A DNA stretch of 64,000 nt, taken from the NCBI GenBank assembly GCA_907165135.1, contig OU015569.1, positions 8,618,001 through 8,682,000 on the forward strand. The letters are read 5' to 3'. Below the pieces are notes generated by a model. It did no database searches. It was not told the origin of the DNA and saw nothing but the letters and a program-made list of their open reading frames with translations. This document shows, one piece after another, positions 1 to 64,000 of the stretch; within the stretch, counting starts at the first letter, position 1; each line of letters opens with the position of its first letter. The DNA is from Oikopleura dioica. Lineage: Eukaryota; Animalia; Chordata. A program made the translations under genes and the position numbers.

Positions 1-420
1 AGACCTACTCTTGTCTCGGTGCGAGGATTGTAAAATTCGTTTTTTACGTCCGAGGCTTTACAATAGGGATTATTTCGCCTTGAAAAATCTAATTTCGAGT
101 ATATAGTTCTATTAGCAGAAACGGTCAATAATGCTCCGATTCGAAAAAAACGGAATTTCGATGAAGTGCAATTTTCCCACGTCGATGTTTATCACGTTTC
201 ATTCAGTCCAGAGCTCCATTCAGATGTTCCGTTAAGTTTATTTTATGTTTTTGTGGAAGACTCAGCCGAGTGGAGCTAGAGTGTGGCGCTCCACCGCGAC
301 AGCGCCACGAAAGCTAGAAAGAGCGCGCTCGATTTAGGTTCTGAAGTGTATCGACTATTTACTCAGAAGAAGAAAACAGAGTTTTTACCCAAGAAGTCCA
401 GAGAAAACATAGAAAACGAG

Positions 421-1838
421 ATGACGAACTTGACTGATCAAGAAGTTGTCCAGCAGATGAACCTGCTAAATTGTGGAAGCACCCTGTCTACGTATGAGCT
501 CTGGTGCAGTCTCACCCAGGTAAGCCTTTTTCGGCAGCGCACTCTCTCTAGCATGATCATTTAGACGCACAATCATCAAGCTCACGAGAACCTTCTGAGT
601 GAGATTGAAAGCTTCTACCAGAATCCGTACAGCCAGGGAGGTAACAACAATGCCGCGTTGAACGTGCTGCAAGATTTGCCGATCAATCCACTGCTCGAGC
701 CTGAGCTCGAGGCGAGCCCGATAATGCTCCAAGCAAACCAAACGATAAAAATGGAGCGAAATTGCAACTCACCAAATGAGACAGTCGACTCAGGCCTTTC
801 GGACTGTGGAAGTCCTCGCTGCGCGAGAGGAAGTAGCGCCGGCACAGAAAGCTCACCCTCAGTAACAGAAGGTAATTGGCGAGATTTAAGAAGTCAAATA
901 GTGGCCTGGCTTATCAAAAACAATGAATCGAGTCGATAAGCGAATTGAATATTTTCATTAACTCTAGAACTGACACAAACGTGGTGGGAAGTAGAATCTG
1001 ATTTTTTCGTTTTCAGTTCAAACATTCAAAGTGAGCTCAGTTTATCCTCAAATAGCGAGTCCGTAGCCGCTGTCTCGTCCATCAACAAAATGTACAATAA
1101 TTTTCACGTTGTGAATCTCTTCGTTTTTTTGGATCAGTAACATGTTTGGAACTATAATTTCCACGTTGAGCGTAGATATTGAGTTGTTTTTATTCCCCCA
1201 ATGCCGAGCTGTTCAGGCTCATCCGGACATGCATAGCGCGCAAATAAATCACCCATCAGAAAAAGGCTCCAGAATGACGATGCAATGTTCCTAATGTCTT
1301 TTTAGCGGATCTAAACGAGTTCGAAAAGGGAAGCGGAGAAGTCTCGGACGAGGAGGACGATGCATCTGACGAAAACGAACTTGCTTCTGATAAAAGAAAA
1401 CCCGCAAGCCGAGGACTATTTACACTTCGCTGCAGCTGCAACAACTGAATTCCTACTTTCAAAAGACTCAGTATCTTAGTCTTCCAGAGCGAGCGGATCT
1501 CGCTGTGAATCTCGGACTAACTCAGACTCAGGTAGATTGGCGATAAGTTTATCGGTTGATAAAAGACAATTTAGGTGAAAATTTGGTTCCAGAACCGCCG
1601 TTCGAAAATGAAGAAAATGATGAAGCAGCGCCCCAACGGAAGTCTTGAAGATGGTGAAGCGTTTGATGAAACACGCGCGTCAAGTGCTCAGCCAAGTCAA
1701 TTGCCGATTGGAAGCTGCTTTCCCGCTGGAGCACAGTCCTTTTTCCGCTCTAACTCGCAGCCAGCCTTCAACTATCCTCGCGAGCATTCGCAAGATTTCG
1801 GTAGCATTACATTCAATGACAAACGGCGTTTCCATTGA
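421..1838 (+). CDS. Dlx: Distal-less (Dlx) homeobox transcription factor; probable exons 421-519, 565-871, 1306-1531, 1575-1838, with a 1-nt frameshift at ~1392-1395
   Basis: 1403-1531 reads [44 protein letters not shown] 43-nt GT-AG intron (1532-1574) then joins [14 protein letters not shown], giving a Dlx-type homeodomain. Upstream exons are phase-compatible at GT-AG junctions but less certain. Confidence 0.9.
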
Positions 1839-2833
1839 ACCAACTTTAACCTTCCTTTCTTAATTAGTTTCTTCAGTAAACCGGCTCCAAATGGGTAATG
1901 CAAATTGGCAGCGCCTCTCGCAGAATCATTCAAATTGGTGACTTATTGCGTTTTTTCAAAACTCTGACCCTGCTTGTATATAACAACTGCCTGTTTCTGC
2001 TTCACCCATTTCAATAAAATGATAAGTTTCAAAAATGGAACATTGATGTTGACTGATTCGTTATTATTGATAAGTTATCAGCATTTTTGTCAGCAACATT
2101 GATATTTACGCATAAAACTCTAGACAAATATAATCTACAGCTATTCAAATAAAATTAGCGACCCTAGAATTAACAAAGAGAGCTTCCTAATAAAATCAGC
2201 ATCAACAGTCAGTAGAGCTAGCATTTTTTAGTGCGAATAAATATTTTTTGCGCATAGCATAACTGCGCAGAATCTCTAAAAAATCCGCTTAGCCGGGTGG
2301 CTCAACCCAAATTCATTCAGAGCGAAAGATATTTCTACCGATCTCGCTTTCGGCCGCTGCTAGCTGATTTGTGAGAAATGGAACACACGAAGCTGGATGG
2401 AGAGCAAGAGTGAGGGATTTGGTGGTGAAATAACACGGAAACATTGTGCAGCGGCTATTGTAAGCCGGTGTAGCTTGGAGTTAGCCTTGCCGCACACGTT
2501 GCTGTTTATTGCTGAATGCTTTCAACGCACGTTGAAATTGCCAAAGTGGCCGGATCCGTCCACCAAAATCTCCAGCGGAATTCGTCAAGAATCTACTCCA
2601 CGGGCTCTTTCGCCGAAAGATGAGATGTTTGCCCCTTAGATGTAATGCTTCGATTAGGAAATGGGAAAGTTGGCTCGAGATAGTGGAACATCTTCGAATA
2701 GCCTGAAAGTTAGAAAAGCACTCTCTTTAGGTAGTCACGTGTCACGTTAGCGGTTTATCGCGGTTTTCGGGCACGAGTGGGATTTTATGGGAATGCTGGC
2801 CGGGGAACTCGAATCACCGAATCAGCCCTCGCG

Positions 2834-3029
2834 TACAGAAAATACGCCTGGTCTGGGACGGTCTTAATCAGCCAAAGCGTCCCAAACCAGGATTATTTTC
2901 GCTCTCGCCTCTGGCGCCACTTTCATATTAAAAAGCACCCCCCAGGCGTGCGCCTTTGATCTTTAAATGGCCCGACCGTCCCAAACCAGGCGTATTTTTG
3001 ACCGTCCCAGACCAGGATTATTTTCTGTA
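2834..3029. mobile_element. Non-autonomous MITE with ~30-bp terminal inverted repeats and TA ends (Tc1/mariner-like)
   Basis: TAcagaaaatacgcctggtctgggacggtc at 2834 is the reverse complement (2 mismatches) of gaccgtcccagaccaggattattttctgTA ending at 3029. Internal copies of the gtcccaaaccagg motif occur at ~2879 and ~2978. Confidence 0.75.
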
Positions 3030-6000
3030 TTTAGTATTAAACATTTGAATTAGTTGATATAAATTTCACTATAGAAGTTATTATTTACAAGTTGTGGAAA
3101 CTCACCCGTTCCTCGGAACAACTGCCTAAATATATTGCTAACAATATTTAAAATAATATTGGGCGATCAATTAGATCTTCAAGCGTGCTCCACGTTTTGA
3201 TGTCAACATTGAAAACTCGGGAAAAATTAGGTTTGATCAAATGAGCTTTTTGTATTGAAGCAAAACACTGCTCCTATCCAAGGTCTACCGGAAACGACAA
3301 AAAATGGAGTGGAGATTGTAAACCAGAATACTAGTGCTGCGTCGGCAAACAATTTTTGTCTTCCAAAAGAATTTCGATTTTGTAATAATAATAACGGTTC
3401 AAAGGAAAAACACGCGGGGCTCATTTGATATTCACGTTTCTATTTTGCTCCTGGTTGACTTGTGTTCTCGTATTTCAGAACAAGCAAGAGTCAATAACGC
3501 GTTTTGTTTGAATTTCGCTGGAAAAGCAAAAAGGTCGCCAAGGGGAAGTTTACGGGTCAACACTGACCACATCGAATCAGTAAGACTCTCACCACTTCAT
3601 TTAACAACGGCAAGAGTTTCCAAGTGCACAGTTTCGTGATAAGCTTCTTGTCGCTGTTTCGCCAAAAATAAGGCGTTCAGTTGTCGGATGTTTTGTTATG
3701 TTTAGCGGAGAGCCTGTGTTTCGGTTCCCTGACGTAGGGGGCAGCCAAAATCCGAATAAAATACATTTTATCGCTCGATCTGTCACCACTAGCCTCGCCC
3801 AAACTCACTTTTTCTTCAGAACAGTCAGGAAGCCCAGCCCCATCGGATGCCCGGGTTACTAAATTATCCTAAAGCCGATCTGAAAATCCAAGCCACAAAG
3901 ATCATCAATATCCGGCCTTGAATCGAAAAATTATAACTTTTTCTTTTTGCTTTCGTATTATGACCATGGCCCGAACGCCTTGTAGTTCTATTGATCCTCA
4001 AATAAACCGAGCTAAAATACATTTACATTGTTTGTCATCAAAGATTTCCGAGGGAACGTTATAACAAGTAAGCATTTTTTATTGATAAGTGCATTCGTTT
4101 TTCATTACAGAGTAATAAATTCAAAAGAGGTCAAGCGTTTCTCAAAACACTAGTTTTGATTGAATTCATAAAGCAGGGATATGTAACATGAATTTATCGT
4201 TTTATGGTAATAATATAACCTTCCAAGTATGAAAATATTTCCGCCTGACAAAGTGTTACTTGGTTTTCGGTTTGATTTTTAACTGCTTATAGATTTTTAT
4301 TATGCAGAATAAAAAAATGAGAGAAGAGAAAAAAAAATAATTCACTCTAAAAAGCAATATCTTTCAGATGCAATTTGTTTTAAAAAAGATGGAACAAAGT
4401 TCAGGTCTTTCTCATATTCAGCCGAGTTGTCTCTATATGAGCCATATTTTGGATGCAGATTATTGCTGAAAATTTTCTCACGATTCCAAAAATACTTAAA
4501 AACGATTTTTGATTCTTACACTGGTAAACCTGATCTGGTATGTCAAATATGTTAACAGATGCATATATATATGTATAGACTATATAATATAGTCGCGTGA
4601 GACCAGAAATTTAATTAAGAACCCTGAGAGGGACTGTTTAAAACTCCAAATTTAGCAAAGAGGCTGAGTTCTATCAAAACAGCTTCTGCCAGATCATATT
4701 AATTAAAAAATAATAGCAGAAACACCAAAACGTAACAGTCTGTTTATCATAGAGACACACAATTAAAATCTATTCATTGTGATTATCGTCTAAACTCTCA
4801 AAGTATATTGTGTCTAACGAAGCAAATCGACAATGGACAATAATAACCGATCTGCGACACAACTTCCAAGAAGCAAAGTCGAGTTCACTTCCGATCATTT
4901 CAAATGCAATGATATTTTGCGAATAGATAGATATTACTATTCACGCTTATTGATACATTTATGTAAATAAAAATGCTTGTTTTATTGAATTTTGTTCCCA
5001 ATATTGTTCCCAGAAACGATTTCGTCTGACGAAATTCGTCATACATTCATAGCGCTCTTGTTGACTTTGTGTAACTTTACTTCACCAAATATAATTTGCC
5101 CGGGCTCAAAAAAGAAAAAATCGGAAATTGAATATTTCAAAAATTTTTGATGGGGGTTGGATCTTAAACGTTTTCAAGGTTCTAATAAGTTCAAAAAAGC
5201 ATCAAGAAAAGCAGAAACAAGCTCACGATCGATTGTAAATCCAGCTTACTTTGTTTGTCTTCCATGATTACTAAGAGCCTTGTTTTCTCAATCGAACAAA
5301 TATTCTTATTATATTAGTAGCACCAACGTAGCAGAGTGTCTAAAGAAGAATTTGTAAACAACTTAAAGAAGGGTCATCCAAAGAAAAGGTCTAATCAGTC
5401 TAAAATATTAAAGACTCTTTAATCACCTGAATATTGGAACCTCATTCATTCCCGAGAAAACATATTGGCAAAGCACCTATGGTGTTATTATCAAAATGAC
5501 GCTCAATCAAGAAATGTGTCTATATCCCAACAGTAACTAACGGAAAAAAGTAGAACCAGCAATAATACTTGATTAAGGAACTTCTGATTAGTCTATTAAA
5601 TATTGTCTTTTTGAGAGTTTTTCCTGACGAAATGGTTTACTCGAAAATCTCCTTTGAGATTTTGTTATCACCCAATATCGTCGAGCATGCTCGTTCATTA
5701 AAACTTGAAGTAGTATTTGTCGGAACTGCAAGTTCAGAGAACAATACCGGAAATGGTCTGGTTTTGATTCAATTATTTCAATTTGAAGAATAATCAAACA
5801 ACCCGAAAAGGAGCGATCCCTCAGAAATAAATTTCAAGACCCAGAATCAAACACACACAAACAGCGCACCCATTTGTCTGCTAGCCGCATATGTATACAG
5901 TATGAGACTGCTATATTTTTTTGCAAAATATAATTTTCTTGATATGTACATCTACTTTTTTGACTGGGCAGAATTATTGCGTATCATCACGTGTAATGGT

Positions 6001-6360
6001 AGAAAAATTGACCACATGATCGCTTCCAACATGATGCAGATTTTGAATCTCTAGGTCGCTTGGGTCGACAAATAGTGGTGGAAATGGTGGGTGGGAGGGT
6101 TTTGGGCCAATATTTTTCGGCGAAATCTTACAAAAAAGATCAGTTATCCTCCTGACATGAGTTAATTTTGTATTAACCCACCATTTTTGTACTACCACCA
6201 TTGAAAATTTGATTCCCACATCGACCCAGTCACCTCCACCCACCATCGCTTGGTGGCTTGCCGACCCCAGCTAGGTCGCGGCGATCATTTTGGTGCCAAA
6301 TTCATCGTAATCCCACTTGATTTTCACCCAAAAAGGAACATTTGAAGTCCCAAAATGAGA

Positions 6361-6718
6361 GCTAGAAATTTTCGAACGCCCGGAAAGGAATGAATACTCC
6401 ATCCACTAACACGAATGGTCCCAGCTTGTAGAGCAGGCTCTTTTCTACCAAAGTCAGTTCGCAGAACTTGTGAGCTGCTCTAGTGAGAACCAGCGCTGAA
6501 AGAAGCTCAAAAATGAGGCGAAATGGTTAGTTCACGGAAGCTGAATTCGACTTTGATTTCTAACCATCTTTGGGGCTTCTTTTGGCGCTGGTTCTTATTA
6601 GAACCGCTGTTCACAACTTTTGTGAACTGAGTCTGGTAGAAAACAACCTGCTTTACAAACTGAGACCATTCGTTTAGTAACAGGATGGAGTATTCATCCC
6701 CTTCCGGAAATTTCTAGC
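6361..6718. repeat. Old, imperfect foldback / inverted repeat (~160-bp arms)
   Basis: gctagaaatt...tgaatactccatcc...acgaatggtc...atggttag (6361-6530) pairs with ctaaccat...gaccattcgt...ggatggagtattca...aatttctagc (6560-6718), with many mismatches and indels. Confidence 0.7.
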
Positions 6719-7207
6719 GTTCCTTCTAAATCTGCATATTTGAGGCTCTAGTAACAAGAGTCAGCCTCCTCTTTCAGTTCGTTTGTGATCCACAGGCATA
6801 TGAAAGAGTGATGCTTCTCCAATAGCTCGTTTAGCAAGAGCAGCACAGTCTTCCGGAAATTGCGCACGATAACCTAAAAGTTGCTCGTAACAAATTAGTA
6901 AAAATAGATCGCGGTCAATGTGCCGTAATCGCCCGGAACTAGGAAAACAGGTGGTGCTTTTTAAGTTCGTGGAACTAAGATTCAGGAACAAATTTTTTCG
7001 CGCACGAAATCGTGATCCTTCTCCGATAAGATTCTCATCTCGTCCTCGAAGGCGCACCCCAGCAGGGCACCTTCCAAATACAAATACCTCGGTAGCTTAG
7101 ACCTTCTCATAACTCAAAAATCTCGCCGACCCAAAACACCTCCAATAAAGCTCGAAAATAAGCTGAAAGACAAACTCTAAAACCTATAAAAAGACTCTTT
7201 TTAAAAG

Positions 7208-7262
7208 AAAGAGACGCTGAAAATCAAAAAAGAGACGCTGAAATATCGAAAAAGAGACGAAA
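7208..7262. repeat. Short tandem repeat (~21-22 nt period, about 2.5 copies)
   Basis: aaagagacgctgaaa at 7208 and 7229; partial aaagagacg at 7251. Confidence 0.6.
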
Positions 7263-9046
7263 AACGACTAAAAATGACTACTCCCCGAAAACCAGTCTAC
7301 TCGCGAAAAAACTTCCAGTTCTACAACGCCGAAGAAATTCGCTGCGAAGAGATTGAAGAATGGAATATTGTCTCTGTAGTTTCTGTCCGAAAATGCATCG
7401 GAATCGAGTCCCTCAGACTTTGAAAAAAACTTCCAATAAATCGTTCTTACCTGGATTCGCGCAAATTTTATTCAGTAAAGCACCGGCATACTAATTCATT
7501 ACCGGAAGCTTTAAAAAATGAAACATTCATAAATACACGTATATTATTTACAAAGATACAAGTATTTGAAAGATCAACTAACAAAAATGATTTGAACGAA
7601 CAATTAATCAGAAGTTGCTTCAAAAAGGATTTTTTAGGAAGTCGCACCATTTTCGGCAAATGGCAAAAAAACAAAAAAGGGCCAAACTGTGGGAGTCAAC
7701 TGTATGCAATAAATTATTTAAGGGATCCCCCCCCCCCGATTTCGTGAACTTCGACATCGAACTACTTTTTACCTTGAAAAGACGGGCTGAAAACATTGAT
7801 ACTCGCGAAAAACCACATTTTGGGCCATTTTAAAAATCGAATTAGTTTTTCTGCTCTTAGATAAAGCCCTAAATCAATAACAACTGTCTTTCTTGATCCC
7901 TGATCTACAATCTCTAGTACATGCATGTGATTTCGTCAAGGATTGTAGAATTTTCTTAACAAGATCTTTTTCAACTGATTTTTGCCATTTTTATGACTTT
8001 CTATGCTCTCTAGCGCCTTTTAGTGGTTAGATATTTTATTAAACATATTTTTTTAATTCATTTTCTTTTAAACTTTCTGTAGAGCCCTTATTCATCCGAT
8101 TATGTCGATTTTAAAAAGTCGAAAAATTTAAGAATTTTTTCCAAGTAAAATAAGCCATTTTCAAAGCTGTGTCACGGCTTACCACGTGACGGACTCCCCT
8201 TGTCATAAGATGTGAAAATGATCACCAGACAACGGAGATTTTAAAAAATAACACATATCACATTATCTCACACAAAAGCTCTCGATAATATTTTTCAAAT
8301 CGGGAGGAGATCCCTTAAAATAAGAAAAAATACTATAGAAAACGCTGATTTTGGATTATTAGTGTATTGCCCTCAAGTCGATCTCCAAAAGAAGCCTTTT
8401 TACCCGCTTTTAGACAACTTCACTAATAGACTTAAAAATCATAAACCTCTGTTGACTTGCGTGTGATAAAATTAGCATTAAATTATTTAAAGGGATTATT
8501 CCCGAAATATCTATTTCTAGTTCAATAAGGTCTTATTTCGTTTTTTATTTGGGAGAATCGTGCACCCATGTTTTTACAACTACAAACACGTTAGTGTTTA
8601 CACTACAGTCGTTCGAGATGAAAATGTTAAACACGCCGCCCTCTCCGAGTGCGTCTCTGAATCAACTTCAATCTAAAACGTATTTTGGATCGGGTGGAGG
8701 TTGATTCAGAAAAATTAATAGAATTTAAAACTCAATTAACCGGCCACCCGTTCAGCGTTACAATTTTAACTCAAAGCAAATGCCTTCTTTCAATTCAAAC
8801 GACAGTATTTCTCAACTCCTGATAACGCAGAGTTTGATCTATTTCAATACCGTATACTTTCTGACCGTGACGAGGTAAAGCAGAGCCGAATTACCGGTTG
8901 TTGTAAATTTTGTTTGAGTTATTAGAAAATTGTGACGCGGGCGCAAAAACCGTTTAATTTTGTTGAAACAAATTTACCACAAGTGGGCTAATGTTGCTAT
9001 TTAAGGTAAGGGTAAGTAAGAAGCGGTCATCTCGGAGATTCAAGAG

Positions 9047-12136
<3,090 letters not shown>

Positions 12137-12274
12137 GAAATTATTCTTGAAATATAAGCAATTCAGGGAAAGTGTGATTCGAAACTTCCATATTTCATAA
12201 TTATGTTTAACATAATTAATATAAATCAAACTTAAGCTCAAATCAAATAAAAGCTCAAAATAAGTTCTTGCAGG

Positions 12275-15200
12275 TCAGAAAATTGTTGTTGGATTTTTTT
12301 TCAGATGTGCTGTTTTTTCATGCTCTTCGAGGTCTCCAAGGGAGTTTCCAACAGTGTTGTGGCGAGTATGTCGACGACGAGAGGTGGTTTCATCCTTTAA
12401 CTTGCATGACGAAGGGCGAAATCCGAGGCTCATTGTTGATAATTGCACGCTAGAGTTTAAAATCTTAATTTGAAGAGGAAAAAAAAGACTCACCCGTCGA
12501 GTTCATCAAAAGAGGGCCTTGTGAATCCCTCCAGGTTTGATTTCTGGCTAGTCTTGTGCTCGAGGCCTCGTTTAACGGAAGTTCCTCTGCTCAAACCGGG
12601 CAGCGCACTTCTTATTGACGAAAGTCGTGAATTTTTGTCAACCCTTTTGGAGCCTTTACGCGTACTCCCAGTGAGCTCTTTGTCTTTCTTGACATCGAGT
12701 ATTCCTGCATGGAGCTGGTCTATTTGATAAAGAATTTCCGGCTTGAGCTGGATCAAATGCGTCTGCATAGAGACATGGCAGCAGCCAACTTGCGTTAGTG
12801 TTTTCATCAACTCGTCTTTTATCGGCTTGAGCTGACTGGCGCAAGAACTCGAGATTTTCAGTTCACAAAGAACTCGCAGTAGTTCAGGGCGCTGGACAAG
12901 TTTAATGGTTGAACACTTTTCGACAATGTCTAGCAGACATTTCCAGCCACTGACGTTTTGTATGTTCAGAAGTTTCTTGAAAAAAATATCCACGATCTTG
13001 ATCAGACCGAATTCAATAATCTCCATTTGATATCCGTAAAAGATAACTTTTACGCCAAGTAAAATTTCCTGAAGTCTCCTATCCATGTCTGACGAGTGTT
13101 GGCTTCCATTGTGTGTACTTTTTCGGTCCGTTAACAATTTAGCTCTAGTATTATTTATGTATTATTTATGCTCTTATATTATTAATTATGACATTCAAAA
13201 AGGGACCTTTCCTCAAGTAAAAAGATGCTTGCGAATCATTAAGGCGTTCAAGCGCGGTAGAAAGATAAAATTCCAATGAGAACTCGAGATTCGCTTTCGA
13301 AATAGATGATCTATAAGACTTATTCTTCTTTTTGAATAGGATTGGCGTCAGAAAAAATGAAATGAATTGATTTTTGGAGTTGCTGTTCTGCGACCTTGAA
13401 GCTTCATAATATCGTTGGAAAGAGACAGAGTTTTGCAGGGACTGGAGCTCCGGGTGAGTGCGAAAGCCATCGTCCACCACAACAAGAAAATCGATAATCT
13501 CCAGCTTGAGTTCTTTTGGACTCGTCTCACTACCTGATCGAAAAGGCATCTGACTCATTACTCCATCTTGAAAGGTCCTTTGAATCTGGTAATTGTCCAG
13601 AAGAATGATGAGCAAATGTTCAATAATATTAAAAATACTCTGCATTCCGAGAAGAACACTTTTTCTGGCCATCAGCAGTCTCATTCCCTTTATGACCTCG
13701 AGAAAAGGCCTCCAAATAAGCTTCCGTCTCAGCCCAGGCTTTGTTGTGATTCGACCGAGTAATTTTTCAAATTTCTTGAGAAAGATTGTCAATCCCGCAC
13801 GCATCTCTTTCACTCGCCAGTCCAGTTGCGGGAACATTACAGAGAAGTAGTCGCTCAAGGTTTCCGAGAACTGCCGATAGGTCTGTTTCTGCATATTTCG
13901 TTTGACGTTCTTCTCTATTTCATCTATTGGAGTCTTCAATAGAGAAAAAACTATTTCCAAAAGTTTCTCGTTGAACTTTTTTGAAAAGTTTTCGTCGTCA
14001 AATTTAGTCGAGATAGTTACATCTTTTGAGACCTTGTAAATCTTGAGAACAACCTGCAGATAGGTTTGACGGGGGAGGACACATTCAGTGCAGGCGTTGA
14101 ATTCGACTGACTCGCTGGATTCATCGTCGAGTTCGTCACTGGTCACGCGGTTACCACGTTTGGACATAGTCGTTCTGGACTGAAAACATTGCGATTGCAG
14201 CGCGATATTTTCCACGACTTCGGTCACTTTCTTCAGCTTGGTGAAAAGCAAAAGAGATACCTTGGAGAACTTCTTGAGCTGCTGCCTCACCTCATAAAGC
14301 TCGATATCAACGAGAATGTCCAAGAGTAGGAACATTTTTGTGATAGATGTCTTGTCGCTCCATTCAAGAATTAAAATTTGACAGAGATTTAAGGCGTCGA
14401 ATATTTGAAAATTTTCTGATTCAGAAAGGTAGATAGTGTCCAGCGTTTTTGTCGAGACTTTGTCGAGAAAGTAGCATTCTCCACATGTAGAGCTGGCATT
14501 TATAGAGTTGATCAGAGATGCAAGAATTTCCGGTGTTAGCTGTTCCTTCGTTGTCAGATCAGCTTCATTCTGGTTCAATTACGCTTTATTATCTTTGATC
14601 AGTTAAATGATGTAAAGAACCGAATCATTAAACAGGTCCGCGAAAGCTGATAAAAGCTGCATAACGAATGGTACTCTGTGAATGCGATACAAATGTTTGC
14701 ACAGAAACTCAATAGCGTTTCTTGTTGTTTTAGAGTGATACCGTAAGATGTAGATTCTTATTACGGAATCTAAGATATGAAGTCTGCAAAATTCTAGGAA
14801 TTTTTCCGGGAAACGAATCGACGCGGAAACGAGGGATGTGATGAACTTCTTCAGAACGAAAAGATTTTCGTGATGGGTTATAAACGCGCAGCATAGGATG
14901 TCCAGAAACGATACAAGCTCCATTTCCCAGTTGAGAGGATCAATATTTTCGAAGACATTTGAAATAAGATCCATCCAGAAAAACTTTTTCATGCTGTCTA
15001 GTTGTTCGGAGATCCGATCACTCGAACCTGAACCCATTACACGCCGAGGAAACATCGCCATCCGAAGCAACTCAGATTTCAAGAAGAGAGCTTCGGACTC
15101 TTTGTCTCCCGATGATGTTATTATTTCGTTGATTAAAACTACTTTCGCGATCTCATCGTTGAACTGGTTTACAGCGAGCGAGTTGATATCTTTCTCAGCC

Positions 15201-18200
15201 CGAGCTTTTGCAACTTCAACGATGGTAACCTGTGGAATTTCTCCTTTTTTGAAGATGAAGTAATCCCTAACATACGTGTTTGGGTTGAGAAGCCTGTTTT
15301 TCGATCGATCCTGGAGACAGAGAACATTCCCAGGTGATGCTGTTAGCGAATAAAACTCGATGCCTTCTTCAAGAATATCAATAAACTTGACATCAGAGCC
15401 CACGTCGATCTGATTTGGGATCATATGATCGTACGGCCCAAAACAGGTAAGCTTCTTTGCCCCGTAGACAACGGAGAATAATGATATCTTGCAGTTTTCT
15501 TTTTTAAACGTTGCTTTCAACTGCTTGAGTGTTACCCCTTCAATATTCGGGAGTACCAATTGGAGTATTAATATGAGTTGTTCCATTCGATGTCGCTCAA
15601 GCTCATCGCCGTTGCGAGTAATCATGGTCATGAGCCCAACAACGTAGTTTGCGATCGTCTTTGTTGTTTGAGCGCTTAGATTCCATGAGTCTTTCGATCC
15701 GCCAATTGCAAGAACAAGATCATAGATTTTTGATACTGGTTCAGCGCTCGTCTGCGTTCTTGATATAATCTTTTCCGTTACCGATCGAAGGAGGAGAAAA
15801 CAATCTTCAGTTAAGAACTTTTTAAATAGATCTTTTGCAATTAAGTTCACCGGGATATTTTTGTGGAGTTCGGGAGAATCTACCAGATAGAAGAGTTTTG
15901 GCAAAATATTTTGCAATGCCGTTGGGAAAACTTGACTGGGAACGTCGTCCTTGAAATGATAGGATCTATCAAAATTATCGTTGTTGATATCATTTCCGCT
16001 GTCTGTCAGGTTGTTTTCGTCCACCATCGTTCCCATCGAGGTGATTGACATAAGTCTGGAGCTAAATCGCCGCGATCCCTCTTCTTCGTCATCCATAGAC
16101 CCAACTGAGCGATAGTAGTGTTGATTTATAGAATCCTGAATGGACAAATTCGTCAATGAATACTTCTGCCGCTTGTTTTGCTTCTCCTCTTGTTCCTTTT
16201 TGAAAGTTTTTTCTTGTTCGCTTTTCTTTGTAGAAGACGGATTCGACTTAAGAAGATCAGCGTTGAGGATCCCTTCAGCATACATTTTTTCGAAATCGTT
16301 GTATTCGTTCATCCACGGCGCATCTGGCGCTTCCTCCGGATAGTCACCAAGCGGTGGGTTCGGCAACGCTATATTTACTGCTAAGCTTGGTAGTTTAAAA
16401 TGACGGGCTACTCGCTTATCAACATGAGACCAAACATGCGATCTCATATTCCAGAGAATCTCCATCTTCTCGAGCAATTCTGCGGGTGGGTCTTTTTCCA
16501 AGCAAAGTTTCAAAAAGGCTGGTATGGTTTCTTTTAGTCTATGGCAGGCGAGAAGAATGAAAACGGCAGCAAGCTTAGATGCCTTATCGTTGCGAAGCGT
16601 GATTATTTTCCAACACGGATAGATGGCAAACTGCATCGTCGCGTTCGATATTTCGTGGATAGATTCCACTAAAACGCTTAAACAAGCAACAGGAACTTTT
16701 TCTATTATTTGGTGAGCTTCTTGTACAATGGCCTTCTTGTTTCCGGCAAAGCAGTCGATTTTGTCTAAGTAATTATCGCTTAGAAGAAGCAATATGAGTG
16801 AGCCGAGCGTTTCGGTCACTTGTCTCGTCGCAACATAGCAGTTCATAAAGCATTCTCCGTTTTTGTGGTCACAATCGAAGCTGAAGTCCGACAAGAAATG
16901 ACCCATCAAGTTAATGTAACTTTGAGATGGTCCTTTCGGAGTATGATCGAGAGAAGATCCACGAAGGCTCTTCAAATTAAGAGATTTTCGATTGGGTTCC
17001 GAATGCTCGTTCAGGTCGGCGGAAGGGTTAGATATGATGTTCGAATTTAATTCAATTGGAAGATCTTTGTCTTTAAATCCCCAGCGAGAGAAAAACTGCT
17101 TCATTCCGAGTGCACCGTGAGTATAAAGAATATCAAGCTTGTTTTTTGCATGCCTTGATCCTCCCAAAGAATCGTTATCCTCATCTTGATTCTTGTAATG
17201 CGGCCCGTGTCTACCGCGACGTTTTGGTAAATGCAGCTGTGCTTTTTTACACTTTGCCTTTGACGCTTGTAAATTCGCCTCTCGAATAAACGCCACTAAT
17301 TCCGAAAGCAGTATGAGCCCAAAGTTACGAATCCATCTTTTCGAAGCAACCTTATCGATTTCTTTATTTGTGAGGAAGGTAGACACCGTTGGCATCGAGA
17401 TTTTTTTCTGGTCATCAGCGATTGGTTCCTCTAAGATAGAAGTAATCTTCTCTGCCCAGTTTTGAAATTGATTCTTGAGCTCCAATCTTGTTTCTTCGCT
17501 ATGAGCTTGGTGAAAGCCAGAATTCTCGCTTTGATAGGTGCGTTGCAAGCATATGAGATTCTGGCGAACATATTGGGTCAGTTCAACAAGTGTGACCACT
17601 CTAACAAAGACAGGCGCGTCCATGTTGAATATCTGCGCGATGAAATTTCCATCAGGTAAAGAATTCGCATTCATAAGCCCTAGAACTGTCCTAAGAATAC
17701 CAATGCCTTCGCAAATTTTTTCCAAATCTAGTTTCAGCGCATCTGACGAGTGAATGGGCACTAAGTGGGGGTATTTATTTTGATCGATCTACATATGCTT
17801 AAAATAATTGACCCGATACGAATGGAATAGGTTCATTGATCTCATTAGACGAAATGGGAAGACCGAGATGAGCTGGACGACGTGTGGCATTTAGCGTGCT
17901 GTATTTATTTCGAATAAGATCTTCTTCTGTCATCCGTCTGTTGAATGCTTTCAATGTGAAACTTTATCCAAGACTTGATAATCATTTACAATTGAAAGCC
18001 TCTCCTTGAACTACTGAATACATTAAACTTAGACTTTTTAATCGATAAGAATTTTTGGTTGTCTCTCACTTCTGGAGCCTTTTCATTATCATCTGACTTC
18101 GTATTTTGCACCATCTCAGTAAGTCTTCTTATCATCGAGCGCCCAACTCCCGCTTTGCAGTCTGACGGATTGCGGCTTTTTGATTCGGCTGCATCGTCAT

Positions 18201-20510
18201 TGGCGTTTCGTGAGCTTGAACAATCTGACGGAGAATGACCCGCGGGTCTGCTTGAATCTTGCTTCTTCAAAGATAGATCTCTGATCTGGCGAATCTTTTT
18301 TATTCTTATTGCGTCTTTCTTGCCTTGGATCAAAATATCAAAGAATATCTCACAGAAAACTTTTGGATGTTGATAACGGATGTAATTGATGAGACTGCCA
18401 GGAGTGTGCAAACTGTTTTTCCCGATTTCGTTGAACTTTTCGCCGATCTTCAAAATTACATCCCTCATATGGGTCCTCAAGAACGCATGCTGAACGCGAT
18501 TAAGCTTGTGATTTTTCACATTGTCAAAGTTTCGGCAGGTTTCGAGAACTTTATGAAGCATTTTTAGAATCCACTCGATCGGTCTTGACTTTATCAAGCG
18601 CTTCAAAACCTGCTCAGACTCGCCTTCGCACTCATGAATAATGTGATCAAGCTTCTCTAGCAGAATTCCACGGAATGGGTTCAAATTTGTTGCATTCTTT
18701 TGTCGCTCGCAGTTGCACGGCAATTTCATCAACAAAATCAACCCAAGTTCGATAAGATTCTCCAAGTCGGAATTGTGATGCTCGACTTGTTCAAAAAGCC
18801 AGCAGTACAAACCGACAGCAGTTTCAATTAACTGCATGTTCGGTTGCAAGTCAGCGAAATTCTGCATGAAGTAGCTCAGGAGCATGTCGAGCTTCGGCAA
18901 ATTTGTCCTATCAAGAAATATAAAGGCGAAGTTTTTTTCATAAAGACCGGACTCAGTTGTGTATTTGACAGACGAGTCTGAGAGCCACTTTCTCTGCTCT
19001 ATTCGATTGTCGTCTTTGACGCCATTTTTCTTGTAGAGCAACATCGAGTGAATGACTAGCGACTCATCACCAGCTGGATCAATGATTGAAAATCTAGTTG
19101 CTTGGCTGTGTCCTTTTCCAGAGGGCACCAAGTGCCGTGAGCCAATTCTATTCAAATTGCGCACGTTTTGTGACATTCGTCTGACCGATCTCCGCAAGCT
19201 CTGTCGAATACTCGTTTGTCTTGAATGCATACGCTTTAACGAAACGGTCGTCCATCTTCTATGCGCGGTAAGTGAACGTGGCGAACAATGTTTCGTTGTT
19301 AGTCGAGAGCTCCTTCCACTTTCGCGATAAGAGGCTTCCGGAGAGGGACTTTCCGTCGCCAAGTTTTTGAAACTTTCAACTAGCCAAGGCGTCGAGATTT
19401 GTGCTATTAAACACTGTGACATCGGACTAGCTGAGATTGATTGTTTTTTCATTTTCTGGCGGACGTGTTTGTTCTTTTCCTCATCTTCAGAGTTCGATCG
19501 TGGAACTGTTATCGAGACTGCCCGTCTTTGAAGGGGCTCAGATTTTATAAGCCGCGTCGTGTCTCCTTCAGGATGCTGTCCAAATATCGAAGATAGACGT
19601 TTACGCAAGTATGAAAAGCACCAAAGACGACTTTCCGGGCATTTAACGAGTTTTCTGAACAATTATTTAACAAGCTTCAATAGGGAATATTTTCTGACCT
19701 ATCAATCGATTGCAAAACTGCGGCGTCGAGGCACGACAAAGGTGAGTTAATTCCTCTGCTCATCGTTTGGCGTACTCGGTCGATTTCCATGAAAGGTCGG
19801 TTGAATACTGCCAGGTCTGGCATATTTGCTTTCGAAAGGGAGCCCCAAAACGAAATTTGAATCTAAGTTAGTTTCTCATAAAAAGAACTTTAATCTTACA
19901 CACCTGATCTGAAAGGACCATTCGCAAAAAACTTTCAGAAGCATTTAGCTTACTAAAAAATGGTGAGAACTGGACAACAAAAAGTTGCAACGTAGCCAAA
20001 GGCAAGCGAATACCATCGTCGCCGGAGAGAATGACGGTCATTGTTTTGACGAGTTCTGTTTCTGCCTCCGTCAATGCAACCATTTGTCCGTCATTATTCT
20101 GACGATGTTTGAATGTATACGAGAGAGTAGTGAAAACATATGGCAGGGCTGTTTGGAGGAATTGTTCGCGGCTGTAGAATGTTAGCGCCGCCGTCAATGA
20201 TGGTGGGAGTCCTTTAACATTCGTTTCAGAAAGAACTTTCTTGAGAGAGGCACAAGCAGCATCTGTTTGACTGTTGAATTTATCCAATATAAATGGCGTT
20301 ATCTAAAGTTGGAAATGTACAACGAGTAGTCAATTTGCGTCCGTATTTTAACGATTATGAGACGTGATACTAGGCTATGAAATCCTGGATATTTTTTGGA
20401 ACCTGAGAGGTGAGGTATTTGTGAATATCTCTGGCATTCGCCGCTTCCTGGTCAGTTTCAGAAGCACTTATCTCAGAAGATGCGATACTCTTGAAAAAGG
20501 GGTTTCTCAT
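12275..20510 (-). CDS. unc80: UNC-80 (NALCN channel complex subunit), ~9 exons including the 558-, 1052-, 470- and 215-aa ORFs
   Basis: N-terminal VPKNIQDFI...DAACASLKKVLSE..KGLPPSLTAAL...TALPYV...AETELVKTM parallels UNC80 IPLPIQTFL...EASCVSFERVLVE..HGLSPALSEAI...AALPHV...AETKLLHTL. Internal FKLPSLAVNIALPNPPLG and NPNTYVRDYFIFKK match recalled UNC80 motifs. The last intron 12450-12493 (44 nt) is in phase. Confidence 0.85.
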
Positions 20511-20923
20511 TTTTACATAGGGGCTTTGAGATTCTTTGGTGTCAGAAGCATGAGACGGTAAAAATGCGATTTCATCGGCAGGCGAGAGTATGCCACTTTG
20601 ATTGCGTTATTTCCCAATTAAAATCGATTTTCTTGTTTGGCGAATGCCCTTATATTAACATACCAATATCAAAGTCATGTGATGTTACTCGAGTAGATCG
20701 AGAAGTGTATTTCGTATTTATAGTAATTTTACGCAGTAAGAGCAGCATAAAATCGCAAGAGCGACCAATTCGATCGTGCAGGGAATCCAAAGAGTGTCTG
20801 TTTTTTTAATGATAGCGTAAAAGTTTATAAGTGCCAAGAGGAAAATCATGAATGCCAGTATCAAAAATGTCTTCTATGGCTAAAATTTTCTCAAAACACT
20901 TAATTATTTTATCTCTAATTATA

Positions 20924-21711
20924 TTAACGCTTGAACGCATATTGCGCAGATTTCTGCGCAGAGAACCTTTTAAGCTCGATAACTCAAACTTTACTTGAGC
21001 AAAATTTAAAATGAACCCCCACTTTTCGGACTCTTTTTCGATGAGGAATCTGAATCTGTAATCAAAAAATCTTTTTGACCTCAGGTAAAAATTTTGGCTT
21101 CAGAGCGAAAATTTCCGTCGATTTCAAATCCTCAAAATTTTACAAGTAAACTGACTCTTTTTGACGAAATCAGTTATTTTTTCATGGTTTATTTAAATTT
21201 TAGTAAAAGCTTACCTCTTAGAAGGATCAAAATGACGACTTATTCTTAAAATAATACCTTCTTTTGCATTTGATTCGATCAAACTTGAGAAAATGGCATA
21301 TTTTTGGGTAATACTCGAAATCACCTGTTCTAGCTAGGTTCAGGTTAGGGTGAGGCCTCAAAACTATATTTTTCTTGTCGCCAAGCGTCTCAGCTTTAAT
21401 CAGGTACTTTCAATATTCTAAAAATCTTTTAATAAGTCGACGCTAGAACCCTTCAAAGGCACTGCGCAGAAATCTGCGCAATATGCGTTCAGCGAAACTT
21501 TTCAAACGTGCGTTCAAGCGTTAACCCCTAAACCCATTCTGCCCAATTAATTGGGCATCGCGCCCTTTTAGTGTATAAATATGAATTAAATAAATGGGTT
21601 CTAGCCTAGAACTTCTAGGAATCAAGTTTATTCCTCCTGTCGACAGTTAAGCCAATTAATTGACCGTATTTAGGTTCAGCGAAATTTAAAAATTATGCGT
21701 TCAGGGGTTAA
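20924..21711. mobile_element. Composite non-autonomous TTAA-flanked element(s), piggyBac-like MITE
   Basis: TTAAcgcttgaacgca (20924) is inverted to tgcgttcaagcgTTAA (ending 21524) and to tgcgttcaggggTTAA (ending 21711). Subterminal tgcgcagatttctgcgca / tgcgcagaaatctgcgca inverted repeats are also present. Confidence 0.7.
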
Positions 21712-22234
21712 TTAATGATTATTCTTTCTCAGTAAAAGTTTTTAGCCATTCCAATGTATCTTCTAATGTGAGATTTTTTAAATCTTGCTTTATTTTCCTG
21801 AATCTCTCTTGCATTGTCATCAGCCTGGGTTTCTCTACTGGCTGCTTTTGACTCTTGCCCTCCATTTTGTCTTTTGTAAGAAATTCTATCCGATTTTTTG
21901 TGTGCGATGGAAATAATGCTGCACCCTTGCAAAGGTTATTTTACGAATGCGATCATTAAAAACAACAATAATTTATCGTGCGGATAATAACTTTTACTGG
22001 GTAGTCAATGATACACCTGTTATAATGGGGGAATAACTTAAAACTTTCCCGCTGCATCGTTAATAATGATGAGTGAGATAGAAACATGTTCCCTCGTCAA
22101 ATCAATTCATGAAAGTATTTCGATAATTATTTCGAGATTAACTTGACAGTTACGACATAAACCCCCGATAGCAATTTTGATGATCGTGCTTTGATCATAC
22201 TTTACAAGTTTATTTCGAGTTTATTTCGTGAGCG

Positions 22235-24065
22235 TTATTTTCCATGATGACGAAGGTTCTTGAGAATGGCTTCGCGTTTTGAATCTTCAGCTTCTTTCTT
22301 TCCCCAAGCAACCAAGCCTATTTTTTCTTAGTCGAGAAACTTTTATCTCCTTTCATTACCTTTGAGCATAACTAGATATCCGCCATCATCATCCCCCTCT
22401 GGCTTCTTCTTTTTGCCATTCAAAGTTCTCGCCATTTTTGAAGCCTTAAATTCTCACCGATCAAAAATTATTATGGCAATTACCTGGACACAAAATGCAA
22501 AAGTAGGATGTGCTTCACGGAGACTATTTTTCGCTAGACTGAGCAAAGTATGAAGGTCAGAGCATTTGAGCTCTTCAGCCGCTTCCTACATCAATTCAAT
22601 TTTGTCTAGCCTGGAGGATTTCTTACATAGATTTCGGAATATTTTATGATGACAGGAGAAGGCAGCATTTGCAGAGTTCGAATAGCTTTGCGAGTCTCGC
22701 TAAAACGCCTTGAGGAGATTAGAAGCGGCTTTAAACTTTACCCCCAGGTGTAAAAGGCCATCACCGCGTAGAAAGGAACGAGCACCACGTTCAGGGTACA
22801 TATGATCGCCACTACGAGGCGAACTAATTCCACCCCTTGCATCGAACACAGAACGGCTATCCAGATATTGGTGAATAATTCACGTGCTGCCTGTATTAGA
22901 GCGCTATTTCTCCAATAACTTTCCTGGTCGGATTGTTTGGTCCTTGTTGTTTTCAGAAACTGTCCAGTCCAAGAGACAATTGAACGAACTCTGGTACTCT
23001 TTGACATACGTGATGAAGAGAAAATATGTGCAGACCACAGAAATGATCACATGTAGCCATCTTCTTATCGAGTATCCACTAAAAATGATTCTTTTCAAGA
23101 ATTAACTCATCATATGGTCTTACATGCTTAAACTATTGGATTTGGCAAGAGAGAGGAGAAACTTTTGATAGCTCTCAAATTTTTCGTTCAGGTTGGGATC
23201 CTTCTTGAGTTCTTTGGCCAAAACTTGGTAGACAGTTTCTTCGTCCGTGGTTCTCTCGAGTCGCCGACCTTTGTAGCCTTCTAACGATTTCGCCAGGCCG
23301 CCGATTGTCATCGTCAGTCCTTCTTCCATTCCACCCATCAGAAAGTCCAACTAAAATACAATTAAAAGCGCTTTCAAGCGCGTAGTTCTTACTTGATCGC
23401 GAGTTTTCGTTGCAAACATTCTACTCCAAATCAGAAAGGGTAGAAACATCAGGGCTGCGTAGGCCATCATTACATACGGGAACACTTTGAGTAATTCCAA
23501 AGACTAAAGCGAGTGTTTATATTGTTCAAATAGGCTTGCTTTATACAAGCTTATTTTCTGAATAATTGCTCACACGAAGAGGAAACCTTAATTTGATCTG
23601 CCTTCCCTTCGTCGAAAACAGAAATCGCCTGCCCCGAAATATTCGCTTTCTTGACTGGAAACGATTTGAAATTCTCCCAGCAATAGTTTTGCATGTAAAA
23701 CATTTCGGTAAATCCATCGCCAGCGACTCCAGAGACGCCATTAAGTTTGTATCCGCTAGAAACAGGCGGTGCGCATAAGAGACCCGAGCTCTGTCCTATA
23801 TTCGGCGCGTACTGGCGCGTGAAAACGACGAGAATAATAGGAGCTGCTACAGATACGAATGTCACGAATTTGTCTACCGCATACTGAGTCGTTTTTGCCG
23901 CTTGCCGATCGATTTCGAAAAATTGAAATTAATAATTTTTTGTGTATTCGAATAAAACATTTTCAAAAAAAAAAGTTCATCACAGAGTTTTCCGAAATCC
24001 GATCCTTGAGAGGCTTTGTCAGCTCCGGCCTGGCCCCAAATCCAGGTCGCTGCGTCTTGGATCAT
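22235..24065 (-). CDS. panx: Pannexin (innexin/pannexin family large-pore channel), ~9 short exons
   Basis: The spliced product reads MIQDAATWIW...YAVDKFVTFVSVAAPIILV...LLCAPP...NYCW...KVFPYVMMAYAALMFLPFLIW...LDFLMGGMEE...RRWLHVII...SSFNCLL...VLCSMQGVELVRL...LQMLPS. This is collinear with PANX1 (AVDKMVT, ISCFSP, SYCW, KFFPYILL, EFVCSI, FQCKL, YEILPT). Each extracellular loop has two Cys. Confidence 0.85.
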
Positions 24066-24483
24066 TTCTCTCAAGAAATAGACTCATAGTAAGTCGAGCG
24101 TCCGTCACACGCTGAGTCTGCTTATCACTTTAAGTTATCACTTCTTAAGTATAGTTCATTGCCAGTGTTCCTCTAATCTGTTAAAAGAGCCATTTGCTTA
24201 AAATAAGATTTACTAAAGCTTCATCATAGTGAATTTTTTTTCTGATTTTCAGATTATATCATTTTTGTCATCTCAGTTACATTAAACAATATTTAAATCC
24301 CCAATTTTCCTGGGCAAAATTCATGCTGAATAATTCATACCTTTGAGTGTTCAACCATGAATCTATATATTATTTATCAATAATGCTAGAAGATATGAAA
24401 TCGCCGGAGGGCGGGGTCGACATTCGTTAGCCGCACCATAAAAACTTCGGAATAATACGAAATATACTACAGTCGCCCCCAAA

Positions 24484-25726
24484 ATGCCCGTTCCAAATAT
24501 TATCAAACATAAAAAGAAAAAGAGAAGAGTTAAGAAAGTGATCCCTGTTCCAGAGGATATTGAGAGTCAAGAAGATGACTCGGACGAAGAAGAAATTGAT
24601 GGTTTCAGTGGAATTATTGAATATTTCGAAGAATCAATTGATATTTGGTCATTTCTATCAGCCACAATTTACTTTCTGCTTTCTTTTGCACTTCCATTTT
24701 TGAACAAGGTAAAACAAATCAGAGAAAAACATTCGACTGCTCACTATTTCTATTTAGACCCTTTTGGTCAGCTTTAATTTCCACGGCATCATCTTTTTGC
24801 TTCTGATCCAATGCTTGGTCACGATCTCAGTTTTGGACATCACTTCAAATTTTTCTAAAATCTTCACACGAAAGATCTCGCCTGTTGACTGCTTCTGTTG
24901 TTGGAAGCTTTCTTTATATTCCTGTGGCAATGTGTACTTTTCGCTGCATTCCTTGAGAGGATTGAACATAGCAGTTATTGGTGAGAGAGGTCTCAATAAA
25001 TGCAAGGAATAAATTTATTTTAGACATGATAAAGCGACTGGGGCCCCTAGTAAACCTCTTCCTTTCTGGGGCTGTTCTTCAGCGTAAAGTGACCCTCGAT
25101 TATTCGTCCATTGCGATAGCGATGACAACATTTGGCTGTTTTATCGGAATAATGGGGACAACCCTCGGAAAGGCCACCCTTGGACTATATGGCTTAGTAT
25201 TCATTGCTGTACTTTTGCAGAGTCTTTATCAGACGGAAGCTGAGCGTCTTGGCACTGTGAAAGGATTTTCAAGGAACGGTTCTTCAATATTCTTTTTATT
25301 CTTTCGCCCATGAAACAACAATTAAAGTAACAAATATTGCGAACTCATTGAAGCTGGGATATGCTTTACATCAACTCAGTCAATTCACTTCCAGTTCTGA
25401 TGTTCCTGGCAATTTTGAGCTGGCCAGAATTCTCCAAAATATTTCATTCTGACTTGTGGCGCGACCATACATTTGTCTTTCTCTTCCTGCTCGTCGTTTT
25501 CTGTGGATTCTTCTTGAACGCAGCGCTTTTTGCCTGTTTGAAGTTCAACACCGCGATTACGACTTCGGTGGTGGGAACCTTGAAGGGCATACTTGCTGCG
25601 TTCGTTAGTTTATTCGGCTATGACAAGCCCAAAGTAGCTCACCAATTTCTTGTGGGCCTCTCAATGAATCTCGTTGGAGCTCTTTCTTATGTGCACTCGA
25701 AGCTCCTTGCTCAGCGGGCAAAATAA
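24484..25726 (+). CDS. SLC35D-family nucleotide-sugar transporter, multi-exon
   Basis: Multi-TM product with motifs LPFLNK, FLLLIQC, SLHSLRGLNI, IKRLGPLV, LLQSLY, MLYINSVNSLP, CLKFNTAITTSVVGTLK and GALSYVHSK, typical of the SLC35D/TPT-type drug-metabolite transporter fold. Confidence 0.75.
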
Positions 25727-25948
25727 TTTATATTAATCGACTTCTGTATAAAATGAACCTATAGACTGAAAATAAATATTTACAATAAAAAAATTCATTG
25801 TTTAAAAAATTCGTGTAAAAATATTTATTAAAGTAGAAAAATAACTTATCGACAGTGGAGAGAATGAACTTTGGAAGAATTGAATTGAGCGCAGCTTGAG
25901 ATAGGGTCCGTTGATGGAAACTTGTTATTTTGAGCTTATATACAGAAT

Positions 25949-28900
25949 CTACAGATAGCCGTAGTGTTTATATTGAGCTGATCGCATAAGTTCACGTGAA
26001 CCACGGTCGACTTTTGTGGACGCTCGTTCTACCTTTCGCAAACGCCTGTCCAGATCTGCGTCATAAACTTGAACATTTGACGATGCTCGCAGGAGTGTTC
26101 CTCTTCTGGAGGACCGTCTAACAAATTTGATTATCAAAGTAACGATTACTAGTTACCTGTCTCGGTCCGAGTTCGTGTCGGAAGTGTAGTCTACTCTGAG
26201 TCGTCCAGATTTAGTTTTCGATCTTGGAGCTTCGTCCGCAATCAACGTCAGATTAGGCGTAGAGCCAGCAAAGGGACTAAAACTGAGTTTGAACATCATG
26301 TGACCCTTGTGAGAATCACTACCTTTTATTAGGCAAAAGCCAAAGAGGCATTCCGCTTTGCGAGTCAACTGGAAACGGCATGTATTGAAATCCTGCGGTT
26401 CCGGCAGGAACTGGCTAAGAGAAGATATTTACCATTTCCACCTTGGAAAGCCCAACCTGTGGCATGAGGGGAACACCTTGTGATCGCGGAATTGAGTGTG
26501 TTTGCGATCGCCTAGGTGACTGGGAGCGGCGGGGAGGAGACGAAATGTGCTCTTGCTCGTGTGGATCTGTTAAGTTTCCATCTGTCTCTCCATTCACCGA
26601 AGATGCTCGCGATCTAGAGTTAAAGTTCATCTTTTGAACGAACGATTTTTTAAATTATAAACTGTAAATTTAGCAGCCTATATCGAAAAAAACCTATTTT
26701 TAGGCGTTGCAATTTTGTACAAATCTTCTCGCAGCCCTTTGATTTCCTTTCGTAATTTTGCAAAAATAGAGTTTGTTTTTCTTGAACTACGCGTTTCGAA
26801 GTCGCTGTCATCAAAATTCGTGCTGCTTTCGACACCGCTAGATGCCCTGATGATGGGTTTATGCGCACTTCTGATGCTCATTTCGTTTTCATGTTTCTGA
26901 CGTTCTAGCTGTCCTTTTAGCTTGTCGATTTCTTCTTTGAGGTAGACGTACTCGGTTGGCGGTGGCTGAGGTGCACTTTCTGCCGCAATGTTTTGTCGTG
27001 ATGATCTTAATCTTCATATGAAATCAAGGGATATCTTGAGGCATTAACCTTAACGACCTTCTTCCCTTTGGAGATTTCTGTCGTCTTCTGTTTCTCACTA
27101 CAGTTTCTGCATCTGTAGCTGACTCTGAATAAACACTCATCTCGTCATCACTTTGGTTCAAGTTGCGAATATCCCCAGTTGATCGATATTTGCTAAAAAC
27201 ATTAATAAAGATAAAAATATATAAAAAGGACCTTAGTCTTTCTTTAGGTTGATCAGTTCTTCTTTGAGAGTTATGTGATCGTTGTCGGGCAGCTGGTTGG
27301 TCTTTTTCAGTTTGGGTGACTGAATGTTTCATAATTGGCGCTGCAGAAATTCCGAAGCTAGTTGTTTTCCGCTCACTAGGAAAGATTTCTTCTTCGCTAC
27401 TTTTCCCAGGCACCATTTCTACGACTATTTTAGTATTTTCTACATATTATGGCTACTAGTCCAAGTCTGTAATATTCCTGTAATTCAATTCAGTGAGTAC
27501 CTGTTTTTCGTTGTTTATCGAACGGGTTTCTCTTGAGACTTTCACTTAGAGAATTGATTCTTCCATCGATGATATCCCGCGTCGAGGGGATCTTCGAGTT
27601 TCTGATTTCGGACATTCTAAGAAGTTTGTTACTCGGTTGACAAACGGATAAACTAAAATTCACTTAATTGCTCTTATAGTTGTTTGAGCTTCGCTTTATC
27701 GGAAGATAAACTCAAGCTCACGGACGTGTCAGCTTAGTTGAGCAAATTTGAGTTGATATCTTAGCAACCCCGCGGCTTTATTTTATCAGAGCTCAGCTCA
27801 TTCCATACTTCACACCCTTATTCATAAGTAAGCATTAGCAAACTTACGGTTTTGATGTCACCCGGGAATCAATGCCGGAATCTGCGAGGCTGTGCCCAGC
27901 CGCCTCATTGACAAGATTTGCTCGTGTTTTTTGAGGAGTTAAACTGCCTTTACGGCTACTTTGGTTTGGTTCATTTACATAATAAGGACTCTATATTAAA
28001 GAGTCTATAATGATATTTATACTAAAAAGTGGTGTTTCTTATTTATATAAATGAATAAACCGTCTCCTTTGACGGCTAGAGTTTGGCTGCGCTTTTTTCA
28101 CAGGAAGTTGACTGACGCTGTTTTTCGGTAAATGAGGAGAAGCGACAGGACTTGGCCTCGAGTTTCTTCGACGATATTTTTCTGCAGCTGGTTGAACAGG
28201 TATTCGAGAAGGACTTTCACATCTGTTTCTAAAGGTAATAGTAAGTATTTTACAGTTATTATTGATTATGTTTTCTTTCAGCAAGAATCTTTTAATCAAT
28301 TTTTATCCAAACAAAAAGAATGTATTATGCAGCATAATTTAAGTCAATGACCGAAAATTTTCGAGTACCTTAAATACTTTGGATCCCAAACCTTCAAGGA
28401 AGGCATCTGAAGTTAGAAAAGCAGCTTATTAGATCTCTTTTTATGAATTTTATCGAACAATTGAAGAAGACCTCTCTTCAAAAAATTGTTAGCGTAAATT
28501 TCAGTGTGGCGTTGTTCGGTGGCCGCGAACGGTGAGCGGTGGACACAGGCACAATTGAGCTTAGAACCACTTTTGAGCTATTGTCAATACTACTATACTC
28601 CTGCGGCAAACAAGACAAAAATTATTTTCCCGTCAGAGCTTCAGCGCTGAGAACGGGACTTCTTCATTCAGACATATCAGCACTTATTATTTTAGGCACA
28701 TTGAATAATTTACGTTTCCGAGTCTATCTACCAGAATGAGTTTTCATGAATTCTAATAGTGTTAAATTTTGAAACCTAGCATTTGTCTGGTATGTAAATC
28801 GAATTGAAGAACAACATTTTTATCCTGTTTTCAAAATATTGAAGCAAAGTTTATCTTCTGGCTCAATAAAATCTGATATTTGGAAAGTGACAAGTTCCAT

Positions 28901-31900
28901 ATGACAGAGGAATGCCGCTTCTGGAAAGCCGCGACAGATTTTTGATCAGTCCATAATTTTTTTGATTTTTACTTGTCGATGTGATAGACAGTCAAGGCCG
29001 CATAAATAAAAAGCTCAATTTTTACTGATTACCTTTCCACTGTAGTTGCATTTGAGGAACGATTAGACGAGACTGAGCCCGCTGAAGCTTTCTTTTTCAT
29101 AGATTTGATGGCATCGAGCTAAAAAAATTTACTAATTTTCTTGCGATTTTAGTCTTTTTTTAAGCAAAAAGCCTCTCCATATCAGATATACGGTATATCA
29201 TATACGGTATGATTTCTGCCAGATTCCTCTCTGAAAGGAAAACGGCTTAGATACCTCCTGTTGCCGCTTAAGTTGTCCAAGCTCATCACCAAGGCGGATG
29301 ATATCCGCTCCGATGACACCATCCGGGTCTAGGAGTTTCTCGCCAACATCCGACTTTGCCGACATGTAATCTTCCTTTCCATGGAGTTAGCAAGCTGTAC
29401 GAATAGCGAGACACGACTTTTACGTTATCTTTTTCTAACTCTGCCTCTAGTTTTCTTTCATTCCTTCCGATATTTTCTAAGACACCTTCTCTTTCACTGT
29501 CATCGATCTGTCCCATTTTCACCAAGTCCCTGTAGTTATTCATAGACTGGTCTATTCCATCGATCATGTCCGTCAATTCTGTTCTTGCCAGATTCGCCTT
29601 GACTCTGTTCTCTTGATCTGTAGCTGGCTTATCGACTTGAAAAGTACATTCAGTATTTCTGCATCAATTACGCAGGCGACGCACAGTTTTCGGTTGATTA
29701 CAATCTACTCTGTCCGTATAAAAGGCGATGCCGCCCGTCATAGTGCCAGAGAAATGACAACCCTCAGAGAACTTTCGTTCTCCCTGTTTTTTATATTTTT
29801 GATTTTTTCGATAGAAGCTCACGAAAAAAACGACGGAAAGGACGATTTCGATAGAAGACACGCAAGAATGCGGTTTGAAGGTCTCAAGAAGGCTCTCGTG
29901 CCTATCTTTGTTGACAAAATGCGGAGAAATCTGGACTTTTTATACTTCGGCTAAGAAGACATTCTTTACGTCATTTTAAACTCGTCAGTGCTTGTTAATT
30001 TTTGACAATAAAAAAGGCAAATAAATATAATGTGAATTTATAAGCCGTTTCTGAGAAGCTTTCTTCGCCATCCTCACCGTGCGAATCGTAGCTAAGTCGA
30101 TTAGGAGTCGCTTGAATAACAGTGCGCTCGTGATTCTTTCCAAAATTAGGACTGGGGTAGTCGTAGTCATCATCGTCAGCTTGTTGCAAATATGGCTTAT
30201 TTCGTGCGAGCTGTGCATTGCTCGCTCCTTTATACGGTGCTTGAGTTAACTTTGGAGTCGCGAAAGAAGAAGGGAGTAGTTTTGGGCTTGACGCTTTGGG
30301 CAGTTCTTTTACTTTCGCCGACCGCGGGATCGCGCCAGCTATGGCCGCTAAAAATTCATCCTACTAAGGTCTATCTACGAGCTTGAAGTATCAGATTTAT
30401 ACTACAAGGTATACTAAGTAATATAGATTAATGATATTCACTTGTTACTTTAGGATTAGTATCTACCATTCACACTTTTTCAATTACTAGATAAGAAGGC
30501 TTATAAATAATTGAGGCTACCACTTAATGTAAGAGAATAGTTTATTCACCTCCTGGCTGCTGTTGTGGGAAGTTGATGTTCATCGTCGGGTTCAATCTAA
30601 GCGAGTCGATTGTCTGCTTGGCTATTGACAGCTCTTTTGATAAATTTGTGTTATCATCCCTGAATAGACAAACGTCAAGAGAAGTAATTTGACGCTTCAT
30701 ATTTGTGTTATAAAAAAATTAATTACTATTAACAAATTTTTATTTGCTTACTGGAGAATCTTGTAAGCAATATCTTGCTTTTCCTTCTCATTTTTCAGCG
30801 TTTTGATTTTCGTTTTTACATTATCGTTGTCGATATTTGAAATATCAGAAAAATCTGAGACCGACTTCCTCGTTGTTAGCCAAGGCATCGAGGCCCATTT
30901 ATTTTCGCGCTGAAGACATGGATGAGAACAAGTCAGTCAGACTTAAAAGTCAGTATCTATTTTCTATTTGTCATCCATCCCTGGAGAGGAGAGAGAGTCA
31001 CCCCAAGTTGATTGCCGGTGGAGTGTGCAGCATGTGCGTTCGGGCCACTAAACAAATGTATGATAAAGATGTACCGGAAAACTGTCTGGCATGAAATGTC
31101 TGACACGACAAGTGTACCCAGGTTATTTGTCGGGCGCCCGAAAACGAAAGCTCGTTTGAGTCCTTTTCTCTGTTAGGGATAAGAGTTAGAGAACTGGGAG
31201 TACCCTGGGTTAGGGTTAGGGGCGGCCCAACCAATGATCCCTTCCTACCCAACTACAGAACCTTGTAATCGTAGACTCTTTCTTTCTGCTTTCGATGTCT
31301 TCAGAGAAGGTGTAAACTCGGAGACTGGGTACTGCCCATGTAACTGTCATTTTTCATCAAGAGAAGGAAAAAATATTCACTCTTGTTGGCGATTTTAGTG
31401 CTCGAAGTGATTTACCTCTTGGAGAGTTTTGGAGTGCTGCGTGCGCGCGTCAAAGGCTTTTCAGAAGTATCGAGTTCGAAGCTGCGGCCTGAAGGAAGAG
31501 TTGGCCGCGCCAAGGCCACCGAAGGGGCCACGCGATAAGGTTCTGTAATAGAACTGGCTCGTTCTTCTTCAACTACTGATCGAGAGGCCATCGAGCGTGG
31601 AATATTGTAGCGCGAAGAGTTAAAAGACAGGAAGCTTTTTCCATCGTCCGACTCGTCCGCTGTTTGACTTTCTACAACGCTCACCATTTCGTCCATCATT
31701 TTTTCGAAGTCATCTTCATTTTCGGAGGCAGTTTCACCGTCAAAGGAGTCATAAATGCCCCCTTCGTTGAAATGATTCTCTTTTTCGTCTATGTCGTCAT
31801 CGTCTTCTTCTTGAGGCTCGAGAGTTTGATCCGCGTCATCGACTTCGTTTCCAGAATACTCGCTCTCAAAGTATCGGTCGGAAGACATTTGCGGATTATA

Positions 31901-32114
31901 AATTCCACCAGCAACGGATCGATTCTGCAGCAAAGCTACGTCATTGTCTACCTTGTCCAATTCTGCTAAGGCGAGGGCAATGTGCTCCTCGCTGTTCGCG
32001 ATTCTTTCCGCTTCTTCAAAATCAGCCAAACTTTCATCCACTAAATATTTTCTAAGAAAGCAATCCAACAGAAAGAGCGGTGCTCGTGAACGATTCAAAA
32101 TGGTCGGTGATCAT
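25949..32114 (-). CDS. Probable AKNA/AKNAD1-like coiled-coil (centrosomal) protein; many small exons, boundaries uncertain
   Basis: Exons at ~29290-29600 read IDQSMNNYRDLVKMGQIDDSEREGVLENI...LLDPDGVIGADIIRLGDELGQLK, which resembles the AKNA domain (FDPxRxLEGEIFRLG). The C-terminal DLDRRLRKVERASTKVDRGSRELMRS resembles the AKNA C-terminal helix. An acidic 228-aa exon lies at 31412-32098. A single gene is an assumption. Confidence 0.5.
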
Positions 32115-33275
32115 AATAAATGATTCTTTGAAATCATTTATTTTTTGCCCCCTTTTTATAAAAAAATATGATTTCAAGAATTAAACTGGTCTATAAGTGC
32201 TTTACCAGAAGTAGAATCGAAGCTTTGATTTTTCCCGGATGCTAGGAATATTTTTGAATTCAAGAGAAATCAGCAAATATTTAGATCGCTGGATTCTGAA
32301 TAAATACTGGGAAGTTAACTACTCGTACCACTCGCTTTAGAATATGCTTAGAAATATGCGCAAATAGAAAAATCTGCTGCGAGCAAATATGAGCAAACCA
32401 ATTTTACGCTAGTTATGCTGGAATTCTAGTTGAAGCTTTTTCTCACAAAGTGTTTGTTAAGTTTTTTATATATTGAAGCAAGACAAAGAGGTCATTATTT
32501 TACCTCCAGTTCCAAAAGACTCAGTAGACATTCGTGGATCTCTGTAAGCATACTGGTCGATGTGGAGACTCTCTTTTCGGCGGATTCAAATAAATTAGAG
32601 ATTTGTGCAAATGACAGATTACAGGCTCTGATTTTTGACCTTTTTGAGAAATTTCGGCCGGCATATCAATTTACCGCTGGGTATATCTATTGAATATTTT
32701 AAATTAGAGTTGAGCCCTTTTTCTGAAACTTCTGTTTCCGAGAAATCCGACCGGGAACGGTCCATTCTCAACACCGCTTCTTCCCTCTTCTGATGAACTC
32801 TCTAGCGCTCTAGCAAATTGGTTGATGTGATTTTTTAAAATTCCGGAGACTAAAAATCAGCGCTGGTGGGCACGTCGCCCGTTTTCTCCTTGGGCACGCA
32901 GGGCAACGTTAGAACAATGAGTTGAACGGGTGGGTCAACACAATGTGAAATTCGAGCGCGGAGGGAAATATTTGGGCACTTGGAGAAAGTCCCTTTTTCA
33001 GAAGTTAGAATAGCTGGAATTCTTGTTTTTTGAGCTTGTAAATTGAATTGTTTACTGTCTGAAGTAAAGATGTTGCTAGCACCGCTAATTTCGCTGAAAT
33101 CGGACTTGACTTTGACGATCTCGATCAGAACTTTGACTATGTCATCAACAAGTGCAGAGCGACCTATTTTAGATTTTATATGGTAGGACTCAAAAATGAC
33201 TCAATTTGATTGTGATCGCATGCGACTTCCCTGATGCAACTGATTATTAAAAATTGCGCGTTCCATTCTACCAAA

Positions 33276-34149
33276 ATGGGAAAATCAAAAAATAAGATTT
33301 TTGCTGCTTTCAAAGGCCGTGAAATCGGGTTTTTTTATGAATGGGATGATTGCAAAGAAGCTACTTCCGGATTTAAAGGAGTCAAAGGTGTTTTTTTCAA
33401 AGGTTTTAATGAGAAAAAGGAAGCAGAAGATTTTCTTACAGAAAATGCAGAGCAAGTTGCCACAATTAACGATCTACCAAAAGAAAATCAGTATGATAAA
33501 ATTGGAATCGTCGGCAAAGTAAAGCGTACTGTGCGAAAAAACGCACAATTTGATATTGGTATTGTTGACCAAAAACTCCAGCTCAGTGTCGAATTGGAGG
33601 ACTACACTGGTTCCATTGAGGTTTGATCATCTTTTTTTTCCGCTTTTTACGCGATTCTAGGTCCCAGTTGTTGATAAAGCTTTCGAATTCATATTTGACG
33701 AAGAAATATCTGAAGAATGTCTACAAGAAAAGAAACAGCTCAGGAAAACTTTGAGGCCAAAAACACAGATGGCGAAGCGGCGTCTGAAAGCGTTCTTTGG
33801 ATTTATATGTCTTCGAAGAAGAGACTTTGATGGCAACTACGAGCTCTATAAGTTTTGCGCGTTTGAAGAGTTTGACGATAGATTGGAGTCGATCTGTCGC
33901 CAGGAAGAGGAAGAAATAGAAGAAGAAAATATTTGTGGAATCTCAGAAAGAAATCCTACTGACAGCGAGCCTATTGATAATTCTGATGTGATCAAAAGGG
34001 AACGTTCTTTTCTAAAACGTGCATTAGAAGACGATTATTCGCCTCAAGAACTCCCACCTCCACCAAAACTACGTAAACGATCCTTAGAAAACGCACAAAC
34101 TGGTTTTGGCTTATATGAGTGTGAATACCATCGGCCTCCGAGAAAATAG
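33276..34149 (+). CDS. Two-exon protein (~277 aa): RNase H1 N-terminal hybrid-binding (Cauli_VI-like) domain followed by an OB-fold-like segment and an acidic/basic tail
   Basis: KIFAAFKGREIGFFYEWDDCKEATSGF...FKGFNEKKEAEDFL matches the HBD pattern FYAVxxGRxxGxFxxWxxC...FKKFxxxxEAxxF. The 40-nt GT-AG intron 33621-33660 joins in phase 0 to the 33751-34149 frame. Confidence 0.7.
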
Positions 34150-34729
34150 CACAGTTTCAAAGCAGCATTCAACAAATTTCAATATTGTAAGGTAAAATAG
34201 ACCAAGTTTTATATTCATCAAATATAATATCATTTCTAGAAATGCACAATGAAGAAGGAAATATATCCTTACTATATCGGACCCGTCCCATCTGAGTGGA
34301 GCTTTGTATACAATCGAATTGGTCAACACGATGCGGATAATTGCGAAAAGTGTTTGAAAGGTGAAATTTGTGGTACAACTACTAGAACTCGTGGATAAAC
34401 TGCTAACAATGCAATTGAACTGCCTACTTCCAGACCATGCAAATAGATACTGCAATATAACTGATGTTTTCTGTTTCTTAGATGAATTCGATTTCTTAGA
34501 TCTTTCGATTTTAAACTTTGTTTATTTTTTGTTATTGGCAAGAGTGGAATCCGTCGTCTTTTCATTTTCAAAAATCTCGCATTCCTCTCCATAGCAAATG
34601 AATGCTCCCAAAAACTCGTTGTTCTTCAAGTTGCAAAAGTTTCTGGCCATGTCGATCACAATCATTCGAACGCATATCCATTTCGAAATCTGAGGGAAAT
34701 AATCATTCTTGCTTTTTTCAAAATTGAAA

Positions 34730-35775
34730 ATGTCTACAAACGAAGAAGAGGTAGTCGCTGTTGCTCTTCAGGAGAAAATAACAGGTGCAAAAAAGAGAAA
34801 AACGAAGAACTATCAACCTCCAGGTTCAAAATGGTCAAGGGCTTGAATAGCATAAATTTGTATGTTCACTTCAGAATTATAGAATTTTGTTTCAACAAGT
34901 TTTACTCAAAAGTCCTCGACAGATCCCTAGAACTCCCAGAAGCCGTTTTCTATATGACAAAGTCCGCCAGCATTTTCAAACTTCGGACAATTCAGCGCCC
35001 CTTTCTTTCCGTGATTGCGTGTCTAATCCGCCAGGTTAGTTTCTACGAAAAAGGCTCACAGCCTCCGACTCCAAGCCTTCCTTCTTTCCTTCATCCTAGG
35101 CGTCCCTGTCTAGCAGTGAATTGCGGCAGCTCAAACTTTAGGCACTGTAGAGACGAAATTTCTATATTTGGAATTATTAAGCTCGGTGCATCGGTAGAAA
35201 ATATAAAGTAGAGCTGACTTTTCGGAATCATAAATGGTGATTCACGAAGTCGCTGCCCACCAGATTTTATACTTGGTGGCATCAACTTGATCTAATCATC
35301 GTTCACGGAAGTTCCATCCTTGCTTTCAGTGTTCGAAGAATATACGGGAGATATTGGAATGATTGGAGTGGACCCGGAAGAGCTCAAGAAGTATGAACGT
35401 GAACCTGAAGAAAGAGTTTTAAAATCGATGATGCTGAAATAATTCATCTACTGATCTTTGTAAACTTGAATAAGAAGAAAAGCCGAATTCCTCTTTTGGA
35501 TCACAGTCGGAGGGAGAAAATGAAACAGATGAGCTGGTTAGCTCTCCGCCGGAGAATTTGGAATTCACTCCAGAAGGAAATGATTATCGAAAAAATTCTA
35601 TTTATTTATTGTTTAGCTGTGTTGTTGATAATTGTCCGTAGCTGTGTCTCCACAAGACGAAGACGATGTTTTTGAGGATGGTGATAAGGTAGCTGATGGT
35701 GGGATGAACGGCGCAGTTCTTCGACCACGACGACTTCTTCCTTCTTTTCAACGCCTTATCGAAGGTCGGATATGA
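34730..35775 (+). CDS. Probable small orphan spliced coding segments, product unknown
   Basis: Protein-like stretches (MSTNEEEVVAVALQEKITGAKKRK; LLKSPRQIPRTPRSRF; VFEEYTGDIGMIGVDPEELKKYE; SPQDEDDVFEDG) are bounded by candidate splice sites. No recognisable family. Confidence 0.3.
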
Positions 35776-37054
35776 GTCATATCATATGGCCGACATTGTT
35801 CGCGATAAGAATTCAGTCAAATTATCCTTTCTTTAGTGGAAGAAGAGTCAGCCATCGAACAAAATTCCGCGATTTTAGAGGAGCCATCTACCACATACGA
35901 GGTGCTTCAATAATTTCAAATAAACAATAAAAAATACAATAGTCCATCTATGTGCGAATCACGCGAGGAAAGAAAAAAATCAACTAATCGAATATCGACA
36001 TGACAAGAAAGTAATATTCTCAATAAATTGTTCGTAAACAGAAAGTGGTTGTTGATCAAATGTGTTTAAAAAATTCGCGGCAAAAAAAAATATTTGAGGG
36101 CGCACGGGAGTGTATCTCTCCGCCACCCGCTTCGAGACATGCGTGCGCACTTTCAACCCTTGCCTGAAGAGAGTGGGACATGGAGTCGATTTTTGCGCAA
36201 ACATGAAATTGATTTTCTCGTTTTCGCTACTACTGAGTTCTTTGAACTTGAGCAGAGGAACAACTCTTCCGGGGAATAGAGATTTAAAGAAAAAGATCGC
36301 CTTTCTGCCTCTGCTGAGTGAAAGGATAAAAAGATTTCCTCAAAAGTCACTTTGGTTATTAGACGAATTTAAAATAAAATTGCAACATTTTTCATCCTGC
36401 GAGAAGAGAACGGGCTAAACATGGAGCCAACTTCTCAACAATGGGAATGGACGGGCGGCCTGGGAAAATCGTGCAGGACGAGTTCTTGATAAGCTCCTGG
36501 GGCAGCCACGAGATCTCTTTTTTCATCGATTTCAAAAACGACAGCATAAACATGACAAAAGACGACCAGCAAAACGCTTTCCTTACGTAAGTCTGGGGGC
36601 AAAAAGGTTGATTCAATTGTTGTTTTAGCGCCTTCAAAGTTTGGGAAGAGCAAACTTCGCTCAAATTCCGCCAAAGTGCGAAGAAAGACGCTCAGGATCG
36701 AGGCTGAGATATTTTCTTTAAATTCTCCCTGCCCGTCAAAATTTGGGATGATCAAGTATCGGTTGTACTTAGCTTAAATTATCGATTGCTGGCACGCGCC
36801 ATATTGCGTTTAATCCAACTCACAGTGTGAGGCATATTTTCAATGTTCACTTTCCGGAACTCTCTTTGACCGTTCGCCAGTTAGATTTTTTTGGCCGAGT
36901 CAATTAACGGTTCAAAATTTTCATGAACAGTGTTTATTTTTTTCACTCAAGGAAATCAGCAATTTTAATTCGAACGGAATGACATTATAAAGATAGACAG
37001 CAGATCGAAGAACGACCTTTCAGCCTTGTTAAGATCAAAGTAAGCTTTCGCAAG

Positions 37055-37310
37055 TGAAGGGATCCTAGCTTCTGCTGAATCTCCCACTTCTAGCGTAGTT
37101 TGCCTGCTCTCTATATCTGGACGAGTGAAGAAAACGAGTAAAGTATCTTTGACGTCTGTATTTCGAGCTGGAGTAAAATAGAGGTTAATTCACGAACTGC
37201 GTGAATTACCGAATGAAGAGAAATACACGGCGGCGACCGAGCAAAGCTCGATCTAGATAAGCAAGTGACCTTAGGGGACGAGGGAGTCTAACGAATCTAA
37301 GATCCCAATA
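37055..37310 (-). repeat. 3' LTR (256 bp)
   Basis: tgaagggatcc...gatcccaata, identical by eye to 43285-43540. Contains a perfect 9-bp-stem hairpin taattcacg-aactg-cgtgaatta (37186-37208). Confidence 0.95.
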
Positions 37311-37523
37311 CCCCCCATGAGACTGAAACGTCCTCTAAGGCCAAAGTGTGTGATTTTTGCAGGAGTATAAGCGTAAGATGAGTAACATGGCAGGTTCGAA
37401 ACGTCGAGGCAGTCTGATTCGCGTTAAAAAACCCTTTTTTGGGAAAAAGCTTGAATCAGATGCGAAGTTTTCGTGATGTCCGAGCGGTGATGACATGAAG
37501 GAGTAGCTGCACATGTAGAAGAA

Positions 37524-37566
37524 CTCAAAATACGTCGGCGACGGTAAACTGTGATAATTTCCGTAC
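37524..37566 (-). other. Candidate 43-nt GT-AG mini-intron / splice module downstream of pol
   Basis: Minus strand reads ggcctgaaaag|GTacggaaattatcacagtttaccgtcgccgacgtattttgAG|ttc. Confidence 0.55.
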
Positions 37567-37619
37567 CTTTTCAGGCCCCGGTCGATGAATAGGGGACCTG
37601 AGTGGGGCAGTACTTGCGC

Positions 37620-40600
37620 TTAGTCGTATGACTGACCCGAGTTTGTGCCGATGTTTAGAGGTTCGACGGGCCTCGTTTCACGGTGTGCTCGTTTTGTATG
37701 TTTCGGGAGATGAGCTGCTCCAACTTCGGTTAAAGTCGCATTCGGATCGGCGCCGGCTGAGTATTGACGATCTGGTGAAGACTTTGGACGGGTTCTTTTC
37801 TTGCTGTTTTCAGTTGCTGAGCCCTCAACTACTGTTGAATTATGTTTATCGACTGACATATGGCTATTGTCGGGCGCAGCAACCTCCGAAATCACTGTAG
37901 CATCAGCTGACATGTCCTCGGCAGTTTCATAAAGAGTACCACCAGAGTACCAGCGATCTGACGGCTCGGCTGGAGCTACCGACGAGTCCAAAATAGATGT
38001 AGCGGTTGTATCTCCCAGATTTTCCATGTCCAATCGGCGTCTACTTTCCAAAATAGGTGATAGAGATGATCTTGGCGGTTTTTCCATAGCAACCATCGGA
38101 GTCGACGCGACCTGAGAAGATTTCCTCCCCCCATGCGACTTCGACCCGGACTTTTCCATCGGTTTGGAAGTAGGAACAGGCGATTTTTGTGGGACTTTCG
38201 ACTTAACGATTTCGGTTAAATGTGGGAATACGTACTCGGCCTCGTAGTAATCAATCCAGCGTAAGTCGTGATTTCGTTCTGCGGCGTGAACCACGTGTTC
38301 TCGATGGATGAAATCACGTTGTCCTTTTTTATCTTCGACCATGACGACCCAGTCGTTGCTCGAAACGGCTTTCAGGGGACCTACCCAGCGTTCCTTCTTG
38401 CTTTTAGCGTCGGTCAGGTTTTCTCGCTTAATGTACACGACAGCGCCAGCGGGGATTGGTCTCGGCTTAGGCTCGTTTTTCAGCCTGTGCTCCATGGCTC
38501 GGTCAGCAGCTTCCATCGCAGTTTTCACAATGGCTTCCGCCGATTTCGCTAAAGCTCCCACATTGAGACCAAACACCTGAGGTGTTTCCGCTGTCATTTC
38601 TGCGCCAGTAGAGTGGGTGAAAGTACTTTTTCGGCCAAACCAAACTTCTCGCGGTGAAATTTTCGTGCTTTTGTTTTTCACACTATTGAGCGCGCGCATC
38701 ACGTGGGGAACGCAGTCGGCCCAAGTTTTTCGACCGGAAGATGAGTTGACCATGCAGAATAGACTGTTTTTGATAGTCCGATTCGCTCTTTCTGCGAAAG
38801 CGTTTGATTGAGGGTGAAATGCGGTACTTATTGTATGTTTTATCTGGTTAAGCTTACACATTTCGTCAATCACGCTTGCGCAGAAGTGGGTACCTCTGTC
38901 ACTGTGTAGATGTTTCGGCAAGAAATCCATGGGAAGGAAGACCTTGTAGATGAGCGCTTTTGCAGCGCAGATAGCAGTGTCGGACCGCGTCGGAATGCAC
39001 CAAGTGTAGCGAGAGAAAGTGTCCGCCACCACCAAATAATACTTGAATCCGCCAGCGGGAGGCATACAAGCGAAATCGATCTGAATCGATTCGCCAGCTG
39101 TTTTTCCACGACGAAGGGTTCCAAGTGGCGGTTTGGTACGAGTTCCAGCAGATCCTTTTCTGCGTAGGCAAGGGACGCAGCTGTGGACGTAGTTAGAAAC
39201 ATCGTCTTGAAATGAAGGCCACCAAACGTCCTCTAATCGCTCTAAAGTCCGCGGCTCGCCCAGATGACCGGACAAGTCGTGAGCTAGAAAGAGAAAGTGA
39301 CTTTTTACCGCTTCCGGTACCACCGCCCGCGCGCCAGATTTGAATTGACACATCAAGCACCCGGTAGTGTTATCCAGGAACAGAGCTTTTTCCATCTTGA
39401 GTAGAGACGATTGTCGGTGGTCGGAGTCCTTCACCAGCGATTTTATGTCCAGTGGCTCCTTACCAGATTCCAGAAAAGTGATGATTGCACTCAGAGCAGA
39501 GTCCTCCCTTTGATAGTCCAGAATGTTATTATAATTCGCTGACACCAACGGAATCTCCATTGGCGCCGCGATAGCCTTGACGTTTACCTTATGTATCTTC
39601 ACCTCTGATAAAGTGATTTTCTCCGGAAACTGATTTTCGTTCCAGAAAGGGACGAAGACACGTACTGGTGAATTCTTGTCGATTTCGTACTCGCGACCAA
39701 CGGGAAACTCAGAGTCGTATCCAAGTGATTTGTCGTCCTCGCCAGGTCTGCGGCTCATAAAATCGGCGAATTGATTTTCTGATCCCTTGATGTAGACAAT
39801 GTGAAAATCGAATTCTTCCAATCGGCTTTGCCATCGGCTTATTTTAGAATTCTTGAACTTCTTTTTGTGTAGGAAGATCAAAGATCTGTGGTCTGTGTGA
39901 ATCTGAAAGAATCTACCTTTCAGGAGCTTTTCCAGTCGCTCGCAGCACCAGACAATGCTAAACATTTCCTTTTCTGAAGTGTTCCATTTTCTTTCAGCTT
40001 TGTTGAAGGTGTGGGAAATCGCGCTTACTAGGTGCACTCTCCCGCCATACTCTTGTAGCAGAACACCACCCGCTGCGTACAGGCTCGCGTCTGTGTAGAG
40101 GTGAAAAGACTCGTCAAAGTTAGGAAAGCTTATGACAGGAGTCTCGGAGAGTCGTCGTTGAATTTCCTTGAGCGCCAAATCCGCTTCTTTGGTCCACTTG
40201 AAACAATTTGTTTCGTTCGCCGAATTTCGAACATCGTTTATGGGCTTCATTCTGCTCGAGAAGCAACCGGATGAAATAGCTTCGCCCATTTTCGTTTCTA
40301 GAAAACCTCGGATCCAATTCAATGACCCGATTAATGAAGCTAACTCCTTTTGGGAGCGTGGGGGTTTCATCTGACGAAGAGCGGAGACTTGCGCAGGGTC
40401 CGGTTTGATTCCATCTTCGTTGATGATTCGGCCCAAAAAGTGAGCTTCGGATTGTAGGAAAGAGCACTTTTCGCCCTTGAGTTTAGCGTTAAACTTGCGG
40501 AGCGCGATGAATAGGTTTCGGAGAGTGTTGTAATAGCAGCTGAAAGTCTTCCCAAAACACACTATGTCATCGATATAAGAAAGCATCTTTTTCCTGGTGG

Positions 40601-42773
40601 GGCTTGAGTCGAGAATTGTGTTTACGACGCGCGAGAATATATTCCCCGAGCATCGATAACCGAATGGTAGTCTGCAGAAGGCGTAAGATTTCCCACCCCA
40701 CTGGAAGGAAGTCTTGTACCTGTCGCTTTTCTTTACAGGGCACTGCCAATATCCACTTCGTAGATCAACTGTGGCGAAAAACTTATTGCCCGGTCCAATG
40801 TTCGCAATCGTATCCTCCATGCTTGGGAGATGGTAAGGGTCGGATTTGTCGGAGAGGCATTTGTTCAGGCTGTTTTTGTAGTTGATGCAGAAGCGCATTT
40901 CCCCAGATTTCTTAGGAATAGGCAATACCGGGCTGTTAAACCCTTTCTGGTCTTTGATCTCTTCTATTATTTTCGTTTCGAGCAGTTCGGAGATGTGATC
41001 GCTGACCTGACCATGAAAAGCTTGCGGAATCGGGTGTTGACTGATGTTTCGACTCGTACCATCAGTCGGGATTTCGATCTCGAACGGGAATTCACCCATT
41101 TTTTGACCGTCGCAGCCGAATCTGTCGTCGAATTCCAAACACAGCTCGGCGACCACCTTCTTTTGCCCCGGGTCGGCGTTTGCTGGTAGGGTAATTCCGA
41201 GTTTTTGCTTCGCTAGCTGAATGGGGCACCTGGCTGCGTTCTTGTTAGGTGCGTCCAGCTTTGGGACTTTTGGTGGCGGTTGAGTGCGGGATCGATCGCT
41301 ATCCTTGACCGCTGATCTAGTAGTCAAGTATTTCTTGATTTTGGTCCGCTTCACTCCGTCCAGCTTCACCACTTGAGTCTCAGTTTGTGTGAAGGCTTCG
41401 TTGTAGCAAAATGAGAGAGTACGATTCTTATTGTCGACTGTGAAGCTGTCCGTCATCGCATTCTCTAGTATATCGCGGCCCAGTAGACTTGGGTATTTAC
41501 TGCCTGGCATAATGGTGAGATTCAGGGAGAATGCAGGGCCACCATTGAATGATAAGCGGCAGGGAAGGATACCCATCGGCTGCTCGGCGGGAATATTTGG
41601 GCTGAAACCGGTGACCTTGAAGGGACAGGGCTTCAGCATCTGGAGAAATTCGTCGGGAACGTAAGCAGCGGACAGACAGGAGGACTCGGCTCCGCTGTCG
41701 ACTTCCATCGATACGTCAAAACTTTTAGAGCCCGTAATGATGGTAGCCGAAGCGAAATAAGCCTTTCCTGGTCGCTTCTTCTTCACTGTGTAAAAGTGAA
41801 CGTCGAATGGTTGGAAATCTTCAACGTTCTTAGTCGTATTTATCTTCTTGGATTCTGGTTGTTTATCGTCTTTCCCATCCTTAGAATCGTTGCTGGCGCG
41901 CTTAGCATTCTTCTTCTTTTTGTTCTTATTTCTGTTGAAGTGCTGGGAGACGGTCGCGCTGTCAACTCGATTCTGTCTTGTGGATTGGGCGAGACGGCAG
42001 AGTTCGTTGATATCGTAAACTTTTGATAGGCTTGGAAGGATTGCGTTGAAAACGTCTGGTTCTTCTTTCCTAAGATTCAAGTACAGCATCATCGTCGAGA
42101 ATATGTCAAATATTTCATCGACCCCGGCGTCGGCTGACTTCTCTTGTCGGTAAGAGTTCAAAGTCGCTTGCTTCGCCTCGTTCATCTTTTGCAAGACGTT
42201 GGCGGTGTAGTGTGCAAACGGCTTCGAATGGTCGTATTCGACGTCGAAAACTTCGCTTAGCTTCAGTAAGTAGTGACTCTTCGCGGCGAATGATTTCTCT
42301 AGCAGCGCCTTGGCCGATTTCCAGTCTTGACAATTCAGAAATTCGGTTCCAAGTGAGCGTTCGATGTTCAAGTCGAAGTGGCTGTACACTGCTGCGATGA
42401 AAGGCTGTTCACGTGAAGGTCTGTCGCGGACGTAGGCGCGGTGATAAATGTCGGCTCTGCCCAAGAAGGTGTTGAAAGATGTGTTGCATGCGGCGTCCAG
42501 CTTCGGCAAGTCTTGGACGTGACGAGACCAGGTAGTGGCCACCCATGCTTCTTCTCTCATTGTCGCATTCGTAGAGTCTTTTCCTTGATCGAGCTCGCAG
42601 GTAAGAAGCGTTGTACTGAGCTGTTCTAATTTTACTCTGCTTTCTGTGATCAAGGGCTCTAGGCTTGGCTTTAGTGATTCGTCATTTCGCACTTGTTCTT
42701 CGAGGTAGTTTACTCGATCGTTTATGCTTCTTATTTCGGTGACGGTTTCTAGCAGTGATTTGTTCGCCGCCAT
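37620..42773 (-). CDS. Gag-Pol polyprotein (gag, aspartic protease, reverse transcriptase, RNase H, integrase)
   Basis: Protease VDSGA; RT DLRSGYWQ, LPFG and YIDD; RNase H YTDAS and TDHRSL; integrase HDLSGH...CVPC zinc finger and DDE core (QIDF, HSDRG, AER). Single frame, no stop or frameshift. Confidence 0.97.
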   Translation of the reverse strand: MAANKSLLETVTEIRSINDRVNYLEEQVRNDESLKPSLEPLITESRVKLEQLSTTLLTCELDQGKDSTNATMREEAWVATTWSRHVQDLPKLDAACNTSFNTFLGRADIYHRAYVRDRPSREQPFIAAVYSHFDLNIERSLGTEFLNCQDWKSAKALLEKSFAAKSHYLLKLSEVFDVEYDHSKPFAHYTANVLQKMNEAKQATLNSYRQEKSADAGVDEIFDIFSTMMLYLNLRKEEPDVFNAILPSLSKVYDINELCRLAQSTRQNRVDSATVSQHFNRNKNKKKKNAKRASNDSKDGKDDKQPESKKINTTKNVEDFQPFDVHFYTVKKKRPGKAYFASATIITGSKSFDVSMEVDSGAESSCLSAAYVPDEFLQMLKPCPFKVTGFSPNIPAEQPMGILPCRLSFNGGPAFSLNLTIMPGSKYPSLLGRDILENAMTDSFTVDNKNRTLSFCYNEAFTQTETQVVKLDGVKRTKIKKYLTTRSAVKDSDRSRTQPPPKVPKLDAPNKNAARCPIQLAKQKLGITLPANADPGQKKVVAELCLEFDDRFGCDGQKMGEFPFEIEIPTDGTSRNISQHPIPQAFHGQVSDHISELLETKIIEEIKDQKGFNSPVLPIPKKSGEMRFCINYKNSLNKCLSDKSDPYHLPSMEDTIANIGPGNKFFATVDLRSGYWQCPVKKSDRYKTSFQWGGKSYAFCRLPFGYRCSGNIFSRVVNTILDSSPTRKKMLSYIDDIVCFGKTFSCYYNTLRNLFIALRKFNAKLKGEKCSFLQSEAHFLGRIINEDGIKPDPAQVSALRQMKPPRSQKELASLIGSLNWIRGFLETKMGEAISSGCFSSRMKPINDVRNSANETNCFKWTKEADLALKEIQRRLSETPVISFPNFDESFHLYTDASLYAAGGVLLQEYGGRVHLVSAISHTFNKAERKWNTSEKEMFSIVWCCERLEKLLKGRFFQIHTDHRSLIFLHKKKFKNSKISRWQSRLEEFDFHIVYIKGSENQFADFMSRRPGEDDKSLGYDSEFPVGREYEIDKNSPVRVFVPFWNENQFPEKITLSEVKIHKVNVKAIAAPMEIPLVSANYNNILDYQREDSALSAIITFLESGKEPLDIKSLVKDSDHRQSSLLKMEKALFLDNTTGCLMCQFKSGARAVVPEAVKSHFLFLAHDLSGHLGEPRTLERLEDVWWPSFQDDVSNYVHSCVPCLRRKGSAGTRTKPPLGTLRRGKTAGESIQIDFACMPPAGGFKYYLVVADTFSRYTWCIPTRSDTAICAAKALIYKVFLPMDFLPKHLHSDRGTHFCASVIDEMCKLNQIKHTISTAFHPQSNAFAERANRTIKNSLFCMVNSSSGRKTWADCVPHVMRALNSVKNKSTKISPREVWFGRKSTFTHSTGAEMTAETPQVFGLNVGALAKSAEAIVKTAMEAADRAMEHRLKNEPKPRPIPAGAVVYIKRENLTDAKSKKERWVGPLKAVSSNDWVVMVEDKKGQRDFIHREHVVHAAERNHDLRWIDYYEAEYVFPHLTEIVKSKVPQKSPVPTSKPMEKSGSKSHGGRKSSQVASTPMVAMEKPPRSSLSPILESRRRLDMENLGDTTATSILDSSVAPAEPSDRWYSGGTLYETAEDMSADATVISEVAAPDNSHMSVDKHNSTVVEGSATENSKKRTRPKSSPDRQYSAGADPNATLTEVGAAHLPKHTKRAHRETRPVEPLNIGTNSGQSYD

Positions 42774-42775
42774 AG

Positions 42776-42818
42776 CTCGAAATATATCGGCAGTAAGGGT
42801 TTATGGGCCTTGGATTAC
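42776..42818 (-). other. Candidate 43-nt GT-AG mini-intron / splice module immediately upstream of the gag ATG
   Basis: Minus strand reads ggcctgaaag|GTaatccaaggcccataaacccttactgccgatatatttcgAG|ctATG. Confidence 0.6.
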
Positions 42819-43269
42819 CTTTCAGGCCCTCAGAAAATACTGCGACTAAAAGTCGCAATATGATGAGCTGAGGTGCCTTTTGCGCAAACGCCCGACGATT
42901 TCTCTGTCCAGCGATTGTCGAAATTTCAAGGTCTGGTCCAAGGGTCGATTCTTCGTAAACTTCTCTCGATTTTTGGTGAAAAGTGGCGAAAGAATTATGT
43001 TTTTCTCAGTATTTTAGGTTTTCCCCGGCGTGCGTGCGTGGTTGCGTGGGCGCGACTTTCGGCGCGTGGGTCGTGGTGGCGCTCGTGCGGTGGCGCTCGC
43101 TCGGGGTGGTGTTGGTGTGGTGCGGAAAATTCTCTGAGTGGAGTTTCTCCGGCGGCGCGGTGGCGGTTGGTGATTCGGTTCCCCTCGACTCCGCTGACGG
43201 CCAATCAGCGTCCAAGTTGCGAAACTTCGGTTGTCGATGGCGGAAAAATTTATCTTTTCTCCAACGGGA

Positions 43270-43283
43270 CTACTCTGACACCA
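43270..43283 (-). promoter_or_regulatory. Primer-binding site, probably tRNA-Leu
   Basis: TGGTGTCAGAGTAG lies 1 nt inside the 5' LTR. It is complementary to the CCA end and resembles tRNA-Leu-type PBSs (TGGTGTCAG(A/G)AGTG). Confidence 0.75.
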
Positions 43284-43284
43284 C

Positions 43285-43540
43285 TGAAGGGATCCTAGCT
43301 TCTGCTGAATCTCCCACTTCTAGCGTAGTTTGCCTGCTCTCTATATCTGGACGAGTGAAGAAAACGAGTAAAGTATCTTTGACGTCTGTATTTCGAGCTG
43401 GAGTAAAATAGAGGTTAATTCACGAACTGCGTGAATTACCGAATGAAGAGAAATACACGGCGGCGACCGAGCAAAGCTCGATCTAGATAAGCAAGTGACC
43501 TTAGGGGACGAGGGAGTCTAACGAATCTAAGATCCCAATA
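43285..43540 (-). repeat. 5' LTR (256 bp)
   Basis: Identical to 37055-37310 and adjacent to the PBS. Confidence 0.95.
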
Positions 43541-45269
43541 CAAGGGTGCCCATGGGGATGATTTTGACTTCGACGGCCGTGGACACACTCTGGCGCATGC
43601 ATTCTACCCTGGCCAGAAAGGACGCTCGGGCCAAGTACACTTGGACGCTGACGAGAACTGGTCCCTCTACGGCTATCATGTCGGCGAGACCTCCTTATTG
43701 ATGGTTACGCTTCATGAAATCGGCCACGCACTTGGCAAGTTTATTTTTACCGAGTGCTTATATAACAATGACTTTAAGAATTTGGACTCATTCGAGTTCG
43801 TTTTCTTATGAAAATATGATATAAATTTTGCCTCATTTGTTTTGACGAGCTGTTTTTGTCTCTTTCAAATCTAAAATTGAAGTTCTTTTAGGCTGCTAGA
43901 CAGCACAGTTCAGTCTGAACATTTTCTTGCGAAAGTATGATATAAGACTTGGCTCATTTGTTTTGATGGGCTGTTTTCATGATTCGAATTTATTTTTACC
44001 GAAATTTAACCGTCCTTTAGGGCTCGGACACTCTCTCGATCCAGACTCCGTTATGCGTCCTATCTATAAGGGATATTCATGGGCTAATCTCAAGCTTGGC
44101 GCGAAGGATATTGATGGAGTCGAAAAATTATACGGCGAGGATCCGAGCAAGTTCAAAAATGACGGAATCTTTAACTCCCGCCGTGCTTTCGAAGGTAAGA
44201 CCAGATTATATTCATTTCATTACTGTAATGATAGACATTATTCTTATATTTTTACTCAAGCAATTTTATCCAGATTGTCTAGCGTTTTTCCATCGTAAGT
44301 GTTCAAAGTTCAGTTTTCCAGGTGGAAAACTTGGCATAGAAAATATGCTCCGTGAGGATTGCAAAGATCTGGTTTAACAGTTTCCGTGGGAGATAACATG
44401 GCCTAGGAATCGCGAGATTTCTAATTATGGAAATAACATTCTAAACTTAGACGTTGACATCTGTGGCGTCGTCTGGGATGCAGTGCTCACTTGTCGAGGG
44501 GAAACTTTTTTCTTCTCTGACAGACGAATGTGGAGATTGAGTCCGACTGGTCATTTCGTTCCTCCTCTGGCCATGAAGATTCACGAGTTCTGGGACGGTT
44601 TTCCTCATAATAAACCCGTCGATGCTGCTTACGAGCGATCGACAGACGGAGCACTGATATTCTTCTCCGATGCAAAAGTTTATAAGGAAATGTTAGACGC
44701 GCTTTTCTCCGCGGGGACTGTTTCCGAAGGAACCAAACTTTTAGCATCTGAAAGTTCCACGGGGCAATGATAAACGAGTCTTCTCCGGCGACGATCGCTG
44801 AGTTTTTCAATCTTCCGCCTGAAATCGCCGTCCCAAAGAAGATTGACGCCGGTACGATAATTCTGGTTTTATTGATGTTTTATTAGCCCTTTCCGTTCAG
44901 CTATTCATTGGAAGATGGAGCAGCTGACTTTTCTCTTCTTCAGGAGCTCCTTTTGGAAAATAGGAACGGATCAAAATTGAATTTATCGCCGACAACAAAG
45001 TCGAGTTAGACAAGAATCAAGTCGTTTTGAACTGAATACAGACGAGTTTAATGTGGAAAAGCCGCAGCTATTGCAGATCGGAAAACTATCTGAGTCGATT
45101 TGGAAAGAGCTTCCGTCGAATATGGACGCGGCATTTGTCGACTCTTTGGAAGTGACCCATTTTATCAAGAGACGCAAGACCTGGGAATTCAACAAGATAG
45201 AACTCAAGTAAGTACTCGTTTCCTTGCACTTTCTCGCATAAAAAGGGGTAGCCTGCCTTTTCTCCTATC

Positions 45270-45911
45270 ATGATTTCAAAAAACTTTTTGTGGGGCCGGA
45301 AATCGTAAAAAAACTGCAAGTGCAGTTTTCTTCAACTCCTCGAGACGAGTCGAATGATGGGTCTAACTCTTGATAACTCTAAGGATTTAGCGGTTTACCG
45401 GCTGGTTACCGGAAATAACGTTGTCACCGGCCGTTTTTGTTCTAGAAGTGATAAAAAGATGATCGACCCAGGAAATTGTTCCTTATAGTCAGTTCTACTG
45501 CAGGCTAAAAGATGAGAGTCGTATCATTACTCCGAAGAGAGTTATCACTAAATTACTATTTCTAGCGGAAATGGGACTAGAAATCAGGAACGTGCAGCGA
45601 CAACGAAATTTATGCAAAATTTACTGTTTTCAGTGATAACTCTCTTCGGAGTAATGATACGACTCTCATCTTTTAGCCTGCAGTAGAACTGACTATAAGG
45701 AACAATTTCCTGGGTCGATCATCTTTTTATCACTTCTAGAACAAAAACGGCCGGTGACAACGTTATTTCCGGTAACCAGCCGGTAAACCGGTAAATCCTT
45801 AGAGTTATCAAGAGTTAGACCCATCATTCGACTCGTCTGGAAGAGCTGAAGAAAACTGCACTTGCAGTTTTTTTACGATTTCTGGCCCCACAAAAAGTTT
45901 TTTGAAATCAT
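45270..45911. mobile_element. 642-bp foldback element (280-bp inverted arms, 82-bp spacer) in the last MMP intron
   Basis: Arms 45270-45549 and 45632-45911 are reverse complements with ~5 mismatches. A direct CTATC repeat flanks the element (45265-45269 / 45912-45916). Confidence 0.85.
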
Positions 45912-46713
45912 CTATCGTCTGATAAATACTGAGCTTTAGAGAGAGGCTACGGAGCGAGAATGTGGCAGAAAAGTGGTTCCACTGCCCTAAGAAAGCTGTA
46001 TTTCTGGATGCAGAGCTGACGAGCTCTGGAAAAAGAGAAATCAAGGAGGACAACGAAGAGTCTGGTATACTGAGCTGGTTCCGCCCGAACTCGAGCTTGA
46101 TTCTCGGCGCATCTGTGCTTTTACATTTCTTTGCAGCTGTCGCCTTCTATTTGTAAAAAATATCCACAACTGCCAAAATAAATAAAAAATGCAAAAAAAA
46201 GGTACTCTTTACAAATTTGATTTGATTTGATTTTCTTCGCTAGTGGAGTCGACAGTCTATATTCGAGAGGGTTAATTACTTATATGACAATTAGCTTGCG
46301 TAAACAATCTAAATAGCGAAAAAGGTTGCGCCAGCTTTTGGCGCGTTTTTTTGATTGGCGGAGGAGGGTGGCTCCCGCCCAATAGCCAAATTTCTAAGCT
46401 TATTCGCTCAGTTCCAAGTTCCAGAGAGATATGTCTGATGCATTTATGGGACAGGTCAGTTAACCTCTCAAGGAATAGAGTCAAGACCCAGAAAAAATAT
46501 GCTCTGATAAGCAATTAATTTATTAGGTGTAATTGCTGCAAGTCGAAATAATGAATTTTTGAAAAATAGATAATCAGTCTCGCTTTTAAAATTATGATTC
46601 TATAATTTTAATTGAGTATCTTTGAAAATATGAAAGCGGACTTGGATAAACTGAGACGAACGTGGTGAATCACATTTTTTTTTTATCAAGCACCGAAGTC
46701 CTCGAAAAATGAA

Positions 46714-48335
46714 ATGAACGTTTTCATTAATCATGAAAAGTCTGTCTTTTCGTTTGGCTCAGTTAGCGTGAGCACGCCTTTTTCTTCTTCATTTCTAGGA
46801 ATAAACTTTATTCCTATATTATTCAATTAAGTACAATATTTTAGAGAGGAGCTTTGGCGATGGAGCGTCTTGCTATTTATCGGCACAGTTATTGTTTATA
46901 CAGCTAGGTCGGCTCTACCAGGAACGAGATTCGAAAGAGACTTGAATATGAAGCGGTTCCTCTTGGAACAGTCAGTTCAATCTCTAGAAAGTCGTGTCTG
47001 TCTTGGTGCAGGAGGATTTTGGCTGGGATCACAATGTGCTTGGCAAGGTTATGGGCAGCTTCAGCTACGGCTACATGATGAGCCAGATTGCCGGTGGCTT
47101 CTTGGCCGATCGTTTCGGCGGTGCGCTCGTCCTCGCCTATTGCGGCTTCGTCTGGTCTGCGCTGACCGTGTTGACTCCGACGATCGTGCGTCTTTCCAAC
47201 TCACCCGCTGGTGCAATGATGATCGTCAGGACAATGCTCGGCGTCTCGCAAGGACTGCATTATCCCTGTAGGAGAGGCGATTCGATAGTGATCCCCTGAC
47301 GTGTTATTTTAGCGTTTACGTCGCTGATCGGCGAGAAAGTGCAAGCCGGCGAACGCAGCTTTCCCTATTCCTTCATCGCCTCGGGCGGCCAAGTCGGTCT
47401 CCTTCTCGTCGGCTCCATCGGTTCATGGATCGCAAGAAGCTACAAATGGGACTACCTGTTCACTGCCATCGGGGTCTCCGGCTTCTTCTGGAGTTTATAC
47501 ATTTACAGACTTAACGGCCAGTACTCTGCTGGGGCGATCAAACGAACGCGCTCGCTTGAGAATCCAAACCCAGTCCGACCGAACCTCTGCAAGAAAGCCG
47601 TCTTCGCAATGATGCTTGCCCACCTGGTACGGGCTTTCAACATAATTCCTTTTTTTGCGTTTCTAGTCAACGAATAATTTGTATTTGAATAAAATCGTCT
47701 GAAAGCCCACTCAAGGTGTCCAACAATACATTTTTCATTCTCTTCAACTGGCTGCCAGCGTTTTTCCATACCCACTGGCCCGAAGCTCCTGCCTCCATTT
47801 ACGCATCTGCGCCATGGTCTCTTAGTCTCTTTGGATGCCTCGGATCCGGCTACCTGTCGGATATGCTGGGCAAAAAGTATAATATGACCTTCGCGCGGAA
47901 ATTTTCCTGTTCTATTTGCCTCGGCATCAGCGCTTTCTTTCTTTATTGTCTCTCCAATACCTCTTCGTTCTACGCCGCTATTTTCAACTCGTGCATGGTC
48001 AGTACTCAATCTTTTATTCCGAAGCAAACTATTTTTAGGCGTGCACGGCTTCAGCCTTTGGTTCAGGTTCGATTCTCATCAACCCTTCCGACTTGTATCC
48101 AGAGGCGAGTGGATTCCTTTTCGGAATAATGAACACCATCGGTGCCATTCCAGGTAAATGAGAGCCTCAAAGCAGCCAAATAAGTCTTTTTTTAGGATTC
48201 CTCGGTGTCCAAGCTGTCGGCTACGGTCTGCATCATGGCTACGAATGGCCGCAGATCCTACGCATGATTGGCCTGCTCAACATTTTAGGCAATGTCGTTT
48301 ACGTTGCGTTTGGCTCTGCTAGTCGCTTAGTCTAA
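46714..48335 (+). CDS. SLC17A9: SLC17A9 / vesicular nucleotide transporter (VNUT)-like MFS transporter; first exon uncertain
   Basis: LLFIGTVIVYTARSALP, QEDFGWD..LGKVMGSFSYGYMMSQIAGGFLADRFGG, ERSFPYSFIASGGQVGLLLVGSIGS, FNWLPAFFH and VAFGSASRL parallel SLC17A9 (LLGTCLLYCARSSMP, QDFGWN, ERAFTYSIVGAGSQFG, VFGQAQR). Confidence 0.8.
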
Positions 48336-49124
48336 ATTAATTTAGTACTTTTGCCATGTTGATTCAGCCAGTGTCGAAATTGCTGGCTCGTTAGTAAAAT
48401 TAGTCTATTAAAATTCCCTATCGCTTCCCTCATTATCAGCTGGATTTCATTTGTCGAAGAATAACTGTTCTGGATGGCATCCGTTTCTCATTATTGTGCG
48501 TTTTCTTTGGAGGAAAGGCACTCTTAATTTCCGCTTTTTCGATCAAGGTTAAACCACGTATAGCGTCATTTTCTACTTTTTGCATTTCATTCGTGTCATA
48601 CCGCTTTGGACTACCTCCCGGTGTCAATTATGAAATCGTATTTATTTACAGTGCCGTTACTGTATTTTTAAGTTCAACTCTTCACCTGTCTCTTTCCCTC
48701 TTTGTTTTAGCTGTAGCTGCACTGAACTTTCTTTCTTTCTTTCAAATTGTTTTATACCTTTTCAATGTGCAATTCATCAATTCTCACCAACTATTTATAT
48801 TTCTGTAATATCTTTTGAAACGCTCAATACATTTAATAAATAATCTTCAAGTGCGAAAGAATCATTCTGCGATGTTTTCTTTCAGCAAAATGCCTAGTTG
48901 GAAATATCTTTTATTTGAAAATTATGTTTTTATAACTCGCTTTTCGAATGACAGTTGTTTATTTCGGGTCTATGAACATAAATTAAAAGAGCTCTGTGTG
49001 AGGGTCAATATTGTTCTCGTTCTTCTCTGATGATTAGATTTAAATTTCGTTTCAATAATCGTTGGCGGGCGTAAATTCCGATGGAAATAATCCGAATTAG
49101 TAGAGCTGCTCCTGGTAGATTTTG

Positions 49125-50521
49125 TCATCCCATCCGAGGAAATTTGTATATCCTTGTTCTAAATTCTGTTTGAGTCTGCTTTCTATATCTCAATCCCACC
49201 TTGAAAGTACAATGGCGTCGGTTCCACATGCTCGCCAAGAGCTGGCTCGGGACTGGCCACATACGTCTTGTAAAGTGAAGAGAAACCAGCTGGAAACTCG
49301 TTCGCGTCGCCCTTTGTCTGGCTTCGTCCAAGTTGTGCGGCTGAACCACCATCTGCGTACGGAGGAGTCGATGTTCCCGAGTTCTGTCCGTCTATCTACA
49401 GAAGAGAGTGAGCTCCATTAATTTATTTGAGTAATTACTGAGTCGGGCCCGCAAGGAGAACCCTGTCGTGCGTTGAATGAATCAGTTGGATAGTATGGCT
49501 CTTCTTTCAGCTTAATTTTCTTTACTCGCTCATTTTCTTCTTGCTGTTGCTTGTTTTTCCTTCCTATGATAACAATAAGTCGAAAATTAATTATCCGCTT
49601 GAGTGACTTGACAGTTCTTGCTCAAGTTTTGTCAAAAAGGGATTCTTCTACTAGAAAGTATTTTAACTCACGTTTTCTATCCGATGGGAGTTCTTCAATC
49701 GTTGTTCCCAGCGCCGAAGCTCTTGAAGCCTGTTCGATTAGATTTGGGTTGTTCTTGAGGATGACAGAGGAGTAGGAGCGAACGATCCTAAAAAATGATA
49801 CACACTCAAGGGATACCATCCAAAGACGGTATTTGTTATGTTTCTCGAAAATACTCTACTCTTTTTTATTACGGAGCTAGATGCTACTAGAACAAGCTGG
49901 AAAATTTTGCAGCGATCATTATTGCGTAAGGAACACATGTTCGCAGGAAAGACGAGCAACCATTACCTGTTGATCGATGAGACTGATGGAACATTGTCTT
50001 GAACACAGATGCGGTCATCTATTAACTGCTGTCTGATTTCCCAGGCAAACATCGTTGGATTCGCATGTTTGTACTCCGTTATCTGAAAGGGATGGAAAAT
50101 TAAATCTTTTGCGCAGCTATGAAGGATTAAAATTAACAAAAATATTTTGGAAGTTTGGAAAATGAGGTTACCTTGTTCACAACTTCAGGCGTTGCAACCT
50201 TTGGTTTCGAGCCGCCAATAACCCCTGGTTTGATATCGCCTGTTTCTTCAAACCTGAAAGACGCTAGGAAAAGTCTCCAACTTGGCAGTGCTTACCTTGT
50301 GAGGATTTTACTCACGCACCCGTGTGATACTCGTAGTTGCCTTGATATATCGCATGGACGAACACCTCCCTGCTTTGCCAAGCGAATAATTTCTCTCCTG
50401 AAAATGTCATTTTATTTTCTCTTTTCCATTCCCGGGCTCTCTGAACTGACCGTGTGTCTAGCGCAAGTGGCCTTCCGTTAACATAGTTGCCTCCCAACTG
50501 GTTGACTCCGCTGGAGCTCAT
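49125..50521 (-). CDS. Pax2/5/8: Pax2/5/8-class paired-box transcription factor, ~8 exons
   Basis: The spliced paired domain reads [15 protein letters not shown]...[22 protein letters not shown]|[27 protein letters not shown]|[20 protein letters not shown]...[19 protein letters not shown] and [20 protein letters not shown] indicate the Pax2/5/8 class. The true start may lie upstream. Confidence 0.9.
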
Positions 50522-51287
50522 CGTTCTTGTTACCCAGGTCGTCTTCCAGCTGAATAGTTCCGTTTGCGCTTGTCCTTCCGTAACAAGATAATTTGGCGAA
50601 AGGTACGACAAAAATCAATCTCGATTAGAGCAATCCTACCTCTATTCTTTCGCTTTTACGCGCTCAAATCTGCTTCATAGAAAGAGAGCTTTTCCTCGAA
50701 TATGGGCTAGCGACAAATATATCTGGCGCGATTTCTAGGGCGGACTATCTCTCTCTCCCTCTCGCCAGGCTCACGCTCCACCGGTCCCAAAAAGCCGACT
50801 CACGAAGAGTAAGATAGTGAGAATCGCACCTTTCACTATCTATCTGGTACACACACGCTCAAAGTTTCAAGTCTAAACCGTCATTACGGAGCGCACAATG
50901 CCGCCATGATTTCCCCCCAGCTTTAGTAAACTGATCATCCGAAAAAATAACGAAATCACGGCCCGGAAACGCCAAGATCAATTAGTTCGAAATGTCATTA
51001 TCGAACTCCTAGTTTCAAATCTCTTTAAAAGACCATGTTCTCACTACTTTAGAAAAAGAATGCTCTGTTTTACCTCTTTTTTTGTAAAAGAACCAATGTT
51101 TATAGATTTCGAGCCAATAAAGGTGTAACTGGTGCTTGATAAGTGCCTCAGTAATCTGTTATCAATCACTCTTTCGTTTATCCTTTGTCCTCTTCCTCTC
51201 AATCTTGCTCGTAAATTGCCAAAAATGTTCTTTACGCTCTTTCGAAAAATGTGATTTTTGATTAATGATATTTGAGGATTTTGAGAT

Positions 51288-54200
51288 TTGGATGATGAGA
51301 TTATTGGAGGAAAAATAGTTCACGTGAAGTACCCCATCACCCACCGAGTGCCCATTCTTAGATATTTGCTTAGCCAATTCGCCGCTTTTTTGCTTTTCCC
51401 CTTATCGAAGCCGTTTGCTTGGCCAAGTTTTTTTTGGGTTAGCTCCATTTCAGAAAGAAAAACAAATACTCTCAGGCTGAGAATCGTAAATCCTGCAATT
51501 TAGAATTCAATACTTTTTCTATTCAAAGCTTTTCTTTCGATGATTTTAGGGCAACAAATCATTCATTCACAAACACTGCTCCTGCCCTTCAATATTTCCA
51601 GAAGAGCCGTATTCTGTTCGCATCTTCTTCAACAAACATGTGTATGGTAGTTGAGGCAGAAAACGCGAGACGAGCAGAAGAATCCGAGGATCAACTAACT
51701 CATTTATTGAGAGGATAAAATATGGAATTGCCGCAAATTCAAGAAAAATGTCCTTATCCACCTCCAGTTTCTATCGCCAGTATGTCTATGAATACAAACG
51801 CGACAATACCGGAGTATGAAAAATGCAATAAGTGGACATCGATTGTCCAATTCCCTGGCCTACATGCCCCTCAGTAAGCCTTAGTAAAACTTTTTGCAAA
51901 ACAAAATATTCAGTCGAGGAAATGAGGTTTGTAAAAAGTACTCAAACTGTCTTTGCAAAGATGAGCAAGTCTGGGACCTCCCAACGACATCAAACAGTGA
52001 AATATGGAAGTTAAAGTTGCGTAACAGGCTTCTCAATCGCTGCTTGAAGAGACAAGAACCTTGGTCAAATGAAGCAGATCAATGGGTTAGATTCCGTTTC
52101 ATATTAGATATTGGCTACTGGTATAAAAACGATCTTGACTCGAATCCGTCGAGGCAATCTCCCTTCGGATATGCAACCATAGATATGAGTTCAAGTGATG
52201 GCTGCAATCCAATGTGGGGGCCCATTCGGGAAATTTAAGTACAACTGACGCCAATAAATTGATATGCAGCAGAAATGGTGATTTTGATTACGACGATTTT
52301 GAGTTCGCTGACATGCCAAACGAAGCATGGGATCCCCGGCTTACTCTAGACGATCAAATTACTGCTATTGATAAGATATGTTTCAATCATTTTTCATCGA
52401 AGTGGACACGGCAACCGCAAGACTACAACATCTCTCTTCCATTTATGCTGGAATTCGACGATTTCGTCCAGTTGTTTTTAACGGAATTCGACGATGCGAT
52501 AGACGCAGTTATTCCCTTTTTAAATCTTGACGAAGATAACTATTTTTTGACTTCTGTGGCGAAAAAGCCCAATATAAATTTCCTCAAAGAAAGTACTCAA
52601 ACAAGGAAGTACCTTATTGAGTACGAAAAAACGCCTTTCTTCTGGGAAACTTACTTTTGGTCGTCAGATATAATTTGTAGGGAACGAAGCCGAAAACTGA
52701 GACATTATTTGGGAATACCATTACTCGACATAGGATATGTCGTGAACCTAGAAGGAAACTGTTATGAATAGCTATTGACATTAAATATCAGTGATAGAGG
52801 TCCTGTACTAGGACTCTTAGTAGAAGATTTTTATTTTAAATTTGATGCCATTACTAGGAATAACGTTTGTAAAGGGAGTCCTATTGTTTCGAATGGCCTT
52901 GGCTCTCCAGTCAATGAAATGGTAATTATGCAAGAAACTAAATTGCTGAGAAGGAATTCAGGTACTTCTATCTCTGGTAATAATGCTTCCGCTTCTTGTA
53001 TTAATGGCGATTACTGCGGCTTATTTTTTGCGGAAGAAGACTGAGACAGTCGTAGACCGACGCAGAGCTAACAATAGAGCGACCAATAATACCGAGATCG
53101 TCGACTTTGATGCTGTTTTTGCAGCTATTCCAGCAATAGAAATGGTAAGGAAAAGAACTTAACTAGCTTGATACGATTTCATCTAGCCACCGATGCGGCG
53201 ACGAGTTTGACAATTGGAAGGGAAAATATATATGTACAATCTTAAAGTTCAATAAAGCGTAAAATCATAGCAACCTTTCTTCTGCTCTATTCCTTGAAAC
53301 AAGAGAAATAATTTTGACTGAATAAATGTGCCTAAAAAAGCTCGATAGATGTCACAAGGCATTGATTGACAATTCAAGTAAGAGTTTTTAGAAAAGCAAG
53401 ATTTATAAATCCAAATAACTAAGCGTGAACCTAAAAAAAAAATAATAAAAATTTTAAAGCAAATTACGAGAAGTTATCCGAGATCTGCGGCTTTTCATCC
53501 CCATCCCAATTCCCTCCGGAAGAGAGAAACGAGGACGAAGGGTGTAGCAAGAAATATTCGCCTGTGATTCTTGTCGATCAAACGCGCTCAAGAGAGTAAT
53601 TCCTTCTTCTTTTAAAATAATCCTGAATGCCTTACAGATTTGCGGAACTTTATTGCAATCAATACGCTAATCCGGAATGCGTAAGCGAAGTTGGAACCAG
53701 GAACGAAACATGGACGTTACCAATACTTCCTCCTGAGGAGCTATGGGACTTATCTGTAGGAAAATTTCTCATGAAGGAAATGATCTCACGCGAAAAAGAG
53801 TCCAACGATACGATTGACCCGAAGAGAAACGACACGTGTACCCTAACGTCGTTGATGATAAAGGATAAATCAATAGGCACGGTTATTTACAGTCACGTAT
53901 CTTAGATACCGTATATCATACACGGTATGTGGAATACGGTATTTCAGATGTCACATCTGTCACAGAGGCTCCGAGACTACGGGCGGATAAGTTCACCATT
54001 AATTTTTGTGAACCTACTTTGCACCCGGCACTGACTACTCTAGTGGTAGACATAATTCGATAACCGATTTGAGAATATTCAAAAATATTCGAATGTTGTG
54101 GCAAGTATAAGGCTGAAGATCCCCAAGCCTCTGAAAATAATCTATCTAACAACACCGATGAATATTTTCCAATCTTGAAATCAATGCTTTGGCTTAGTGA

Positions 54201-55318
54201 TGTCTATGCTGAATGCCGAGCTGGATTTTCATTCCTGTGTATGAAAAGCAGCGAGGATATTTTGGACTCATCGAAAATTAAAGAACTACTATATGGTGGT
54301 AATATATCTCAGAGCTCTGGGAAAGGATTGAAACACCAACGTAAAGTTATAAACTAGTCGAAAGTTTTTTCAATCACGGACCAGAGAAGAATTAAAAGAA
54401 GCATTGGAAAACCAATGCAAGGAAGAAAATTACGAGTTGCCCATTTTCTACAAGAACAGTACCGGTATTGACAAAGTAGAGAAGTCTCAAGCAGAATCTA
54501 GTCCGACAACACCTTCCATTACAGCTGAGTCCAACAGCCCGATTAATTATATTATGACGTTCTTGAGAATGAACAAAGGAACTGGCAAGCAAAAATATAT
54601 ACGTTGATTTCTTGGCGATGGAAACTATGCGAGTTTATTTTTCTTGAGCCATCTTAAAGTGCCGGTGGGATATAGATTTCCTATAATACCGGATCTTGAA
54701 GAAAAGAAAACAAGCAATTTTTTGATAGAAATAAGGAAAATGACGATAGGATCTGATGCGTTGAATGTACCGCTGATTGTTGACCAGTAAGAATAGAAAA
54801 ATTCCATTTCTGAATTAATATTTATTAGACAAGAAACTGCTTCAAAATTTCTATGCGTGAACCACCATCAATTAAAAGAGATGAGCAACTTGAATTCATT
54901 CATCGTCTCAGCGACTAACCCCGTAGGTGGTGGAATGCTGGACAGTAATAAAGTCAAGAGTTGGGATACTCTTACTGGATCTGTATGTCTTTAGTTTTGA
55001 ACTTGTAGTGACTAACCAAATTTAAGCAATTGACCATGCTAATTATTCTTTTGCCATTCCTCTGTATCGTCTTGATAGGTAACTCTTACGCGATCCAGTA
55101 GATTATTTTTTTATTCAGTCGGATTTCTACGATGTCGTTCGAAAACGAACACGAGGGTCATTGTGCGTCGAACAAATAACAGATCTGCCTTAAACAGGTA
55201 AAAAGCTCACAAATTCAGTGTCTTACAGTTGAGCGAATACTCTAGCACCGCCACGGAAATCATCGACCTCGACGACCCCTTTCCAAACATTGACGTCGTG
55301 CAAATGGTTGGTCATTAA
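51288..55318 (+). CDS. Uncharacterised fragmented coding region (possible large glycoprotein gene or decayed gene)
   Basis: A run of same-strand ORFs (51288, 51894, 52214, 52775, 53627, 54175, 54404) has protein-like composition, many N-x-S/T sequons and Cys. Some joins need frameshifts or stop removal. No family recognised. Confidence 0.35.
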
Positions 55319-55479
55319 AACACTTTAAATAATGTAATCACTGAATGTTGAAGCCCCCCATGAGAAGACGACTTTAGAAAGAAAAAAATCCTCAAAGAAG
55401 AAAAGAATAAAATGTAAATCGTAATCGTGAAAGTCTTTTCGTGCTATTATCAAAATCTAATACTGTTATGATAAAGAAT

Positions 55480-58400
55480 CTAACCGGAGCTTATTTTTCG
55501 ATTACACCTGTTGATCGCTTTCGAAAACTTGTTTAACTTCCCTTCGAATCGTTGAAAAATCTTGCCATAGCTAGAAGTTTCCGGCCTAGACGAGAAACTC
55601 GCTCTCGGGCAGGTTTGTAGCGCCCTCGAGGATATGAGATGATTATATTTTCCTAAAATGGAACAACGGGAAGCCGCAATCAGCAGCGCCCTCCCCAAAA
55701 CATTTGCTCGCAACAAAGTATAAATACGACAGAGATTGCATTCGATAGTCACTCTTTCTCGATAGGAGAAAACAAGAACAAACTAAGCACAGCAGAAAAA
55801 TGAGAATTATTTTTTTCTTCATCACAGCAGTCTCAGCATTCACAGCTAGCGGGTACCACCGACTGATGAAAGAATCCAGAACATTTAAACCAGCCAGCCC
55901 GAGAAGGCGCAGCTCGATAAGTCCAGCCGAACTTCAGACGATACAAATCAGAAGATCAAGAGTTTTGTCCTTTCTTTGAATAGCGATTTCGCTTTCAACA
56001 CAAAATCTTACTTGTAAATTATTTCCTTTCGAAAAAATATACGACCTTTCTCAATCGATTCTTGTGTTTCTGTTTAAGATCCGCATTCTCAAAAAATCAA
56101 GGATAGAAACTTACGAGCTGTTGTTGTCGTCACTTGAGTAGTCGTTGTTGTTGTCTGGGTTGTGGTCGTTGTTGCATTCGGATCGGCCGTAGTCGTCGTG
56201 GCTTCTGGTGCCAATGGAAACTCGATTGAATTGGTTGTGACGAAGCTTTTCCGAGTTTGTTTCTGCCGTTAAATCAACTACCAACAATATTATATCGTCC
56301 ATATGATATGAACTATATCAAACGTCATTAAGAATATCCAAACACGTTCCCTGTCGAACTCAATTCCCTCTGTAAGAGCATTAGAATTTAATCCAACGAC
56401 AGTATTAGCAGTGGCAGAGAACTCGTCTGTGAAGAAAAATGTTGCAGCAACTACGTAATTGGCCCCTACTAGAGTTCGACTGTTTACGGGCTCTTTTTCC
56501 ATTCTCATAAAGATTGGTGGAAACGGTAAAGGCCCGTTCCTGTGATGCCTGACGCCGCCAATTTGTGAAATAATCGTGGTAATTTCCACGCGTTCCACAT
56601 CTGGATTAAGCGACTTTTACATGATCAATTTTATGCACTTATACATGCTTTAAAGTTTAAACTGATCGAAAAGATCTAAACCATTTCCTGGGCAGATAGG
56701 AGGAGAATATTCTCCCAAATAGACCATGTAGATGGGTCGGCTATGCTTACTCCATCAGGCAAAGTTGATTCAGGGAGAAGTGAATTCAGCGGAGCAAGCG
56801 GCGCTGCTGTCGTTGTGGGTTCTTCTGTCGTTGTAGTTCCACCTGTGATTAGGGTACCCTTTGCTTTCGCAATTTTTATAGCGGCCATAATGATTTATAT
56901 TTAATAATGACATCACGAGCTTTGAGTTACATCATTGAGTATTCCCTTACTTGCCCATAGCAATTACTTCTTAGCATATCCGAAGGTTGACAAAAAGACG
57001 TGTCGGTGCTGTATTTTCGATGAAGGGCATCCTGGAAGGCAATTATGCCAATTTTATTGCAATATATTCTTATAGGCATCGAAGAACTGTATATATCTCT
57101 GTTTATATTACCTCGACGGCGTTATTAAACTCAGAACATCCAGGATTCTTCGTGAACGTTTTCTCGAAAAGCATCCAGTACTCGTTACCTGCGAGATCTG
57201 ACCCACAGTTTTGAGAGCCACCAACATATCTTCCAAACACCATCGAGTAAACGCCGTTGCTATACCAAGGTCTCTGGAACTCTTCTTCGAGACCCATAAA
57301 TCGCATTCCGGGGAAATCAACAGCGAAATCGCCCCAACCGACAATATCGAAAGTCTTTCGTTACGTTATCTTTACGTCGCCCATAAATTACCCGGCATTG
57401 AATGTCATAATGGACAAAATGTCTAGTCCGTTCCGAATGAATCATATTCCTCTGTTCTTGGGAAATTATTCTTCCAAAGAAAACGAATAAAAACGAGCTC
57501 TTATTTTGAGAGTAACGCATTCCTTATCGCAGCAACCGTTGTAAGGCATGCACATGTTCCCTTCGTCAGAGTGGTCAAGGCAATCCTGCATTGTGATCAA
57601 AAATTGAACTCACTTTTTAGAAGGGTTTAAATTATTAATTCTCTTTTTATGATCCCATTCCTTGTATCCGTCGCAGATTCGATCGCCTAGAAGCGGATGG
57701 CCATTATTACAAGCAGTAAATCGTGCTGTCTTCATGGCTTCGCAGGAATCTGGATAGATATGAGCTAGCTTTCGATTCAGTTGTCCAACTGTGACACAAG
57801 CAATCTGATAGGAAATTATTGAATTAATCAGTAAGAATTTTCCAGATGTCTTCCTTTTACTGTCTCTTACGTAAAGTTAAATTTCGACAACCATATCCTG
57901 GTGCATATCAATGCTAGAAGCTCTTTCTCTCTGCGCATCGAACGGTTGGTCTGCCATATCAGTCATGGCATAGAGACCAGCCTGCTGAGCTTCAAGTGTT
58001 CTAAAGAAAGTAGAGCCGTAATGCATGACGGACGCTATGTCGTAAGGCGAACCCACATTCGCCCAAAGGCTCCAAGGCAACTTGTCGTAGTTGATCTCGT
58101 ATTCGTCAATGATATTCTCCGGAAAAACCTTCACGTAGTCGTCTCGATCTGCTCGAGTGTGCTCGTGGTAGAAGCCCAAAGCGTGCAAAAACTCGTGTTG
58201 GATCGTACCTTTGAATAGTATAGGATATCAACCTTCCTTACTCAAGAATATTGTAACAGCCACACTCGTTTTCTAGCGCACCTTTAATTAGACAATCAGG
58301 ACCTAAGTTGAGATCTTGAGCTCCATTGACAACATGCCCAACATATGACCAGCAACCAGTGTCGTGCGACCAATTTTCATCATATTGCCGGACGTTAATG

Positions 58401-59340
58401 TGGTCTTCAAAAGGGAACTAAACCGATTCCATGATTATGAATATGATCAGTTCCAAAAGTACGGTTCCAATTAAATCCCTTGTCTGCGTATTTTTGTGTC
58501 TCAGAGTCGTCGTAAAATTGAATGCACCCTCCAAGATAGGTTGACATTTCTTCGATCGATTCCGTGACCAGATTCATCGTAACATTAGTAAAGTGATCTC
58601 GTGCAAATCTGTAAGGGATAAATAGTTCTGAACCGGATGGTGTATAGTTCTCTGGATTCGTCCATCTTTATTGCGTTTTATAAGCTTCGGTATTTTTTTT
58701 TACTCGGATGCTGATAGTCAAGATGATAGAGAAATCAGCTTCTAGTGGAATTCTATTTGTCCGGCTCTTCGAATTAATTAAAGATGTGGAAACAAAAATC
58801 AAATCTAGGTAATAAAACGTGTCCTTGGAGTCTCCGACTCGATAGCTAAATCTCTGGCGCTGGGACCATGCAGTTTCCAATCAATCTGCGTCCAGTCGAT
58901 TCTACTGCCTGACTCTAGAATTTGCTTTGCCTGTGCAGGAGCATAGCGGGGGCATTTGAAGTCAGCATTGCCGATCGCGGTTTTCTACATTAATTCAATC
59001 TTTCCACAGTTTTCAGGCTGTTTCAAGGGTACCTGTGTTTCTTCTAGCTGTGCTCCAAAAAACTTAAGAGCAGCGGTGGCCCAACTCATTTTCTCTATAT
59101 CGAGGAAATGTTCGCCCCTGCAAAAGACGAAAGAAACTATCGCTCACGATAAAAATCACCGAAGCTCCGTGAAGCCTTACGATAATCTAAGTGAGTGAAA
59201 TATGGAACGTCTTGTTGTCAGTTTTGAGCTCATGAGCACTCTGAGATTCTCGAGAAATTTCTAATGGGTATGACCTAAGAGATTCGCTCGAACGTATTTC
59301 TACATTATTTATATTTCCGCGCCAATACCAAACTGGTAAA
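55480..59340 (-). CDS. Astacin-family (M12A) metalloprotease with LDLa module and Thr-rich mucin-like C-terminal region; both ends uncertain
   Basis: KRWTNP, GCIQF, DTGCWSYVG, TIQHEFLHALGFYHEHTRADRDDYV (HExxHxxGxxHE), YDIASVMHY Met-turn, then CNNG...RICDGYK|DCLDHSDE (LDLa) and TTTTEEPTTT / EATTTTADPNATTTTT repeats. Confidence 0.85.
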
Positions 59341-59590
59341 TAGATTTTATATCATATTAATAATATTTATAATAAAATACTGAGAAGTAATATTATCCCA
59401 AAAGAAGTGACATGCGCACGAGCGCCATCTACTATTGGCGCGTAAAATGAAATTGACCTGGCGGGCGCCAAACTCGCGCAGTGTTGAGTTGCTCGAGCCT
59501 TTAATTGTGATTAAAATACTCCTTGACTAATTGACCTACTGTTTAATAATCAACAGATAATAGAAACAAAAACAGAACAAATACTTGAGA

Positions 59591-62120
59591 ATGTTTTTCA
59601 CTTTTCTTTTCTGCTATCAAGCATATTTGGAGACGCGCGGACTAGAGATAAATTCAAAAACGATCACATCTGGAGAAGATACAGGTAGCACTGACTGCGT
59701 TCCTTCCCTAAATGATTTAGGAAAATACGAAATGAGCAAGGGAATCTAATGGACGAAATCGACAAGCTAGAACAGCGCATCGCCGACTTAGAGAAAAACC
59801 AGGTTTAAATTATCTAAAATGCTCGAGTGCATCAATATTCGTTGATAGTCGATTTTCGGCAGAGTTACTAAAGGTTTATTTAGTTACGATTAGACGGACT
59901 GGAGAGAGGTCGGCTAATTCAGGACGAGGAAGTATACAACCTCACACAAAGGATGAATAGGAACGCGGTTCGGAGCCTGAATGCACCTGAATAGGCGGGC
60001 AATTGCTTTTGAACCGCGGTAAAGATTAGAAGAAACCCTTTTCGGGAAAACTAACACTCTCCAAAACAAGGCTCACAATCAATCAAAACAGAACATTTCA
60101 CAGCAAAACGTTCAAATCATCGCTCAGCCCGCTGTTCGTCCTCGTCGAACTTCTCAAAAAGTCAAACTGATCGTCGCAGGGGGTCTTTTCCAGGTAAATT
60201 GTAAAATGGCTCTAATTTGTAAAACTCATTTCAGAATGGATACAAAGATGGAAAACCTCAATGGGATTGGCGCGATGATTCCCTAACTCTAAATTACTCC
60301 GGCAACAAAATAACAAGTAAGTTCCAATGGAAAATGAAAATTTGTATGCGCTCGATTTTGTTGTCATTTTTATTAGAAGTAATTGCCTCTCTGATCTAGG
60401 CAATCTCACTGAAAATATGGCCTTTTGAGCGGGGATGGCTTCCGTTTTGGCTGCTAATCGCAAGATCAAAATGAATTTTTCACTGACCGTTTATTCTAAG
60501 TCGACTTTTGGATTGAAATTGCGAGCAATTTTGTGTTAAGGGTGTGGTTTTTGAAAAGGCAATCGCAATGACGTGTATTGGGCACCATTAAAATTTGTTT
60601 TCAAAATACGATTTGATATTGGAATTCGTTTTCGCGAATCTCATAAACGCCAGCGTGAATTTTTTAATGACCGTGATTTTAGGGTCTCGCAGGCTCATCA
60701 CTTTAGATTAGAAAATTATATGGCGCTGGTCCTAATGTCAATTTCAGTGGAAAGCCAAAAGCTAATGTCGAGTAGACACAGCCAAATGTGCGGCGTTCTA
60801 TACGAAGATCACTTTCACATCATCGGCGGAAACACTGAGAAGGGACCTACGGGCGATCACTTGGTAAGTTCTATAGAAAGGAGCTGCTCTTGAGGATATT
60901 GTGTATTTGACCTTTGCAATATTGGTTAGCAGGTGCTAATTGATTTAGCACCTCGACTGGTATGAAGCAAGCGTCGGTGGAATGCTAAGCAGGCGACAGC
61001 TGGAATGTGCATCCATCTCCCCGACAGCGAGAATTTCTCTTCTTTTAGACATTTTTTCACGCCACAAAAATTTTCGCTTGCGCCGCCAAATTTTCACTAA
61101 TTAGTATCCTTCTCCATCAATGAGAGCGGCTAATATACGATTCAGCGCTACCACCATGGCGGCTGGATTCGCGATGTCGGGCTGTCACGAGCGCGGTACG
61201 GTGCATTCTGTGGCGTTTTCCGCGGACGCATTTGGACATGTACCGGAAGGAAAGGTCGAAATTATCAACCACAGTGACACGTGACAGTTCGTTGATAATC
61301 TCATGCCAAGTTCGCTCGACAACAATGGCGAGAAGGTACTTTACAAAAGCTGTGACTCCTGGGCACAAGGCGACACACACTGGGTTGCAGGGACCGCGTT
61401 TGAACTCCTAAATAGAGGCCGTTTATTGTGTATAAAGCAAATTTTAATAATAAAATTGGACGACCCTGAAATTTTCGGTCACGGTTCTGCCCAATAATAG
61501 TCGCCTGTTTTGGTGTTGGTGCTCACCAATGCGGCCCTAGACAAACAGGTCAAGTGTTCCCAGGCGGGTAACATCAAACGCCTAGAGCACCCTCACACTT
61601 CGACGGAAATCACTTTTTCTTTCGTCAAATGTAAATCAACAATTTTCAAACGGAAAAAGAAAGCGACGCCCCCAACTATAGACTCTACGCAGCGTCCGCT
61701 GTCACTCCGACTGGACTCTTTCTCATCGGCGGAAATGTTGAATCTCTCGACGACCCGGACACGGTCCACTTCATGCATATAACCAAGCAGCCCGCGGACT
61801 TTTGGCATCGCGGACCTGAGCCGGAGATAAATCGTGGAATCGCAAGCGCCACCGCTGTCGTACTTGACATTGACATCTATCTTGTTGGCGGCTATGATCA
61901 AGTTACAAAAGAGTAGACTGCTGCTTTAAGATGACGCAATAAAAATTTTTTCAGGATAAAAAGAGAAATCATGATGCTTGAGCACAATCACGTACCCATT
62001 AAATCGAAATGGAAAGTTGTTGGCCACCTTAATTACCCAAGACATGGCTTGAATGCTCTCCCTGTCGCTCGTACGAAGTTCGCAGTTATCGGAGGGCACA
62101 GTAATTCCACAGGTTCACTA
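59591..62120 (+). CDS. Probable secreted coiled-coil + kelch-like beta-propeller protein, many small exons, with apparent frameshifts
   Basis: Coiled coil LMDEIDKLEQRIADLEKNQ. Blades: KLIVAGG, CGVLYEDHFHIIGG, LSRARYGAFCGVFRGRIW, RLYAASAVTPTGLFLIGG, WHRGPEP...AVVLDIDIYLVGGYD and WKVVGHLNYPRHG...FAVIGG. Confidence 0.6.
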
Positions 62121-62820
62121 TGTAATGCTTTCTTATATCTAACGCCTTTATAAGAGCTGCCGTTTATCAGCGTCTTTGATGCAAGCAATCCTAGTTCGAT
62201 TTCCAACTCAAATACATCAATACGAGTTCGATCAAGTGCTGCAGCAGCGTGTCCTACACGATTTTTTGCAGCAGCAGCGAGGATACCATCCCATAAAAGG
62301 TACTTATCTTTAAACTTTTTGAAAAAAACTTAGAAATCAAGCGCTCCATAACGATGCTATGCATGAGTCCAGACAAGACACCTAAATCTGCCTTCCTAAA
62401 CGTTCAACAATCTACCTCATTTCCCAAGAAAAAACAAAACAAAAAACGGATGACCCAAAAATGAAGCAACTGATCTCAAAACTATGACAGAAGAAAAAAA
62501 CAAGTCGAATACCAAGAAATGATGCTATTTATTATTGAGTTTAACTTGTCACAATAAAAATTGCTTTACATGATCAAACTCTTCTCAAACATTGTCTATG
62601 AGATGCCCTATCAGTATAAAAGGAGTGGGTATAATTGACCCAGTTGATTGAGGAAAAAGGGTTTCCCGCCTCAGAGACAACTGATTAACACCAGCTGTCT
62701 GTACGCTATCTACACTGTTCCCGTGCCAATTTTTCCCAGTTATTTCAGCCCCTTTAAATTTTTCATTTTCCCATGTCAGAGAGGAGCTTCGATGTGGCCC
62801 GCGTGCGTCCGAAAAATAAA

Positions 62821-63909
62821 ATGTTGTCGACTGTTCTCATCGGTAACAAAATAATTTTCTATCTCTTTAAAATCTCTTAGGATTGCAATCATTGGCTATA
62901 TTTTTTACGATGTGTGCTTTCTTGCTATCCTTAAGCGTTTTTATCATGCCCAACTGGTCAGCTGCATTTCTTGGCCGATCGAAAAAGGTTCAAATCGGTC
63001 TCTGGTCCATTTGTAAGTCTACAGAGCGCTCTACAGACTGCGCGTTCTGGAACAACTTGGAGATCTGGAAGTTTGCGGACACGGATGAACCAGATTACGT
63101 CCTCTACTCGAGGATGTTTCTGCAACTATCGATTATAACCGGCCTCATTGGAAATATCTTCGCAATAGTTGGAAACGGATTGCTTTGTTGTACGCGAAAA
63201 TTCAAAACTACAGTCATAATTCAAGCAGTCGCTTCGCTGTGTCTCTCTGCGAGTGCTATGCTTATTGGAGCTTCGGGGACGGTCTTCCCGATTCTTTTTA
63301 AAGCCCCGACTGCAGATTTACCTAATCAAAAGCAGATAAATCACATTCTGACGAGAGACTACTTCTCTGTTGACCCTCGGTCTCGACCGATTTTTGAACA
63401 CGGACTTGCTCTTTACCTTTGCTGGGCCTCTATGATTATTTACGGTGAGGTTCTTTTTGTCGATAGTTTTTCAAAGTTATTTAGGGATCGGCTGTTCACT
63501 GTACATCTTTATCGCGTGCCTAATTTGCACAGAAAGAAACTCTTCGAAAGTGTTTGTTCGCCCTCTTTCTTATACAACGCTGAACGAAGGCAAGACGCGA
63601 GAACTTCCAGACGAGCCACGTGAACGTGTTTTGATTGCTTCCTCGTCCAACTCTTCATCGGTCAAGGAGACACCAAATAACGATGAAATCAACAACGACT
63701 CTCTCCGAAAAAGCCCACAGAAAGGATCACTACTCAGCAACAGATACTTCCCAAAAGAGAATCAGATACAAACAAGCAATCTGAATAACGACAACGTGAA
63801 TTTCGAAAAATTAAATCGAGCACATACTCTTTCAACAATAAGGAGTAAATCTTTCATGGCAGATGACAATTTCTGCGACTCGATAGCACGGGCCCTTTCT
63901 CTTCGGTAA
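62821..63909 (+). CDS. Claudin / PMP22-family tetraspan junction protein; exons 62821-62842, 62881-63444, 63485-63909
   Basis: Claudin signature W...GLWSIC...C (PNW...QIGLWSICKSTERSTDC), four hydrophobic segments and GLALYLCW. Both GT-AG introns are in phase. Confidence 0.85.
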
Positions 63910-64000
63910 TTTCAAGTTGAAATTTTCAACGATTTTTAATCAAAAGAAAAATGAAAATTCTATTCAGAAAGCAAGAAAATGATTACCATGAAAGTCCTAC

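What the first reader, a model, noticed from the sequence alone, without database searches (positions are those of the whole stretch)
37524..42818. Twin 43-nt host-type GT-AG modules bracket the gag-pol ORF
On the element sense strand, ggcctgaaag|GTaatc...ttactgccgatatatttcgAG (42818-42776) ends 2 nt before the gag ATG. A second module, ggcctgaaaag|GTacgg...ttaccgtcgccgacgtattttgAG (37566-37524), starts 54 nt after the pol stop. Both are exactly 43 nt, the typical host intron size in this window, and share the upstream exon word and the 3' end pattern. A retroelement should lose any constitutively spliced intron, so retention implies regulated splicing or selection. Possible roles (inference): spliced RNA for translation versus unspliced RNA for packaging; or 5' donor to 3' acceptor splicing that deletes all of gag-pol, like a retroviral env message, giving a short sub-genomic or parasitic RNA that keeps the PBS, leader and PPT.
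Basis: partly seen in the sequence, partly recalled or inferred. Interest (0 to 1): 0.8.

Follow-up and report, generated by a model that had tools for sequence, protein, structure and literature searches.

The report
Look-alike mini-introns flanking a retrotransposon gene
Two similar 43-base stretches with intron-like ends sit at either border of the single gene of an intact jumping element in a tunicate-type genome, but only one of their four splice signals is of host quality, so they are probably not working introns and the question stays open until RNA data or relatives are examined.

Summary
The literal observation holds. On the minus strand, 42818..42776 and 37566..37524 are each 43 nt and run GT...AG. 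The first ends 2 nt before the ORF's ATG; the second starts 54 nt after its stop. They sit inside an intact, very young Ty3/gypsy-type LTR retrotransposon (identical 257-nt LTRs, 4-bp target duplication, one unbroken 1717-codon gag-pol ORF) in an animal genome whose closest named gene relatives are tunicates. Host introns in the window have a median length of 42 nt, so the size fits. The two modules are each other's best match among 6,514 GT...AG segments of that size in the window, so the resemblance is probably real. A search of the two untranslated regions without that framing is not significant. As introns they are poor: only the 5' donor is host-grade, both acceptors have G at -3 with weak pyrimidine tracts, and GC is 0.44 against 0.27 in host introns. 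The 779 nt upstream of the gag ATG form the longest ATG-free run in the window, so unspliced RNA is translatable. The 59-codon ORF after the 3' module has no relatives. Splicing could not be tested. Fetching relatives' DNA was left out and referred.

The parts
43285..43541 (-). 5' LTR (257-nt identical repeat; the outermost base may belong to the target duplication)
   Evidence: the repeat finder D1, 100% identity; read
37055..37311 (-). 3' LTR
   Evidence: the repeat finder D1; read
43541..43544 (-). Target-site duplication, upstream copy (4 bp, CTTG); the downstream copy is 37051-37054
   Evidence: read
43266..43283 (-). Primer-binding-site-like stretch starting TGG, one base after the 5' LTR
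   Evidence: position read; no tRNA in the window to match it against
42774..43284 (-). 511-nt leader, ATG-free; part of a 779-nt ATG-free run (43552..42774), the longest in the window
42776..42818 (-). 5' module, 43 nt GT...AG; donor 6.4 bits (host-grade), acceptor 0.0 bits with G at -3; shared upstream word at 42819-42829
37620..42773 (-). gag-pol ORF, 1717 codons plus stop, no stops or frameshifts (0 breaks)
   Evidence: 52% identical over its length to P0121, 1722 aa
41460..41702 (-). Aspartyl protease region (weak Pfam match, below cut-off)
39810..40919 (-). Reverse transcriptase and RNase H domains
38811..39320 (-). Integrase zinc-binding and core domains
37524..37566 (-). 3' module, 43 nt GT...AG; donor 0.5 bits, acceptor -1.9 bits with G at -3; shared upstream word at 37567-37578
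37335..37514 (-). 59-codon ORF starting 9 nt after the 3' module; no family match, no relatives
37311..37324 (-). Polypurine-tract word ending in a G-run next to the 3' LTR
   Evidence: read; the repeat finder D12

Best explanation
The window holds an intact, recently inserted Ty3/gypsy-type (Tor-like) LTR retrotransposon in a larvacean-type tunicate genome. Its full-length unspliced RNA most likely serves as both messenger and genome. Ribosomes can scan an ATG-free 5' region, 5' module included, straight to the gag ATG. The two 43-nt stretches are best read as a diverged direct repeat of about 55 nt lying at the two borders of the ORF, not as a pair of host-grade introns. Only the 5' donor resembles a real host splice site. 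By inference, it may act as a retrovirus-style leader donor or U1-binding site, used rarely if at all. Shown: the anatomy, the site scores, the ATG-free run and the reciprocal best match. Inferred: that most RNA stays unspliced at these sites, and any role for the repeat.
For: Identical LTRs and an unbroken ORF with protease, RT, RNase H and integrase in that order. Host intron model: donors score 4.5-11 bits, acceptors 5.0-12.9 bits, none of 19 has G at -3, and mean GC is 0.27. The modules score 6.4/0.0 and 0.5/-1.9 bits, both have G at -3, and both have GC 0.44. They rank 11th and 75th of 294 GT...AG pairs on the element's sense strand. The ATG-free run of 779 nt ends at the gag ATG and is the longest on either strand of the window. 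Identity is concentrated in the upstream exon-side word, while donor positions +4 to +6 differ at all three bases. That is not the pattern expected from selection on a 5' splice site. No significant RNA structure at either module. No Rfam match.
Against: Weak sites are exactly what a retroelement would need in order to keep an intron, so poor scores do not exclude low-level or regulated splicing. The host set is small and was partly chosen by donor type and GC, so the GC and donor contrasts are partly circular; only three introns are homology-defined. The larvacean spliceosome is described as permissive (PMC4122922). The reciprocal best match, the equal length and the positions at the ORF borders suggest constraint of some kind that this reading does not explain.
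Confidence: 0.45

Rival explanations
1. Leader donor to a post-pol acceptor: the donor at 42818 is spliced to the AG at 37524, or to another AG in the 3' UTR, removing gag-pol. This would be a working or relict version of the env-type subgenomic splice. It could yield a short RNA that keeps both ends of the element.
For: In Oikopleura Tor3a the env mRNA is spliced from a donor close to the gag start to an acceptor upstream of env, and some Tor elements lack env (PMC4402516). Cer1 keeps host splice sites for a spliced accessory mRNA (PMC10309623). The donor at 42818 is the only host-grade donor in the leader. No ATG precedes it, so the first ATG of such an RNA would be the one at 37514.
Against: The AG at 37524 scores -1.9 bits, 7th among the AGs of the 3' UTR, and none of them reaches the host range. 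The 59-codon ORF has no family match or relatives. The reading does not explain the 5' acceptor or the 3' donor.
Confidence: 0.22
2. Twin weak introns, the reader's first idea: each 43-nt module is removed from a fraction of transcripts. This would mark those RNAs for export or translation, while unspliced RNA is packaged.
For: Length sits at the host mode. Both modules have GT, a branch-like TTAC 19-22 nt from the end, and AG. They are reciprocal best matches among 6,514 segments. [quoted passage not shown]
Against: Three of four signals fall below the host range, both have G at -3, and the composition is unlike host introns. The leader is already translation-ready without splicing. An intron downstream of the stop codon would normally expose an mRNA to nonsense-mediated decay (general knowledge).
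Confidence: 0.15
3. Pure coincidence: two unrelated stretches that happen to share short words, picked out because GT and AG are frequent.
For: The free local-alignment search is not significant. There are 294 GT...AG pairs of this size on the element's sense strand, several of them scoring better, including one inside the LTR.
Against: The restricted shuffle tests and the real-sequence background.
Confidence: 0.12
4. The AGs are spliced-leader trans-splice acceptors placed just before start codons, as in operon-rich larvacean genomes.
For: Both AGs lie 2 and 9 nt before an ATG. Trans-splicing and operons are documented in Oikopleura (PMC4122922).
Against: Both acceptors are weak by the cis-intron model. 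The host's spliced leader was not available to test.
Confidence: 0.04

Closest known systems
Tor elements of Oikopleura dioica (Ty3/gypsy; Tor3a env mRNA splicing), PMC4402516
   Same: Tunicate host with tiny introns. LTR element with a donor near the gag start and an acceptor region after pol. Some members lack env.
   Different: The Tor3a donor is non-canonical (GA) and serves a real env gene. Here the donor is GT, there is no env, and the element's placement among Tor groups was not tested. No paired modules are reported there.
Cer1 of Caenorhabditis elegans and its spliced cerv mRNA, PMC10309623
   Same: Env-less Ty3/gypsy-type element with fused gag-pol that retains host splice signals in its genomic RNA.
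   Different: Cer1 sites are conventional strong host sites and encode a 517-aa protein from five exons. Here the sites are weak and no accessory protein is evident.
Subgenomic gag RNAs of plant Ty1/copia elements (BARE, EVD), PMC3735527 and PMC5580714
   Same: Alternative splicing balances the translation and replication roles of one transcript. In EVD, U1 binding at the donor also protects the full-length RNA from premature termination.
   Different: A different superfamily and kingdom. The intron lies inside the coding region around the protease, not in the untranslated borders.
Intron gain by reverse splicing plus reverse transcription, proposed for Oikopleura (Denoeud 2010 as summarised in PMC4122922)
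   Same: It would make related short introns at two places in one transcript, and a retroelement RNA is reverse transcribed by nature.
   Different: Reverse splicing copies the intron only. Here the best-kept part is the exon-side word upstream of GT.

Membership tests
Host-type spliceosomal GT-AG intron | GT at the 5' end, AG at the 3' end | tested here: met
   Both modules
Host-type spliceosomal GT-AG intron | Length within the host distribution | tested here: met
   43 nt against a host median of 42, range 36-52
Host-type spliceosomal GT-AG intron | Donor matching the host consensus | tested here: inconclusive
   The 5' module scores 6.4 bits, within the host range. The 3' module scores 0.5 bits, below every host donor
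Host-type spliceosomal GT-AG intron | Pyrimidine tract and a non-G base at -3 of the acceptor | tested here: not met
   0.0 and -1.9 bits against a host range of 5.0-12.9. G at -3 in both modules and in 0 of 19 host introns
Host-type spliceosomal GT-AG intron | AT-rich interior like host introns | tested here: not met
   GC 0.44 against 0.11-0.36. The host set was partly chosen on GC; the three homology-defined introns have GC 0.14-0.28
Host-type spliceosomal GT-AG intron | Removal from RNA at exactly these borders | not testable with these tools
   No transcript data for the host in hand
Host-type spliceosomal GT-AG intron | GT, AG and length kept in relatives while the interior varies | not tested
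   Fetching relatives' DNA was left out and referred
Ty3/gypsy LTR retrotransposon | LTRs, target duplication, a TGG-start primer site next to the 5' LTR, a purine run next to the 3' LTR | tested here: met
   The primer site was not matched to a tRNA
Ty3/gypsy LTR retrotransposon | Domain order protease, RT, RNase H, integrase | tested here: met
   Pfam; relatives carry the same domains
Tor family of Oikopleura | Pol groups with named Tor elements | not tested
   No named Tor protein came back from the word search, and named comparators were not fetched
Retrovirus-style subgenomic splice | Donor in the leader, acceptor after pol, and a downstream gene | tested here: inconclusive
   Donor present. 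Acceptor weak. The downstream ORF of 59 codons has no relatives

The most novel reading that the evidence does not exclude
The two modules are paralogous weak introns kept by selection at both borders of the ORF. One would have arisen from the other on the element's own RNA and been fixed by its own reverse transcription. Partial splicing would sort transcripts between translation and packaging. This would be a retroelement using host-sized introns as a switch in a genome known for rapid intron gain.
Probability: 0.1. Interest if true: 0.75.

Novelty: new member of a known kind. Interest (0 to 1): 0.3.

Why it matters
If the modules were spliced, they would show how a retroelement can keep introns in a host with a permissive spliceosome and fast intron turnover, and they would link retrotransposition to intron gain. 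As things stand, the solid result is more modest: a new, apparently intact Ty3/gypsy element in a compact tunicate-type genome. It has an unusually clean ATG-free 5' region, a single good leader donor, and a short diverged repeat at the ORF borders whose role is unknown.

Tried and rejected
Enumerating all frame-consistent GT...AG candidates between open frames gave mostly noise, so homology-mapped GH9 introns and a filtered set were used instead. RNA folding of both modules was not significant, z -0.9 and -1.5. Rfam found nothing at gathering or relaxed thresholds. The bacterial-type promoter and terminator scan is not informative for this host. No tRNA is present in the window to test the primer site. 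The Gag region has no Pfam match, no PDB sequence match and no CCHC knuckle. A single-sequence structure model had mean pLDDT 49.6, so no fold search was run on it. The 59-codon ORF gave no family match and no relatives. No second copy of the element, LTR or modules exists in the window. The original Tor description (Volff 2004) is not in the paper library. The reverse-splicing origin was judged unlikely because the exon-side word is the best-conserved part.

Full report
What is there. Reading the minus strand confirms every literal statement of the finding. The stretches 42818..42776 and 37566..37524 are each 43 nt and begin GT and end AG. The first stops two bases before the ATG at 42773. 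The second begins at the 54th base after the stop codon at 37622-37620. They lie inside a complete LTR retrotransposon. It has two 257-nt LTRs that are 100% identical, a 4-bp target duplication, a TGG-start primer-site-like stretch one base after the 5' LTR, and a G-run next to the 3' LTR. Its single 1717-codon ORF has no stops or frameshifts. Pfam places protease (weak), reverse transcriptase, RNase H and integrase in that order, the Ty3/gypsy arrangement. No second copy of the element, its LTR or the modules occurs in the window.

Host. Neighbouring genes are animal genes: UNC80 with exons of up to about 1050 codons, a GH9 cellulase and a claudin-like gene. The closest named GH9 proteins are from the tunicates Clavelina and Ciona at 56-59% identity. 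An identical host ORF lies on Tara Oceans plankton metagenome contigs. All sampled introns are GT-AG, so a Fritillaria-type host with mostly non-canonical introns (PMC13326754) is unlikely.

Is 43 nt the host size? Yes. Mapping GH9 relatives onto the host gene gives introns of 43, 40 and 52 nt. A wider set of 19 introns has median 42 nt, range 36-52. For Oikopleura dioica the published peak is 47 bp (PMC4122922).

Is the twin resemblance more than chance? The answer depends on the search space. A free local alignment of the 511-nt leader against the 308-nt 3' UTR is unremarkable: 170 of 2000 and 435 of 1000 shuffles reach the observed score under two scoring schemes. If only GT...AG segments of 36-52 nt are compared, 0 of 1500 shuffles (equal length) and 1 of 400 (any length) reach it. 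Against real sequence, each module's best match among 6,514 such segments on both strands of the window is the other module, 11 against 7 and 6. The identity sits in about 15 columns around the donor, mostly on the exon side (14 of 15), and in the last 16 columns (13 of 16). The middle is near random.

Are they host-type introns? Mostly not. In a position-weight model from the 19 host introns, host donors score 4.5-11 bits and host acceptors 5.0-12.9 bits. The 5' module scores 6.4 and 0.0 bits; the 3' module scores 0.5 and -1.9 bits. Both end in G-A-G, while none of the 19 host introns has G at -3. Their GC is 0.44 against a host mean of 0.27. They rank 11th and 75th among 294 GT...AG pairs of this size on the element's sense strand. 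The donor at 42818 is the only host-grade donor in the whole leader. The AG at 37524 ranks seventh among the AGs of the 3' UTR, none of which reaches the host range. One caveat applies: the 19-intron set was partly chosen on donor type and GC, so those two contrasts are partly circular. The three homology-defined introns agree with the set, and in an unfiltered histogram a 40-44 nt peak shows up only in the low-GC class. Donor positions +4 to +6 differ at all three bases between the modules, while eight exon-side bases are identical. That is not what selection on a 5' splice site would preserve.

What the leader says. There is no ATG on the sense strand in the 5' LTR or the leader. About six would be expected in the leader alone, and a 0.001 fraction of shuffles have none. 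The ATG-free run of 779 nt ending at the gag ATG is the longest on either strand of the 64-kb window. The 3' UTR, by contrast, has four ATGs in 308 nt. So the unspliced 5' region, module included, looks selected for ribosome scanning. This removes the need for a spliced form for translation, although it does not exclude one.

What lies behind the 3' module. A 59-codon ORF starts 9 nt after its AG. It has no Pfam match and no relatives in the word search, so there is no sign of a third gene that a subgenomic RNA would serve.

Relatives. The RT-integrase region finds an unnamed metagenome protein, P0121, of 1722 aa at 63% identity. It is 52% identical over the whole polyprotein and almost the same length, which supports the start codon. 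Pol-only relatives follow at 35-48%. The window's own protein is not in the collection.

Known precedents. In Oikopleura Tor3a the env mRNA is spliced from a donor near the gag start to an acceptor upstream of env. Other Tor groups use an internal promoter, and some members lack env (PMC4402516). Cer1 keeps conventional host splice sites for its spliced cerv mRNA (PMC10309623). BARE and Arabidopsis Ty1/copia elements make spliced subgenomic gag RNAs, and in EVD the U1 snRNP at the donor also protects the full-length RNA (PMC3735527 and PMC5580714). A retained leader donor is therefore ordinary for this kind of element. A pair of look-alike mini-introns at both ORF borders has not been described in the papers I could read.

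Verdict. The anatomy is real and the resemblance is probably not chance, but the evidence does not support two host-type introns. My best reading, at confidence 0.45, is this: an intact young Ty3/gypsy element whose unspliced RNA is both messenger and genome, with one genuine leader donor and a short diverged direct repeat of unknown role at the ORF borders. Leader-to-3'-UTR splicing (0.22) and weak twin introns (0.15) remain open.

Steps left out. It is the comparison that would best test conservation of GT, AG and length. I also left out the joined step of the splice models. No exon-exon junction string was built or searched, and the ORF behind the 3' module was searched on its own by reference.

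Noticed in passing
window 43398-43439 and 37168-37209 (minus strand), inside each LTR: A 42-nt GT...AG stretch scores like a true host intron (14.7 bits summed, host mean 13.1), better than either module. It contains a 23-nt palindrome that folds into a 9-bp hairpin with z -3.3. It could be a transcript-end or regulatory hairpin.
   Followed up: partly
window 38127-38140 versus 37311-37324: The 14-nt word ending in the G-run beside the 3' LTR recurs 13 of 14 inside the ORF's C-terminal part. It looks like a central polypurine tract (family D12).
   Followed up: no
window 42846 (minus strand): The best acceptor-like AG near the gag start (5.4 bits) lies upstream of the 5' donor. It cannot serve the proposed 43-nt intron, but it would be a candidate if the host trans-splices this RNA.
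   Followed up: no
window 41724-42773 (minus strand): The presumed Gag region has no Pfam match, no PDB sequence match and no CCHC zinc knuckle. It is predicted all-helical at low confidence and is conserved in P0121.
   Followed up: partly
window 12490-20287 (minus strand): The host UNC80 gene has exons of up to about 1050 codons separated by gaps of tens of bases. At least two junctions lack an obvious strong GT donor, which hints at non-canonical introns.
   Followed up: partly
window 9047-12190 (plus strand); L001, L002: The host GH9 cellulase gene is closest to tunicate enzymes. An upstream ORF on the same strand, which may belong to the same gene, is identical to sequence on Tara Oceans plankton contigs, which helps to place the host.
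   Followed up: partly
window 42873-43411 (plus strand): Two overlapping antisense ORFs of 141-142 codons cover the leader and part of the 5' LTR. They are probably a by-product of the skewed, T-poor leader composition.
   Followed up: no
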